This document shows positions 1-64,000 of a DNA stretch of 64,000 nucleotides, one piece after another (the first letter of the stretch is position 1; the number at the start of each line of letters is the position of its first letter). Position numbers and translations under genes: made by a program. Under the pieces are notes generated by a model. The model made no database searches. It saw only the letters and a list, made by a program, of their open reading frames with translations, and was not told the origin of the DNA. The DNA lies in contig QCIX01000005.1 in the NCBI GenBank assembly GCA_003216355.1, forward strand, positions 759 to 64,758. Reading direction: 5' to 3'. Origin of the DNA: Prochlorococcus sp. AG-402-N23 (GTDB taxonomy: Bacteria > Cyanobacteriota > Cyanobacteriia > PCC-6307 > Cyanobiaceae).

Positions 1-55
1 TATTGTGACTAAGCAAAATATAAAATTTGCAATTACAAATTTTTTCATAAGAATC

Positions 56-640
56 TTAAGTAAATTTTTTGTTCGATCTTTTTAAAACTAAATAAAAGGT
101 AAGAACGCTAATTGTTCCAGATGGGCCTATTAAAACATGCCAAAATTGATCGCCACTAATTGAGAGCCTTGTTCCAAAGAAAGTCGTAAAAAAAATACCA
201 AATATTGGGTAAAGGATAAAAAGCCAATCTTTAAAAACTCTTTGCCAATTTATAATTAGAAGGATACTTATAATGACTTGAAAAAGAAGAGCAATTGTTT
301 TACCAAATAAAAAATATGAGATTATTGAACATAGAGAAATGCAAAAGTTAGTTTTTTGAATAAATTTATTTTTTATAACTGATATTGATAAACACGTTAG
401 ACCCAAAGATAGGAAAGAATAAAATAACCAATTAAATAAAGACGAATGATCTACATAAATCCAAGATGTTTGGGTATGATCTATCATTTCAGAAATCGAT
501 GCCAATCCTAAAAAAATAAAACCAAAAGGTATCAACTCGTTCTTGCGAATGTGTTTGAATTTTTTGATCGATCTAATTCCTAATAATATTGGGATTATTG
601 CCGCCTGAAAATGGGCTAATAATAAAATTGAAAAAAACAA
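56..640 (-). CDS. hypothetical multi-pass membrane protein
   Basis: 194-aa ORF with several hydrophobic segments; no family recognised. Confidence 0.7.
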   Translation of the reverse strand: MFFSILLLAHFQAAIIPILLGIRSIKKFKHIRKNELIPFGFIFLGLASISEMIDHTQTSWIYVDHSSLFNWLFYSFLSLGLTCLSISVIKNKFIQKTNFCISLCSIISYFLFGKTIALLFQVIISILLIINWQRVFKDWLFILYPIFGIFFTTFFGTRLSISGDQFWHVLIGPSGTISVLTFYLVLKRSNKKFT

Positions 641-695
641 AATAAATTCTCAAACTCAATTTATCTTAAATTTAAAGTTAAAAATCATTTTCAGG

Positions 696-896
696 TTATC
701 TTGCTAGAGATAAATACCATTGCCCTATTACTATGATTAATACTGTAAGAACAAAAGGGAAGGCAGGATATCTTGTCTGAAAATTAGCTGGTGGCCAAGG
801 AGACCAAGATATTAATCTACCTTGAGGTTCGTTTGAAATAACTTTTTTTTTCGATTTTTTGGATATTAAATTGTCTGTAGCAAATCCTTTACTCAT
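696..896 (-). CDS. small hypothetical membrane protein
   Basis: 66-aa ORF, ATG start, C-terminal TM helix. Confidence 0.6.
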   Translation of the reverse strand: MSKGFATDNLISKKSKKKVISNEPQGRLISWSPWPPANFQTRYPAFPFVLTVLIIVIGQWYLSLAR

Positions 897-981
897 AGAA
901 CAAATAAAATTTACTCTAACAAATGCGTACCAAAAAGGCGTTCATATTATTCAGTTGAACTTCAATTGTTTTTTATTAGAA

Positions 982-1068
982 CGGAGGGGGTGGGATTCGA
1001 ACCCACGGTGCCCTTGCAGACACGCTAGTTTTCAAGACTAGAGCCTTAAACCACTCGACCACCCCTCC
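982..1068 (-). tRNA. tRNA-Ser(TGA)
   Basis: Reverse complement GGAGGGGTGGTCGAGTGGTTTAAGGCTCTAGTCTTGAAAACTAGCGTG...GGTTCGAATCCCACCCCCTCCG; TGA anticodon, long variable arm, T-loop. Confidence 0.97.
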
Positions 1069-1215
1069 AGGGTTAAATATACACTTTTAACTTTTGAATT
1101 ATAGCAGTATTGAGTTACAGAAAGGTTTTCTAATTTAGTAGATATTTAAAAATAAAAATATGGCTTTTGATTTATTTTTACTTGAAGTGTTTAAACGGGT
1201 CTTTCTATGAAAAAG

Positions 1216-1234
1216 TGGTCTCTATGTGGTCTCC
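1216..1234 (+). repeat. arm-type-like repeat TGGTCTCTATGTGGTCTCC
   Basis: 18/19 identical to 2044-2062; two TGGTCTC units 11 bp apart. Confidence 0.75.
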
Positions 1235-1383
1235 TCATTTTTATCGAAAAATATATATTTCTAATTTTTATCAAAATCCTTGACGTTAATTCCACTTACG
1301 GAATATCGAATTTGAATTTATAACTTTTTACGGTGCAAGTAGTGAGCTTTTCATTTAATCATTAAATTTATTTAACCTTAGTT

Positions 1384-1980
1384 TTAAAAATCTGGTTTAA
1401 TAATCCTATACCAGCTTCGGACCATTATTATTGCTGCCCAATTTGTATTTAAAACTTCATTAAATTGATAATATAACACCCATCGAGAATCATGATAATA
1501 ACCATTGTACTCTTGACAATTTGTTGATACCCATGACTGTTCATTAAGAGCTTGATTGTATGATTTTGAATAACCTGTTGTTTCCCAATATTCACCATTT
1601 CTGTCATACCATGTAAAATCGTAATAGCCTCTATATTGCTTAGAAATTTTAAATAATTTCCTGTCATCGCAAAAGAAGGTATCTTTTTTAAAACCTTTAT
1701 AATTGCCTAGAATCTTGTAATAGGCTGTTTCACATTTCTTCCAATCAGTAAAATGGTAATATCTCTCTGTCCAAGTTTTCTTTTTGGTTGGATCAAATTG
1801 ACCATCATAAGTTCGATTTGTTGAAAACTCAATCGAAACTGTAGGTAAGTGGCTTGGAGGATCTTCAGCTCTAAATCCTCTATAAGCAATATTATTGCCT
1901 TCAAAATATTTCTCACATACACTTTTTGCGTTAACAATCGGATTAGCTATTAGGTAGAGAATAATTAATAACTTTTTCAA
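1384..1980 (-). CDS. putative secreted hypothetical protein (element cargo)
   Basis: ORF 1384-2034; an in-frame TTG at 1980 gives signal-peptide-like MKKLLIILYLIANPIVNA; Tyr/Trp rich. Confidence 0.65.
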   Translation of the reverse strand: MKKLLIILYLIANPIVNAKSVCEKYFEGNNIAYRGFRAEDPPSHLPTVSIEFSTNRTYDGQFDPTKKKTWTERYYHFTDWKKCETAYYKILGNYKGFKKDTFFCDDRKLFKISKQYRGYYDFTWYDRNGEYWETTGYSKSYNQALNEQSWVSTNCQEYNGYYHDSRWVLYYQFNEVLNTNWAAIIMVRSWYRIIKPDF

Positions 1981-2043
1981 TTTAAGAAGAGTTAATAGAC
2001 CTTCATTGTATCTGGGATATTCAAAATTAAGCAATAATTTTAT

Positions 2044-2062
2044 TGGTCTCTATTTGGTCTCC
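2044..2062 (+). repeat. arm-type-like repeat TGGTCTCTATTTGGTCTCC
   Basis: second copy of 1216-1234, ~105 bp inside the distal att repeat. Confidence 0.75.
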
Positions 2063-2166
2063 CCTGTCTCGATAGGGGTATTTTATTCTTATGGTATTAC
2101 TCTTAAGATTAGTGTTATATCTACTGATTACAGATAATTTATAAATTTACTTTTTTCCCAAAAAGA

Positions 2167-2212
2167 TAGTTTTCAAGACTAGAGCCTTAAACCACTTGAC
2201 CACCCCTCCAGG
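2167..2212 (-). repeat. partial tRNA-Ser (5' half to anticodon stem), att site
   Basis: 45/46 identity to 1026-1071. Confidence 0.92.
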
Positions 2213-2345
2213 CAGAAATATTAAATTTTTAGCTTTTTAATTATAACAAAAAGAGGTTGATCTTTTTGGAAATAATTCAGAAACGCATGTCAAGTTGCAT
2301 ATCAAAGCCACTGTTAAATGAAAATAAATTTAGCTTCCAAAAAAA

Positions 2346-2495
2346 TCACCCAAAGTTGACATTTTGTTGAAATAAACCAAATAAGTTATTCCCAACTATG
2401 GCAGCGATTATTAAAACGAAGGCAACTATGGCGAAAAGAGCACTAACATCTTTTATGTCATAAGGTGCTTTAAATAAAGGTTTTTGGTCTGCCAT
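2346..2495 (-). CDS. small membrane protein (49 aa)
   Basis: Manually translated MADQKPLFKAPYDIKDVSALFAIVAFVLIIAAIVGNNLFGLFQQNVNFG; one TM helix. Confidence 0.6.
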   Translation of the reverse strand: MADQKPLFKAPYDIKDVSALFAIVAFVLIIAAIVGNNLFGLFQQNVNFG

Positions 2496-2583
2496 TGTTA
2501 TCTAATATATAAATGCAATTGAATTATATTATTTAATGCTTGTGGGAAGTATTAAGTTATTTTTTACTCTAAGAATGGATAAT

Positions 2584-2610
2584 AAAAAAGCCACTTTTAG
2601 TGGCTTTTTC
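2584..2610. terminator. intrinsic terminator (bidirectional geometry)
   Basis: AAAAAAGCCAC-TTTTA-GTGGCTTTTT hairpin just downstream of the DUF4278 ORF. Confidence 0.8.
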
Positions 2611-2628
2611 TTTTGATGGTTAAATAAA

Positions 2629-2730
2629 CTAGCTTGTGTAAGCTTTTCCTCTATAAGTTAGTTCATTGTGCTGCTTTTTAGCTGCTTCTTTGTTCTGGAC
2701 GTACTTTTGTCCTCTGTAAATTAGAGTCAT
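2629..2730 (-). CDS. DUF4278-family small protein (33 aa; Yfr6-encoded peptide type)
   Basis: MTLIYRGQKYVQNKEAAKKQHNELTYRGKAYTS with duplicated LxYRG motif. Confidence 0.85.
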   Translation of the reverse strand: MTLIYRGQKYVQNKEAAKKQHNELTYRGKAYTS

Positions 2731-2747
2731 TTTTTTAGCTCCGGTTT

Positions 2748-2810
2748 CGCTTAAGTCCCCGTTCCATGGCTTAGGTCGATTTGCGGCTTGCTATACGCAA
2801 GTTGAACGTT
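2748..2810 (-). ncRNA. glutamine riboswitch type II (Downstream-peptide motif)
   Basis: CGTTCA...GCCGCAAATCGACCTAAGCCATGGAACGGGGACTTA; CGTTC/GAACG pairing; directly upstream of DUF4278. Confidence 0.85.
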
Positions 2811-2813
2811 TTG

Positions 2814-2827
2814 GTAGCGGTTGCTAC
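2814..2827. promoter_or_regulatory. NtcA binding site
   Basis: GTA-GCGGTTGC-TAC (GTA-N8-TAC) between a -10-like TATTAT and the riboswitch; repressor geometry. Confidence 0.75.
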
Positions 2828-3035
2828 AAATTTATAATAACATCCATTGAAATTATTTGTCTAGGTTTTTAATAAATAAACTTAATATATTAATGATAGA
2901 TTAGGTTTATGATAAAAATATTTATCATAATCTCGGCTTAATTGCTTACAGGTTACATTTTGTACGTTTTTGAGAAGTATTTTTTATTTAATGAACTTTT
3001 AAATGTAAAATTCTTAAGATTATAAAATTTGTTTT

Positions 3036-3230
3036 ATGTTTTCTAGAAGCAAAAAACCTACAGTAAAAAAATCTGCAATAGTTGATGAGACTCCATTATT
3101 TGCTCAATTATTACCATTCGCGAACAGGATGAATGATAAGGTCCAATTGGTAAATGCTTTGGCTTTTACTTTTATTATGGGATTCTCAATATTTGGAATT
3201 GCTCTGTGGAAACTATCAGGATTGACCTAA
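3036..3230 (+). CDS. small membrane protein
   Basis: 64-aa ORF, C-terminal TM helix. Confidence 0.65.
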   Translation: MFSRSKKPTVKKSAIVDETPLFAQLLPFANRMNDKVQLVNALAFTFIMGFSIFGIALWKLSGLT

Positions 3231-3493
3231 TTATTTAATTTTTGCAAACCATCAATTTTTGATTCTTTGTTTTCAATTATGGTTATTAACCATCTAGAGG
3301 CTAGGCCTCTGGATATTGATCTATTTTTTAGTAATCTACATATATAAACGTGTAGATTTTTTTCGTTTTTGGAGTTAAATTTTTCCTCAAAATCTAAGAT
3401 ATCCTCATCTGATGTTCTTTTTCTTAGCTCATCCACCAATGCATGACTAGAGGAATCATTAAAAAAGTTCCCAATATTTAAGCTTAATGTCAT
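3227..3493 (-). CDS. conserved hypothetical protein
   Basis: 88-aa ORF with ATG start downstream of nrdJ. Confidence 0.65.
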   Translation of the reverse strand: MTLSLNIGNFFNDSSSHALVDELRKRTSDEDILDFEEKFNSKNEKNLHVYICRLLKNRSISRGLASRWLITIIENKESKIDGLQKLNN

Positions 3494-3581
3494 AAATAAT
3501 TTATGTCCCTATTTAAGAGGTAGCCATAAATTAAATTTTTAAAAACTAATTTATATTTTTTATTTACAAATAATTCAAAAT

Positions 3582-5915
3582 TTAATCTTTTGGTTTAGCA
3601 AGAGGAAGCAAGCACTTATCTGAATCACAACCTGCTGGTCCTGCTTCAGATAGTTCTCCAACATCATATTTATTAAGAGCGTCAAAGAAATCGTTATTGA
3701 CTTTCCTTTCTATTACTTTATTCTGCAATGATATATATTCCTCTTTACTTATTGGTTCAAAGGGTAATCTCGGGAAAGTAGCGTTAGCACTAAATCTAGC
3801 CAGCAATGCTGCTGAAATATATCCCTCATTATTTTCTATTGCATTATGAATAGCCTTAGCTAAATCCTCGATTTCATTTTCTCTAAATTCTACGGTTGCA
3901 GAGGTATTATGCTCTGTGTAAAATTTCTGCACTTGCATGTAAAAATCAAATTGAGCTAATGCTGAGAAATTATTGATGTCTATTTGGTCTGCGCCGTCTA
4001 TATTTGCCCAACTAACTTCTGTAGGGATTTCAACTAACCATTCTGTACATCTTGGGTCAAATGGATTATCGAGCAAGCAACCATTTTCATCTTTATCAGA
4101 TTGAGATGGAACAACTGAGTAACCATAATCCATGCAAGCTAAAGCGATTGGGTCATTTTTCCTGAAGGTTATTCTTCTTATGAATCTTTGAGCCTTTGGA
4201 GGATGCCAACCTGGAGCTGCTCCAGTAAGAAGGCTTTTAGTTCCAGCTGGCTGAACTGTTGTGCATCTATTTGGTCTCCTTAGATTATGCTTATCACAAT
4301 ATTCCCATACAGTTTCTTTTACTATTTTTCTCCAAGAATCTAAGAATTTAGCCTCCTTTTCTTTGAAGGCCTTCCCTTCTTCGCTATTTGGCCTTCCTGA
4401 TTCCCACCATTTCAACCATGGCGTCCCAAAGGCATGGACACAAAAATCAAATAATCCAGTGAAACTTACACCTACGATAGGATCATATTCCCTACTTTTT
4501 CTGTAACGCTCAACTTCAAATTCATGATTAAGTAAGCATGCTACAGAAAGAGCGGCTGCTTTAAAAGCTTTTTTTTGCTCTTCAAAATTTCCTGGATCAA
4601 TCTGATTTAAATGAACTTCAGCTAAATTGCAATGGAAATCATTTCCCAAGATCTCCCCACAAGGGTTAAGTCCATATCGGCTCATCCTGTGATCTAACTC
4701 TTCTTCTGAAAAAGGACCATAACTACTATTTATCCAATTTCTCGCTTCATCCTTGCCTTGTTCTGAATAGATTTCAATAAATTCCTTTCTCAATTCATCA
4801 TCTTTGAGAATATCTGCATTTGACCTTGCGATTGCTTCTGGAGCAAATTGAATAGCTCCCTCACCTGAATGGAATTGTTTCGTTACTGCATCCAAAACAG
4901 TTTGGTAATTGGGCTTTGTATGGTAAACCCTAGTATGATTGGCCATTCTTAGGGCATCTTTTTCAGGATCTATTCTCCAATTACCATTCTCATCTTGACT
5001 CCATAAATTTTCTTTTGCTGATGCGGCTTCCTTATCATCTGAAGCAAATTGCCTCATTCCAGCGCTTCTTCTTATATTCCCAGCAACTATGGTTACTGCA
5101 GCTTCATCAATTAATAAACAACACTCTACTGTACTTAATTTTCTACCAATTGCCTTTCCAAGGAGGGAGGCAACTCTAGAGTAAAGATCTTTCAATTTGA
5201 TAGGATTTGCCATACCACCAAAACCTTTTAACGATTCTCCAGCAGGCCTAATATCTTCCAAATCAATATAAACATCAATTTCTCTTTCAAGACTTTCGTT
5301 ACTTGATGCCTCAAGAAGATATTTATAGCTATCTACCCATCCTCTTCTGCTATCTCCAACTTTGATATGAAGATCTTTTCCTTTAATTTCTAATGATGAC
5401 TTTTCTTCTCTTTGATCTTTAGGAGTTTTTCCAACTTCACTGACTGATTTAATATTTATTTTGTTAATTACCGTAGGTAGATTATTTATAAAATGAGGCT
5501 CAATAATTGCACCTGTTCCACATCCCATCATTGCTAAGTCCATCATTAATGCGAAGGCTTCCCAATCAATTAAGTTTGTTGAGGTACAGTTGTATGCTCC
5601 TGAGAAATTTTGGTTCTTATTAATCCAAGGGGTTCCGCCTATCCATAACCATCTTCCTGAAGGTTGGGCTTTTTGGTTACTTTGCATCTCTCTCATCAGG
5701 ATCAATTCTTCTTCAGAAAGTTTTCCTAATTCTTTTAATCCCGATAAATTCCTTTCTCCTACTTCGCTCCAGTTCTCCCTTTTGCCAGATGAAGTTTTTC
5801 TACTGTAAGATCTGAAAAAAACTGGATAAGCAGCTGGCGCAGTCTTTGGAAAATCATCTTTTTTAAGATTATTGGAATTGCTCTCTGAAGAAGCTTTATT
5901 TGGTGCAACAGTCAC
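3582..5915 (-). CDS. nrdJ: class II adenosylcobalamin-dependent ribonucleotide reductase
   Basis: AYNC, GLNPCGEI (thiyl radical Cys), TTVQPAGTKSLL, C-terminal GCDSDKC. Confidence 0.95.
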   Translation of the reverse strand: MTVAPNKASSESNSNNLKKDDFPKTAPAAYPVFFRSYSRKTSSGKRENWSEVGERNLSGLKELGKLSEEELILMREMQSNQKAQPSGRWLWIGGTPWINKNQNFSGAYNCTSTNLIDWEAFALMMDLAMMGCGTGAIIEPHFINNLPTVINKINIKSVSEVGKTPKDQREEKSSLEIKGKDLHIKVGDSRRGWVDSYKYLLEASSNESLEREIDVYIDLEDIRPAGESLKGFGGMANPIKLKDLYSRVASLLGKAIGRKLSTVECCLLIDEAAVTIVAGNIRRSAGMRQFASDDKEAASAKENLWSQDENGNWRIDPEKDALRMANHTRVYHTKPNYQTVLDAVTKQFHSGEGAIQFAPEAIARSNADILKDDELRKEFIEIYSEQGKDEARNWINSSYGPFSEEELDHRMSRYGLNPCGEILGNDFHCNLAEVHLNQIDPGNFEEQKKAFKAAALSVACLLNHEFEVERYRKSREYDPIVGVSFTGLFDFCVHAFGTPWLKWWESGRPNSEEGKAFKEKEAKFLDSWRKIVKETVWEYCDKHNLRRPNRCTTVQPAGTKSLLTGAAPGWHPPKAQRFIRRITFRKNDPIALACMDYGYSVVPSQSDKDENGCLLDNPFDPRCTEWLVEIPTEVSWANIDGADQIDINNFSALAQFDFYMQVQKFYTEHNTSATVEFRENEIEDLAKAIHNAIENNEGYISAALLARFSANATFPRLPFEPISKEEYISLQNKVIERKVNNDFFDALNKYDVGELSEAGPAGCDSDKCLLPLAKPKD

Positions 5916-5957
5916 GATAAAAAAAAACGTATGTAAATAACCCGTACTGGAAGAATA

Positions 5958-6004
5958 ACTCTACCTGTGGCGTCTGCAACTATTCTTACCACTATTTAAC
6001 GGTT
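5958..6004. promoter_or_regulatory. tandem NrdR boxes
   Basis: ACTCTACCTGTGGCGT (5958-5973) and CCACTATTTAACGGTT (5989-6004), 31 bp apart, upstream of nrdJ. Confidence 0.6.
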
Positions 6005-6050
6005 TGTGTAGAATTATGTTTAATATGAAATCTTTGTTTCAAGAAAGGAT

Positions 6051-6746
6051 ATGGAAAGAGTCCCCGAACCTGAATTAATGGAAGAAAAAGAGCAGGTCAT
6101 TTCTTATGACGAAGCTGATTTTTCAGAAGGGGAAGTTAATCTAATTAATCAAATAAATCAATATTTTTTGAAAAAAAATATTTCTTTAGGTGAAAAAGAT
6201 TTAATAGTTGATTTAGGATGTGGCCCAGGAAATATTTCAGAGAAGTTAGCAAAAAAATGGCCTAATACTGCAGTCTTAGGAATAGATGGTTCTAAAGAGA
6301 TGATTTTGAGAGCAGAATATAATAAAAGTATTTCTAATAATCAAAAAAAGTTAAAAAATTTACGCTACATTTGTTCTGACATCAAAGACATTAAATCAAA
6401 TAATTTTTTATTTAAAAAAAGAATTAGTTTACTTGTAAGCAATAGCTTGATTCATCACATTACCAATCTTGAAGATTTCTTCAACACAATAAGAAGTTTA
6501 TCTAGTGATATCACTGTAAATTTTCACAAGGACTTAAAAAGGCCATTAGATGAAAAGTCTGCTTTAGAACTCAAAGCACAATGTTCAACTAAATATAATG
6601 AGATTTTAACTAATGATTATTATGCATCTTTAAGAGCTTCTTATACTTTTAAAGAGTTAAAAAATTTCATCTTAGAGAATGATCTATCCTCTTTAGATGT
6701 GTTTGAGGAAGGTGAAAATTATTTAATAGTCTATGGTAATGTTTAA
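6051..6746 (+). CDS. class I SAM-dependent methyltransferase
   Basis: VDLGCGPG motif I; GIDGS. Confidence 0.88.
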   Translation: MERVPEPELMEEKEQVISYDEADFSEGEVNLINQINQYFLKKNISLGEKDLIVDLGCGPGNISEKLAKKWPNTAVLGIDGSKEMILRAEYNKSISNNQKKLKNLRYICSDIKDIKSNNFLFKKRISLLVSNSLIHHITNLEDFFNTIRSLSSDITVNFHKDLKRPLDEKSALELKAQCSTKYNEILTNDYYASLRASYTFKELKNFILENDLSSLDVFEEGENYLIVYGNV

Positions 6747-6777
6747 GAACTAAGTGAAAGGCCCTTATATTATATAA

Positions 6778-8415
6778 ATGAGCTTAGGTACTAAAATTCT
6801 AAATAATAGAGAAATACTGGATGCGGTAAATAAAAGAAGAAATTTTGCTATTATTTCACATCCAGATGCTGGGAAAACGACTCTTACCGAGAAGCTTCTT
6901 TTGTATGGAGGTGCCATTCAACAGGCAGGAGCAGTAAAAGCTAGGGGTAATCAGAGAAAAGCCACCTCAGACTGGATGGAACTTGAGAAACAAAGAGGTA
7001 TTTCTATTACATCAACTGTATTGCAATTTGAATATGAAAGATCTGTAATTAATCTATTAGATACTCCAGGACACCAAGATTTCTCCGAAGATACTTATAG
7101 AACATTAGCTGCTGCTGATAATGCAGTTATGTTGGAAGATGCTGCTAAAGGACTAGAACCTCAAACTAGGAAATTGTTTGAAGTTTGCAAGATGCGAAAA
7201 ATACCAATATTTACTTTCATTAATAAAATGGATAGACCAGGAAGAGAGCCATTTTCGTTACTTGATGAAATTGAATCAGAACTTGGATTAAATACCCTAC
7301 CAATAAACTGGCCAATTGGGAGTGGCGAGGAATTTAGAGGGGTTATTGATAGATTTTCGAGAGAGGTGATTTTATTTGATAAAGCAGTGAGAGGGAAACA
7401 ATCGAATGAGAAAAGATTAAGTCTTGAAGATAAAGAGCTATCAAAATATGTAGAGAGAGATTTACTTGAAAACTCACTTGAAGAATTAGAGGTTCTTGAT
7501 GAGGCAGGATCTAAATTTGAAAAAGAAAAAGTTTTTAATGGCTCTTTAACCCCAGTTTTCTTTGGATCTGCCATGACTAATTTTGGCGTAAGGCCATTTT
7601 TAGATAGTTTTTTAAAAATGGCACAAAAACCAACTTCAAGAAATAGTAATAAAGGCGATATTGAACCTGCAAGCGATGAATTTAGTGGGTTTGTTTTTAA
7701 GCTTCAGGCAAATATGGATCCAAAGCACAGAGATAGGGTTGCTTTTATAAGAGTTTGTAGTGGCAAATTTGAAAAGGATATGTCAGTTAAACATTCCAGA
7801 ACTGGGAAAACAATTAGATTATCAAGACCACAAAAAATATTTGGGCAAGATAGAGAAGTAGTTGATGATGCCTATCCTGGAGATGTTATTGGTTTAAATA
7901 ATCCAGGGATGTTTTCTATTGGAGATACTCTTTATACGGGTGCTCATCTGGAATATGAGGGTATCCCATCCTTTAGTCCTGAAATATTCAGCTGGCTAAG
8001 AAATCCAAATCCCTCAGCATTTAAAAACTTTAGAAAGGGTGTTAATGAACTTCGAGAAGAAGGAGCTGTTCAGATTCTTTATGACTTTGATGAGAGTAAA
8101 AGAGACCCTATACTCGCAGCTGTTGGTCAATTGCAGTTGGAGGTAGTAACTCACAGATTAAAAAGTGAATATGGTGTAGATGCAAATCTTGAAGCAATGC
8201 CATATCAATTGGCTAGATGGATTTCTGATGGATGGCCAGCCATTGAAAAACTAGGCAGAATATTCAACTGTAAAATAGTTAAAGATTGTTGGAATAGGCC
8301 AGTTATTCTTTTCAAAAATGAGTGGAATCTAAATCAGTTTGTTGAAGACAATAATCAATTAAATTTAAACAAAGTTGCGCCTGTTGTTAGTGGAGTCGAA
8401 CCAATTTTTTTATAA
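6778..8415 (+). CDS. prfC: peptide chain release factor 3
   Basis: [37 protein letters not shown]. Confidence 0.97.
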
Positions 8416-8466
8416 AGTCTTAATGGATTATAAAATTAGTTAATCTGTTAGTATTGGTAAAAAATT

Positions 8467-9141
8467 TTGGATTCAAACAGTAATAAAAATAATAACGAAA
8501 AATCACCTTACGAAATTTTAGGTGTAAAAGAAGGTGCTGCTTTTGAGGATATACAGAAGGCTAGAGACATTAAAGTTAAAGAGGCTGGTGAAGACTTAAT
8601 TTTAAAAGCGAAAATAGAATCTTCCTTTGATCAATTACTCATGGGTAGTTTGAAAGCCAGGCAATCAGGAAATGTAAGCTATGAAGCTGTGAGTGCCTCA
8701 AAAAAAGAAAAACAAATTAATCAATTTACCAATAATAATTTCCCACTTCTTTCTAAGATAAAAAATTTAAATAATAACTCTAACAATTCAAGTCAGTATA
8801 GTCTGCCAAAAATAACTACCCCCTCATTTGATAATCTTTCAATAAAAATATCTGTTGGGCTATTATTTTTAATTTTGTTATTTATCAGTCCAGACTCTAA
8901 TAATAGGCTTTTACTCTCTATCTCAACATTAATACTTACCTATACTCAAATTAAATCAGGGAAAAGATTTATAGGTTCTCTGGGTTGGAGTGTTACCTTT
9001 CTCTCGATAGGATTAATATTTGGTGGATTGCTTGAAAATAATTTTTTCATTCAGGAAGTATCAAACAACTCTTTATCAATACAAAAAATTCAAAGTATTC
9101 CGGCCATGGTTATTTTATGGCTAGGCGTAATTTTTTTATGA
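8467..9141 (+). CDS. CPP1-like (DUF3353) J-like membrane protein
   Basis: SPYEILGV...[13 protein letters not shown]-like N-terminus plus C-terminal TM helices. Confidence 0.8.
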
Positions 9142-10044
9142 TTGATTTTCTATCATAGTTTTAATTTCTTCATAATTTATAAGATATTTATTTTTACAAA
9201 ATTCACAAACCAACTCTGCTTTGCCATCTTTCTTGAGGATGTCCTCTAACTCGCTCCTATCAAGCATTTTCATCGCATTTAAACTTCTTTGTTTGGAACA
9301 CTTGCATTTAAAACTCACTTCTTGAGAACGAGCTTTTTCAGAGATTGATTTATCGTCAATATCGGGAAATATATTTCTAATTAACTCAAGAAGATTATCT
9401 TTTGACTTAAATAGATCTTCGCTGAAAGAATTAATTTCTTTGCATCTTTCTTCAAGTAGTGAGACAAGTAGAGGGTCAGTATCTTTTTTAGGTAAAACTT
9501 GAGCTAGTAAGCCACCACTACAAATAACACTTTTATTTTGAATTTTTTCTCCAATAAATACAGCAGAGGGAGTTTGCTCTGAATGATATAAATATGAAGC
9601 TAAGTCTTCAGCAATATTTCCATTTACTAATTCAACAGTGCTTGTAAAGGGTTCTCCAAATCCACTATCTCTAATTACATTTAAATATCCCGTACCTAAT
9701 GCTTTTGTAAAATCAAAAGAATATTTATTATTGCTTATTTTGACAAGGTCTAATTCTAAATTAGGATTCCCTACATAACCCCTAACTTTTCCGTCTCTAC
9801 CTGCATCAACTAGTAATCCTTTTAAAGGTCCGTCAGATCTAACTCTTAAAGTAACTCTTCCATGCATTATCTTCATCGAGCTTGCCAAAAGCAGTGAAGC
9901 ACTAAATGCTCTTCCTAAGATACAGGTGGTTAAATAAGAAAGACCGTGTCTTTTTTTTGCTTCTAAAGAAGATTCTGTTGTTAAGACTGCAACTAATCTT
10001 ATCCCTCCATTTGCTGCAGTAGCTCGAACTATCCTATCCTGCAT
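9136..10044 (-). CDS. hslO: Hsp33 redox-regulated chaperone
   Basis: [24 protein letters not shown]...CEFC zinc motif. Confidence 0.95.
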
Positions 10045-10681
10045 GATTTTCTTTCATAAAATTTTTGATTTTCCCTTTTTCCAAGAATAATATCCTAGAA
10101 GGAATTCCCTCAAATAAAGCAGGTTCATGAGTAACAATAATAATTGTATTTTTATTTTTTAAATCAAGAATTAAATTCTTCACATCATTTCTCATTGAAT
10201 AGTCTAATCCAGCAGTTGGTTCATCAAGTAAAAGAATTGAGGGGTTTCTAAGTAGTTGAACTGCTACAGCTAACCGCCTTTGTTGCCCGCCACTTAGTTG
10301 TTCTGGTGGTTGGGTCAGATTAATTTTTTTTAAACCAACTTTATTTAAAACTATTTCTATATTTTTTTCTCTTAAAGATTTATGGCCTATTTTTAATTCT
10401 TTCCCAATAGTTGTACCTATAAAGTATCTTTCAGGAAATTGGAATACTACTCCACAAAACCATCTTCTTTGTCTAGAAGACAAAATTTTATTCTTCCAAG
10501 TAATTTTTCCCTTTTGCGGATTTGTTAATCCGCTTATTATTTCCAGTAGTGTTGTTTTCCCAGAACCACTATTGCCGCAAATTAAAATGATTTCATTTTC
10601 ATGAACTTTTAAATTTAAATTGTCTATTATTTTTCTTTCACCAGTTTGGGGTTGATAAGATATTTCTTTTAAATCAAGCAT
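10034..10681 (-). CDS. ABC transporter ATP-binding protein
   Basis: [26 protein letters not shown]. Confidence 0.9.
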
Positions 10682-10764
10682 TATTAATTAAGTTATAGGT
10701 ATGAATTTGAATCTAGTAATAACTTACTTATAATAGCTTTAGATCCAAAAAGATATTAGTCAAT

Positions 10765-11208
10765 ATGAATATTATTTTTAGGGAAGTTGATCCTTTTAAT
10801 TGTTGGATATGGATCAGGTTTTCAGAATCACCAACTCAAGACGAAAAAAATTATTTAGATGGTGTTTTTGATAGTTGGTACGTTTTGGGAAGGTTAGGTG
10901 GATTTAATTCTGAAAATTTGCAAACTCATGAAGAGGGTTCCGATCTAAGTTGGATGTCCTATGATAATGACCAAAAAAATGCATCTCTTCCAGCCTTAAT
11001 GCATAATTTAGGAATTATGGAATATCAAAATCTTTGGGGAAGATGTTGGGTTGATTTTGGAACTTCAGACTCCATTTCAATAGATATATTAATTAATTCT
11101 TTGAATGAGATATCAAATAATTATGTAAAAATTGAAGAGTTAATTATTGGGGGTGAAAATAATGATTGGTCAGTTGAAGAACATGAAGATTTAGTTTTCA
11201 AAGATTAA
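10765..11208 (+). CDS. DUF3531 family protein
   Basis: LGRLGGFNSENLQ, LMHN, WGRCWVDFGTSD motifs. Confidence 0.8.
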   Translation: MNIIFREVDPFNCWIWIRFSESPTQDEKNYLDGVFDSWYVLGRLGGFNSENLQTHEEGSDLSWMSYDNDQKNASLPALMHNLGIMEYQNLWGRCWVDFGTSDSISIDILINSLNEISNNYVKIEELIIGGENNDWSVEEHEDLVFKD

Positions 11209-11217
11209 GTGTTTTAG

Positions 11218-11991
11218 ATGGAAGACTTAACAAGATTAATTATTTCCCATGAAAGAATTGAAAATATTAAGAACAATAATTTAGAACTTTCTAAAGAAGA
11301 GGCTCATTATTTAAATAAAGTAATGAGGATAAAAAATGGTAAAAAAATATTTATAGCTAACGGAGAGGGTTCATTATGGAAAGCTATAAAAGTTAAAAAT
11401 GATTGCTTAGAAATAATTAAATCAAAAAAACCTTACTTATTTCAAGAACAAGAAATTCACTTATTAGGAATAGCTGTTGTTATACCAAAAAGTGGTTTTG
11501 AGGATATTTTAAAAATGTGTACTGAAATAGGAATTGATTATATACAGCCATTATTTTCAGAAAGACAGGTAAACAAAAATTTAAATTTTTCTAGAAAACT
11601 TATGAGATGGAATTTAATTATCAATGAAGCTGTTGAGCAAAGTGAGAGATTATGGAAACCATCTATTTTAAATGGAATGGATATTATTGAATGGCTAAAA
11701 AGTAGAGATAATCAAGAAAGAGTTTCAATTTCTATAACTAGAGAAGAAACACTATATGACTTAAATCAATGGTTAAGAAAACAACAAGAATTTGGAAATA
11801 AAAAAGGAGGTATTTTTTGGAATGTAATTGGTCCTGAAGGAGGTTGGTCCGCTAAAGAAATAGATTTTTTTAAAAAAAATCATATTACCTTCGTTAAGCT
11901 TTCCGACACTATCTTAAGAACTTCAACGGCTAGTATTAACGCATCATCAATTCTAAATCAGTGGAGAATTGATTTGAAATTAAAGAATTAG
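11218..11991 (+). CDS. rsmE: 16S rRNA m3U1498 methyltransferase
   Basis: HYLNKVMR, EAVEQSER, IGPEGGWS, ILRTSTA. Confidence 0.93.
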   Translation: MEDLTRLIISHERIENIKNNNLELSKEEAHYLNKVMRIKNGKKIFIANGEGSLWKAIKVKNDCLEIIKSKKPYLFQEQEIHLLGIAVVIPKSGFEDILKMCTEIGIDYIQPLFSERQVNKNLNFSRKLMRWNLIINEAVEQSERLWKPSILNGMDIIEWLKSRDNQERVSISITREETLYDLNQWLRKQQEFGNKKGGIFWNVIGPEGGWSAKEIDFFKKNHITFVKLSDTILRTSTASINASSILNQWRIDLKLKN

Positions 11992-11997
11992 ATAAAT

Positions 11998-12741
11998 ATG
12001 GATTTAATTAGAAATCAATTTTTTATAGGTTTTTGCATTAATTTTATTTTGATTTATATATTTTGCAGGATTCCTTTGATGACGAAAAGTGGTTGGGTAA
12101 GTGCAGGCATCTTAGGCACAATTTTGTGGGGATGTTTGTCTTGGCAGGGATGGATGTCAGTTGTAATTTATTTATTATTTGGATCCCTCGTTACCAAAAT
12201 AGGTTTTAAATTTAAAAAAGCACAAGGAATTGCTGAAAAAAGAGGCGGCAGGAGAGGTCCTGAGAATGTATGGGGCTCAGCAGCTACAGGATTACTTCTT
12301 GCCATTATGACCAAATTTAATGCTGCAAATGTAGTGATGTTTAAAGTAGGTTTTGCTGCAAGTTTTGCTGCAAAGTTGGCGGACACTTTTGGTAGCGAAA
12401 TTGGAAAAAGATTTGGTAGAGACACATACTTAATTACTTCACTTAAAAAGGTGGATAGGGGAACTGAGGGAGGAATAAGTATAGAAGGAACATTAGCTAG
12501 TGTTTTGGGATCAATATTTATGGCTTTTATAATGCTTCGTCTATCAATTATTTCTACAAAATATCATTTTATAGTTGTTGTAGTTTCTGGATTCTTGGCA
12601 ACACTTACTGAAAGTATTATTGGTGCTAAATTTCAAAACAAATATAAATTAAGTAATGAATTGGTAAATGCTATTCAGACAAGTATTGCTTCTGTTTTTG
12701 CTATCTTTGCTCTTATTTTATATTCATATTTTTTAAATTAA
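11998..12741 (+). CDS. DUF92/TIGR00297 membrane protein
   Basis: GRRGPENVWGS, LADTFGSEIGK, GTEGGISIEG. Confidence 0.88.
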   Translation: MDLIRNQFFIGFCINFILIYIFCRIPLMTKSGWVSAGILGTILWGCLSWQGWMSVVIYLLFGSLVTKIGFKFKKAQGIAEKRGGRRGPENVWGSAATGLLLAIMTKFNAANVVMFKVGFAASFAAKLADTFGSEIGKRFGRDTYLITSLKKVDRGTEGGISIEGTLASVLGSIFMAFIMLRLSIISTKYHFIVVVVSGFLATLTESIIGAKFQNKYKLSNELVNAIQTSIASVFAIFALILYSYFLN

Positions 12742-12757
12742 TAATATTTGGAAAGAC

Positions 12758-13402
12758 CTAAGATTCCTTCCATTTTGCAAGAATCTCCCAGCTTTTAAGT
12801 CTTTGAAAAAGCCAGAAATGACCTTCGGAATTTAGATGAATTCCATCATGCGTAATCCAATTTTTACTCCTTTTATCAGAGTACATTTCTCTAAAAGTAG
12901 GAAGAAATGGGACATTCTGATTGAGGCATACTTCCTCCATTCTCCTTTCATAAGAATTACAAAAATCATTTGAGTACCATAGACATCCTGCGAACGGCAT
13001 TTTGCTTTCGTCAACTGGTGTCAAACCAATAACAAATACATTTGTTTGAGAGTTCATTTCATTAATTAGCCTCTCTAATCCATATTCAAATCCATCTATA
13101 TCTAATTGATGTCTTCCATTTATCTGACCAATTGCTGCAGTGTCGTTAAGACCAATATTAAGCAGAATTGCTTTAGGTTTATTTCTTCTCGTTTCTCCTC
13201 TAGATGACCATTCTTTTTCCCATCTAGATGAAACTTTTTCTATCCCATCTCCCCTAACGCCAAGTTGATAAATAACTGGCCCATTTTGGTTATTACCCCA
13301 ATCTTTTCTAAGCCTCTCACACCATCCACCACCCTCATTATCTCCCCATCCATAAACTGAGCTATCTCCAATTACAACAAGCTGTTTTGGTAAACTAATC
13401 AC
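12758..13402 (-). CDS. SGNH/GDSL hydrolase
   Basis: IGDSS, GLND, DGIH. Confidence 0.88.
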   Translation of the reverse strand: MISLPKQLVVIGDSSVYGWGDNEGGGWCERLRKDWGNNQNGPVIYQLGVRGDGIEKVSSRWEKEWSSRGETRRNKPKAILLNIGLNDTAAIGQINGRHQLDIDGFEYGLERLINEMNSQTNVFVIGLTPVDESKMPFAGCLWYSNDFCNSYERRMEEVCLNQNVPFLPTFREMYSDKRSKNWITHDGIHLNSEGHFWLFQRLKSWEILAKWKES

Positions 13403-13451
13403 TATAACCGAAAAAAAATAATTACTTGATTTAACAAATTATTCCTACAAA

Positions 13452-14954
13452 TCAAGTTAGACTATTTTTGATTTTACCATTTATTAATTCTCCAACTATC
13501 GCGATGGAGCTATAAGCTATCAAAACTATGGTGACTTCTTGCCATGCGAAGGAACTTAGTGATTCTTGCAGTTGCCAACCAAGACCAACACTTCCAATGA
13601 CCCCAACAATTGCAGTTTCTCTAATAATGATGTCAGATCTATAAGCGCAATATGCTAAGTAACTTTTTGCTTGTTGAGAAAATAAACCTAAAAGCCAACT
13701 AGTCTTTTTTGAGATTCCTAAAGATTTCATTGCAATGTAATTTCTTCTATCTTGGCTATCTAGATTTTTTAAAAGTAATTTGCTTGTAATGCCAGCGTTG
13801 TGAAAACCCAAAGTTAAAGCTGCCAAAGATAAAGAAGGATTATTAAAAGTTAATAGAATTAGAAGTATTACAGGTGTAGGTATTAAACGTAATAAAAATG
13901 CAAAAATTTTTATAAAAATTTTAGAACTATTATTGTTAAAAATTCCTATTACTAATGGAGGTAAACTAATTGCGATTCCTGTTGATAAAAGACTTAAAAT
14001 TATTGTTTCTAATATAAGTTTTAAGCAATCAAATAATCCTAAATCTGAGCTTGATTTAAATAGAGAACTAACGGAATTAAAATTTTCGAAATCATTATTA
14101 AAAATAAAATAAAGAAAATATAAAAAAGAAAATAAAATTGTTATGAAAAAAACTGCAATAAAAAAAATAGATAGGATTTTATTTGTAGTATTAAATTTTA
14201 TTTTTTTGAATATTAATCCAGAAAGAATTATCAAAATTGCTAAGGACCATAAATAAGTCCATAACTCTCTAAAATTCAAAGTTTGGAAAGATAAAAAAAT
14301 ACTGGTACCTATTCCTCCAATCCCAAAAAGTCCTAAAATCACAGTACTTCTTATTGAACACTCTAATCGATATAAACCAAAGTTTTTAAATGTATTTATT
14401 ATTGGATTCCATATTAAAGTTAGTAGAGAAGAAACTTTAGGTGCATTTATTTGATTTATAGATTCAAAACTTTTGTAGTCAATAGTTTCTAATTGTTCAG
14501 CAAAAACTTTTGAATTTACAGCAATATAAGGTATACATATAGCTATTATTCCTATCGAAAAATTTATTCCATATATTTGCATTAGTATTATTCCCCAAAC
14601 CACTTCGTGTATGGATCTAATTATTGTCAGAAAAAACCTTATTATGCGGTAGAAAAAATTTGGAATATTAAAGATTTTATAAAAAATATTTGAGGAAATT
14701 ATTCCAAAAATTGCTCCAAAAATAATACTTACTAACCAACTAAAAAAACCAATTAAAATAGTTTCATTTAATCGCTTAATTACGGTAATAATAATTTCAT
14801 TATGGATCTTGGGATTAAATGCAGAAATTAAGAATTCTTGGAATAATTTAAATCCTCCAAAATGAATATTGTTTATTAATTGATACCCTAGAGGTATGCA
14901 TACCAAAATTGGAAGAAAAGATAATGAGGTATAGTTTAATTTTAATTTGTTCAA
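13452..14954 (-). CDS. phnE: phosphonate-type ABC permease (two fused permease domains)
   Basis: repeated YRLECSIRSTVILG / YRSDIIIRETAIVG motifs; operon with phnC and phnD. Confidence 0.85.
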   Translation of the reverse strand: MNKLKLNYTSLSFLPILVCIPLGYQLINNIHFGGFKLFQEFLISAFNPKIHNEIIITVIKRLNETILIGFFSWLVSIIFGAIFGIISSNIFYKIFNIPNFFYRIIRFFLTIIRSIHEVVWGIILMQIYGINFSIGIIAICIPYIAVNSKVFAEQLETIDYKSFESINQINAPKVSSLLTLIWNPIINTFKNFGLYRLECSIRSTVILGLFGIGGIGTSIFLSFQTLNFRELWTYLWSLAILIILSGLIFKKIKFNTTNKILSIFFIAVFFITILFSFLYFLYFIFNNDFENFNSVSSLFKSSSDLGLFDCLKLILETIILSLLSTGIAISLPPLVIGIFNNNSSKIFIKIFAFLLRLIPTPVILLILLTFNNPSLSLAALTLGFHNAGITSKLLLKNLDSQDRRNYIAMKSLGISKKTSWLLGLFSQQAKSYLAYCAYRSDIIIRETAIVGVIGSVGLGWQLQESLSSFAWQEVTIVLIAYSSIAIVGELINGKIKNSLT

Positions 14955-14958
14955 CTAA

Positions 14959-15699
14959 TTAATATATTTTCTCTAAATGAATCTTCTTTAAGTTATTTCT
15001 TTTGATATTGAAAAAAATTTTACCATCCCTTATTCCAATAACTTTATCGAAATCGTTCAGCAAATCTAATCTATGTAATGCAACTAATGCCGTCTTTGGG
15101 GATTTTTTTGTATTATTTTTATCGACACTTTCTAGCATTAGGTTTTTAATTGTTGTTATCAATTTGGGATCTAGATTATTAAAAGGCTCATCTGCAAGTA
15201 ATATATTTGATTCTTGAATTAATGATCTAGCTATAGCCACCCTTTGTTTTTGCCCCCCAGATAGTTTTCTGATTTTTTTGTCGTAAATAGAGTTATGAAG
15301 TCTACATAATTTCATATATTTATGCGCCTTCTTAAAAGAACTTATATTTAGTAAATTTTTAAAAGCGAAATAAAAATTGTTTTCCGCTAGTAGTCCACAA
15401 TTAACATTTTGTTCTGCAGAGAGATCTTCTATTAATCTTAAATCTTGCCATATAGTTGTTATTTTACTTTTCTGCTTTCTATCTAATTCCTCGAAACTTT
15501 CATTGAATAATTTAACCTTACCTTGAGTTGGCTTGATAGTGCCATTAAGTACTGATATAAGTGTAGTTTTTCCTGAACCGCTTTTACCTAAAAGTGCAAT
15601 TTTTTCCCCAGAATTTATTTTTAAATTTATTTTATTTAGGATCAGATCATTTTTGTATTTATAAGATATATTTTCTAATTCTAAGACAGTATTATTCAT
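14959..15699 (-). CDS. phnC: phosphonate-type ABC ATPase
   Basis: GKSGSGKT, LSGGQKQRVAIAR, LADEP. Confidence 0.85.
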   Translation of the reverse strand: MNNTVLELENISYKYKNDLILNKINLKINSGEKIALLGKSGSGKTTLISVLNGTIKPTQGKVKLFNESFEELDRKQKSKITTIWQDLRLIEDLSAEQNVNCGLLAENNFYFAFKNLLNISSFKKAHKYMKLCRLHNSIYDKKIRKLSGGQKQRVAIARSLIQESNILLADEPFNNLDPKLITTIKNLMLESVDKNNTKKSPKTALVALHRLDLLNDFDKVIGIRDGKIFFNIKRNNLKKIHLEKIY

Positions 15700-16589
15700 C
15701 TAATTTTATTTAATTTCCTCCCGATTTCCTCTATATTTTTATATTGTTTTGGTTCTGCCTTTATAAATCTTTTTGCATTGAACATATCTAATATCTGTTT
15801 ATGTGATTTTTGCTTTATATCTAAATTTAGAATTACTGATTGAAGTTCTTTTGTAAACCCTTCCCCGAATCTATTTTCAAGATCACCTTGAGCTACCCAA
15901 TGATAGTCAACATATTCTGGTGTGATCCAGAATAATTCTAAATTACTTGTTCTTTTGGGATTATTTATAAGATTGTTTTCCCAAACCTGTTTATTTAAAG
16001 CTCCAGCATCAAATGCCCCACTATTAACTAAAGCTATAGTGGCATCATGACTCCCACTAAAACCTGCTTTTTTTCCTTTAAAATGTTTAATTTCTACCCC
16101 TGCTTGATTTAAAAAATATTCTGGCATTAATCTTCCAGAAGTTGAGTTTTCAGAGCCAAAAGTAAATCTTAAATTCTTTAGTTTTTTAAGTCCTTTAATG
16201 TTTGAAATTGAGTTAAGTTCTAAATTTTTGTTTACTATAAAAACACTTTTAAATTCCTTATCGATATCTCTTTGAGCTATGACAATTGAATTAGGTGTTT
16301 GTAATCTTGCTTGAACTCCTGATAAACCGCCAAACCAAACCAAATCTAAATCTTTAGTTCTAAATCCAGTTACTGCTGCAACATAATTAATAACAGGAAT
16401 GTATTTAACTTCTACATCAAGTTGTTTGGATAATTCTTTTGAAAATAAATTAAATCTTTTGTCCAAAACATCTTGGTTTTGATCAGGTATTGCTCCAACT
16501 TTTAAAACTTTGGGATTTGAAAATACAGGTGATGAAAAAACAGAAAATAATAGAGATGAACTTAGTAGGAAATTCTTTAAATTAAACAT
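15696..16589 (-). CDS. phnD: phosphonate/phosphite-type ABC substrate-binding protein
   Basis: signal peptide; GSENSTSGRLMP, GSHDA, YVDYHW. Confidence 0.88.
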   Translation of the reverse strand: MFNLKNFLLSSSLLFSVFSSPVFSNPKVLKVGAIPDQNQDVLDKRFNLFSKELSKQLDVEVKYIPVINYVAAVTGFRTKDLDLVWFGGLSGVQARLQTPNSIVIAQRDIDKEFKSVFIVNKNLELNSISNIKGLKKLKNLRFTFGSENSTSGRLMPEYFLNQAGVEIKHFKGKKAGFSGSHDATIALVNSGAFDAGALNKQVWENNLINNPKRTSNLELFWITPEYVDYHWVAQGDLENRFGEGFTKELQSVILNLDIKQKSHKQILDMFNAKRFIKAEPKQYKNIEEIGRKLNKIR

Positions 16590-16601
16590 AACTTAGTTAA
16601 A

Positions 16602-17798
16602 TTAATAGTATGCAGAGATTGCTTTTTCAATCCTCTGTAGTCCATCTTTTATTTTAATTTCTGAAGCTGCACAAGAGATTCTTATACATTCGTCAGCCCC
16701 AAAAGCTTTTCCAGGTACAACAACTAATCCATAATCTTGAAGAGCTTTGTTGCAGAAATCAACGGAAGTAATTGAAGAGTTAGGTAATTTTGGAAATGCA
16801 TAAAATGCTCCATTTGGTTCTTCAATATAAATACCATTTATATTCTTAAGGCCCTCATAGACAAGACTTCTTCTTTTATCATAATGGCTATTTATCATAG
16901 AGAAAAATTCATTATTAATTTTTAAAGCCTCTAAAGCACCTTTTTGAACAAAAGAGCAAACATTACTTGTACTTTGACTTTGTAATGCTGAGGATGCTTT
17001 GACTACATCTTTAGGACCTACTAAATAACCTATCCTCCAGCCAGTCATAGCCCAACCTTTCGCAAATCCATTTATTATAAAAATCCTATCTTTTAAGTCA
17101 TTTGCTAGTGAAGATATACTGTAGTGTTTAAATTCTTTTTTAATGATTAGTTCGTAAATCTCATCAGATAGAATATTGATATTTGGATTTTCTCTGGCTA
17201 AATCGGCAATTTGTAATAATTCTTCCTTTGACATAACTCTTCCAGTAGGGTTATTAGGAGAATTGATAATTATAAATTTAGTTTTTGAAGATATTTTAGA
17301 CTTCAAATCTTCTATATTTATTTTGAATCCATCTTCTGCAGAAGAATTTGTAAAAATTGGCTTCCCACCCGCCAATCTAACCATCTGGGGATAACTTAAC
17401 CAATATGGAGAAGGAATAATAACTTCGTCTCCAGTATTTAACATGACTTGGAAAAGATTATATATTGCTTGCTTAGCACCATTTGTGACCATTACATTTT
17501 CAAATTCATAATTTAAATTGTTTTGAATTTGAAGTTTATTTGCAATTGCTTTTCGGAGATCTAAATTCCCCGCTGCGGGCCCGTACTTTGTAAATCCATC
17601 AAATATAGCTTTACTTGTAGCCTCTATAACTTCTTTTGGGGCATCAAAATTAGGTTCACCTGCACTTAAATTGCAAATATCTACTCCTTCTGCAGATAAT
17701 TGATTTGCTTTAGCACTTATCTGCAATGTAAGAGAAGGCTCAATTGAAAGTGCCCGATCAGATAAATTAACTTGACTCATTGACTTATGACTTTTCAA
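16602..17798 (-). CDS. class I PLP aminotransferase (aspartate aminotransferase-like)
   Basis: GEPNF, NGAKQA, NSPNNPTG, SDEIY, GFAKGWAMTGWRIG. Confidence 0.92.
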   Translation of the reverse strand: MKSHKSMSQVNLSDRALSIEPSLTLQISAKANQLSAEGVDICNLSAGEPNFDAPKEVIEATSKAIFDGFTKYGPAAGNLDLRKAIANKLQIQNNLNYEFENVMVTNGAKQAIYNLFQVMLNTGDEVIIPSPYWLSYPQMVRLAGGKPIFTNSSAEDGFKINIEDLKSKISSKTKFIIINSPNNPTGRVMSKEELLQIADLARENPNINILSDEIYELIIKKEFKHYSISSLANDLKDRIFIINGFAKGWAMTGWRIGYLVGPKDVVKASSALQSQSTSNVCSFVQKGALEALKINNEFFSMINSHYDKRRSLVYEGLKNINGIYIEEPNGAFYAFPKLPNSSITSVDFCNKALQDYGLVVVPGKAFGADECIRISCAASEIKIKDGLQRIEKAISAYY

Positions 17799-17941
17799 AT
17801 ATGACTTTTAATAATGACAAATGCATAAATTAAGAATAAATAAAACTATCACACTATGGTTTAATTTAGTTCATTTTCTTAATCTATTTTATTTTCATGT
17901 TTTGAGTTCTTAAGATAAAAATATTTAAAGTTTTATTTTCG

Positions 17942-18445
17942 GTGAAAAGGTTAGTAATTGGGAGAGGAAGTGTATTTGCAGATTTGTTAGTAATTGGTGA
18001 GGCACCTGGAGCCCAGGAAGATTTAGAAGGAAAACCTTATGTAGGTAAATCTGGTAAGTTATTAAACGAATTATTAATACAAGCTGGAATTGATTATAAG
18101 AAGGATGTTTATTTTTGTAATGTAATTAAATGTCGTCCACCAAATAATAGAAAACCCACCGCTAAAGAAATTAATATTCATAAACCTTGGTTATTACAGC
18201 AAATAAAGTTAGTCGATCCAAAATTTATATTACTTACTGGCTCTACTGCTATGAAAGCTATTTTAGAAGTTAAAGATCCTATAAGTAATTTAAGAGGTCA
18301 ATGGATTAAAAAAGATGGGAGAGAAATTATGGTAATTTTTCATCCATCTTATTTGTTGAGATTTCCTTCAAAAGAAATCAATAAACCTTACCATCTAACT
18401 TTGAAAGACCTAGAGAATGTAAGTGGTAAACTATATGCCGTATAA
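17942..18445 (+). CDS. uracil-DNA glycosylase, family 4-like
   Basis: IGEAPG, KCRPPNNRKP, FHPSYLLR. Confidence 0.9.
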   Translation: MKRLVIGRGSVFADLLVIGEAPGAQEDLEGKPYVGKSGKLLNELLIQAGIDYKKDVYFCNVIKCRPPNNRKPTAKEINIHKPWLLQQIKLVDPKFILLTGSTAMKAILEVKDPISNLRGQWIKKDGREIMVIFHPSYLLRFPSKEINKPYHLTLKDLENVSGKLYAV

Positions 18446-18480
18446 TTTAGTGAAATCCTTTTTGAATATCAAGAATTTTA

Positions 18481-19698
18481 ATGTCATTAACTCAATCTAA
18501 AGAGGTTAATAGTCTCTCCAAAAGATATTCAACTCATATTGAGAGAAGGATAACTAGAACAGTAATGGTGGGTGATATAGCTATTGGAAGTGATTATCCA
18601 GTAAGAGTTCAATCGATGATAAATGAAGATACTATGGATGTCGAAAATGCTTACTTAGCTATCAAAAGACTTCATGATGTGGGTTGTGAAATAGTAAGGT
18701 TAACTGTCCCTTCCTTAGCGCATGCCAAAGCAGTAGGAGATATAAAGGCAAAATTACTAGAAAATAATATCAATACCCCCTTGGTGGCTGATGTTCACCA
18801 TAATGGTATGAAAATTGCAATGGAAGTTGCAAAACATGTCGATAAAGTAAGAATTAATCCTGGATTGTTTGTTTTTGAAAAATCAGACCCTACAAGAACT
18901 GAATATACAGATGAGGAATTTGAAACTATTAAGCAAACAATACTTAAAAGATTTACCCCTTTAGTTGAAGTTTTAAAGACTGAAAACAAAGCTCTAAGGA
19001 TTGGAGTTAATCATGGGTCTCTATCTGAGAGGATGCTTTTTACTTATGGAGATACACCATTAGGAATGACAGAATCTGCGATGGAGTTCGTCAAAATTTG
19101 TGATGAGCTTGATTTTCATAACATAATTATTTCTATGAAAGCTTCTAGGGCTCCGGTTATGATGGCAGCTTACAGAATGATTGCAGATAGGCTTGACTCA
19201 GAAGGATATAACTATCCCTTACATTTAGGAGTGACCGAAGCTGGTGATGGTGATTATGGAAGGATTAAAAGTACTGCTGGAATTGGAACGCTTTTAGCAG
19301 AGGGATTAGGTGATACCATCAGGGTTTCCTTAACAGAAGCTCCAGAAAAGGAAATACCAGTGTGCTATTCAATTTTGCAATCTTTAGGATTAAGAAAAAC
19401 AATGGTTGAATACATCAGTTGCCCCAGTTGTGGTAGAACACTTTTCAATCTAGAAGAAGTTGTAGATAAAGTTAGGAACGCTACCTCACATTTGACGGGT
19501 CTAGATATAGCAATAATGGGATGTATTGTTAATGGGCCAGGAGAAATGGCAGATGCTGATTATGGTTATGTTGGAAAAGGTAAAGGAACTATTGCCTTAT
19601 ATAGAAGAAAAGAAGAGATAAAAAGAGTACCTGAAGATGAGGGTGTTAATGCTTTAATCCAACTTATTAAGGATGATGGAAAGTGGATTGATCCTTAA
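18481..19698 (+). CDS. ispG: HMBPP synthase
   Basis: [41 protein letters not shown]. Confidence 0.97.
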
Positions 19699-19747
19699 GG
19701 ATTTGTCAAATTTTTGAATTATAAATAAATTCTTTTTATAATAAAAA

Positions 19748-21094
19748 ATGTCGAATTATTTGAAGATAAGAAAATTGCTTAAAAAAAAATCTATATTTCT
19801 GTTTGCGACATCCTTTTCTGGGTTATTTTTAAATAATTTTGCAGAGGCAACAGTTTTAAATAATAGTTATAAAGAAGTAATTGATCATGTTTGGCAAATT
19901 GTATATAGAGATTTTCTTGATTCAAACGGCAAATTTCAAAAGTCCAATTGGATTAATCTAAGAAAAGAAGTTTTATCAAAAACATATTCAGACAGCAATG
20001 AAGCATATGATGCGATTAGAGATATGCTTTCTAATTTAGATGATTCTTATACAAGATTTTTAGAACCTAAGGAATTTAATCAAATGAGAATTGATACCTC
20101 TGGCGAATTAACTGGAGTTGGTATCCAAATAGTTAAAGATAAAGAATCTGATGATTTAATAATTATTTCTCCCATAGAGGGCACCCCTGCATTTGATGCT
20201 GGAATTAAAGCTAGAGATAAAATATTATCCATAGATGATATTTCTACTGAAGGTATGAATATTGAGGATGCCGTGAAATTAATAAGAGGACAAAGAGGTA
20301 CTAAAGTAAAGCTTGAAATTCTTAGAGGTTCTCAATCCTTTTTTAAGACTTTATCAAGAGAAAAAATTGAAATAAAATCTGTATCAAGTAAAGTCAATCA
20401 AACCAAAAATGGCTTATCAATTGGCTATGTAAGAATTAAACAATTTAATGCAAATGCATCCAAAGAAACTAGAGATGCTATTAAGGATTTAGAAACAAAA
20501 AAAGTCGCAGGATATGTTCTTGACTTGAGAAGTAATCCTGGAGGTTTATTAGAATCAAGCATTGATATCTCAAGGCACTTCATTAACAAAGGAGTAATAG
20601 TAAGTACAGTAAGTAAAGATGGTTTAAAAGAAACAAAAAAAGGAAACGGTCAAGCTCTAACAAAAAAGCCCTTAGTTGTCTTAGTTAATGAGGGTTCTGC
20701 TAGTGCTAGTGAAATAGTTTCTGGTGCAATAAAAGATAACAAAAGAGGAAAATTAGTTGGGAAGAAAACATTTGGTAAAGGTCTAGTTCAATCCATGAGA
20801 ACTTTAGTTGATGGTTCAGGCCTAACTGTTACAGTCGCTAAGTATTTAACTCCGAACGGCACTGATATAAACAAATCTGGAATTATTCCAGACATAGAAG
20901 TAAGAATGAATATAAACCCTATACTTCAAAGAGAGATAGGAACTAGAAAAGATAAACAATATAGAGCTGGTGAAAAAGAGCTAATAAATATAATTAATAG
21001 AAAGAATCAGATAAGCGAATTTAATCCCGACACCACAAACCTTAATGCATTACTAAAAATTAATAAGGAAGATAAAGTATTTTCATTAAATTAA
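19748..21094 (+). CDS. carboxyl-terminal processing protease (S41A, CtpA family)
   Basis: PDZ domain, DLRSNPGG, SASASE, TFGKG. Confidence 0.93.
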   Translation: MSNYLKIRKLLKKKSIFLFATSFSGLFLNNFAEATVLNNSYKEVIDHVWQIVYRDFLDSNGKFQKSNWINLRKEVLSKTYSDSNEAYDAIRDMLSNLDDSYTRFLEPKEFNQMRIDTSGELTGVGIQIVKDKESDDLIIISPIEGTPAFDAGIKARDKILSIDDISTEGMNIEDAVKLIRGQRGTKVKLEILRGSQSFFKTLSREKIEIKSVSSKVNQTKNGLSIGYVRIKQFNANASKETRDAIKDLETKKVAGYVLDLRSNPGGLLESSIDISRHFINKGVIVSTVSKDGLKETKKGNGQALTKKPLVVLVNEGSASASEIVSGAIKDNKRGKLVGKKTFGKGLVQSMRTLVDGSGLTVTVAKYLTPNGTDINKSGIIPDIEVRMNINPILQREIGTRKDKQYRAGEKELINIINRKNQISEFNPDTTNLNALLKINKEDKVFSLN

Positions 21095-22005
21095 TTACTC
21101 ATGTCCAGCATTCTCTTTATTGGAACATAGGCTCTTCTTATTATTTCTGGGTCTAGTTCAATAGACGGGGAATTATTTTTCAAACAATCAAGAATTTTTT
21201 CTAAAGTATTTAATTTCATATATGGACACTCGTTACATTTACAACCTTCTACATCTGGGACTTCAATAAAAATTTTATTAGGTTCTTTCTTTTTCATTTG
21301 ATGAATTATTCCAGGTTCAGTTAGTACCATGTAAGTTTTAGATGGATCTTTACTTACGAAATCAAGCAGCTTACTTGTTGATCCAATAAAGTCTGAGAGA
21401 ATTAGTAAATTTTGACTACATTCAGGATGAGCAATTACTTTTGATCCTGGATTTTGATATTTTAATTTTAGAAGTGCTTCTTCACTAAATGATTCATGAA
21501 CAATGCAGCTGCCAGGCCATAATTTAAGATCTCTTCCTGAATTTTTCTGTACCCATCTCCCAAGGTTCTGATCTGGCGCAAATATTATCTTTTTATCTTC
21601 AGGTATCTTTTTAATTAATGAGACTGCATTACTGCTTGTACATATCAGATCACTTTGAGCTTTTACTTCCGCAGTGCAATTTATATAACTTACGACATAG
21701 TGATCTGGATTTTCTTCCCTGAATTTTTGAAATTTATCTGAAGGACAATCGTCTGCTAATGAGCATCCTGCGTCAATATCTGGTAATAGGACTGTTTTAT
21801 TAGGGCTGAGTATTTTTGCGGTTTCAGCCATAAAGTGCACACCGCAAAAAATTATTATATCTGCGTCATTATTTGCAGCTTTCCTAGATAGATCTAATGA
21901 ATCGCCAATAAAATCTGCAATTTCTTGAATCTCTGGAGCTTGATAATAGTGCGCAAGAATAATTGCATTAGCTTTTTTGCAACGCTCCTTTATTTCAGAA
22001 ATCAA
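21091..22005 (-). CDS. nadA: quinolinate synthase
   Basis: LAHYYQ, GDSL, CGVHFMAE, GCSLA, AHPEC, CPYM; may extend to CTG at 22059. Confidence 0.96.
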   Translation of the reverse strand: MISEIKERCKKANAIILAHYYQAPEIQEIADFIGDSLDLSRKAANNDADIIIFCGVHFMAETAKILSPNKTVLLPDIDAGCSLADDCPSDKFQKFREENPDHYVVSYINCTAEVKAQSDLICTSSNAVSLIKKIPEDKKIIFAPDQNLGRWVQKNSGRDLKLWPGSCIVHESFSEEALLKLKYQNPGSKVIAHPECSQNLLILSDFIGSTSKLLDFVSKDPSKTYMVLTEPGIIHQMKKKEPNKIFIEVPDVEGCKCNECPYMKLNTLEKILDCLKNNSPSIELDPEIIRRAYVPIKRMLDMSN

Positions 22006-22108
22006 AACCTCTTCGTTTTGAACTGATTTCTGCTTTGCAGTAGAAGTTATACTGGTCAGGATTTAGAATATCTCTAAATAGATTATATGCCTTTAAACAG
22101 AAAAAATT

Positions 22109-22942
22109 CTGACAAATTTAAAAATTGCTATTGTTGGTGACTGTCATGGTCAATGGTCTGAATTAGACTTGAAAGTTTTATCGATTATCAAACCAAATAT
22201 TGTTTTATTTGTTGGTGATATTTCTGATGGAAGTGTCAAAATAATTAAAAAAATCAATGAGATCAAAATTCCTACTTTTGTGATTTTAGGAAATCATGAT
22301 AGAGGAAAAGATTCTACAGGCGAAACTCTCTCAAAGCAGATACGTGTTCTTGGTGAAAAATATTGTGCATGGGATTTGAAAGTTTTTAATAATCAAATAA
22401 ATTTATTGTCTGCTAGACCATGTAGTTCTGGCGGCGGCTATTATCTTTCAAAAGAAGTTAAAGGCGTTTATGGACCTATAACCGAACAAGATTCAATAAA
22501 TAAAATCATCAAATGTTCAGAAGAGACTGTTGAAGAAATACCTCTAATAATTATGTCTCATGCTGGTCCTTCGGGTTTAGGTTCAGAACCTAAAAGCATT
22601 TGTGGGAAAGACTGGAAATTACCCTCTTTAGATTGGGGAGATAGGGATTTGTCTGCTGCTATTTCTCAAATACAAAAGAGAAGAAAAGTTGATCTTGTAA
22701 TTTTTGGTCATATGCACAACCGGCTTAAAAGAAATCTTGGTTTAAGAGAGATGTTTAAAATTGATAGCAAAGGAACAATTTATTTCAACACTGCTGTGGT
22801 ACCAAGATATAAAACTGATGAAGATGGGAAATTGCTAATTAACTTTTCATGGATTGAATTTGAAAATAAGGAATTAAGGCGTGTTTCTCATCGATGGTAT
22901 TCAGAGTCTGGTGTAATTCGTGAAGAAGATAAATTTTTTTAG
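22109..22942 (+). CDS. metallophosphoesterase (TIGR04168-like)
   Basis: GDCHG (upstream of the track's TTG), VGD, GNHD, SHAGP, GHMH; start placed at CTG 22109. Confidence 0.82.
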   Translation: MTNLKIAIVGDCHGQWSELDLKVLSIIKPNIVLFVGDISDGSVKIIKKINEIKIPTFVILGNHDRGKDSTGETLSKQIRVLGEKYCAWDLKVFNNQINLLSARPCSSGGGYYLSKEVKGVYGPITEQDSINKIIKCSEETVEEIPLIIMSHAGPSGLGSEPKSICGKDWKLPSLDWGDRDLSAAISQIQKRRKVDLVIFGHMHNRLKRNLGLREMFKIDSKGTIYFNTAVVPRYKTDEDGKLLINFSWIEFENKELRRVSHRWYSESGVIREEDKFF

Positions 22943-22964
22943 GATTAATATCTCTGATCATATT

Positions 22965-23762
22965 TTAAGTATTTTTGGGCTTTTCATATCTTGAAAATAA
23001 TGTTTGAGATAAGATATAACCCGCAATTCCTGCGGCTGTAAAAGCTAAACCATTTTTAAATAAAGGTAATAAATCATTTGTTCTGGATATTATCGGTGCC
23101 AAACCAAAAATTCCAAATAACATTCCCCATAAAGGAGAAAGAAGAGCTAAAAATCCAATTGATATGACTTGACCTTCTTTTCTTGGGGCAGATGCGAAAC
23201 CTGCTACTAAACCTCCAAGAATCGATGTACATAAAGTCCATATATATTGCTCTTTGGGTAGGCCAGGGACAACTTGGCATCCTCCTCTTTCGAGGCAAAT
23301 CTTTACTGAATCAATTGCATCTAATACTGCACCATCCTCACCATGATCTTTAACATAGTATTGGTTGCCAAATCTTGTTTGAAGTTCAACCCAAAATAAC
23401 CTTGGCATAAAATTAAAATAAGCCTCTCCTACGTTAAAGTTCAGTAAATTTCCCCCTCTAGGATCCGCGACTATCAACAAACTTGTCTCATCTAAATCCC
23501 AATAGTCCTTTATTGCACTACCAGGAGAACTTTCAAACTGAGATAAATATTTAATTTTCCACCCACTTTCAATTTCTAGATTGTTGAGCTTTTCCTCTAA
23601 AGATTTTTTCTGATTAGGGCTTAATGTTTTAGCTAAATCAATTACTGGTGTTTTTTCTTCTGGTAAGAGATTTGGATTATTTATAGCGAAAACGGGTTTA
23701 TGTGAAATTAAAACTAATATAGATAGAAATATTCCTAATAAATAGTTAATCTTTGAAGGCAT
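22965..23762 (-). CDS. TPM-domain thylakoid protein
   Basis: VIDLAKTLS, FWVELQTRFGNQYYV, CLERGGCQVVPGL. Confidence 0.82.
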   Translation of the reverse strand: MPSKINYLLGIFLSILVLISHKPVFAINNPNLLPEEKTPVIDLAKTLSPNQKKSLEEKLNNLEIESGWKIKYLSQFESSPGSAIKDYWDLDETSLLIVADPRGGNLLNFNVGEAYFNFMPRLFWVELQTRFGNQYYVKDHGEDGAVLDAIDSVKICLERGGCQVVPGLPKEQYIWTLCTSILGGLVAGFASAPRKEGQVISIGFLALLSPLWGMLFGIFGLAPIISRTNDLLPLFKNGLAFTAAGIAGYILSQTLFSRYEKPKNT

Positions 23763-23793
23763 AAATAAGTTTTGTCTCTTTATATTTTCGCCG

Positions 23794-24984
23794 ATGAATA
23801 GCTTACCCGCGAATAATCCAGATTGGTTAGTAAAAAAAATAATAAAAATGGGTGGGACTATCAGTTTTTATGACTTTATGAATTTTGCATTAAATGATCC
23901 TTTTAATGGTTATTACGGCAGCGGTAAAGCTGAGTTAGGCGTTCGAGGAGATTTTGTCACATCACCATCTTTATCTGATGATTTTGCTTTTTTGGTTGGT
24001 AAACAAATAGAAGATTGGTTGATTCAGTTCAAAAGTAGTTTTTTATCTAATGAGACATTATCTGTAACTGAATTTGGAGCTGGAGATGGAAGCTTTATGA
24101 GTGGATTAATTAAATATTTTTTAGAAAACAGCAAGAATTTTTTAGAAGGAGTTTCTTTTGTAATTATTGAACCTAATGAAGGGATGGTAGAAAAACAAAA
24201 AAATAAATTGGAGGAATTTTTGAACTTAGGTATTGATATTTTATGGAAAGGTTTGGATGAAGTAGAGGAAAATAATATAAATGGAATAGTTCTAGCAAAT
24301 GAGGTTTTGGATGCTTTGCCAGTAGAAAGAATAACCTTCTCAAAGGGAAAACTAATTCGACAAGCAGTTTCTATAGACAAAAAATCTCATAAATTATTTT
24401 TTGATAAAATGCCAATTACACTTGAATTGGAAAAAAGTTTTGAACTTGCTAAAAGTGAGTTGGGAATAACTATTCCGCCTGAAGATGCTCTTGAAGGATG
24501 GACGACAGAATGGCATGTAGACAACTCAAAATGGTTAGAAGCTATTTATGGGAAAATCAATAATGGTATTTTATTGATAATTGATTACGCTAAAGAAGCT
24601 AAAAAATACTATAACTCTAAGAATTCTGATGGGACGATAGTTTCATATGAAAATCAAAAAATGAATAATAATGTCCTAGATTCTCCTGGAAATTGCGATT
24701 TAACATCTCATGTGTGTATAGAAACTTTAATCTATGATGCTGAGACTCTTGGATTTAATACTGATGGAATAACTAAACAAGGAGAGGCTTTGTTGGCGCT
24801 TGGATTGGCTGAGAGACTTTATGGGATTCAGAAAGAATTTAAGGAGAATTTATCAAATGCTCTTTTAAGAAGAGAGGCATTACTTAGACTCGTAGATCCT
24901 GTTTGTTTAGGTGATTTTAAGTGGTTTGTTTTTAAAAAGTTTAATGAGAAGAAAATGAATATAAATTCAACCTGTTTGCGTTAA
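23794..24984 (+). CDS. SAM-dependent methyltransferase, MidA/NDUFAF7 family
   Basis: GYYG...[32 protein letters not shown]. Confidence 0.9.
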
Positions 24985-26072
24985 GAAAAAAACTTTAAAA
25001 ATAATGAATCTTCTACGTCATCATATATATCAACAGCACCAATTTCTTTTGGTAATATAAATCTCATTTTGCCATCACGAACTTTTTTATCACCCATAAG
25101 TATTGTTAGAACGTCTTCTTTATTTATTTTGGGGATCTCGGTAGGAAGATCATAACTCTCTAAGAGAATTCGCTGTCTCTCTAATTCTTCTTTAGACCAT
25201 AACCCTTTTTCAATTGCTATTTTCCCCGCAATATTCATACCAATTGATATTGCCTCACCATGAAGAAATTTGCCGTATCCACATAAATTTTCAATAACGT
25301 GACCAAAAGAATGACCATAATTCAATATTGCTCTAACACCATTTTCATGTTCGTCTTGAGAAACAACATGTGATTTTGTTTTAATTGAACTATTAATTAT
25401 TTTAATTAAATATTCATTTTTGAGATTGATAAGTTCATTTTTGTTTTTTTCAATTTCTAAGTATTCGAAAAGTTCTTTATCTCTTATTACCCCGTATTTT
25501 ATTACTTCGGCCATGCCTGCACTAAATTCTCTTTTGGGCAAACTTTTTAAAGTTTCTGGATCAATAAAAACTGCTTTAGGTTGATTGAAAGCTCCAATTA
25601 AATTCTTACCTTTTGGATGATTTACTCCTGTTTTTCCTCCCACAGATGAATCAACCATTGATAATAATGTTGTTGGAATCTGAATGTATTCGATACCTCT
25701 AAGCCAAGTCGCAGCTGCAAAACCACTTACATCTCCAACAATTCCTCCTCCAAGGGCAATAATTATTGAATTTCTATCTAACCCAAATTCAAATGCTACA
25801 TCATATATTTCACTTAAGGTTTTTAAGTTTTTATATGATTCTCCAGCCTTGATAAGGAACATTTTGGCCTGAAATTTATTATCTTTTAAATTATTTAAAA
25901 ATTTTTCTCCATACAAATTTGATATTTCTTCATTTGAAATCACAAGTATTTTTCTATTCTTTGTTATTCCAATTTTTAAAAGTTCTTCGCTGATATTATT
26001 CAGTATCCCTGCTTCTAGAGTTACTTCGTATGACTTATCACCTAATGGTACTAATATTTTTCTCTTATTCAC
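24981..26072 (-). CDS. aroB: 3-dehydroquinate synthase
   Basis: [35 protein letters not shown]. Confidence 0.97.
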
Positions 26073-26197
26073 AATTGATTACCTAGTTAAAATTTATAAA
26101 TATTTGGTATTAAATATCTTATATATTAGCAAAATCTAAGCTCTAGATCCTTAAAAATTCAGTTGTTAAGAATTAGAAATGGTAATAAAATCATGCT

Positions 26198-27388
26198 ATG
26201 AGTTTTAAAAAAAATATAAACGGTATTAAGAAAAATTATTCCCTAGGAATAATTGGAGGCGGTCAACTGGCATTGATGTTAACCGAGGCAGCAAAAAAAA
26301 GAGATTTAGAAGTATGTGTGCAAACAAAATCTTGTGATGATCCTGCTGGTTTAAAAGCAGATCATGTCATAGAAGCTGATCCCTTAAAGATAAGAGGTAA
26401 TAAATCATTAATTAATGAGTGTGAAAAAATAATTTTTGAAAATGAATGGATAAAAATCGATAAATTAAATTTAATTGACAATAAAGATATTTTTGTTCCA
26501 AGCCTTAATGCAATTAAGCCATTAGTAGATAGGTTTTCTCAAAAAAAATTAATAGAAAGAATGAATATTCCCTGCCCAAAATGGATAAGTATTGAAGATT
26601 TTAAAAATCTCTCGGATGAGGAAATTAATAATTGGACTTTTCCTCTAATGGCAAAATCAAATAAAGGCGGATATGACGGTAAAGGGAACAGAAAAATAAA
26701 GACAAAAGAAGATTTAGATTCTTTTTTAACAGAGAATAATTCTAATGAATGGTTAATAGAAGAATGGATAGAGTATGAAAAAGAACTGGCTCTTGTTGGT
26801 TCGAGAGATAGGACCGGTAAGATAAGATTCTTTCCAATAGTTGAGACGTTCCAATCAAACCATGTTTGTGATTGGGTTCTTGCACCTGGAACAAATGAAT
26901 ATGATTTGAACTTATTTGCATTAAATATTTTCTCTTCAATAGTTAATGAACTTAATTACGTTGGAGTTTTAGCTATTGAATTTTTCTATGGAGAAAATGG
27001 TCTTTTAATTAATGAAATAGCTCCTAGAACACATAATTCAGCTCATTTCTCTATCGAAGCTTGTACTTCAAGTCAGTTTGATCAATATGTTTGCATTTCT
27101 TCTGGGATAATGCCACCTGAAATTAAAATGAACTGTGAAGGGGCAATTATGATAAATTTACTGGGATTAAGAAAGAATTTCCCAATCTCAATGAAAACCA
27201 GAATTAAAATGTTATCTGAAATTGAGGGTTCTAATATTCATTTTTATGGCAAATCTCGAGAAATTCTGGGAAGAAAAATGGCTCACATCACATTTTTATT
27301 AAACGGTAAAACGAATTCAGAAAGATATGATGAAGCTCAAGTTTTATTAACTATGGTAAGAGACATTTGGCCATCTCCAAATGCATAA
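26198..27388 (+). CDS. purK: N5-CAIR synthetase
   Basis: GIIGGGQLA, GYDGKG, INEIAPRTHNS. Confidence 0.95.
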   Translation: MSFKKNINGIKKNYSLGIIGGGQLALMLTEAAKKRDLEVCVQTKSCDDPAGLKADHVIEADPLKIRGNKSLINECEKIIFENEWIKIDKLNLIDNKDIFVPSLNAIKPLVDRFSQKKLIERMNIPCPKWISIEDFKNLSDEEINNWTFPLMAKSNKGGYDGKGNRKIKTKEDLDSFLTENNSNEWLIEEWIEYEKELALVGSRDRTGKIRFFPIVETFQSNHVCDWVLAPGTNEYDLNLFALNIFSSIVNELNYVGVLAIEFFYGENGLLINEIAPRTHNSAHFSIEACTSSQFDQYVCISSGIMPPEIKMNCEGAIMINLLGLRKNFPISMKTRIKMLSEIEGSNIHFYGKSREILGRKMAHITFLLNGKTNSERYDEAQVLLTMVRDIWPSPNA

Positions 27389-27405
27389 AAAAATAAGTTA
27401 GAGTT

Positions 27406-27590
27406 AGGTTACTGGATCTTTGGTTAAGTTCTTCTTTATGTGCTCTGATCTGACTCTCTTTCGACATGAGGAGACTGTCGTGATGCGGTAGTAAACCGAT
27501 CTTGTAATCGGAAACGAAAGCCCACTTTGAATCCTCTTCTGGCATTTCCAGGTCGATGCAGCAGAGAACTGACGGGGATCCGGTAAACCT
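27406..27590 (+). ncRNA. ssrS: 6S RNA
   Basis: Downstream of purK (conserved cyanobacterial position); long self-complementary rod TTACTGGATCTTT...GGGGATCCGGTAA whose G-U pairs work only on +. Confidence 0.85.
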
Positions 27591-27632
27591 CTTAAAAACA
27601 TGTTATATCAACGGTTTTTGAGGGGTCTTTTT
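27587..27632 (+). terminator. hairpin plus U-tract after 6S RNA
   Basis: ACCTCTTAAAAAC...GTTTTTGAGGGGT-CTTTTT. Confidence 0.55.
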
Positions 27633-27648
27633 ATTGCTATTATTAGGG

Positions 27649-27697
27649 TGCCTTACCAGAGTGCCTTACCAAACTGCCTTGCCAGCATGCCTTACCA
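27649..27697 (+). repeat. 4x TGCCTT(A/G)CCA tandem repeat, 13-bp period; fifth copy at 27824
   Basis: units start at 27649, 27662, 27675, 27688; GGGTGCCTTACCAG at 27646 is repeated at 27821. Confidence 0.9.
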
Positions 27698-27913
27698 AAT
27701 TAATAAATTGAAATAAAGTGAGTTATAATTACGCTTTTTATATAAAGTGACAGATCACAAGAAGCTTGAATTAAAGATATTTGAATTGTTTTATAGCTTT
27801 TCCAAGGTGAAAAAGCTTATGGGTGCCTTACCAGTACTGCAGCTGTAATTATAGTTATAGTAACTATTTATAGCTAAAGTTTGGTTAGGCATACAAATTT
27901 AACTTTTCAGATT

Positions 27914-28096
27914 TCAGCTTATCCAGGGCTTATTGAGAATGGATTTATTCAAATTAAAGGTCATTTCTTGAGCTCCTTTCATACATCCTCCTGATGGGTA
28001 GCTGATAACTTTTTTTGAAATAGCTCCTATTCCTATAGCTATTACTCCAATACCTAATAATGCTTTTGATCTGTTGCTTGCAAGAAGAGATTTCAT
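27914..28096 (-). CDS. small hypothetical membrane protein
   Basis: 60-aa ORF with N-terminal TM helix. Confidence 0.5.
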   Translation of the reverse strand: MKSLLASNRSKALLGIGVIAIGIGAISKKVISYPSGGCMKGAQEMTFNLNKSILNKPWIS

Positions 28097-28146
28097 TGGT
28101 ATTTGTATTTATTCAATGATAGAAGCTATGTTTTTATCTGTGGATT

Positions 28147-28374
28147 CTAAGCTGCTTCTGGAGCGAATATTCTACTGTTCTCTCTCCAGTATCTACATCC
28201 CTTAATTAGATGATCGCCTTGAGGAATAAGCTTTTGATGAAACGGACAAGTAAGGATGGTGACACAAGAACTTGTCGTGCTGTACCTGAAGTGATTGCAG
28301 GTAATACATATCTTCCGTCGTTTTCTTACTAATATTTCGTCCTCTAAATAGTCCCATTCCCGCCAGTCCTCCAT
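28147..28374 (-). CDS. Cys/His-rich small protein (CxxC...C...C...H...C)
   Basis: ATG at 28374 (MEDWREWDYL); has a pseudogenised paralog at 31306-31538. Confidence 0.75.
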   Translation of the reverse strand: MEDWREWDYLEDEILVRKRRKICITCNHFRYSTTSSCVTILTCPFHQKLIPQGDHLIKGCRYWRENSRIFAPEAA

Positions 28375-28382
28375 AGCAATAT

Positions 28383-28396
28383 AGTACAAGTGTACT
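28383..28396. promoter_or_regulatory. LexA box
   Basis: perfect AGTAC-AAGT-GTACT palindrome, 8 bp upstream of ATG 28374. Confidence 0.8.
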
Positions 28397-28545
28397 ATTA
28401 TTTATAGCAACTAAATTAGGCATTGGTCAACAATCAGTTCTTGATGGGGTTATGGGGGGGGTAAGTCCTTAACAATTTTGCTTTATCAGCATCATTAAAA
28501 TCCAAAAAATACTTGACGATCCACTTCTAATGTTTTTATATTAAT

Positions 28546-28559
28546 AGTACGCATGTATT
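28546..28559. promoter_or_regulatory. LexA box
   Basis: AGTAC-GCAT-GTATT just upstream of the DUF1651 start. Confidence 0.7.
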
Positions 28560-28567
28560 ACTAAGTA

Positions 28568-28867
28568 ATGACTTTAGGAGGAGCTAATGTTTGGACTAAT
28601 TTTTCTTACGGTTATCGTAATGAGTCCCCAAGTGGTTGGTTGCTTAGCCCAGACCGCAGCAGATTAATTTTATTTATAAGGAATAAAAAATCTCCAAGAA
28701 ATAGTATGAGAATTTTTGCTCATACATATTATGCAAATGATCTTGGTGTACCAATGGCAATTAAATCATCAACTCAGATGTATTTGGACAATGCTTGGGA
28801 TAAATGGCATGACCTTCAATTAGAAGGTTGGACTTTTGAAGAACTTGAATTACCTGAATCAGTATGA
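28568..28867 (+). CDS. DUF1651-family protein
   Basis: GWLLSPD...AWDKWHDLQLEGW pattern. Confidence 0.75.
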   Translation: MTLGGANVWTNFSYGYRNESPSGWLLSPDRSRLILFIRNKKSPRNSMRIFAHTYYANDLGVPMAIKSSTQMYLDNAWDKWHDLQLEGWTFEELELPESV

Positions 28868-29004
28868 CTAACTTAAATCCTATCAAAAAGAAACTATCAA
28901 AAGCAGATAGAAAGATATCTATACAAGACCCATCAAAATTATTAGCAGAATTTTTTAATGGTGTTGTCATTGAACTCGATGAAGAATATAAATATGACTC
29001 ATAA
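28864..29004 (+). CDS. 46-aa protein with DnaX(tau)-tail-like LAEFFNGVVIELDEE motif
   Basis: Manually translated; ATGA overlap with the DUF1651 stop; overlaps the next ORF start. Confidence 0.7.
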   Translation: MTNLNPIKKKLSKADRKISIQDPSKLLAEFFNGVVIELDEEYKYDS

Positions 29005-29146
29005 AGAATTGATAGATCAAGTTTCCGCAAATTTATTTAAGCAAAGTGGAAAGTTAGAAAGCAGAAGATCTTGGTTGGCAATGAGAAATTATCTTGAACA
29101 ATTAGACAGAGAACAACTTAAATCCATGCTTAGGGACCAAGGATAA
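28994..29146 (+). CDS. small helical hypothetical protein (50 aa)
   Basis: MTHKELIDQVSANLFKQSGK...; ATG 28994 preferred because of coupling to the upstream ORF. Confidence 0.65.
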   Translation: MTHKELIDQVSANLFKQSGKLESRRSWLAMRNYLEQLDREQLKSMLRDQG

Positions 29147-29156
29147 TTTAAAAACT

Positions 29157-29270
29157 TTATTTAGTTTTTATTTTTTTCTTAATTCTTAGAAAACCGTAAG
29201 TTGCAAAGCCAATCAAAAACATATCCAAGTAAATATGCCAAGTAGGAAAAATTTGGTGTATTAATTCCAT
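29157..29270 (-). CDS. 37-aa membrane microprotein
   Basis: MELIHQIFPTWHIYLDMFLIGFATYGFLRIKKKIKTK; TGATG overlap with the ligase stop. Confidence 0.5.
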   Translation of the reverse strand: MELIHQIFPTWHIYLDMFLIGFATYGFLRIKKKIKTK

Positions 29271-30019
29271 CAACTTTTTATTGCCACTTGCCAATAAGGA
29301 TAATCTAAATTTGATTTTTCTCTAATCAATTGTAATTTTCTAGAATTTATCTTTACGACTATTCCATCTGTTGGATATTTCCTAAAAAGCTTCCCTTCTA
29401 GCCACTTTTTTCTAAATACTTCAATTTGGCTCGTAAAGTTGCATGAAATATCCTGAGGGATCGTGAAGCCAAGCTTTGAAAGACTCTTTTTGGACTCATA
29501 TTGGTTAAGTTTTGAATTAAGTATTTGAAATGCGCAGAAGCTAAGACTATCAGAAAATCCTTCTTTAGCTCTTAGAAATCCAGAAGCAATTCTCTGGGAG
29601 ATATTTGGACTTTGGTTGGGTGCGTATAATTCACCTCTAACTTGAAGAACTCCTCGTAAAGGGAGATTATTGGGAATGTCTTGGAGTTTAATAAGTTTAT
29701 TAGTAATTTCCGTTCCTTTTCTTGAAATTGCTTTCTCCAGGGTTCCATCCCTATATTGCAAAGCAACAGCACAACCATTAATTTTTGGTTCAATTAATAA
29801 TCTGGTATCTACTAATAATCCTTTCAAAAATTCATCTAATGAATCCTTTTCTAATGAAGGTAAAACTAGTTTATTTTTGTTTTTAAAGTAATCACAATTA
29901 GGGTTTGTTCTTAATAAATTTTTTTCAAGTTGGTCGAACTGCTTATCAGAGATTAAAGCATTACCATTTCTATAATTATCGTCATACCATTCAATTCTTT
30001 CTTCTAAGTAAGTCTTCAT
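29270..30019 (-). CDS. truncated NAD-dependent DNA ligase (adenylation domain only)
   Basis: YY-like/ISD..FD Ia motif, EPKING, SRKG, VRGELY, TDGIVVK, ends WQVAIK; no OB/HhH/BRCT. Confidence 0.85.
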   Translation of the reverse strand: MKTYLEERIEWYDDNYRNGNALISDKQFDQLEKNLLRTNPNCDYFKNKNKLVLPSLEKDSLDEFLKGLLVDTRLLIEPKINGCAVALQYRDGTLEKAISRKGTEITNKLIKLQDIPNNLPLRGVLQVRGELYAPNQSPNISQRIASGFLRAKEGFSDSLSFCAFQILNSKLNQYESKKSLSKLGFTIPQDISCNFTSQIEVFRKKWLEGKLFRKYPTDGIVVKINSRKLQLIREKSNLDYPYWQVAIKS

Positions 30020-30226
30020 TTAATACGATGGCTTAAGTTTTTGGCTAGGTATCCAACTTGGTTTATCTATGATCCATTTTTCTCTGTCTTCATATTTAAC
30101 AGTCCATAAAAGAGATGAAGAAATTTCTTTTAGAGTTATGCCAACCAAATATCTTGTTTTTGGACTAATTGATATAAATCCAAATAATAATATTAATAAA
30201 ATAAGTTTAAACATACCTTTAATCAT
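30020..30226 (-). CDS. small hypothetical membrane protein
   Basis: 68-aa ORF abutting the ligase start. Confidence 0.55.
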   Translation of the reverse strand: MIKGMFKLILLILLFGFISISPKTRYLVGITLKEISSSLLWTVKYEDREKWIIDKPSWIPSQKLKPSY

Positions 30227-30257
30227 TTAAAAACTCAGCGTAATTTTTGCGAACTTT

Positions 30258-30515
30258 TTAGTTAATGCAATTCTTATAACCTTCAATCTTTGCTAGTTCA
30301 TCAATGTTCAAACTTGTTTCCTCTAGTAAAGTTTCTCCTATATCATCTTTATTAAATTTAGTTAAAGCTCCCTTAGTAGAGTACTTAATACATTGGTTTT
30401 TATATTTTGCTTCTTTGACAACAGGAGATAAATAAAAACCAAACAAGATGATAAAGGCTCCGTAGGTTACAACTTTTCTATGGTTTTTCCACCATTCATA
30501 AAATTTATTGGACAC
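30258..30515 (-). CDS. small membrane-anchored hypothetical protein
   Basis: 85 aa, TM helix plus a Cys pair. Confidence 0.6.
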   Translation of the reverse strand: MSNKFYEWWKNHRKVVTYGAFIILFGFYLSPVVKEAKYKNQCIKYSTKGALTKFNKDDIGETLLEETSLNIDELAKIEGYKNCIN

Positions 30516-30589
30516 GAAAAATAAATAATTAATCTCTATTTTAAATTTATTGTCAACAAATTACTTTAGTAATTGAAGGATTGCTTAAT

Positions 30590-30820
30590 TTATTGTTTTA
30601 CATTAATAGATTTAATCCAAGAATAATATCTTGATTTTCTAATTCTTTGCTCTTTGAAGACTAGTCTATCCGCAGATTCTAGGGGTGATTCTCCTTTCTC
30701 AACTTTTGTTGTAATAGATATACCAAAACCTTTTGCTTCAATTTTTGCAATTCCACCCTCTAAAAAAAATAAAAAAGACCAACCTTTATTCCATCCTAAA
30801 TAGAAGGGATTTCGATACAT
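30590..30820 (-). CDS. conserved hypothetical protein, probable NtcA regulon
   Basis: 76-aa ORF; canonical NtcA promoter upstream. Confidence 0.7.
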   Translation of the reverse strand: MYRNPFYLGWNKGWSFLFFLEGGIAKIEAKGFGISITTKVEKGESPLESADRLVFKEQRIRKSRYYSWIKSINVKQ

Positions 30821-30845
30821 TGCATTCTTCCGGATATACTCTTTA

Positions 30846-30888
30846 ATGTTATTTTCCTTTTTAAGGTATTATTTGTATACACTATTAC
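30846..30888 (-). promoter_or_regulatory. NtcA-activated (class II) promoter
   Basis: GTA-ATAGTGTA-TAC, then 23 nt, then TAACAT on the minus strand. Confidence 0.7.
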
Positions 30889-30992
30889 CAAATAAGAAGT
30901 TTACGGCAGATTATTTCTGGGCAGAAATTTTCGTAGTTAAATAATTTCTTGGATAAATACTTGACGTCCAGGAGTAGTACATTTATATTAAT

Positions 30993-31006
30993 AGTACAAC
31001 TGTATT
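30993..31006. promoter_or_regulatory. LexA box
   Basis: AGTAC-AACT-GTATT in the same position as the box at the first DUF1651 copy. Confidence 0.7.
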
Positions 31007-31012
31007 ATCTTA

Positions 31013-31303
31013 ATGACATCAGGAGTAGCTAATGTTCGGACTAATTTTTATAGTGGCAGCCTTATTGACACCCCAGCTGGCTGGTTGTTTAACAAAAAAA
31101 GTGGTTTATTAATTCTTTTTGAGAGTTATAAGAAATCTCTATCTAATAATTTAAAAGTTTATACTCACCTTTTCTATGCAAATGAATTAGGTGAACCAGC
31201 CCAACTTAAAAATTCAAGACTACATTCTATTGAGTGTGCTTGTGAAACATGGGATGAATTAGTTTCAGGAGGTTGGCAAATTGTTACTAGTAAATTCCAC
31301 TAA
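31013..31303 (+). CDS. DUF1651-family protein (second copy)
   Basis: clear paralog of 28568-28867 (ANV.TNF, P.GWL, YANELG.P, GW). Confidence 0.75.
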   Translation: MTSGVANVRTNFYSGSLIDTPAGWLFNKKSGLLILFESYKKSLSNNLKVYTHLFYANELGEPAQLKNSRLHSIECACETWDELVSGGWQIVTSKFH

Positions 31304-31305
31304 TC

Positions 31306-31538
31306 ATGATTAAGGTTAATCCTTCAAAATGGGAATATCTAAAAGAATCTATTCTAAAACGAAAACGTACCAAGATTTGTATTACTTGCAATCACTTTCG
31401 CTAAAGTACTACAGAAACTTGTGCTACTGTTTTGATCTGTCCAAGAAACGAAAACGCATACCACAGGGTGATCATTTACTTAAAGGTTGTGAATATTGGC
31501 AAAAAAATAGAACGATATTTTCTCCTGAAGCATCTTAA
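31306..31538 (+). pseudogene. disrupted paralog of the Cys-rich protein 28147-28374
   Basis: ...KICITCNHFR then TAA (31402) where the paralog has Tyr; a later 1-nt frameshift precedes IPQGDHL.KGC.YW...IFSPEAS. Confidence 0.8.
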
Positions 31539-31638
31539 TTATTCTCTAATTAAACTTTTCTAGGTAGAGATATTTAATTATGTAAACAAAGCATTATTTT
31601 ATACAACTTAGAAAATTCTTTTTAAGTAATTTTGGAGC

Positions 31639-31740
31639 ATGATTCAATTTTACTTTTCAATATTTTTATTAGTTGTGCTTACATTTTTTGCACTTTTATT
31701 AGATGCACCAGAATTGGCTTCTTTAATTCAAACATTTTAG
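31639..31740 (+). CDS. 33-aa membrane microprotein
   Basis: GGAG-led ATG; MIQFYFSIFLLVVLTFFALLLDAPELASLIQTF. Confidence 0.45.
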   Translation: MIQFYFSIFLLVVLTFFALLLDAPELASLIQTF

Positions 31741-31890
31741 AGAATAATAAATCAGCATTTTTACTGATTTACTTTCTTTATTAGTAAGGCGTAGGTTTAA
31801 CTTATAGAATAGGAGGGATCTAATGATTGACAGTCCACCAGAGGAGTTAGATTATAAAATTTAAATCTAGATAAAACTAATGCTAAATTT

Positions 31891-31925
31891 GGAATGAATC
31901 TTCTTTTGAGATTCATTCCTTTTTA
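31891..31925 (+). terminator. intrinsic terminator
   Basis: GGAATGAATCT...AGATTCATTCC-TTTTT. Confidence 0.8.
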
Positions 31926-32035
31926 ATTTCTTTCTACAAAAATGTGAAATTGTAAAAATTAAATTTTTAAAGTAAATAATCTGTCCATATTAAAATGATT
32001 TGATGCCAAAGTCACTTCTTAGAAAGTGGCTAACT

Positions 32036-32218
32036 TTACCTGAACCCAAAACCAGTTTTTTGTTCTTCCTTTTCTTCCAATTCATTCATAATTAGTTTTA
32101 GTAAACTTTTAACTTCTACATTCGAAGCATCAGTATCTCTTTGAAGATTTATACAAATATTTTTAATTTCCTCAAAAGCATTATCTATTAATATTGTTTT
32201 TTGATCTGGATTAGCCAT
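32036..32218 (-). CDS. small conserved hypothetical protein
   Basis: 60-aa helical ORF ending GFGFR. Confidence 0.6.
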   Translation of the reverse strand: MANPDQKTILIDNAFEEIKNICINLQRDTDASNVEVKSLLKLIMNELEEKEEQKTGFGFR

Positions 32219-32224
32219 AGAATT

Positions 32225-32422
32225 TTAAAAAGCTCCATTACAGTTAAAACCACTGCAGTTAATGATCCTAAAAATGTTCATTATGAAATTATGGAATCTT
32301 TCATCAAAAAAAAATGCCCACGTTGTAAATATTGCAAAACCAGAAACAGCAAAAGCAACATATTGGAGCCAATGTATTCCATAACTGTCTATTCCATTTT
32401 TATCAAATTCAGAATTGCTCAA
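32225..32422 (-). CDS. small membrane protein
   Basis: 65 aa, one TM helix. Confidence 0.55.
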   Translation of the reverse strand: MSNSEFDKNGIDSYGIHWLQYVAFAVSGFAIFTTWAFFFDERFHNFIMNIFRIINCSGFNCNGAF

Positions 32423-32520
32423 ATCCCTTTTTTACTCATAATAAAAATTTTTTTTAAAAAAGGAGAGTTTGTTTTGAACGATATACTTATTTCTTCTTAA
32501 ATCATAGATGTATTAATCGC

Positions 32521-32775
32521 TTAAATAAAACCTGGAATTATCCCCCCAAAAAAACCGTAGTTTATTATTAAAGCTAAAAACCCAATCATAGCTAATCTCC
32601 CATTTGTTATTTCAGCATTTTTCCAAAATTTACCCATATAGTTTTTAATTTTTTTCGTATTTTTATCTATCAAATAATTTGGTTCAAGAGGTTCTTGTAA
32701 CCTTTTGATGGCGTATAAAGAGAATTGGATTGTAATCGCAATGATAACAACTATAAAACTAGTAAGAGCATCCAT
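32521..32775 (-). CDS. hli: high-light-inducible protein (Hli) with extra N-terminal TM helix
   Basis: AEITNGRLAMIGF chlorophyll-binding motif. Confidence 0.92.
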   Translation of the reverse strand: MDALTSFIVVIIAITIQFSLYAIKRLQEPLEPNYLIDKNTKKIKNYMGKFWKNAEITNGRLAMIGFLALIINYGFFGGIIPGFI

Positions 32776-33287
32776 GTTTAGATTTCATATGTGATCAATT
32801 AGTAGTCAAATAGTAAATGACAATTGTATGTATCAAAATTTTCTTATTTCTGCTTTATTAACAGAGGAAAACATAACTTGAATTATTAATTAATGTAACA
32901 TATTTTAAAAAAATTAGTATGAATTCTTACTTTTTCTTTGGATTTCACATTTTTTAAGACTTTAATGTTACATATATGTGTCAATAACATCCAAAGAGTG
33001 CTCTTAAATGAATTGCAAAATTTGTTTAAATTCTTATTTCTCCACATTAAAAAGGGTATTGAAAGTTTTTTATTAATATATTTTCAATGTTATTTATTTA
33101 AAATTATTTTAAATAACTAGAAATTATTACTTTTGTTTAATTTCTGGAAGGTAAAATTTATTGCCTAATGTATAACCAATTGACATAAGTACGAACCCGA
33201 TAAGTTGAGGTAAATGAGAATTTGCTAGAGAGATTTTTTCAATCATTTCTCAATCTATAAAATAATATGATAATAAAAATATTTTAA

Positions 33288-33470
33288 TTATGTAAATCTA
33301 TTTTTTTTTGATTCTTTAATTTCCCCAGATTTTTTTAGTGAGTTAACAAGTCTTTCATTTTCTGTTTTTAAATTTTCTAATGCAGATTTTGTGAATTGTT
33401 CTTTGGCCTCAAATTTTGCTGAACTTAAAACTTTTTTATTAGGCAGTTTTTTCTTCGGTTCTGGATTCAT
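33288..33470 (-). CDS. small basic coiled protein
   Basis: 60 aa; paralog at 37280-37405. Confidence 0.6.
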   Translation of the reverse strand: MNPEPKKKLPNKKVLSSAKFEAKEQFTKSALENLKTENERLVNSLKKSGEIKESKKNRFT

Positions 33471-33568
33471 ATTTAACAGCTTTTTAAAAATCTTATAAGT
33501 TATTTTTTTTGTACTAGGTATTATTTTTTACAATTTTCTGGTTAATAATATTTGTTTACATAAACAAA

Positions 33569-33781
33569 TTAATCTTTATCTTTTGGGAGCCTTAACCATC
33601 CAGTAGTCCATTCTGATTTTAGTTTTGTCCATGAAATCCTTTTAATATCTTTTTTATTTTTGGTAGGAAAAATATCAACCCATCTTTCTTCATTTTTACC
33701 GCCATAAGCTTTAACTTGAAAATGCCTATTACCATTAATAGTCTTTGGTGCTGTCCAGCAAAGAGTAGGAGGCCATTTCAT
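33569..33781 (-). CDS. TIGR02450-like Trp-rich protein
   Basis: WTA....G.RHFQV...W..L...W..GW. Confidence 0.8.
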   Translation of the reverse strand: MKWPPTLCWTAPKTINGNRHFQVKAYGGKNEERWVDIFPTKNKKDIKRISWTKLKSEWTTGWLRLPKDKD

Positions 33782-33962
33782 GAGAAATTTTCAAAAGTTA
33801 AAAAACTAAAGGTTGCTTTGCCCTGTCAAAACTAAACCATAATATGCAATCGTACCAAGTATAAGTACGATACCTAGTATTCTAATAATCATGCTTTAAT
33901 ATTTTTAAATTCAAATCATATTAAAGAAGTTTTATAAATTTGAGTTGAAAATTTAATATTTT

Positions 33963-34172
33963 CTAATTTTTCCTTTTATTATTTCTAACTATGGAGTGGC
34001 AAGATTCAGGATGCCATTCATTTTGTATCTTGCCAATAAAATCATAAATAAATGAATCGGGACATCCAGTTTCTTTTTGAAGTTCTGAAAGTTCTTCTTT
34101 AATGAATTCATATACACTCGTTATTACCCCTAAATTTTCTTCTTGGGAGGGAACCCATTTTTTATTCTCCAT
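33963..34172 (-). CDS. small hypothetical protein
   Basis: 69 aa; overlaps the upstream ORF stop. Confidence 0.6.
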   Translation of the reverse strand: MENKKWVPSQEENLGVITSVYEFIKEELSELQKETGCPDSFIYDFIGKIQNEWHPESCHSIVRNNKRKN

Positions 34173-34353
34173 TAATATTTTTTAAATTATTTTCCACAAT
34201 ATCGTAATAGGTTATGTCTCCATAATCAGCATCTGAACAACATAAATCTCCATATAGTTCCTCTAACAAATCGTATGCATCTGAATACTTATCAAAACTT
34301 TGAGATGTTAAATCGTCATCTTTTCCATCAATTCTAATTATTTTGTAGGTCAT
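34162..34353 (-). CDS. small acidic hypothetical protein
   Basis: 63 aa with a CCSDAD motif. Confidence 0.6.
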   Translation of the reverse strand: MTYKIIRIDGKDDDLTSQSFDKYSDAYDLLEELYGDLCCSDADYGDITYYDIVENNLKNINGE

Positions 34354-34413
34354 ATTTTACTAAGATGCAAAAAGTATTTTTTTGATTCATTAGATCATCG
34401 TATAAATAAAATC

Positions 34414-34620
34414 TTATTTAGGAGTATTGGTTGGGTAAAGCTTCTGAATTTTATTTTTCTGAATTTCTATTTTTCTTTGATCATATTTTTTTGCCATTAT
34501 TTTTCTGATAAATAATTGTGGTATAAGCCATACTAATGCAATAGCTATAGCCATGAAAGCGGGATTTCTCCACGTTAACCTAATAATCTCTTGTATAAAT
34601 TCTTGATTGAAAATTTCCAT
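34414..34620 (-). CDS. small membrane protein
   Basis: 68 aa; TM helix plus QKNKIQKLYP tail. Confidence 0.6.
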   Translation of the reverse strand: MEIFNQEFIQEIIRLTWRNPAFMAIAIALVWLIPQLFIRKIMAKKYDQRKIEIQKNKIQKLYPTNTPK

Positions 34621-34793
34621 ACATTAAATTTTGATGATAAAAATATCTTTACTTTCTTTTATAGAATTTTATGAATATGACAGTTATTATAACCTTAATA
34701 AAGGTTATAAGGAATTTTATAAATTTTTTCTTTTTCTAGTTTGTTTTTTTTTATATTTAGATTTAGATTAATTTTTTATCTCTTAGTTTACAG

Positions 34794-35459
34794 ATGCCGA
34801 CTTATCTTATTACAGGATCAAATAGGGGTATTGGATTAGAATTATGTAGGCAAATTCATAAGAGGGGAGATAATGTAATTGCAACTTGTAGGAAAGCTTC
34901 AAAAGAACTTAGAGATATAGGAGTGAGAATTGAAGAGAATATAGAAATTTCTTCTAATGAATCGATAACAAATTTGTGTAAAAAATTATCTGGAGTTAAT
35001 TTAGATTGCTTAATTCATAATGCAGGAATTTATGAATATAATTCTTTCGAAAACTTAGATAAAAAAAGTATTTTGCGTCAATTTGAAGTTAATGCATTGA
35101 GCCCAATATGTATGACTCATTCACTTAAACACCTTTTAAAAAGATTTTCTAAAGTTGCTTTTATCACAAGTAGAATGGGATCTATTGAAGATAATTCATC
35201 TGGAAGTTCTTATGGTTACAGGATGTCTAAGGTAGCTTTGTCCATGGCAGCAAAATCACTTTCTATAGATTTATCAAATGAAGATATTTATGTAGCGATC
35301 TTGCATCCTGGGTTAGTGAGTACAAGAATGACTGGCTTTACAAGAAATGGAATTAGTCCTAAAGAATCAGCAAATGGCCTTTTAAAACGTATTGATTCTT
35401 TAAATAAAAATAACTCGGGTACGTTTTGGCATGCCAATGGAGAAGTTTTGCCTTGGTAA
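34794..35459 (+). CDS. short-chain dehydrogenase/reductase
   Basis: TGSNRGIG, HNAG, YRMSK, HPG.V.T.M. Confidence 0.92.
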   Translation: MPTYLITGSNRGIGLELCRQIHKRGDNVIATCRKASKELRDIGVRIEENIEISSNESITNLCKKLSGVNLDCLIHNAGIYEYNSFENLDKKSILRQFEVNALSPICMTHSLKHLLKRFSKVAFITSRMGSIEDNSSGSSYGYRMSKVALSMAAKSLSIDLSNEDIYVAILHPGLVSTRMTGFTRNGISPKESANGLLKRIDSLNKNNSGTFWHANGEVLPW

Positions 35460-35591
35460 TATCTATATTTTTATTTTTAGGAGATTTATATCGTAGATTT
35501 GTTAAAAAACTTTTAAATTTTTAACATATCTCTTTCCTTGTTTAATTCTTTTAGTTATCTTAAAAAAAACATTAGTAAAGGAGGTGATTCA

Positions 35592-35714
35592 TTGTCGTAT
35601 CTACCGAAAAATGCGGTTATTAAAGGGGCCGTGAATTCAGTATTTTCATCACATTCATCGGTCTCTTTTTCTTTGATTAAGAAAAAAGGTTTTATAATCA
35701 ATAGATTTATATAA
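35592..35714 (+). CDS. putative 40-aa microprotein behind an extended SD
   Basis: AAAGGAGGTGAT (35577-35588), then TTG; terminator follows. Confidence 0.45.
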   Translation: MSYLPKNAVIKGAVNSVFSSHSSVSFSLIKKKGFIINRFI

Positions 35715-35732
35715 ATCAGTCACTTAATAATT

Positions 35733-35770
35733 AAAAGCTCTGCATCTCCAGAAGTTGCGGAGCTTTTTTT
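35733..35770. terminator. intrinsic terminator between convergent units
   Basis: AAAAGCTCTGCA...TGCGGAGCTTTTTTT. Confidence 0.8.
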
Positions 35771-35800
35771 ATGAATTTAAATAATCTTTCAAGGTATATG

Positions 35801-35902
35801 CTATCTTTTTTGGCCGAAGTAAATTAAGGCTAAAAAAGATAAAGTGCTTACCAAAGCGATTAAATACCACCCAGTTGAGGAGTTGCTAGTTACTTCGGTC
35901 AT
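35801..35902 (-). CDS. 33-aa membrane microprotein
   Basis: MTEVTSNSSTGWYLIALVSTLSFLALIYFGQKR, abutting the upstream ORF. Confidence 0.5.
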   Translation of the reverse strand: MTEVTSNSSTGWYLIALVSTLSFLALIYFGQKR

Positions 35903-35992
35903 TTATTTTGATTTATCGGAGGAATTGATTATCTGAGTGAAAATCACAATTGATATCATTAAAAAAACTAAAAGGATGTAAGTTACGTTCAT
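35903..35992 (-). CDS. 29-aa membrane microprotein
   Basis: MNVTYILLVFLMISIVIFTQIINSSDKSK, abutting both neighbours. Confidence 0.45.
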   Translation of the reverse strand: MNVTYILLVFLMISIVIFTQIINSSDKSK

Positions 35993-36247
35993 TTATAGAA
36001 AAATGCTAATTATCAAAAAGATTATTCCTAGAACTACCGTAACAATTGCTCCATCTACTAATAAGTCTTTCCATGTATAACTTTTAAGCATCCTTGTTTT
36101 ATCTTCTTCACTCATAAGGTTCTTTAACCACGTCCAATCTAAAAGCTGTGTCAATGCAACACCAAAAATTAAATGCCCAAACAAAATACCAATTAGATCA
36201 ATTCTAGAAATATCTTTAGTGAGACTTGTAATAATAAAAAAGTCCAC
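35993..36247 (-). CDS. small two-TM protein
   Basis: 84 aa, GTG start overlapping the upstream stop. Confidence 0.55.
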   Translation of the reverse strand: MDFFIITSLTKDISRIDLIGILFGHLIFGVALTQLLDWTWLKNLMSEEDKTRMLKSYTWKDLLVDGAIVTVVLGIIFLIISIFL

Positions 36248-36474
36248 TAGCTTTTTTCTTTATTAGATAAGGCACCACCTTCTTCTTTGTATTTTTCCCA
36301 AGCTTCACTTATTTTTGCTTTAGAGAAATTTTGTTTCCCCTCAGAGAATTTATTTTTGAGGTTATTTAAACTATTAGTCAGCTCTTTTTTTGTTGGTTCA
36401 TCAAGAAAGTTTGACGTTAATTTCCATAAATACCAGCTACTTGCTAGTAAAAGAATTAATCCCAGTAATTGCAT
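36247..36474 (-). CDS. small membrane-anchored protein
   Basis: 75 aa, N-terminal TM helix. Confidence 0.55.
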   Translation of the reverse strand: MQLLGLILLLASSWYLWKLTSNFLDEPTKKELTNSLNNLKNKFSEGKQNFSKAKISEAWEKYKEEGGALSNKEKS

Positions 36475-36558
36475 ATTAGTTTTTTACTATGCTACAACTT
36501 TTTAAATGGTTTCGATAATTTAATAAATTTAATACCTTAATAATTTTTTTGAGATTAA

Positions 36559-36786
36559 TTAAAATTTGAACCAGTGGAAAAATATTCTATCCAGCAACCA
36601 TATAGTTAATCCCCCTTCCAGGAAAGCTAGCCAGTACATACCATAATCTGAAAACCCCATTTGTTCTTTGACTGTTTTAATTAATTTTTTATGAGCTTGA
36701 ATGAGATCTTTCATTAATAAATAAAAATGTTTTAAAGCTGCTGAACTTCTTGAACTAAAAAACCCTTTCCATAGCAAGATAGACAA
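36559..36786 (-). CDS. small hypothetical protein (true start probably internal MKDLIQAH)
   Basis: ORF with GFSDYGMYWLAFLEG segment. Confidence 0.5.
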   Translation of the reverse strand: MSILLWKGFFSSRSSAALKHFYLLMKDLIQAHKKLIKTVKEQMGFSDYGMYWLAFLEGGLTIWLLDRIFFHWFKF

Positions 36787-36983
36787 GTTTTAGTCTCATC
36801 TAATGAAATTCTTAGAAAACCTGCTCCATTACATCTGAAGCAATTCACTTTAGAAGTTGAGTAGAGTTTTGACTTGATTTTAGCAGCACGGTTTAGGTAA
36901 GAAACAGTTTCCTTACGACCGTTCGCTTCAGCAGCTTTGTTTAAAAGCTTTTTGTAGTTGACTTTAAGTTCTTGAGTATTCAT
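36732..36983 (-). CDS. DnaJ-type zinc-finger small protein
   Basis: CFRCNGAG and CLSCYGKG CxxCxGxG repeats. Confidence 0.75.
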   Translation of the reverse strand: MNTQELKVNYKKLLNKAAEANGRKETVSYLNRAAKIKSKLYSTSKVNCFRCNGAGFLRISLDETKTCLSCYGKGFLVQEVQQL

Positions 36984-37279
36984 TTTTTAACTAAAACTAG
37001 TTTTCAAATATAGGTAAAAAGAAGCAATAAATAATTAAAATAAGCTCTATGAATTTACCGTTTATATTTCTAATCTGATCTCATATTGAGATTAAACTAA
37101 TATAACGGATATTTTTTTTTAATGTTTATTGTAGGAGAACTATTTTTTTTTTAATAGAAAATTTATATTTATTGAGCTAATTTTAAATCTTTAAAAATTG
37201 ATTAATTGTTGTATTTAGAAGAATAAGTTTTAAATGAAATGGATTTCTTGTAAAAATATAGTTTTTGTAAGCAAGGAGA

Positions 37280-37405
37280 CTATCCAGCCTTTTTTAGACT
37301 TTTAACTAAAAAATCATTTTCGTTAGTAAGTAAATCAAACTTTGATTTCTTAAATTTTTCTTTGATTTCGGTAGTCGAATTTTTTTTAATTTTGTTGGTC
37401 ATCAT
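37280..37405 (-). CDS. 41-aa paralog of 33288-33470
   Basis: EIKEKFKKSKFDLLTNENDFLVKSLKKAG aligns with EAKEQFTKSALENLKTENERLVNSLKKSG. Confidence 0.55.
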   Translation of the reverse strand: MMTNKIKKNSTTEIKEKFKKSKFDLLTNENDFLVKSLKKAG

Positions 37406-37452
37406 AACTTTAAAAATCAATCTTAAAATTGACATGTTTTATACTACTGATC

Positions 37453-37600
37453 ATCAAAACAAAATGTGGATATATTTTTTTAAAAAGAGAAAATATTTTA
37501 TTTTGCACATAGAAGATTTAATTTAATCAACATATTGTGGAAAACCCTGTTGAAAAACACTAAAAAAGTGGATAACTCTCGGGGAGCATGATCAAAACAA
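37453..37600. promoter_or_regulatory. cluster of DnaA-box-like nonamers
   Basis: TGTGGAAAA 37536 (perfect) plus four 1-mismatch boxes at 37465, 37501, 37548, 37567. Confidence 0.55.
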
Positions 37601-37928
37601 GCTTTTCTGGAATACTTTTTAAGTATTAATACTTCATCAAGAAAAGTTTAAATATAGTTTAAAGTGCACCATAATCTATTGTTATCACTATGGGATCATT
37701 ACTTTTATATTTATAAAAAGGATTTTATCTAGAAAATAGTGTTGAGAAAAAATTAAAAAATTTATTTTTGAATGATGTATCAAACTGACAAATAAAGTTA
37801 AGAAAAATAAAAGGAAACTTGAATTTTTGAAAATTTGTCTCATCTGTTTAAATTAAGTCTTGATTCGGTTTTCTCTATGGCAATACTTCCCAAACATAAG
37901 ATTAATCAAATAGGTTTGTATGAGTTAA

Positions 37929-38174
37929 ATGCTTAAAATGACAGTAGAAAAAAAAGATTCTAAAAAATGTTCTGGGAAGAAAAACATTATGTTTGCCTAT
38001 GGTTTTATACAACTTGGTTCAAGTTTCGTATCTGCTATAGCTTTAGCTGCGATTGCTTTTGGATTCTGTTCAGTAAAAAAAGAGTCTAAACTTTTTAATA
38101 AATGTGTTACTGAAATTATCGAAGATGGTGGTACTAATTCAGAGGCGGTAAGGTATTGCAATGGGGGCAATTAA
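37929..38174 (+). CDS. small membrane-anchored Cys-containing protein
   Basis: 81 aa; TM helix plus FNKCV...AVRYCNGG. Confidence 0.65.
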   Translation: MLKMTVEKKDSKKCSGKKNIMFAYGFIQLGSSFVSAIALAAIAFGFCSVKKESKLFNKCVTEIIEDGGTNSEAVRYCNGGN

Positions 38175-38196
38175 AAGTCTCTCACAGAAAAATTAA

Positions 38197-38439
38197 ATGG
38201 ATTCGACAAGTGATTTGATTATTGACTTTTTAAAAGAGGAGCCAATTGGAGAAACTAATCACTTTATTTGGTTCATAACAGATATTGGTATTGTTGCCCT
38301 ATTTAAAAGAGACCAAAGCTACGAAATTTATATTTCAAATGTCGAAATTGAGGCTAATAAAATTGGTTTGGATATAACTAAAGAGGAAAAAGAGTATCTC
38401 AAAATAAAAGAGAAACAACTTTTCTTGTTTTATTCATAA
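38197..38439 (+). CDS. hypothetical protein
   Basis: 80-aa ORF with ATG start. Confidence 0.6.
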   Translation: MDSTSDLIIDFLKEEPIGETNHFIWFITDIGIVALFKRDQSYEIYISNVEIEANKIGLDITKEEKEYLKIKEKQLFLFYS

Positions 38440-38457
38440 GTTTAGATCTTTTTTTAT

Positions 38458-38649
38458 TTAATAAGAGGGCTCAAGGTTAAAAGTAGGCTCTTTAATATTA
38501 TTTTCGCTAATTAATTCGTATGTGAGCTCTTTATTTAGGGCATTTATATAGGATGTATAAAGTTTTCCCCAAACAAATTCGAATTCATCTTTACTTAAAT
38601 TCTTGAAAAGAATTTCTCCTTTGAAGTAAATGTGATAAGAATCATTCAT
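38458..38649 (-). CDS. small hypothetical protein
   Basis: 63-aa ORF; GTA-N8-TAC at 38698-38711 upstream. Confidence 0.6.
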   Translation of the reverse strand: MNDSYHIYFKGEILFKNLSKDEFEFVWGKLYTSYINALNKELTYELISENNIKEPTFNLEPSY

Positions 38650-38746
38650 AGTCGAAAATAAATCTTATCCTTTTTAACGCAAAGAATTCTGTCTGTAGTA
38701 TTGTCTGCTACTAAAAAGGAATTTATAAGTTTAATGAGAAATATTC

Positions 38747-39058
38747 TTAGATCATTCTTGTATTCATTTTTTGTTTTTTGAATAATCCGACTGTCTCATC
38801 AAGATCCATACACGGCTGAATACTTATATCCATTAACCTTCTCCAGGGATGCCATTGCTTCCAAATTGTCTCAAGAGAATCTGCACTCACTACAGAATGT
38901 CCAATCCCATTTTGAACCATAAAAATCCAAGAATGAACCTCATAGTTTTCAGGTCTGTTTTGGGGACCACCTGATTCGTACCAATTAATTAGCATTTCTG
39001 CCCCTTCTTCTTGATCCTCGCCATCTGTGAATTCGTAGGAAATCAAATACCTTTGCAT
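38747..39058 (-). CDS. DUF3303-family protein
   Basis: ferredoxin-like pattern ...W..GG....E...W......G..VV.A...IW..W..W...I.PC. Confidence 0.7.
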   Translation of the reverse strand: MQRYLISYEFTDGEDQEEGAEMLINWYESGGPQNRPENYEVHSWIFMVQNGIGHSVVSADSLETIWKQWHPWRRLMDISIQPCMDLDETVGLFKKQKMNTRMI

Positions 39059-39340
39059 ATAGATTATTATTAAATCTCTAAACTATTTTAACTATAGAAT
39101 TAGATATTGCCTCCCAAATTAATTAATGCTATGAAGTTTATAGAAGTGATTGTTTTAAATGACCGAAAGATTTGGGAAAATTAAAAAGAATATTTTGACT
39201 AATTTATCTTTTATAAATAATACAATCTTGAAGTATTTTCAAAACCATGATCTGTTCGTATAGCTCCAATTAACAGATAAAATTTGATACTTTTTAAAAT
39301 ACTCTAAATTAGTTACCATATTTATACTTTATAGATACCA

Positions 39341-39724
39341 ATGATAAATAAAAAGGATCAAAGCGATCCAATTGATAATTTAGAGTATGAAAAAGTTCTA
39401 GAAGAAGAAATAATTAATTCGTACGAAGGTAAATTTCAGAACGATACTAAAGAAGAAAGTAAAAAGATTAAATTTTATAGACTTAAAAGAACTCCATTAG
39501 AAATAGTAAATAGGACGTTTTTCTTTTTCTTTATTGGAAGTTTTCTTTTCTCTTTGTTTTTAGCTTATTCAGAAAGTAAGTTGTGGTTCATACTTTATGT
39601 AATAAGTGCATTGTCATGTGTTTTTTATACTCCTAATAGAAAAGCACTTAAAGAATTAATAGCAGCTTGGCCAAATATAGAGGATCTCATCAAAGGTAGG
39701 AGTATGTGGAGAAAAGGCAAGTAA
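39341..39724 (+). CDS. conserved two-TM hypothetical protein
   Basis: RLKRTPLE...YTPNRKALKELIAAWPN. Confidence 0.7.
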   Translation: MINKKDQSDPIDNLEYEKVLEEEIINSYEGKFQNDTKEESKKIKFYRLKRTPLEIVNRTFFFFFIGSFLFSLFLAYSESKLWFILYVISALSCVFYTPNRKALKELIAAWPNIEDLIKGRSMWRKGK

Positions 39725-40034
39725 ATAGATTATGAAACCGTTAAGTTTATTTAAAAAATGGTTATTAAATATCCTTGTGCCATTCATAGAGGGTACCAAC
39801 AAGAAAAAAGAGGATAAAAAATGAGTTTAATAAAGGTTGGAATTATTGTTGAAATTTTTTTGTTTGTGGGAGTTTTTTTATGGGTTAGGAAACTAAATAG
39901 TAAACAAAGTAGGCAACCATCTCTATCAAAAAAAATAATAAAAAATCTTAAATTTTAGAATTTTGATCACAAAATAAGGAATCTTTATAAAGAGATCAAA
40001 TTTATGGGAAAATTCTTTACTTTTTCCTCTCACT

Positions 40035-40433
40035 TTGTGTATGAAATCGGTTAGAACATCTACATCGTTCTTAAAAAATATGGTTTCTTCCATCCAAGGT
40101 CTTGCTCCAATAACTAATCCATTAAATAGTGTCTTAGTAGAAAAGAAACTAATAAATGTTGACCAAAAGTTTATTCAACTTGTTTCTCTGGCAGAAGGTT
40201 TACCTCGTACAGAAGTTATTGAAAGTGGTAGAAATTATTGGAGAGGTGTTTGTAGGAGCTTGTTTTTTAGATTTCCAGATGACCTTGAAATTTTAAAGCT
40301 TGACGTAAGAAGTTATGTAGATAGATCAAAAGGAATTATTCAGATAAGATCAGCAGCGAGATTAGGGCAATCAGATTTAGGCGTTAATCTAAGAAGAGTG
40401 GAATACTTGTTTAATCAATTAGAAAAATTTTAA
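40035..40433 (+). CDS. DUF1499-family protein
   Basis: SLFFRFPDDLE, IRSAARLGQSDLGVNLRRV. Confidence 0.85.
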   Translation: MCMKSVRTSTSFLKNMVSSIQGLAPITNPLNSVLVEKKLINVDQKFIQLVSLAEGLPRTEVIESGRNYWRGVCRSLFFRFPDDLEILKLDVRSYVDRSKGIIQIRSAARLGQSDLGVNLRRVEYLFNQLEKF

Positions 40434-40510
40434 TTAATCTATTTTTTATAAATTTAAGGTTCTTTTTACTAAATAGGTGTGCTTTAATTCATAAGAATAT
40501 TTGAAATGCC

Positions 40511-40642
40511 ATGGTAAAGATAATCTTAATTGGAATTATTGTCGCGCTTGTATATTCTCAACCTGACCTTCGTCTTACAGTCGCTGATTGGTTAAAAGCA
40601 GCTTCTGATTTTCTTATTGAATCAGTACAAGTAAAACCTTGA
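40511..40642 (+). CDS. 43-aa membrane-anchored microprotein
   Basis: MVKIILIGIIVALVYSQPDLRLTVADWLKAASDFLIESVQVKP. Confidence 0.5.
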   Translation: MVKIILIGIIVALVYSQPDLRLTVADWLKAASDFLIESVQVKP

Positions 40643-40825
40643 ATTAATTTTTAATGAAGCATTAAAAAATAGCTGAGACAGTAATAATTTGATTAATGCA
40701 TACAGCTACGAAAATAAATATTATTATCCTGCTTAAAATGTATTTCACCTAAACAAATAAATAGTTTTAGGAACATAATAGAAAATTTTTTTGAAATTTT
40801 TGAATAGTTAACGATAATAAGGGAT

Positions 40826-41881
40826 ATGAAGCTTAGATTATTTGAGTTCTATTTTATTAAAGACTATTTAAGGCCTTGGTTTGGTCTTATTTATTCTTTA
40901 TTCTTTCTGTTTTTTTTAGGTGCAATTGGCTATCGAATAACAGAGGGATGGGAATGGGGTGATTGCTTATGGATGGTTCTGATCACAATAACCACAATTG
41001 GTTTTGGAGAAGTTCAACCTTTAAGTCCTGAAGGTAGAATCGTTACTGTTTTAGTAATCGTTGGCGGATTAATCTTTATTCAATTTACCTTTCAAAAAGC
41101 TGTTAGATTATTCGAATCCGGCTATTTTCAAAGAGTAAACGAATTACGTTTTAAAAGACTTCTTAGAAAAATGGAAAATCATGTAATTTTGTGCGGATAT
41201 GGGAGGGTAGGTCAGGAAATATCTAACCAAATAAAAACGCAAAATATTCCAATTATTGTAGTTGAGAGCGATGAAGATAGAAAAAAGATTGCTGAAGAAA
41301 ATGGTTTAGAAGTGCTTTGTGCTGATGCGACTCTTGATGAGACTTTAAAACTGGCAGGATTAGAAAAATGTAAAAGTTTGGTAGTTACCTTACCTAATGA
41401 TGCTGCGAATTTATATGTAGTTTTAAGTGCTAAAGGTATAAGAAGTTCTATAAGAGTAATAGCAAGAGCTGGAACGGAAGAAGCTGCAAGTAAGTTGAGA
41501 TTAGCTGGGGCTAGTATAGTTGTTAGTCCTTATATTGCCGCTGGAAGAGCAATGGCATCAATGGCTCTAAGACCAATAGCCATTGACTTTCTAGATCTTC
41601 TCGCTGGAAGTGAATGCGAAATTGAAGAATTTGAATTAAGTAATGATATTAGTCTTTTTGAAACTGCAGAGAGAAGATCACTCTCGGAACTTGGGATAGG
41701 CAAAAAGAGCGGTGCAAAAATATTAGCCATTAAGGAAAATGAAAAGTTGTTCACTAATCCTGGGGGTAATTTCATACTTCAACCAGGTCAAGTATTAATA
41801 GCATTTGGTAGTAAAGAACAACTAAATATTTTGAACGGATTATTAGGAAATCTTGTCGTAGCAGTCGAACTATTAAAATAG
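40826..41881 (+). CDS. potassium channel with RCK (TrkA-N/C) domains
   Basis: TTIGFGE selectivity filter; CGYGRVG. Confidence 0.92.
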   Translation: MKLRLFEFYFIKDYLRPWFGLIYSLFFLFFLGAIGYRITEGWEWGDCLWMVLITITTIGFGEVQPLSPEGRIVTVLVIVGGLIFIQFTFQKAVRLFESGYFQRVNELRFKRLLRKMENHVILCGYGRVGQEISNQIKTQNIPIIVVESDEDRKKIAEENGLEVLCADATLDETLKLAGLEKCKSLVVTLPNDAANLYVVLSAKGIRSSIRVIARAGTEEAASKLRLAGASIVVSPYIAAGRAMASMALRPIAIDFLDLLAGSECEIEEFELSNDISLFETAERRSLSELGIGKKSGAKILAIKENEKLFTNPGGNFILQPGQVLIAFGSKEQLNILNGLLGNLVVAVELLK

Positions 41882-41911
41882 ATAGATCGAGATTCAGAAT
41901 TTATTGTTAAA

Positions 41912-42289
41912 TTGATTGTGGGTGAAATAAATCAAATGAAAATATTTAAATTTCTATTCGTAATTCCTGTAATAACTTTAATAATTATTTTTCAAACCTC
42001 TTTGCAAAATAGATATCTAATGGCTTCTGATATTAGAAATGGAGAAACAATTTTTATAAATGTTTGTGCAGGCTGCCATGTAAGAGGTGGATCAGTCATT
42101 CTTAAAGGATCCAAATCCTTAAAACTTTCCGACCTTGAAAAAAGAGGAATAGCAGATGTAAATTCAATAACAATAATTGCCAATGAAGGGATTGGTTTTA
42201 TGAAGGGTTATAAAAATAAATTGAAGGATGGAGAGGATAAGGTTCTTGCACAATGGATTATTCAAAATGCAGAAAAGGGTTGGGATTAA
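41912..42289 (+). CDS. class I cytochrome c (c6-like)
   Basis: signal peptide, CAGCH, G.G.M axial Met; likely start at MKIFK. Confidence 0.85.
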   Translation: MIVGEINQMKIFKFLFVIPVITLIIIFQTSLQNRYLMASDIRNGETIFINVCAGCHVRGGSVILKGSKSLKLSDLEKRGIADVNSITIIANEGIGFMKGYKNKLKDGEDKVLAQWIIQNAEKGWD

Positions 42290-42658
42290 ATGAAAAGCGT
42301 ACTGCTTGCATCGTTTTTATTTCTATTAGCTGAATTTTCTTTTGCTGAGGAATTAACTAATTACACAATTACATCTGATTTTCAAATAAATACTTTAGAA
42401 GGTGATTTAGAGGCTAAGGGAAATGTATTCATTAAGAGTAATAGTGGTAATTTTAAGGCTTATTCGGACAAGCTTTCTTTTGACAAGGATGATAAATCTC
42501 TAAAACTTATTGGTAATGTATATCTTAAAAATCTAGAGTCAGAGGGAATTTTAATTGAAGAAACATCTGGAGATGAGTTGACCATATTTACTGATACGGG
42601 AATTTTTGAATTCAAATCTCAAAATAAAAACAGAGTAAAAACAAAAATTAAATTCTAA
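42290..42658 (+). CDS. secreted LptA/OstA-like beta-jellyroll protein
   Basis: signal peptide; ITSD.Q, A.GNV.I, L.GNV. Confidence 0.65.
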   Translation: MKSVLLASFLFLLAEFSFAEELTNYTITSDFQINTLEGDLEAKGNVFIKSNSGNFKAYSDKLSFDKDDKSLKLIGNVYLKNLESEGILIEETSGDELTIFTDTGIFEFKSQNKNRVKTKIKF

Positions 42659-42826
42659 ATAAAGAGTTGATAATTAATTAAAAATTTTAATTTCTAGCTG
42701 AGCTCTTAATGCCGATATATACATAATAATTTTTTATATCAAAATAATTTGATTTATATATCTTTAAAATTTTAAATTACCTTTTGGCTGTAATTTATAT
42801 TTAACAGACTCATTTCTCATTACAAA

Positions 42827-43798
42827 GTGGGCATTTTAAAAAAATTCCTTATTTTCTCTTCTGCTATCTTTTTAGTTCTCTCTCAAGAAGCGATTGCTTC
42901 AAAAAGATTGAGCGGAGCTGGTGCATCATTTCCTTCGAAAATTTATACCAGGTGGTTTTTTGACTTAGCTAAATCTGGAGGCCCTAGAGTTAATTATCAA
43001 GCAGTAGGTTCTGGATCTGGAAGAAAAGCTTTCATATACGAAACTGTAAATTTTGCGGCATCAGATGATCCTATGAAAGAAGCTGATATAAAAAAAGTTA
43101 CTAGAGGACTTGTGCAAATACCGATGGTAGGTGGAACAATTGCGTTTGGATATAACTATGATTGCGACCTGAAACTAACACAAGAACAAGCTGTTCAAGT
43201 AGCAATGGGAATGATAAAAAATTGGAAGGAATTAGGATGTAAGTCAGGTAAATTAACTTGGGCGCATCGTTCCGACGGCTCAGGCACGACTAAAGCTTTT
43301 ACAAATTCTATGGAGGCTTTCTCTAAAACTTGGAATTTAGGTACTGGTAAATCTGTTAAATGGCCTTCGGGAGTTGGCGCTAAAGGCAATTCTGGTGTTG
43401 CAGGTGTTATTCAAAACACTCCAGGCGCAATTGGTTATGTAAACCAGTCATACATTAAAGGTAATGTTAAGGCTGCTGCACTTCAAAATCTTTCTGGTGA
43501 ATTCGTTACCCCTAATACTGAATCAGGCGCGATAGCTTTGAATGGAATAAATCTTGATGAAAACTTGGCTGGTAAAAATCCTAATCCTACTGCTAAAGGA
43601 GCTTATCCAATAGCAACTTTGACTTGGATACTTGCTTATGAAAAAGGTAACGGAAGAAATACTAAGGCAATTCAAGATACATTCTATAAATTACTCAGTG
43701 ATGAATATCAAGATAAGGCTTCATCCCTTGGATTTATCCCCTTAAAAGGGAATATCCTTTTAAAATCAAGAGCTGCCGTTGAAAAAATAGGTAGTTAA
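42827..43798 (+). CDS. pstS: phosphate ABC transporter substrate-binding protein
   Basis: GAGASFP, YQAVGSGSG, HRSDGSGTT, YPI. Confidence 0.96.
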   Translation: MGILKKFLIFSSAIFLVLSQEAIASKRLSGAGASFPSKIYTRWFFDLAKSGGPRVNYQAVGSGSGRKAFIYETVNFAASDDPMKEADIKKVTRGLVQIPMVGGTIAFGYNYDCDLKLTQEQAVQVAMGMIKNWKELGCKSGKLTWAHRSDGSGTTKAFTNSMEAFSKTWNLGTGKSVKWPSGVGAKGNSGVAGVIQNTPGAIGYVNQSYIKGNVKAAALQNLSGEFVTPNTESGAIALNGINLDENLAGKNPNPTAKGAYPIATLTWILAYEKGNGRNTKAIQDTFYKLLSDEYQDKASSLGFIPLKGNILLKSRAAVEKIGS

Positions 43799-43903
43799 AT
43801 TTTTTAATAGATGTCAAATTATCATGACTTTCATATACCTTTAAGTCCTCTTAAAGTCTTTTACAGCATTTAGTAGTAGATTTATAGAGATATTCTTTTT
43901 TTA

Positions 43904-44851
43904 ATGGAAGAGAAATTAACTCTTTTCAAGAATCGTAAAAGATTCGGTATCGAAAAAAATATAGATATTATCTTCAAGAATACTGCCCTAGTCTTGTCTA
44001 GTTTCGTGGCAATAATACTTTTAGGAATTATTTTAGTAGTCTTTTTTCAGTCATTCGAATCCTTTTCAAGGTATGGATTGAATTTTCTCGTAACCTCTGA
44101 ATGGAACCCAGTAAAAGATGAATACGGAGCTTTTACTGCAATTTATGGCACATTGGTAACTTCATTTCTTTCGTTACTAATAACTATCCCTTTGGGCGTT
44201 GGAACTGCAATATTTATTACCGAGGACTTTGTACCTAAAGTTGTTAGAGAAATAATAGGTTCATTTGTAGAATTATTAGCGGCTATTCCATCAGTTGTAT
44301 TGGGGCTTTGGGCAATATTTGTGATGGAACCTTTTTTTAGATCATTTTTTGTCTTTTTACATAATTTCTTTGGATGGTTACCATTGTTTAGTACAGAACC
44401 CACAGGGAGGAATTCCTTTTTAGCAATATTAATTTTAGTAGTAATGCTTTTGCCTATAGTGACCTCCATTGCAAGGGATACACTTAATCAGGTTCCTAAA
44501 AAGTTAAGAAACGCAGCCTATGGAATTGGAGCAAGTAGATGGAAAACTATATTTTCAGTAATTTTGCCGGCAGCATTATCAGGAATTATGGCAGGTGTTC
44601 TGTTGGCTTTAGGCAGGGCAATGGGTGAAACCATGGCTGTCACAATGATTATTGGTAATTCCAATGCATTTAGTTGGTCTCTATTATCTCCTGGATATAC
44701 TATTTCCTCCATGCTTGCAAACCAGTTTGGTGAAGCTGATGGAAGTCAGGTTTCATCACTATTTTATGCGGCTTTTGTACTAATGATCCTATCTTTAGTG
44801 GTCAATATCTTCGCTCAATGGCTAGTTAAGAAATTTAGTCTCAAATATTAG
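43904..44851 (+). CDS. pstC: phosphate ABC permease
   Basis: LLAAIPSVVLG, LGRAMGETMAV, LANQFGEA. Confidence 0.96.
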   Translation: MEEKLTLFKNRKRFGIEKNIDIIFKNTALVLSSFVAIILLGIILVVFFQSFESFSRYGLNFLVTSEWNPVKDEYGAFTAIYGTLVTSFLSLLITIPLGVGTAIFITEDFVPKVVREIIGSFVELLAAIPSVVLGLWAIFVMEPFFRSFFVFLHNFFGWLPLFSTEPTGRNSFLAILILVVMLLPIVTSIARDTLNQVPKKLRNAAYGIGASRWKTIFSVILPAALSGIMAGVLLALGRAMGETMAVTMIIGNSNAFSWSLLSPGYTISSMLANQFGEADGSQVSSLFYAAFVLMILSLVVNIFAQWLVKKFSLKY

Positions 44852-44857
44852 ATAATT

Positions 44858-45751
44858 ATGAATTCACTTTATTTCCAGAGAAGATTATCAAGAAATATAG
44901 GAGATAAATTTTTTACTTCTTTATCAGTAATTTGCGCATTGATCGCAATACTCCCTTTGATTTTTCTGGTGACTTATATTCTCATCAAAGGTGGATCTCA
45001 AATCACACCAGAAATATTTACTTTAGAACCAAATCCACCTGGAGATGATTTAGATGCAGGAGGTATTAATCCTGCATTGATCGGGACATTAATAATAACT
45101 ACCATTGCTTCAATTATTGCGATACCAGTAGGTGTTGGCGGTGGTATATATCTAGCGGAATATTCTAAAGGCGGTGCTTTTTCAAGATTTATCAGATTCG
45201 GGGTAAATGTTTTAGCTGGAGTCCCTTCAATTATTGCCGGTGTATTTATTTATGCCTTAATTGTTTCAACTAAGATCTTATTTGGAAGTATGTACAGTGG
45301 CTTGGCAGGAGGTATGGCACTTTCAATATTGATGTTGCCTACTGTGATTAAGACCACTGACGAAGGTTTAAAGTTAGTTCCTAACGAATTAAGATATGCG
45401 TCTCTTGGTGTTGGAGCAAGTATGTATACAACTATATTGAAAATTACTTTGCCCTCTGCCTTTAGGTCTATTGCTACTGGCGTTGTACTTGGAATCGCAA
45501 GAGCTGCAGGAGAAACAGCACCTTTGATATTTACGGCTTTATTCTCTTACTACTACATAACAGGCTTTGGAGACTTGTTTTATGAGATGGGTTCTTTGGC
45601 TGTATTGATATATAACTTTGCTCTTGAACCTTATGATGCACAGAATAAATTAGCCTGGGCAGCTTCCTTTATTCTTGTTTTATCGATACTATCAGTAAAT
45701 ATATTTTCAAGGATTTTGGCCGCTTTTACAGAGAAAACTAAGAGAGTATAA
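44858..45751 (+). CDS. pstA: phosphate ABC permease
   Basis: GVPSII.G, ARAAGETAPLIFT. Confidence 0.96.
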   Translation: MNSLYFQRRLSRNIGDKFFTSLSVICALIAILPLIFLVTYILIKGGSQITPEIFTLEPNPPGDDLDAGGINPALIGTLIITTIASIIAIPVGVGGGIYLAEYSKGGAFSRFIRFGVNVLAGVPSIIAGVFIYALIVSTKILFGSMYSGLAGGMALSILMLPTVIKTTDEGLKLVPNELRYASLGVGASMYTTILKITLPSAFRSIATGVVLGIARAAGETAPLIFTALFSYYYITGFGDLFYEMGSLAVLIYNFALEPYDAQNKLAWAASFILVLSILSVNIFSRILAAFTEKTKRV

Positions 45752-46561
45752 ATGATTAAAACTAATAAAAAAATACCAAAGAATATCATTTTATCTCTTG
45801 AGAATGTTTCTATTAGCTATGGAACTTTTGAAGCAGTAAGAAATGTTTTTTGTAACTTTAAAAAAGGAAATATAACCTCCCTTATTGGCCCCTCCGGTTG
45901 TGGTAAATCAACTGTTCTTAGATCATTAAATAGGATGAACGATTTAATTCCTAATTGCTCAATAAAGGGGACTGTCCTTTTTGATGGAACTAATATTTAC
46001 GATAAAAGAGTAGATCCAGTTGAAGTGAGAAGAAGAATTGGAATGGTTTTTCAACAGCCTAATCCTTTTCCTAAATCTATTTACGAAAATATCGCATTTG
46101 GAGCAAGAATTAATGGCTTTACGGGAGATATGGATGAATTAGTAGAGAGTTCACTAAGAAAAGCTGCTTTATGGGATGAATGTAAGGATAAATTAAATGA
46201 TAGTGGTTACTCTTTATCTGGTGGGCAACAACAAAGATTATGTATCGCTAGAACTATCGCTATTGAGCCTGAAATAATTCTCATGGATGAGCCATGCTCA
46301 GCGTTAGATCCAATCTCTACTTTGAAAATAGAAGAGACGATGCACGAACTTAAGAAGAATTACACAATAATAATCGTTACCCATAATATGCAGCAGGCTT
46401 TAAGAGTTAGCGATATGACTGCATTTTTTAATGCAATTGAATATGAAGATGGTGATGGAGGAAAAGTTGGTTATCTTGCAGAATTTAATTCGACAAAGAA
46501 AATTTTTAACTCTCCCAAAGAAAAAACTACTCAGGAATACATATCTGGTAAATTTGGTTGA
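45752..46561 (+). CDS. pstB: phosphate ABC ATPase
   Basis: [44 protein letters not shown]. Confidence 0.97.
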
Positions 46562-46954
46562 TGTTTAATTTTTACCTTTAAAAGGAATATTTTTACTTTC
46601 AATAAAGCTTAGGGGTAGACAAACAGTATAAATACCTATATAGTTATTTCGAATTAGTAGGTTTATCGTTGAAAAACTATCCTTTTCTACCTTTCTTGAT
46701 TTTTGCAGGGGCTCTCATAACAACTGCAACAATAGGATTGCCTGTATTTACTTCATAATTTAAAAGTATTTCTTTTGCAGGTAATCTTATGGTTTCAATA
46801 ATAAATAAAGAATTAATTGGAAGTCCTCATAAAACGTTAATAAAGGGAAATTTATTTGACTTTATAAAAAAAAGAGAGAATATGAATCTGTGTGGGAGTG
46901 AAAAATCTGTATTGAAACCAATTTTAAAATTGGTTAATTTCTAATTTATTTATC

Positions 46955-47101
46955 ATGGATAAAACTAAAGAACAGTTAGAAAAATTAAGAGAAGTAGCAG
47001 AAGCATCTCTCACAAAAACGGATGAACTTCAAAAAGTTCTTGCTCAAATCGAAGCTTTAATGTCTAGAGAAGAATCACAAACATTATCAAAGAAGAAGTA
47101 A
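46955..47101 (+). CDS. 48-aa coiled-coil microprotein
   Basis: MDKTKEQLEKLREVAEASLTKTDELQKVLAQIEALMSREESQTLSKKK; TTGACT promoter element upstream. Confidence 0.6.
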   Translation: MDKTKEQLEKLREVAEASLTKTDELQKVLAQIEALMSREESQTLSKKK

Positions 47102-47210
47102 TTAGTTAAAAAATAAATTTATGTTTTGTACTTTTAATTACACCTCTACAAATCCATTGTAGTTATTAATTGGTTATGCAGAACCCGTTCCAAAGTTTTC
47201 TGTTAGGTCT

Positions 47211-47252
47211 CGGGGTCTTACCTTCTTTAAGTAAAAGACCTCTTTAATTTGT
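47211..47252 (+). terminator. hairpin plus U-rich tail
   Basis: GGGGTCTTAC...GTAAAAGACCTC-TTTAATTT. Confidence 0.55.
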
Positions 47253-47284
47253 TTGTTTTTATTATATTTTTATAACCTGCTTAT

Positions 47285-47587
47285 TTAGTTGATTACTTTA
47301 TAGATTTCTTTCAAGCAGACATTTACATCGAAAGATTCAGTATTTACAACCTCTAATCCTGTTTTTTCTGTAACTTCAACAGTTGCATTGCATTCGTCTT
47401 GTTTAAGTGCCATGTAACTTGGCTTTATGTCTTCTATATCTAATTCAACACTTGATTCAGTATCTTCCTTATATTGTTCCATTACTAATGTAAGTGCCTC
47501 TATCTCAACGGAAAAATCATCATTTGCTTTTGCCCCAAATGGAATAACAAGAAATGGAAATAAAATCAAGGCTATTAATTTTTTCAT
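47285..47587 (-). CDS. secreted acidic hypothetical protein
   Basis: signal peptide MKKLIALILFPFLVIPFGAKA; Cys pair. Confidence 0.65.
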   Translation of the reverse strand: MKKLIALILFPFLVIPFGAKANDDFSVEIEALTLVMEQYKEDTESSVELDIEDIKPSYMALKQDECNATVEVTEKTGLEVVNTESFDVNVCLKEIYKVIN

Positions 47588-47793
47588 TTCTATAAAATGT
47601 GTTTATTTTTTTTATAACGTGGATTGTCTGCTAAGGAAAGGGTCATTAGCTGTATGAATTTTTTATTATCTATTTTTACGAGTAAAAAATAGATTAATAG
47701 GAATAAATTAATTGATAAAAAAACTAAATGAGACTTTTAAGTATAAATTGGTATATCTAAATGAAAAATTTGAGTCACTTCAATAGGATTTTC

Positions 47794-48444
47794 TTAAGAT
47801 TTTATTTCGATAATTTCTTCATCAGAAACAATTGCCCATTTTTTAAATGACTTTTTGCAGGGATATCCTCCTGTTAAGTCTCCAAATGCAGGTAAAAATA
47901 AAGTATTTTTATTCTTATCCATTGCAAAGCACCTAAATGATAATTTATCTCCATTGTTTTTTATATAGATTTTTGGATGATAATGCCCACAAATATTCAA
48001 GGTTTTTTTGTTTTCTAAATTAACTGGCTCATGGCTAAAAGTAATATTTTTAGATTTTCTAATGTCAAAAATTTTTATATTTTTAATATTACAACCTACA
48101 TCATGATTCCCGAGGATGAGTTCAACATTAGTTTTTAGTAGCTCAGGAAGATCCTCAACTTTTTTTTGAAGAACTTTATCTATTGAATATTTGCTGTGGA
48201 ATAAATCTCCCAATATTATTAACTTTTTAGGACTATATCTTTTTACTATTTTTTTTATTCTTGCGAAATTATTTTTATCTGAATTATTAGTAAGAGGTAT
48301 ACCATTTTGCTGAAAATACTCAGCTTTCCCAAGATGAATATCGCATATTAATAATTCTTTTGTTTCCGGTATAAATAAAGCTCTTGAAGGAAGCATCTCT
48401 AACAATGTATTTTCCCAGATAAATTTAAAAGAACTTTTTTTCAT
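47794..48444 (-). CDS. pdeM: ligase-associated DNA damage response metallophosphoesterase/endonuclease
   Basis: DIHLGK, LGDLFH, GNHD, HEP, GHYHP, LPAFG..TGG; operon context. Confidence 0.9.
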   Translation of the reverse strand: MKKSSFKFIWENTLLEMLPSRALFIPETKELLICDIHLGKAEYFQQNGIPLTNNSDKNNFARIKKIVKRYSPKKLIILGDLFHSKYSIDKVLQKKVEDLPELLKTNVELILGNHDVGCNIKNIKIFDIRKSKNITFSHEPVNLENKKTLNICGHYHPKIYIKNNGDKLSFRCFAMDKNKNTLFLPAFGDLTGGYPCKKSFKKWAIVSDEEIIEIKS

Positions 48445-50931
48445 TTAATCACTATATTTTTTTATAAGTTTTTCTACTCTTTTTTCTATTGGTTCATTGC
48501 TTAAAGTATTTTTAAGTCTTTCAACTAGTAAAGGGAAAGCAAAAGGAGTTGGAGTTTTTATCTCGTTGAGTAGCATTTTTAAATTTTTTAATCTTTCTAA
48601 TGATCTAAATATCCTTTTTTTTTCTAATTTATATTCTTTAACTTCTTGATGCGCTTGTTTTATCAAAAGATGGCCTTCTTCATATTTAGTAAAGACATCG
48701 TAGAAAAGACTTGAACTTATTTGAAGTTGCGAGGAGGTTTTTGTTTTGGTTGGATTATTTTGATTTACAAGTCCACTTATTTGGGCAATATTTTTAAATC
48801 TACGTTTTGTTAATTCTGAAAAATTAATTGCATTTTCAAGATCTTCTTCTAATTTTTTGTTATTCAAAAAATAATCAGCTTCTTTTTTTATTATGGAAAA
48901 ATCATAATCTTCTGGGATAGTTAAGCTGAATCCAAAATCATTAGCAGTAATAGTAAATGTAGATTGTTTTAATTTTGCCAATCTCAAAGCCCATAAAAAT
49001 GCAATTCCTTCATTTACAAATTTGCCATCAAGTGAAAAAACAAAAAGATTTGATAAATCCTTGGTCTTATATATTTCTATAAGGAATTCATTTTTCTTTG
49101 GAATATTTGAAAGAACTTTTTGTTTCTTCAATATTGGGAGTAATGAATTGAGTTCAGGATTTAAGCAATCATAATTTTCTAGATTGTTGCATATATCTAT
49201 TTCTTTTCTCAAACTCTCACAAAGTAGATCAGAAATTGCCATTTGACCTCCAACCCATGCAGGAATTAGAGAACTTTTTTTTGTTGATTTTTTAACATAT
49301 AAAATCATATCTCTTATTCTTACAAATTGAAGTATTTTGCCGGCAAAGTAAAATGTATCTCCGGGATATAATTTTGAAGCAAAATTCTCTTCTAAATTAC
49401 CCAAGGATTTCCCTTTAATATATTTAACATTCACAAATTTATCACTTGTAATTGTCCCAATATTGAACTTATGCATTCTTATTAAAGATTTGTCTTTTAC
49501 AAAATATTTAAAGTTTTCATTATGATTTTGTGATTCTTCTTTAATTATCTTTTTATATTTTGGGTATGCTTTAAGACATTTTCCTCCATATTCTAAAAAG
49601 TTAAGACACCAATTCCAATCTTGATCTTTTAAGTTTCTATAACTCCAACAACTTTTAATTCTTTCTTTCTCAATTTTCGGATCAAAGCCATTTCCGCATG
49701 CCAAACTTATTAGATGTTGAAGAAGTACATCATAAGATAATTCAGGAAGTCTAATTTCCTCAGATATACCACTTTTTATTATTCTTCTCATTGCACTAAT
49801 CTCTAATAACTCCAAAGAATTAGTAGGCATAAAAATTATTTTTGATTTCCCGCCTGGTCTATGAGCACTTCTTCCCGCTCTTTGGATAAGTCTAGCTAAA
49901 TTCTTTGCACTACCAATTTGAACAATTTGATCTACAGGTTGGAAGTCAACTCCCAAATCTAACGAGCTGGTGCAGACTACCCATTTTATTAATCCGTCTT
50001 TAACCCCTTTTTCAACTCTTTTTCTATCTTCTTTATCGAGGGAGCCGTGATGAAGTGCGATTTTGTCTTCCATCTCTGGCAGAAAAAATTTAAGACATTG
50101 ATACCATCTTTCAGATTGGTTTCTTGTATTGGTGAATAATAAGGTGCTTTTATTTTTATCTAGGATTTTTAAAAGTGAAGAGTAACTTCTTATTCCTAGA
50201 TGGCCACTCCATGGAAAGGTCGTTTCCTCTTCTGGCAAAACGCTTATAATTTCTATCTCTTTTTGAATATTTGTACTTATAATCTTAGGTTTAATAGCGC
50301 TCATACCAACTATTGCTCTTGCTGCTTCTTCAATATTTCCAATAGTTGCAGACATTGCCCAAATTTGTAAATTTTTTATATTACCTCTTAGCCAACTTAA
50401 AGATAACTCGCACTGGTTTCCTCTTTTACTACCCATCAATTCATGCCATTCGTCAATAATTATTGATGACAACTCCTTGAAAATATTATTAGATTCTTTA
50501 TTAGAAAGTAAAAGAGATAAAGACTCTGGAGTCGTGATAAGAATATTAGGTGGTTTAGCTAGTTGATTTTTCTTTTCATATGGGGTTGTATCACCATTCC
50601 TAATCTCAACAGTGATTTCTTTATTAAAATGTAAAGCTGCTAATTGTATGGAATTTTTTAGATCTCTACTTAGTGCTTTTAAAGGCGTTATTAATAATAT
50701 ATTCACACTTTTGTTATTTTTGGGATCTTCTATCTGTGATAGAGGTCCCATTAATGCAGCATAAGTTTTGCCGCATCCAGTAGGAACTTGTATTATTCCA
50801 CTCTCTCCATTTAAAAATGCTTCCCAAGATTCTACTTGGTAGGGTAATGGCTCCCATCCATTTGTGGAGAAAAACTGTTTAATTTTAGAAATTAAATTAT
50901 TTTGCGTAATATTTTGCATAATATTTTTCAT
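48445..50931 (-). CDS. ligase-associated DEXH helicase (Lhr-core)
   Basis: PTGCGKT, TTPESL, DEWHE, SAT, HHGSL, LDLGVD, QRAGRS.H. Confidence 0.93.
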   Translation of the reverse strand: MKNIMQNITQNNLISKIKQFFSTNGWEPLPYQVESWEAFLNGESGIIQVPTGCGKTYAALMGPLSQIEDPKNNKSVNILLITPLKALSRDLKNSIQLAALHFNKEITVEIRNGDTTPYEKKNQLAKPPNILITTPESLSLLLSNKESNNIFKELSSIIIDEWHELMGSKRGNQCELSLSWLRGNIKNLQIWAMSATIGNIEEAARAIVGMSAIKPKIISTNIQKEIEIISVLPEEETTFPWSGHLGIRSYSSLLKILDKNKSTLLFTNTRNQSERWYQCLKFFLPEMEDKIALHHGSLDKEDRKRVEKGVKDGLIKWVVCTSSLDLGVDFQPVDQIVQIGSAKNLARLIQRAGRSAHRPGGKSKIIFMPTNSLELLEISAMRRIIKSGISEEIRLPELSYDVLLQHLISLACGNGFDPKIEKERIKSCWSYRNLKDQDWNWCLNFLEYGGKCLKAYPKYKKIIKEESQNHNENFKYFVKDKSLIRMHKFNIGTITSDKFVNVKYIKGKSLGNLEENFASKLYPGDTFYFAGKILQFVRIRDMILYVKKSTKKSSLIPAWVGGQMAISDLLCESLRKEIDICNNLENYDCLNPELNSLLPILKKQKVLSNIPKKNEFLIEIYKTKDLSNLFVFSLDGKFVNEGIAFLWALRLAKLKQSTFTITANDFGFSLTIPEDYDFSIIKKEADYFLNNKKLEEDLENAINFSELTKRRFKNIAQISGLVNQNNPTKTKTSSQLQISSSLFYDVFTKYEEGHLLIKQAHQEVKEYKLEKKRIFRSLERLKNLKMLLNEIKTPTPFAFPLLVERLKNTLSNEPIEKRVEKLIKKYSD

Positions 50932-52568
50932 GATATTTTTTTCATCAGTTCATAAGCATTCTCTAGGCTATCTGCATCATTGATTTTTTTATCTTTTCTC
51001 CATTTTGTTATTCTTGGAAATCTTACTGCTATGCCAGACTTATGACGTTTTGAAATTTGTATTTTCTCAAAAGATATTTCGAATACCATTTCTGGTTTTA
51101 ACGATCGAACAGGACCAAATTTTTCTATTGTATTTTTCCTTATCCATTTATCTAGCTCTTTAATTTCAATATTCGATAAACCAGAATATGCACTTGCAAA
51201 TTTAATTAATTCTTGGTCTTTCCATAATGCAAAACTGTAATCTGTATACAGACCAGCTCTTCTACCGCTACCGACCTTAGCGTAAATTAGAACAGCATCC
51301 AGTTGCATAGGATCAACTTTATATTTCCACCAAATGCCTTTTTTTCTACCAGAGGAGTATATAGAAGTCTTTTTCTTAATTATTAATCCTTCAGTATTAT
51401 TTTCTCGAGATTTTTCTTTATAAGTTAAAACATCAGACCAATCTTTAGGATAGATTAAATCACATATTTTGAAAATATCAGAGATATTATTCTCAGTTTT
51501 ATATTGCCATTTTGAAAAATATTTTTCTAACTTAATTCTTCTATTTTCTAATTTAATTTCTCTTATATCTTTTCCATTAATCTCTAAAAGATCATAAGCA
51601 ATAAAAATAATAGGATATTTTATTTGGATTGTTCTAGTGGGAGATTTTCTATTTATTCTTTTCTGAAGTAAAGAAAAATCAAGGGCAATTTGTTCTTTAA
51701 AATTCCAAACTAATAATTCCCCATCAAGAACAAAATCATCTTTTATATACGACATTTTCTTTACTAATTCTGGGAAAGATTCATTTACTAATTCTTGCCC
51801 TCTTGTCCATAACGAAACATTGCCTGATCTTTTAATTAATTGCATCCTTATACCGTCGAATTTCCATTCAAATTGAAAATCATTTATTGAATGTTTGAAG
51901 ATTTTATCTTCAATAGTATTTGCTAGAAGAAATGGAAATGGTTTGGAATTTAACTCTTGAAGATTGATATTCTTTTTAATTAAAAATTCATATGAATCAA
52001 TTGAAGGTTTAAAATCACCCATCAACCTATGAGAAATAATCTCTTCATCAATATTAATTAGTTTTGATATTGATTTTGTGATTAATCCGATAGAGACTCC
52101 TACTCTAAAAGTTCCTGTAAGAATTTTATTAAAAATTAAATGGTTATCTTCAGGCAATGTTTCCCAAACATTTTTAATTTCTAAATTTTTCTCGTCCTCA
52201 TCAAGTTTTGATAATGCAGGTATTATTTCGCTTAGTAATTCATTGAGACTTATATTTGATAATTTCTTATCCTTGGAAATAGTTTTATTTTTAAGTAATA
52301 AAGTTATTACCTCAGCCGAATCTCCAACTTTTAAATAACATGTATCAATTAGCCATTGAGGATATTCATGTATTTGAGAAAAAAGATTTTTTAAATATCT
52401 TCCACTAATAAATCTCTTATTACTTTTTCCAGTTAGTAAATATATTGCCCATGAATTATCTATTGGTTCATTTGATAAAAAATATCTTTTTAAAACTTCA
52501 ATTTTATTATTTGTACTATTAATTGAATCTAGATCGTCAAATAATTCTGAAAACTTTTTTAAGCTCAT
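50928..52568 (-). CDS. ATP-dependent DNA ligase
   Basis: EWKFDGIR, LDGEL, YDLL, EGLIIK, WWKYK, RFPR. Confidence 0.94.
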   Translation of the reverse strand: MSLKKFSELFDDLDSINSTNNKIEVLKRYFLSNEPIDNSWAIYLLTGKSNKRFISGRYLKNLFSQIHEYPQWLIDTCYLKVGDSAEVITLLLKNKTISKDKKLSNISLNELLSEIIPALSKLDEDEKNLEIKNVWETLPEDNHLIFNKILTGTFRVGVSIGLITKSISKLINIDEEIISHRLMGDFKPSIDSYEFLIKKNINLQELNSKPFPFLLANTIEDKIFKHSINDFQFEWKFDGIRMQLIKRSGNVSLWTRGQELVNESFPELVKKMSYIKDDFVLDGELLVWNFKEQIALDFSLLQKRINRKSPTRTIQIKYPIIFIAYDLLEINGKDIREIKLENRRIKLEKYFSKWQYKTENNISDIFKICDLIYPKDWSDVLTYKEKSRENNTEGLIIKKKTSIYSSGRKKGIWWKYKVDPMQLDAVLIYAKVGSGRRAGLYTDYSFALWKDQELIKFASAYSGLSNIEIKELDKWIRKNTIEKFGPVRSLKPEMVFEISFEKIQISKRHKSGIAVRFPRITKWRKDKKINDADSLENAYELMKKIS

Positions 52569-52570
52569 AT

Positions 52571-53557
52571 TTATTTACCGAATAAAAGAACATTTATTGA
52601 TTCCTTCTCAACTAAATATTTACTTAAAGCTTCACTATCTCCATGATGAAAAAATACATTTTTTGCTTCAGACTTTTTTACTACTTCCAGAATTCCATCC
52701 CAATCCGCATGATCAGAGATTGCGAATCCTTTATCATATCCTGATCTTTTTCTGAGAGCTCTTATTGACATCCATCCACTCGCGAAAGCTGTTTGGATAT
52801 TTTTGAAATTTTTTAGATAAGAGCCGTTACTTAAAGATGGCGGTAATAATATTAGACTTCCTTTAAGTTCATCTATCTTTTTTTTATTTTCAATTTTTAT
52901 AGTATCTTTAATATCAATTCCAATTTCCCTATAAATATTGTTAATTTTGTGAATACTGCCATGTGAATAAATATTGCCTTTAAAATTTGTTTGACTAATT
53001 TCGTTTATCAATCTCTGAGCTTTTCCAAGTGAATAGCAGAAAAGTAAAGAAGTTTTTTCTGGTGAATTAGTTATCCATTTTGAAATATCATTTGCTATTT
53101 TATTTGATTCATCCCACTTAAATATTGGTAAACCAAAAGTACATTCGCTTATTAAATAATCAGTTTTTACTATTTCATATTGTTTGCAAGTCTCATCTTT
53201 TTGAAGCTTAAAGTCACCTGAAATTAGCCATTTTTCTTCAGCAAAAATAAACCTTATTTGACTAGATCCAAGGATATGACCGGATGGATGAAAAGAAATA
53301 TTAATGCCATTTATCTTAAATTCTTCTCCATATTCAAAAGTCTTGATTTTGATATTATCTCCAACTCTTTCTTTAAGAAGTATCGCTGTTTCTTTAGTAG
53401 AAATGTATTCTTCACAGCCAAATGTAAAGTGATCAAAATGAGCATGAGTTATTAATGCCTTTTTTACTGGCTTGATTGGATCAATCCAAATATCAGCATG
53501 TTCACAATAAAGATTTCCATCTTTATATCTAATTAAATATTCTTTTTTAGTTCTCAA
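52571..53557 (-). CDS. ligase-associated DNA damage response exonuclease (MBL/beta-CASP fold)
   Basis: THAHFDH, GHILGS, SGD, ECTFG, YSLGKAQR, SDHAD. Confidence 0.92.
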   Translation of the reverse strand: MRTKKEYLIRYKDGNLYCEHADIWIDPIKPVKKALITHAHFDHFTFGCEEYISTKETAILLKERVGDNIKIKTFEYGEEFKINGINISFHPSGHILGSSQIRFIFAEEKWLISGDFKLQKDETCKQYEIVKTDYLISECTFGLPIFKWDESNKIANDISKWITNSPEKTSLLFCYSLGKAQRLINEISQTNFKGNIYSHGSIHKINNIYREIGIDIKDTIKIENKKKIDELKGSLILLPPSLSNGSYLKNFKNIQTAFASGWMSIRALRKRSGYDKGFAISDHADWDGILEVVKKSEAKNVFFHHGDSEALSKYLVEKESINVLLFGK

Positions 53558-53592
53558 AACTAAATCTCTTTCAATGAAGTTAATTTAGCTAA

Positions 53593-54006
53593 TTATGCCC
53601 ACGCTTGTTTTGATAAAGCTATTGCTGAAATTGTTAGTAAAGCAATAATTACAAATTTGTTACTCCAATTAATCATGAATGAACTAATTTTGTTAGAAGA
53701 AACTCTATTAGATGGCACAATATTTTTCTGATTCAGAATGTGATGATTTTCATTATTTTTTAAGTAATTTAAATTTTTAATCTCATTTATTAATTTAGAT
53801 TCACAAGTTGAGAGTTGTTCTATTTGATTTAATAAATCAATATCTTCTGGTCTTAATAAAGAATTTAATTCTTTAATTTGACTTTCGTTTTTCACAAGAA
53901 ATTCATTAACTAACTCATCTGTTCCTAATCCCTTCTTTAAATTTAAAAGAATTTCATCTCTTTCCCAGGATTTTTCAAGAGAATTTAAAATTTTACTTAT
54001 GCTCAT
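53593..54006 (-). CDS. hypothetical protein with C-terminal TM helix
   Basis: 137-aa ORF. Confidence 0.6.
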   Translation of the reverse strand: MSISKILNSLEKSWERDEILLNLKKGLGTDELVNEFLVKNESQIKELNSLLRPEDIDLLNQIEQLSTCESKLINEIKNLNYLKNNENHHILNQKNIVPSNRVSSNKISSFMINWSNKFVIIALLTISAIALSKQAWA

Positions 54007-54090
54007 TTTAAGTATTTTTACTTATGATAAATTATTATTTTTTTATTCTGTGGCTTATTCCTTAAAGTAATAAAAAAAAATTATTTTTAT

Positions 54091-54372
54091 TTAAGATTTA
54101 CGAATAAGTCTGTTTGCAAAATATTTTATCTTAACCTTTTCTGCAATTTTTTTAGAACTGCTTTTGGTTTTAACTTTATTTAAATTGATCACTTCATCTG
54201 AGACATTTTTGCCCGTTTCAAAATAACTTTTAATTTTTTCTAATTCTTCTTCATTTAATCTTTTTGTCGCACCTTTTGCGTTTATTCCAAGTTTCTTGCA
54301 CGCTAGTAATACTCTATTACTTTCGACATTAAGATCTTTGGCAATACTGAAAATAGGAGTGTTGATAGACAT
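54091..54372 (-). CDS. IF2 N-terminal-domain-like small protein
   Basis: IFSIAKDLNVES..VL.AC..LGI..K.....L...E...I. Confidence 0.75.
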   Translation of the reverse strand: MSINTPIFSIAKDLNVESNRVLLACKKLGINAKGATKRLNEEELEKIKSYFETGKNVSDEVINLNKVKTKSSSKKIAEKVKIKYFANRLIRKS

Positions 54373-54469
54373 TATTTTCTTTACTATGAAATTTATTATT
54401 TATAGTATATTTATAAGTTAAAAATTAAATATATTTTTAACTATTATTAATTTGAAAAACTTTTTTTAA

Positions 54470-55789
54470 TTAGGCAACTTCATCCTCGAAATTATTTAAA
54501 TCATTAAACTTTTTCTTCATGGTTGGGTTATTTCTAGTTAATTTCTTTACTGTCAAATCTTGAGATTTACTGTCAGCAGATAAAAGATGTTTTTTTGAGA
54601 GAACTAAAGCCTCTTTAGTTTTTTGTAAATGGGTTATTGATTTATCAATTTCTGAAATCGCATCATTAAATCTATCTTGTGCAAGTGAAACATTTTTACC
54701 AACTGCATTTTTGAATTGCTCAAGAGTACTTTCGAAATTAGTTATGTCAAAATTCTCACGCTTCATTAAATCAATTTGTGATTTGTATTTTAAGGTTTCC
54801 ATAGATGCATTTCTCAGCAGAGAAATAATGGGCAAGAAAAATTGAGGTCTTATGACATACATTTTTGGGAATCTATGAGAAACATCTACTATGCCAGCAT
54901 TATATAGTTCATTATCTGGTTCTAGAAGGGAGACGAGAACTGCATATTCACAAGATTTTTGTCTTCTATCTTTATCTAATTCTTTTAAAAAATCTTCGTT
55001 TTTTCTTTTATTAGTTCCATTTAAACTTTCATTCTTCATCTCGAACATTATAGATACGACTTCAGTTTTATTTTCATCAAATTCTCTAAATATATAGTCA
55101 CCTTTACTTCCAGAAGTGGCATCATTATCCTTTTCGAAATATGAGTTTTTAAACGCAGAGGCACGATTCAGATTAAATTGGGTTTCGCAATGGATTTCTA
55201 ATGTTTCTCCTATCATCTTTGTAGATAATCTGGATTTCATTTCTCTTAACTCCTGAATAGTCAGGTCCCTTTCACTAATTTTGCTTTTAAACTTTTCTTC
55301 AATTAATTTTTCATTAATTGAATGTTCAAGCCTCATCTTTTCAATGGAATTTGTTAATGATGAGTTTTCTTTTTCTAAATTAGTAACAGCTTCACTAACT
55401 TTGTTTTTTAAAGATAATTCTGAAATTAAAGACTGGTTTTTGATTTCATCCTTTAACTTGATTAATTCATTATTCAGTGCATTAATTTTATTTGTTGCTT
55501 GATTTCTTAAATCATTAAGAGCATTTGTTTTCTTTTCTTCAGCTATTGTTAATTTAGATTCAAGAGTTTGTATCTCAGACTCTTTAATACGATTTTGCTC
55601 TATTAACTGTATTTTTAACTCTCGTTTTAAAATTTCCAAAGCTTTTTTATTATCTTCTTCAGCCAGAATAAGTCTTTCTTTTATTTGTTTGTTAAATTCC
55701 TCGTCTTTTATCTGAAGAAGTATTTCTTCAAAGCTGCTGGGATCAATTCGGAAGGTTTTGCCGCATGAAGGACATTTAATATCTTTCAT
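54470..55789 (-). CDS. DUF2130-family coiled-coil protein
   Basis: CPSC N-terminus, coiled coil, KGDYIFR, FEMKNE, CEYAVLVS. Confidence 0.85.
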   Translation of the reverse strand: MKDIKCPSCGKTFRIDPSSFEEILLQIKDEEFNKQIKERLILAEEDNKKALEILKRELKIQLIEQNRIKESEIQTLESKLTIAEEKKTNALNDLRNQATNKINALNNELIKLKDEIKNQSLISELSLKNKVSEAVTNLEKENSSLTNSIEKMRLEHSINEKLIEEKFKSKISERDLTIQELREMKSRLSTKMIGETLEIHCETQFNLNRASAFKNSYFEKDNDATSGSKGDYIFREFDENKTEVVSIMFEMKNESLNGTNKRKNEDFLKELDKDRRQKSCEYAVLVSLLEPDNELYNAGIVDVSHRFPKMYVIRPQFFLPIISLLRNASMETLKYKSQIDLMKRENFDITNFESTLEQFKNAVGKNVSLAQDRFNDAISEIDKSITHLQKTKEALVLSKKHLLSADSKSQDLTVKKLTRNNPTMKKKFNDLNNFEDEVA

Positions 55790-55918
55790 TTTTAATTACA
55801 AAATTAATATTAGAAAGGATTTAATATTCGAATTATGTAAAAAGAATATTATTCTTGATTAAGAATAAACAATGATTCAATGTTATGCATTAAAAATAAA
55901 TTAATTACTCAATAAAAG

Positions 55919-56299
55919 TCATATTAATCCTGATTCCTTAAGAATATTTATTTTATTTGCTAATTCAATATCTGCAGAAGATATTGAGCGGTCTAATGTT
56001 TTGTGAGTTGAAACTGTGTATCCACTATCATCAACAAATTCGTCTTCAGTATCTTTTAAGTGGGCATTCTCATTATGGAGATCTTTAAAATTATCCGACT
56101 TGAATTTATTTGACTTACTGATATTACTATATCCAAAATTCGCAATTCCTCTGGCATCTAATGCTTCCTCAACTAATATTCCAACTACCTTTGATCTACT
56201 TATAGATTCGCTCTTAGATATTTCATCAATAATTTCAAGTACTCTTTTTCTAGGAAGATATCCTATTCTTTTAACTTTATTTTCCATGAGTCTTAACAT
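55919..56299 (-). CDS. ribbon-helix-helix (CopG-like) DNA-binding protein
   Basis: KRIGYLP....IDEISKSESISRSKVVGILVEEAL. Confidence 0.7.
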   Translation of the reverse strand: MLRLMENKVKRIGYLPRKRVLEIIDEISKSESISRSKVVGILVEEALDARGIANFGYSNISKSNKFKSDNFKDLHNENAHLKDTEDEFVDDSGYTVSTHKTLDRSISSADIELANKINILKESGLI

Positions 56300-56515
56300 A
56301 TGTCAATATTGTAACACTTCTGTCAAATCAAATCAGATCTTGATTAATAGCATTTATGTATAAATTTAAATAATGAGATTAAAGTATAATTTTAAAGAAT
56401 AATCATACAAAGTTATTTCTCAAATAGTTATGAGGATAGCTTTATATGCTTTTTCTAATTACACTTTCAGATTGGGTCGGATTTCTGAAATTTTCTTTAT
56501 TTAATTCCAAATATT

Positions 56516-56719
56516 ATGAAAGATAAACTTTATGATAATGCTGATAGCTTTGCAATGTCATTTGATGAGGAATGGGAAAATATTGATTGTGATGATATAC
56601 CATTAAAGATAGATAAGGTATTTGAAATTTTATCAGAGCATCCTTTTTTAATATCTAATCCAGAAAATGCTAGAAAAATAGCAGAATTTAGGATATTTTC
56701 ATTAAAAAAATTTCAATAA
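56516..56719 (+). CDS. small hypothetical protein
   Basis: 67 aa; ADSFAMSFDEEW...AEFRI. Confidence 0.65.
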   Translation: MKDKLYDNADSFAMSFDEEWENIDCDDIPLKIDKVFEILSEHPFLISNPENARKIAEFRIFSLKKFQ

Positions 56720-57084
56720 TTATTTTTAAATTTTATAAAGTTAATTATATAAATTAATCCTTATTTCTTAAGGTTTAAATAGTTGGTGAATTGAAAAATC
56801 CCTTACTGTATAAAAATATTATTATGCCAATAATTGGACCAATCCCAAAAACAAATAGTATTAATTTTGCAGAATTTTTTGTTTGACCTAATTTTTGATC
56901 TTTTAAATTTGAATTAGTTTGATTTTTTTTTGATTTTTTCTTTTTCATGAATGATATATTAATACAAAGTTACTTTAAAAGATTTTGATGTGTTATTGGA
57001 TTTGAAATAATTTTTCAATTTAACAAAATTGATATGAGAGTCAAAAAAGATCGTATTGTATAATGTAAAGAATATAAAGGGAAT

Positions 57085-57282
57085 ATGAGTGCAACTAAGA
57101 GAGAGGAAGTATGTTCACACCTTAGATATATAAGGTTAGAACTTAGAGAGATGCATCAAATGCTTATCAAAGAAGATTTGTTGCCAGATCTTAATGAAGC
57201 TAAGGAAGTACTCGCTCAGCTTGATGCTTTATTGGATTTATTATCAGAAAAAAGAGTAACGAAGATAAAAAGCCAATTTTGA
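57085..57282 (+). CDS. small helical-hairpin protein
   Basis: 65 aa; paralog at 58532-58708. Confidence 0.65.
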   Translation: MSATKREEVCSHLRYIRLELREMHQMLIKEDLLPDLNEAKEVLAQLDALLDLLSEKRVTKIKSQF

Positions 57283-57305
57283 AACTTACTGTTAAATTGA
57301 ATATA

Positions 57306-57500
57306 TTAAAGATAATTTGTAGCTGATTCTATTTTTTTTCTATTATCGTGCATCTGTTCTAATTTATTGTAAATTTCTTTAATTTGGATTTGTATTAGAT
57401 CGGTCGAATGTATATTACTTAAAGCATCTAATGTTGATAGAAGGCTTTCTTTAGCTTCAATTAAATGTCTACATTCTTTACTGCCTGCTTCGTATGACAT
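57306..57500 (-). CDS. small hypothetical protein
   Basis: 64 aa; YEAGS.ECR.LI. Confidence 0.65.
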   Translation of the reverse strand: MSYEAGSKECRHLIEAKESLLSTLDALSNIHSTDLIQIQIKEIYNKLEQMHDNRKKIESATNYL

Positions 57501-57641
57501 AGGATTTTTATAAAAAATAATTATCCCAAATATATTAAAAATTCTTCCGTATTGCTTGATACTCTTATTAAATCAACGCTTATTATTGTAATTTTCTATA
57601 CAGAATAAGAAATTATTTTAACTAATATTTAATAAAAACTT

Positions 57642-57824
57642 ATGAAAGAAAACTCCAATGATTATAAATTCTGTATTAAATTGGCCTTGGACAATGCAAA
57701 ACAAAGAATTAACTTACTAGATAATTCTGATAAAAAGTGTGTCCTAGAAGAATATAAGGAATGGATTAATGATGGTTTAAATAAGCATACGGTTTTACTA
57801 CTAAGAGATGATCCGATCATCTAA
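57642..57824 (+). CDS. small hypothetical protein
   Basis: 60 aa; EEYKEWI. Confidence 0.55.
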   Translation: MKENSNDYKFCIKLALDNAKQRINLLDNSDKKCVLEEYKEWINDGLNKHTVLLLRDDPII

Positions 57825-58139
57825 GAATGAATTTAAAAATATTTTTTTAGTTCTTTGTACTAGAAGTAACCCTAAATAAAAAATAAAGACTTGCAATAAA
57901 TATAATTGCCAAGATAATAGTTAATGAAGAAAAATTATACATATCTTTGATAATTATAAAATTTATTTAAATATAGCAGTTAAGTTTAATAATTCCTGCA
58001 TTCAGTTTTCTTTAAAAAGAGAAAGAATAAATTTATTCAAACTTTCTTTTTCTAAAAATATTTTTTTATTTTTATAGGTTTTTAATTTCTTAAAAATTAA
58101 ATCAACTAAGTGTTCTGATTTTGGAGTCATATATTAAAT

Positions 58140-58490
58140 TTATTTTTCCAATAAATAAATTTTCTCTTCACCTATTTTATCTGGCTGCGTTATTTTACAT
58201 CCTTTATCTTTTTCCATATTACAATCTTTTGTGGCAGGAACAGATTTCCATGTGCAAATTTTTTCTTGGGAATCTTCTTTTAAAATTTTCCATCCATCAT
58301 CTAAGTATTCTGAAATACCATCCTCTCCACAAGAAAACTTTATTTCCATTCTTTTCTTTTCTGAATTAGGCTTCTCTTCAATATTTTTTTCCAAACTATT
58401 TATGGGATAATCTTTATTAGTTGATGTCTTACAAGAAATTAAGAAAATTGCAATTAGAATTATCAATGGAAATTGTTTTATTATTTTCAT
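58140..58490 (-). CDS. putative lipoprotein
   Basis: lipobox LISC; Cys-rich mature part. Confidence 0.7.
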   Translation of the reverse strand: MKIIKQFPLIILIAIFLISCKTSTNKDYPINSLEKNIEEKPNSEKKRMEIKFSCGEDGISEYLDDGWKILKEDSQEKICTWKSVPATKDCNMEKDKGCKITQPDKIGEEKIYLLEK

Positions 58491-58531
58491 TTTTTTTACT
58501 TTTGATGATTCTAAATTATTTAAATTATAGT

Positions 58532-58708
58532 TTATTTTGATTCTATTAATTTTAATAGTTTATCCATTTTATTCATCAAGTTTTTTACATCACCTGGCTT
58601 CGGTAATATTAATTCTTCCGAAACTTCTAAATGCATTTTCTTTAAGTTTTGCCTCAAATCTTTTAAATGCATTTTTACGTTTTCTTTCTTTTGTTTTATA
58701 TCAGTCAT
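58532..58708 (-). CDS. 58-aa paralog of 57085-57282
   Basis: manually translated MTDIKQKKENVKMHLKDLRQNLKKMHLEVSEELILPKPGDVKNLMNKMDKLLKLIESK. Confidence 0.65.
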   Translation of the reverse strand: MTDIKQKKENVKMHLKDLRQNLKKMHLEVSEELILPKPGDVKNLMNKMDKLLKLIESK

Positions 58709-58789
58709 AGGAATAAAATTTAAATTTTGTTAAAATTAAAGTTACTATCATAATATTGAGATACCTATTTGTAGAAAATAATTCAAAAT

Positions 58790-59227
58790 TTAATTTTTTA
58801 AATTTTTTAGTTCATAGATTTCTTCGCCACCATAACAAAAATTGGTAGATATCATTTTTATTTCCCTATTATTGATACCGATTATATTTTTATTTTTAAT
58901 AATATAATTTTTTGCAATCGCTTCACAATCTAATTTATTTTTTGCATGTTTAATAACTGGATAAAAATATGCAAATGTAGTAATTACAAACAAAAAAATT
59001 ATTATTGATTTGTTTTCATTTTTAAAAAATTCTTTAGATGTTTTTTTGGCTTTTAATATTTTTATTAGTAATTTATCTGGTAATCCTATTTGAACAAATA
59101 ATAACTCTACCCACCATGGAAGATCCTTATCTTTCTTTTTCTTAAAGTTTTCGGAAGTATTCATTTTCTTGGCTTCATAGTTTTGGTTTCTAACTTCTTT
59201 AGGATTAGTTGTTTCTTTTTTACTCAT
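58790..59227 (-). CDS. membrane-anchored hypothetical protein
   Basis: PWWVELLFVQIGLPD; TM helix; Cys pair. Confidence 0.65.
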   Translation of the reverse strand: MSKKETTNPKEVRNQNYEAKKMNTSENFKKKKDKDLPWWVELLFVQIGLPDKLLIKILKAKKTSKEFFKNENKSIIIFLFVITTFAYFYPVIKHAKNKLDCEAIAKNYIIKNKNIIGINNREIKMISTNFCYGGEEIYELKNLKN

Positions 59228-59355
59228 ATCATCTAATGATTTATTTGGAATGTAGAGGTTTTATTTTGATTTGGAAACTATATTTTTATTTTATAAGTTT
59301 TAATTTAATTTATCTATGAATTTGAGTATTGTTAATTTGTATTTAGAAATTTTAA

Positions 59356-59625
59356 ATGGCAAAAAAAAGAAGGAAGTTAAATAAAGATTTTGAGAAAAAA
59401 ATATATTCATCAAAAAAAAATGTCGAATTAGTACTGGCAAAAATCTATGATATCGACGATGAAGACATACAAAAAGAATATATGAGCGCTTTTAACAAAG
59501 TGGTTTACTTATATGAAGAATTAAAAGAAGATTACGAACGACAAGGATTCTCTGATAATTCTGAAGAACTTCTCACAAGCTACAAAAATGCTTTTAATCT
59601 TTTTGAATCAGAATTTGAAATTTAA
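59356..59625 (+). CDS. hypothetical protein
   Basis: 89-aa helical ORF. Confidence 0.65.
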   Translation: MAKKRRKLNKDFEKKIYSSKKNVELVLAKIYDIDDEDIQKEYMSAFNKVVYLYEELKEDYERQGFSDNSEELLTSYKNAFNLFESEFEI

Positions 59626-59638
59626 ATTCAATTTCTAA

Positions 59639-59857
59639 TTACCGTTTGAAAGGGGTTACAGGTATTTCAATTAGCTTTCCTTTTTGGAGATCAGATCTTT
59701 TCTCTTGTAAATTTTTGATACATAAAGATACTCTTTTCTCCTTTGCGCAAAATCTTTTTATTTGGTAATCAGTAAGTGATAATGATTTACTACTAAATGA
59801 AAAAAAGGCCAATAAAAACATAGAAAAATTTAATACCAATTTCATTTGTTCTCTCAT
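59639..59857 (-). CDS. small secreted hypothetical protein
   Basis: signal-like N-terminus; C..C; IEIPV.P. Confidence 0.6.
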   Translation of the reverse strand: MREQMKLVLNFSMFLLAFFSFSSKSLSLTDYQIKRFCAKEKRVSLCIKNLQEKRSDLQKGKLIEIPVTPFKR

Positions 59858-59885
59858 AACTATTTTCTAATATCCTTTAATTTAA

Positions 59886-60164
59886 TTACTTTTTATTATA
59901 AAGATCTATAATTTCTTTTAATTCATCTTTACTTAACTCTGTTGAAATAAAAACTTCTTGAGCTGTTTTACCCTTTCTTGCGATTGCTTTATATCCGTTT
60001 ATAGTTTTCACTGACAATCTAATTATCAATTGAGAAGATCTTCCCCTGGCTCTTGAAATAGCAGCTGGAGTTATTGTCTTGATATTATTGTCCAGTGCTA
60101 ATTTTTGAAGTATTGGTATTAGACCTTCTATATTTGTACTATGATTTAAAACTAACCTTCCCAA
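59886..60164 (-). CDS. DUF2103-family protein
   Basis: GRLVLNHSTNIEGL, ARKGKTAQEVFI. Confidence 0.8.
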   Translation of the reverse strand: MGRLVLNHSTNIEGLIPILQKLALDNNIKTITPAAISRARGRSSQLIIRLSVKTINGYKAIARKGKTAQEVFISTELSKDELKEIIDLYNKK

Positions 60165-60280
60165 TTTAATTTTATTACAATTCTATTGAGAAAATTTTGT
60201 TTCTGAGAAATTAACTTTAGCTTTAAAATGATTAAAAAATTTTGAAGTTCTGTTATATTTATAAAAATGATTAAATTCTA

Positions 60281-60382
60281 ATGATCTTTCAAATAGGCTG
60301 GGCAGCATTGGCTGCTATTTTTACTTTTTCAATTGCCATGGTTGTTTGGGGAAGAAATGGGGACGGATCCATTGATATATGA
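60281..60382 (+). CDS. petN: cytochrome b6f subunit VIII
   Basis: [33 protein letters not shown]. Confidence 0.95.
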
Positions 60383-60519
60383 TTTCATTTTTAACTTATG
60401 AAGTCTATTTAAGTAAATTCCTTATCTTAACATCGTTTGTTTTACTCATATTCATAACATTAGCTGTAATTTATATATCCTACGTCTCTTGGAAAGATAA
60501 AAAAAGATTAAAAAAATAG
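60379..60519 (+). CDS. 46-aa single-TM protein coupled to petN
   Basis: ATGA overlap; ...[16 protein letters not shown]. Confidence 0.6.
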
Positions 60520-60522
60520 ATA

Positions 60523-61179
60523 TTATTTTTTTTGGTCTTTTTTCTTATCCTTAATTCTTAGCTCTTCAATTAATTCTTTTGCTTGTTCCATTTTTGATAT
60601 GCTGCTTTTGTAGATTCCAATATCTTTTTCTGCTTTATTAGCAGATAAGCTTAACTTCTCAAAAATATCAGAGGTAATTTTATTTTTATCTGGTTCATTT
60701 TTCTCTTTGAAATCTTGGGAGTTTGAAATTAATATATATATTCCTAAGTTCAAAATCCTTGAAGGATAAAGTTTGGAATTACTTTTTTCTATTAATAATT
60801 TTAAAATATCTTGAGATGTTTTATCCTTTAATTCTTTTTGAGACTTTTTAGATATTTCATTAATTTCCTTCGCCTCAAAATTTGTCGAACTGCATAAAGA
60901 TTCAAAAAGTAGATCCAAGTGTTTTTCAGGTTGATATCCTTTCATTAATTCTTTGAATGTTTCTGTGAGGCCTACACAAAAGAGATAATCTTGCGTAAAT
61001 TCATTTTGATGGTTTAAAAGATTAAGTTCGACAAGCATTTCATCAACTATTCTTTTATATAAACCTGGAATGACGTAAGGAAATTTTTCATGAAATAACT
61101 TTTTGCTATCTGAAACAGTCAATTTTTCTTTCAATTTTTTATATGTAAACCTTAATAAGGTTAGCGTATGTTGACTCAA
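60523..61179 (-). CDS. psb29: photosystem II biogenesis protein Psb29/Thf1
   Basis: [18 protein letters not shown]...DE.LVEL.LL; KD...Y.S...KM.QA. Confidence 0.9.
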
Positions 61180-61214
61180 TATCGTTAATATCTAATAAAC
61201 AGATAAATATTATT

Positions 61215-61802
61215 ATGATCCCTTTAGTTTTAGAAGAATCGGGCGGTAGTGAAAGAGTCTTTGATATTTATTCGAGACTATTAAGAGAGAGAATAATCTT
61301 TTTGGGAGAACAAGTTACTAGTGAAACTGCTAATAGAATTGTTGCACAATTATTGTTCCTCGAGGCAGAGGATCCAGATAAGGACATTTATATGTACATA
61401 AATTCACCTGGAGGATCCGTATATGACGGATTGGGTATCTTTGACACAATGCAACATGTGAAGCCTGACATTCATACAGTTTGTGTTGGCTTAGCAGCTA
61501 GTATGGGTGCATTTTTGCTTTCGGCAGGTACTAAAGGTAAAAGAAGCAGCCTTAGACATTCAAGAATAATGATTCATCAACCACTTGGAGGTGCTAGAGG
61601 TCAAGCCAGTGATATAAGAATTCAAGCAGATGAAATTTTATTCTTAAAAGAACGACTTAATACTGAATTATCGGAAAGAACTGGAAAGGATTATGACACT
61701 ATCAAAGAAGATACTGATAGAGATTTTTATATGTCCCCGACCGAAGCTGTTGAGTACGGTTTAATTGATCTGGTGTTAGATAAGAAACCTATAAAAGTTT
61801 AG
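61215..61802 (+). CDS. clpP: ATP-dependent Clp protease proteolytic subunit
   Basis: DIYSRLL, YINSPGG, AASMGA, MIHQP, DRD. Confidence 0.97.
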
Positions 61803-63730
61803 CTTAATAATTGAGGTGTTCTCTCTTTCTCAGGAATTTTGGTGAATTTGGAAAGAATACTTACAAATTCATCACCATCTAATGTTTCTTTCTCGATTAA
61901 TAGGTCTACTATCTTATCCATAGCTTCTCTATTTTTGCTTACTATATCGTAGGTTTCTTTATAACATTCCTTGACCATTACTCTTACACTTTCATCAATT
62001 TGTTTAGAGATTGAATCAGAAACTTCACTTCTAGTCATTAAATCTCTACCAACAAATACTTCTTGATTACCACTTTCTAAAGCTATCGGACCTAAATTAC
62101 TCATTCCAAATCTAGTAACCATTTGGCGGGCCATTGAAGCAACTTGTTGGAAATCACCTCCCGCTCCTGTTGTAATCTCACCTTCTCCAAAAACTACATC
62201 TTCAGCAGCTCTTCCGCCTAAAGCACCCATTATCCTCGCTTTTAATTGCGCCCTGCTAACAAGGGTTTGTTCATCGTCTGGGGTAAACCAAGTTAATCCT
62301 TTAGCTTGACCTCTCGGAATGACGGTCACTTTTTGAACAGGATCATGGGCTTTAACAAGTGAACCTATGAGAGCATGGCCAACTTCATGATAAGCAATTA
62401 ATCTCTTGCTTCTACCATCTGTTAAGGGTGAACCTTCCATTCCTGCTACAATCCTATCTACAGAGTCATCAATTTCTGAGATACTTATAGAGTCTTTTCT
62501 CCTCCTAGCGGTTAATATAGCAGCCTCATTTAATAAATTTGCTAAATCTGCTCCAGTAAATCCTGGTGTTCTTCTCGCAATGCTTTCAAGCGTTAAATCC
62601 TCTTGAAGTTTCTTATTCCTAGCATGAACTTCCAATATTGATAATCTGCCCTTGATATCAGGTGCATCTACGGTTACCTGTCTATCAAATCTGCCTGGTC
62701 TCATTAGCGCAGAGTCTAAAACATCGGGCCTGTTTGTGGCTGCAATTATTATTATGCCACTGTTACCTTCGAAGCCATCCATTTCAGTAAGTAATTGATT
62801 TAGAGTTTGTTCTCTCTCATCATTACCTCCACCAATACCTGCACCTCTTTGCCTTCCGACAGCATCTATTTCATCAATAAAAATTAAACAAGGACTATTC
62901 TCTTTAGCTCTTTTGAAAAGGTCTCTAACTCTACTAGCGCCAACACCAACAAACATTTCAACAAATTCAGAACCTGATAATGAGAAAAATGGCACACCAG
63001 CTTCACCTGCAATTGCTTTAGCTAAAAGGGTTTTACCAGTACCAGGAGGTCCTACCAATAGAACCCCTTTGGGAATCCTTGCTCCTACAGAAGTAAATTT
63101 TTCTGGTTTTTTCAGAAAAGTGACAACTTCTTGCAAATCCTGTTTAGCTTCGTTAACGCCTGCAACATCATCGAATACAACCCCTGTTTCAGCTTCCATT
63201 GCAAATCTTGCCTTTGTTTTCCCAAACTGCATTGCTTGGCCAGGACCTCCAGGCATACCATTTGACCTCCTGGCTAGTAAAATTAAACCTCCAATTAAGA
63301 TAGCCGGGAAGAGTAAATTACCTAAAATTCCTAATGCAGGGGGAGCTGTTTTTACTGGATGAACATCAAAACTGATTCCCTCATTTTTTAAAATATTTAT
63401 AAGCTCTGGTGTCAAGCCGGGAAGATCTACACGCAACCTTTGGACTTTATTATCCAAATCAGAATCTATTGTCTCTATAACTGCATTTCTGCCTCCCTCA
63501 AAAATATCAACAGATGTAACCCTTCCTGAATTAATATAATCTAAAAATCTTCCGTAACTAACTCTTGCTACCGCTGAATTTCTTGGTGCAACAGTAGTTC
63601 CGTTAGATTTAAGTGAATCAACATTGCTTGAAGATAAAAATTGGTATGAAAGCGCTATTACTAAAAGTATAGGTAAAGCCCATAAAATTAATGTTTTAAA
63701 TTTCTGATTCATTAATTTGTAGAAAGTCAA
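61799..63730 (-). CDS. ftsH: ATP-dependent zinc metalloprotease FtsH (FtsH2-type)
   Basis: [26 protein letters not shown]. Confidence 0.97.
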
Positions 63731-63818
63731 TTCTAGGATTCTAGACTGAATCAGTGCATTTCGTTGATATTTTCTTTAACTTTATGCTTATACTACTCTT
63801 TAGTGTATCTAATTTATA

Positions 63819-64000
63819 ATGAAATTTGAGATCAAAGATAAGGTTAAGTTGATTGCGCCAGTCTCTTACTTGAAGACTTCAGATAATATGCCGATGTTAA
63901 GACCACCTGATCTAGTGGCAATTGATGAAATTGGGGAAATCCTTTCAATTAAATCTCCAGATACTGTTGAAGTAAAGTTTAGAAGAGGTTCTTTTTTAAT
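63819..64000 (+). CDS. sipA: SipA/DUF3148 protein (runs off the window)
   Basis: YLKTSDNMPMLRPPDLV...V.FRRGSFL. Confidence 0.85.
   Translation, partial: MKFEIKDKVKLIAPVSYLKTSDNMPMLRPPDLVAIDEIGEILSIKSPDTVEVKFRRGSFL

Follow-up and report, generated by a model that had tools for sequence, protein, structure and literature searches.

The 1,141-bp unit at positions 1072-2212 of the analysed window (64,000 nucleotides of Prochlorococcus sp. AG-402-N23), located upstream of the tRNA-Ser(TGA) gene, is probably a non-autonomous, integrase-less derivative of a tycheposon, present as a one-gene cassette. It appears to keep, complete on the left and on the right, the att sites of an element with a tyrosine recombinase and with specificity for the tRNA-Ser(TGA) 5' half, and we infer from its sequence that it may be mobilised in trans. 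The first-pass annotation had treated the unit as a single find, whereas our comparison places it as one member of a family of integrase-less cassettes at a known tycheposon target, tRNA-Ser(TGA) being one of the seven tRNA targets of these elements (Hackl et al., bioRxiv 10.1101/2020.12.28.424599).

The tRNA gene, its displaced 5' half and the interior of the unit

The intact tRNA gene has its anticodon at 1034-1032 on the minus strand (ARAGORN, Rfam) and is the only Ser(tga) among the 30 tRNAs of the host assembly. A repeat search of the window returned a direct repeat (1026-1095 versus 2167-2236), the first 46 nt of which are identical except for C1056/T2197, confirming the previously proposed one-mismatch repeat (1026-1071 and 2167-2212) that brackets the unit. 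A 26-mer taken from this repeat occurs exactly twice in the window, with none expected from 100 shuffles. The 46 bp span four nucleotides of the 3' strand of the anticodon stem, the loop and the remaining sequence through the tRNA 5' end plus 2 nt, which places the unit on the 5' (promoter) side of the gene. At position 2197 the displaced half carries a T; the corresponding base is a C in the gene and in all full tRNA copies read from relatives.

Promoter-like DNA follows each repeat copy, as the first-pass annotation had noticed: ATTATA (TATAAT on the minus strand) is located at 1098-1103 and 2240-2245, representing the minus-strand -10 boxes of the P' arm (1103-1098) and of the class B region (2245-2240). 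The first is 28 nt upstream of the real tRNA 5' end, the second 29 nt upstream of the copied one. The idea that the element brings both a 5' half and a promoter is supported by an integrase-bearing element in attP form, which carries the 5' half with TATAAT about 29 nt upstream, and for the promoter also by the 13 arm classes adjoining a full tRNA, all 13 of which have a -10 box 27-31 nt upstream. The proposed crossover in the anticodon loop is likewise supported, as every copy from a relative or a metagenome shows sequence identity that starts at 1024-1029 and extends as far as the 5' end of the tRNA. The start of the identity block and the side and orientation of the displaced fragment are those of a lambda-type att site in a tRNA anticodon loop, the class of Williams 2002 (cited from PMC8371274, PMC4383910), and an upstream 5' fragment in direct orientation agrees with the Islander configuration rule. 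Under this integration model, the 3' half of the gene is chromosomal and its 5' half (1026-1069) would derive from the element.

Coordinates of the features at the tRNA-Ser(TGA) locus (window positions)
Feature	Position	Strand	Basis or remark
tRNA-Ser(TGA), intact	981..1069	-	ARAGORN; Rfam tRNA, 57 bits
Core repeat copy 1, forming the identity block on the attL side; reaches from the anticodon stem-loop to 2 nt beyond the tRNA 5' end	1026..1071		
P' arm ('promA' class); supplies the tRNA promoter and an arm repeat	1072..1245		Comparison with G059, G009, G045
P' arm tandem heptamers TGGTCTC-TATG-TGGTCTC, 11-bp period	1216..1233	+	About 145 bp from the tRNA 5' end
Gene-start relic MKSSLLAP*	1328..1354	-	Read from sequence; motif comparison
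Cargo gene, secreted protein, 198 aa	1384..1980	-	ORF list; likely TTG start at 1980
P arm	2040..2166		Alignments; hairpin prediction
P arm tandem heptamers TGGTCTC-TATT-TGGTCTC	2044..2061	+	About 105 bp ahead of the displaced 5' half
Core repeat copy 2, displaced tRNA 5' half	2167..2212		
'Class B' remnant of an older element: promoter, degenerate arm repeats and P-arm end	2213..2340		Comparison with integrase-bearing G052

Both ends of the unit are conserved arms. The P' arm is 91-93% identical to arms that in G059, G009 and G045 adjoin the tRNA or one of its 5'-half copies, and the P arm (2043-2166) is about 93% identical to that of metagenome contig L385, a carrier of autonomous-type backbone genes; its conserved box TGTCTCGATAG sits within a predicted hairpin at 2061-2078. 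The tandem heptamers in the two arms are putative arm-type integrase sites. Two further arm-like matches at 3979 and 4266 are located within the nrdJ coding sequence and were taken as chance.

The sole long ORF of the unit, which all other ORFs overlap, encodes the expected secreted protein with a signal peptide, and an alternative TTG at 2034 would extend it to 1384-2034 (216 aa). Only four non-self homologues of this protein were found among 5.8 billion proteins, Pfam gave no match, and the gene was found in no other of the 285 genomes; the AlphaFold model has a mean pLDDT of 38, and comparison with the protein atlas reached a best score of 0.76 and gave no lead. The ORF list and Pfam also bore out that the unit is without a recombinase, and yielded no ORF of a replication module (primase, helicase, polymerase) in 1072-2166. 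A search for a resident helper integrase (PF00589, and tblastn with three tycheposon integrases) returned only a 389-aa core integrase on another contig of the 81%-complete assembly. In the first 6,000 positions (1-6000), nothing but the tRNA and a Glutamine-II riboswitch exceeded the Rfam threshold, with no match to a Yfr-type RNA, though class B has GGAAAC-like repeats. The relic MKSSLLAP* derives from a conserved MKRLLLPLLAALALP-type signal-peptide module, common to many cargo genes of the island, and marks an earlier cargo replacement. A 15-mer at 1333-1347, considered as a repeat element, was rejected, as it is unrepeated in the host assembly and is the complement of the conserved signal-peptide gene start.

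The DNA behind the displaced half changes one part of the earlier picture, in which the element had displaced the native 5' half and promoter of the tRNA gene. The new 5' half and promoter hold, but the displaced copy (2167-2212) is not the native one: alignments of relatives place it on the collapsed remnant of an earlier element, the native promoter being deleted. This class B region has degenerate arm repeats at 2265-2284 (TTTGGAAATAATTCAGAAAC, compare TTCGGAACTCATTCGGAACT), and alignment with empty sites and with class-B sites shows a truncation at about 2326-2340: by deletion at a AAATTTAG microhomology, the native promoter region of 172 bp was lost there together with a third copy of the 5' half. 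Across the genus, a class-B unit of 165-168 bp is the commonest spacing at this locus. Backward joints from 2251 to 1025 and from 2308 to 1030 were considered as circle junctions and rejected, since in each a class-B unit runs into a further copy of the 5' half, an arrangement also present in G007.

A cassette family and its integrase-bearing counterparts

Comparison with related genomes, suggested earlier as a check, revealed both an empty site and alternative cargo, and the repeat is therefore not a fixed tandem duplication. The empty site, with a native 'class X' upstream region, is present in nine relatives; in others the same flanks are 20-49 kb apart, and many small units were also found at the site. 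The pattern TGGTCYC-N4-TGGTCYC occurs in 14 out of 285 genomes, always at the tRNA-Ser(TGA) locus and in 9 of the 14 as a close same-strand pair, while the reversed heptamer pattern, used as a control, had no match in the 285 genomes. Integrase-less TGGTCYC cassettes are likewise carried by metagenome contigs. Within the family, distances are about 145 bp between the P' site and the tRNA 5' end and about 100 bp between the P site and the 5'-half copy that follows it, and all close pairs have the same T/C variant of the heptamer in both arms. Such arms enclose at least ten different cargo sets, and on one metagenome contig the window's own arms enclose 1,026 other letters. The signal-peptide motif recurs in or beside the cargo genes of several other cassettes at the locus.

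The cassettes of G057 and G275 are 98.6% identical over 1,180 bp, compared with 90.4% for their right flanks, indicating that cassettes spread horizontally, and those of G057 and G059 have arms that are 97-98% identical and one gene in common, with the middle segment swapped. The arms of the window and of G017 are only 85-88% alike between flanks that are 95% alike, which argues that the present copy is no recent arrival from the G017 lineage. The window, G017 and the metagenome contigs L386 and L385 have one distal junction in common, at which a P arm is followed by the 5' half and class B, and this could reflect one old insertion followed by in-place turnover of cargo.

Arms of this kind are also found on elements that carry an integrase. 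The metagenome contigs L390 and L384 comprise a P arm, the tRNA 5' half only, TATAAT and a P' arm at +150, followed by a 406-aa tyrosine integrase, and also carry DUF3987. L390 has a terminal redundancy of 460 nt and represents the attP form (circular or tandem), with attP about 200 bp upstream of int; the arm repeats of the window are of the same type and spacing as those of this attP. The integrase is 27-30% identical to those of the G052 and G204 elements. Both of these elements lie on the 5' side of the tRNA. The G052 element has matched TTCGGAACT repeats in both arms; the G204 element has a P arm homologous to that of the window and arms with unlike repeats, so that the same repeat in both arms is not an absolute rule. 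Three divergent integrases pair with three different arm repeats (TGGTCCC, TTCGGAACT and AGTCCACGC), which is suggestive of an integrase N-terminal domain that binds the arm heptamers.

Free or moving forms were searched for in two collections. Integrase-less cassettes yielded neither a circle nor an excision junction. Logan contigs break at the 46-bp repeat, making circle and empty-site junctions of the window cassette invisible there. In viral contigs, a 24-mer of the tRNA 5' half returned no free mini-cassettes; its matches were mostly phage-encoded full tRNA-Ser genes, together with one Prochlorococcus-like contig. Matches of viral contigs to the bare arm repeats were discarded, as each scan returned at least 120 unrelated contigs and the pattern is too short for this collection.

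Origin and mobility of the cassette

In the mechanism that we favour, strand exchange within the 7-nt anticodon loop would lead to insertion, and the incoming DNA would supply a new 5' half and promoter so that the single-copy tRNA remains expressed, while the previous 5' half, already on the collapsed remnant of an earlier element, would be pushed inward. The heptamers may serve as arm-type sites for the integrase, and a full element would become a cassette by replacement of everything between the two arm sites. Such a cassette might still be excised, or carried along, by the cognate integrase of a visiting element. On a more tentative level, which we consider possible though with the balance against it, the 5' side of tRNA-Ser(TGA) in high-light Prochlorococcus might act as an integron-like gene-capture platform, where cassettes of one to three genes, with hardly more to them than a pair of arm sites plus a 5' half and promoter of the tRNA, would be genuine non-autonomous mobile units that the integrases of visiting tycheposons insert and exchange in trans.

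The first-pass annotation had left the choice between a cassette mobilised in trans and a deletion remnant; this choice is now narrowed. An immobile decay product, i.e., a full tycheposon that lost its integrase and replication genes, kept its arms by recency or chance and moves no further, would fit the published model, which expects degenerated elements and stray partial tRNAs in islands (10.1101/2020.12.28.424599), and a collapse of this sort is evident in the adjacent class-B unit. The distal junction common to G017, L386 and L385 and the lack of an integrase in the searched 81%-complete assembly point in the same direction. However, independent decay would not yield identical boundaries, just inside the arm repeats, in at least ten cassettes with unrelated cargo, and both arm repeats are exact, with T/C variants that agree between arms. 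Together with the sister cassette that is 98.6% identical where the genome flanks are at 90%, this leads us to regard mere decay as unlikely.

Similarly low is the probability that we assign to cassette replacement by homologous recombination, with the arms and the signal-peptide module acting as mere homology anchors and site-specific recombination no longer involved. Interiors are indeed exchanged exactly between conserved arms, the middle segment is swapped between G057 and G059, and a relic signal-peptide gene start in the P' arm has its motif in or beside the cargo of other cassettes. Yet homology arms of 130-175 bp are short, and replacement of this kind leaves unexplained why the phased heptamers are exact in each arm and how the 5' half and promoter first came to the site. 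The favoured origin from a tycheposon is compatible with it, the two not being mutually exclusive. A scar of a local tandem duplication of the tRNA 5' region, with no mobile-element history, might be read from two direct copies that are each followed by similar promoter-like DNA, but the regions that follow the two copies are of different arm classes, each found without the other in further genomes, and the empty sites, the variable cargo and the presence of the unit's arms on elements that carry an integrase, one of them in attP form, make this origin extremely improbable.

Relation to known systems and implications for gene turnover

The unit shares with tycheposons the host group, the target gene in an island, flanking by a full and a partial tRNA copy, a cargo gene and an additive island, and its arms have homologues on integrase-bearing elements that also carry the replication gene DUF3987. 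It differs in having neither its own integrase nor a replication module and would consequently be missed by the published integrase-seeded tycheposon pipeline (10.1101/2020.12.28.424599). In the text and supplement of that study the word 'promoter' is absent, and tRNA-Ser 5' versus 3' halves, arm repeats and integrase-less cassettes as a class are not discussed. Integration into the 5' half of a tRNA, described in a review as 'seldomly encountered in bacteria' (PMC8371274), is known from the pTN3-like integrases of Thermococcales, where attB is the tRNA 5' half and the tRNA is then transcribed from an element-borne promoter (PMC8371274). The present unit resembles this system in both respects; the archaeal integrases, however, are 'suicidal', with attP inside int, and the unit has no int.

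Among integrons and CALINs (attC clusters that lack an integrase), the likeness is to small, mostly one-gene, promoter-poor cassettes that are stacked at one site with the newest proximal, and cassettes of the TGGTCYC family are usually co-oriented with the upstream promoter. Unlike integron cassettes, they have no attC hairpins, IntI or attI, each carries its own tRNA promoter, and the recombination sites of the unit are lambda-like (a core in the tRNA plus arm repeats); its ends are tRNA halves and direct arm repeats, with no IntI-type gene nearby. A phage satellite of the PICI type fits poorly with a single secreted-protein gene, and the scans of viral contigs found no such unit. CIMEs are reportedly cis-mobilisable derivatives of the ICEs of Streptococcus thermophilus, said to become mobile when a related autonomous element inserts adjacent to them and both excise together. 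The likeness lies in functional-looking attL and attR of an integrative element family that flank a unit without recombination genes, and here both arms of the autonomous family are kept (P arm as in L385, repeats as in the L390 attP). Host and recombinase family are different, conjugation is not involved, and the target of the unit is a tRNA 5' half.

How genes are gained and lost in Prochlorococcus is a central question for a very abundant phototroph that is reported to be without plasmids, conjugation and competence genes and almost entirely without prophages (10.1101/2020.12.28.424599). Tycheposons are the proposed vectors, yet they make up just a few percent of island DNA. The locus reveals a simpler layer, i.e., integrase-less cassettes with apparently complete docking sites in common with integrase-bearing elements of the ocean, which diverged cells have in common and whose cargo is a wide variety of small secreted-protein or defence genes. 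The locus further provides a heavily used bacterial case of tRNA 5'-half integration, in which an essential tRNA depends on the incoming DNA for its promoter, and with it a naturally occurring set of at least 13 tRNA promoters that are interchangeable. Should the platform reading hold, every insertion would swap this promoter, and the old promoter and tRNA half would be left before the previous cassette, where they may drive its usually co-oriented cargo. If mobilisation in trans is true, integrase-seeded pipelines overlook such cassettes, and the mobile DNA of Prochlorococcus islands would be undercounted.

Empty and occupied states of the tRNA-Ser(TGA) site

The window (G000:C5:759-64758) has a G+C content of about 30% and belongs to an assembly of 1.31 Mb that is 81% complete; judged on composition and gene content, it is taken to come from a high-light Prochlorococcus. 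Its tRNA-Ser(TGA) gene is single-copy, no other Ser(UGA) tRNA being present among the 30 tRNAs that the assembly yielded. The 46-bp repeat takes in the anticodon loop (1030-1036) and all that follows up to 2 nt past the tRNA 5' end, and therefore the 1,141-bp unit sits on the promoter side of the gene. A 26-mer of the repeat has exactly two occurrences in the window and none in 100 shuffles, and a minus-strand TATAAT lies 28 nt upstream of the real tRNA 5' end and, for the copied end, 29 nt upstream. ARAGORN, Rfam, repeat search and ORFs confirmed in all details what the first-pass annotation had described, namely a 46-bp repeat, a promoter-side position, TATAAT after both copies and a single secreted-protein gene. 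Two arm-motif matches at 3979 and 4266 lie inside the ribonucleotide reductase gene of the right flank and were taken as chance.

Features of the window, tRNA 3'-half copies in relatives, and cargo of cassettes with TGGTCYC arms
Feature	Source	Position	Strand	Detail
tRNA-Ser(TGA)	window	981-1069	minus	ARAGORN and Rfam
Direct repeat	window	1026-1095 and 2167-2236		repeat search; first 46 nt alike except 1056/2197
TGGTCTC-N4-TGGTCTC	window	1216-1233 and 2044-2061	same orientation	inside unit
Relic gene start MKSSLLAP*	window	1354-1328	minus	complement of motif encoding MKRLLLPLLAALALP-type signal peptide, common to many cargo genes here
Cargo gene	window	1384-1980	minus	198-aa protein with signal peptide; sole real-looking gene in unit
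Terminator-like hairpin	window	2585-2609
Small ORF	window	~2633-2745	minus	downstream of Glutamine-II riboswitch
Glutamine-II riboswitch	window	2750-2811	minus	conserved right flank; 63 bits, E 5e-14
Class II (B12-dependent) ribonucleotide reductase gene	window	3582-5915	minus	conserved right flank
tRNA 3'-half copy	L045	4370-4414
tRNA 3'-half copy	L046	3661-3705
tRNA 3'-half copy	L043	2963-3005
tRNA 3'-half copy	L041	5635-5669
tRNA 3'-half copy	L044	4503-4518
Cassette	window			198 aa
Cassette	G059			90 + 90 aa
Cassette	G057, G275			86 + 90 aa
Cassette	G045			90 aa
Cassette	G239			70-aa lipoprotein
Cassette	G055, G175			170 aa
Cassette	G017			213 aa
Cassette	G227, G178			158 + 87 aa
Cassette	metagenome contig L386			108 aa
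Cassette	metagenome contig L388			99 aa
Cassette	metagenome contig L392 (MDTE01179295.1)	243-5152		TGGTCCC arms; 4.9-kb set: Eco57I-type methylase + T5orf172/ResIII protein
G numbers, genomes of the genus; other L numbers, fetched loci.

Searching 100 genomes of the genus with window positions 600-3000, we found the distance from left to right flank in three states, of about 172 bp, of a few hundred bases to a few kb, and of 20-49 kb. A clean empty site is present in nine relatives (G036, G064, G003, G049, G014, G030, G011, G088 and G001), where a conserved upstream region of 172 bp, termed class X, separates the intact tRNA from the right flank. Since class X adjoins the tRNA in empty sites and comes after the outermost 5'-half copy in occupied genomes, it is the native promoter region. 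Two to four 5'-half copies occur in about 90 of the 210 genomes with the tRNA assembled (hand count from the table of copies), and tRNA-Ser(TGA) is among the seven published targets of tycheposons, mobile elements of Prochlorococcus (10.1101/2020.12.28.424599). Relatives thus offer both empty sites and alternative cargo, which argues against a fixed duplication.

Many relatives also have 1-12 kb of cargo on the 3' side of the gene; it separates the tRNA from the left flank and is delimited by a 16-45-nt copy of the tRNA 3' half, and genome G052 has a 429-aa integrase there; in the window nothing is inserted on this side. Insertions on both sides indicate that the anticodon loop is used from both sides. 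One contig of genome G149 carries two tRNA-Ser 5' halves 31 kb apart (G149:C1:36487 and 67662; L055, L069), each followed by a TGGTCTC arm of the tRNA-side type, the first lying 100 bp from a 3'-half copy.

After the displaced half at 2167-2212 comes a different sequence class, class B, in place of class X, and this half is not the native copy. Elsewhere in the genus, class B is a unit of 165-168 bp made up of promoter, one TTCGGAAnn repeat pair, short arm end and 5' half, and this is the commonest spacing of 5'-half copies, with about 20 of the pairs listed (e.g. G043:C1:661915/662082, G052:C1:639877/640044). This unit is a product to which one element type collapses very frequently, or else an 'empty' docking unit. 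An 8.6-kb element with an integrase, and with TTCGGAACTCATTCGGAACT near each of its ends, occupies the same place in the complete genome G052, and class B looks like a G052-like element that has collapsed from one arm repeat to the other. In the window, class B joins the right flank directly at about 2326-2340, at AAATTTAG, which is present in both partners; neither a third 5'-half copy nor any of class X remains. With class B in place of class X, and with class B read as a collapsed element, the window holds two events rather than one: a class-B element was inserted and collapsed, and the present cassette was then inserted at the tRNA. The native promoter region was also deleted, at some point in this order.

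Cassettes with matched arms and exchanged cargo

Of 285 genomes of the genus, 14 have the pattern TGGTCYC-N4-TGGTCYC, in each case at the tRNA-Ser(TGA) locus, and none matches the reversed control pattern. Close pairs, 494-937 bp apart in 9 genomes, have the first repeat about 145 bp from the tRNA 5' end and the second about 100 bp before the 5'-half copy, and all carry the same variant in both arms (TCTC or CCC). Homology among cassettes is confined to two stretches, one reaching from the tRNA a little beyond the first repeat, the other starting shortly before the second repeat and ending at the 5'-half copy; the DNA in between is unrelated among family members. None of the cassettes in the table has an integrase; the cargo of L392 is likely restriction or defence.

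The 198-aa protein of the window had no Pfam match, no confident fold in structure prediction and four non-self homologues in 5.8 billion proteins. In contigs of four marine metagenomes aligned to the window, this cargo is present, nearly identical, at a depth of 3-8 versus thousands for the flanks, and one marine metagenome contig has the window's own arms enclosing 1,026 other letters. The relic MKSSLLAP* marks at least one replacement of cargo inside the window's arms, and suggests a contribution of homologous exchange at the signal-peptide module. Many unrelated island cargo proteins begin with an almost identical signal peptide, MKRLLLPLLAALALPTAVNA, whose conservation extends to the DNA (L060, L064, L058, L023, L045, L046, L386, L387), and truncated relics of this gene start sit within cassette arms, e.g., at 1328-1354 (minus) in the window; the conserved start may serve cargo shuffling as a recombination module.

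The 86 + 90-aa cassettes of G057 and G275 are 98.6% identical over 1,180 bp, compared with 90.4% for the right flanks, while G057 and G059 have arms 97-98% identical, one gene in common and the middle swapped. Outer neighbours of CCC-type cassettes vary between class X, an older tycheposon remnant and another cassette. Together, these comparisons are indirect evidence that the cassettes spread horizontally. Counted against recent mobility of the window's copy are its cargo, which occurs in no other genome of the genus set, its outer junction, which is common to G017, L386 and the metagenome contig L385, its arms, which are no closer to those of G017 than flanks are to flanks, and the integrases of the 81% complete assembly, limited to a 389-aa core integrase 24-25% identical to tycheposon integrases. 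We infer that the cassette would be mobilised in trans.

Integrase-bearing elements and incoming promoters

A metagenome scan with the signature of the P arm, which precedes the displaced 5' half, gave contigs L390 (8,703 bp) and L384. Both carry, in this order, a P arm with two TGGTCCC, a tRNA 5' half without the 3' half, TATAAT about 29 nt on, two TGGTCCC at +150 and a tyrosine integrase gene, an order corresponding to the attP arrangement of a circular or tandem molecule. The free element thus directly shows the tRNA 5' half and promoter of its own that had been proposed for it. The L390 integrase, about 406 aa allowing for a 460-nt terminal redundancy of the contig, shares 27-30% identity with those of G052 and G204. 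L390 further carries a primase/helicase-type gene (DUF3987) and encodes a second, small recombinase as well as an HTH protein. L385 has the backbone genes found beside the P arm in L390, and its P arm shares about 93% identity with window 2043-2166, TGGTCTCTATTTGGTCTC included. Genome G204 (L081 12186-19948) has a 7.7-kb integrase-bearing element whose P arm, with TGGTCTC twice, is homologous to that of the window and whose P' arm has a different repeat, AGTCCACGC, twice; it is probably a composite, a newer element fused with the outer arm of an older cassette with loss of the 5'-half copy between. Three divergent integrases pair with three different repeats, TGGTCCC, TTCGGAACT and AGTCCACGC, which fits the repeats as putative arm-type sites.

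Just outside the P-arm repeat, autonomous elements have a palindrome mimicking the tRNA anticodon stem (L390 7210-7240, L385, and locus L035 at about 15770-15800), with the form GGCTCTAGT-N7-ACTAGAGCC in L390 and L385 and CTAGTCTTCAAGACTAG in G052. It may be a secondary core site and is lacking from the window's cassette.

The 120 nt upstream of each full or partial 5' half in the fetched loci (110 copies) fall into 27 sequence classes, several homologous to class X; class B and the 'promA' class, which lies beside the tRNA in the window, are not obviously so. All 13 classes beside a full tRNA have a hexamer at most one mismatch from TATAAT and ending 27-31 nt from the mature 5' end, so that each incoming arm brings a working-looking promoter at the right place. 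Among all 27 classes, 21 TATAAT-like hexamers lie at 27-32 nt and the others are spread over the remaining ~115 positions. A 5'-side insertion into a single-copy tRNA requires such an incoming promoter. In a review of tyrosine recombinases, bacterial recombinant tRNA genes retain their original promoter with very few exceptions, and targeting of the 5' half is 'seldomly encountered in bacteria' (PMC8371274). Islander's rules permit a 5' fragment upstream of the tRNA.

Relation to tycheposons and other mobile elements

The window's unit works like a tycheposon insertion but, lacking both an integrase and a replication gene, falls outside the tycheposon definition. Integrases are the seeds of the published pipeline, and promoters, arm repeats and integrase-less cassettes are absent from that paper and its supplement, which mention only 'degenerated elements' and stray partial tRNAs (10.1101/2020.12.28.424599). 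An integron cassette was ruled out since attC and IntI are lacking, and a phage satellite since there are no packaging genes. CIMEs (cis-mobilisable elements), which have att sites without recombination genes, are the nearest concept. The earlier reading was essentially right, with the correction that the unit belongs to a known system. New here are the demonstration that non-autonomous cassettes form a family whose arms are intact, matched and common to integrase-bearing elements, the exact arm-to-arm modularity of their cargo and the serial promoter replacement of an essential tRNA.
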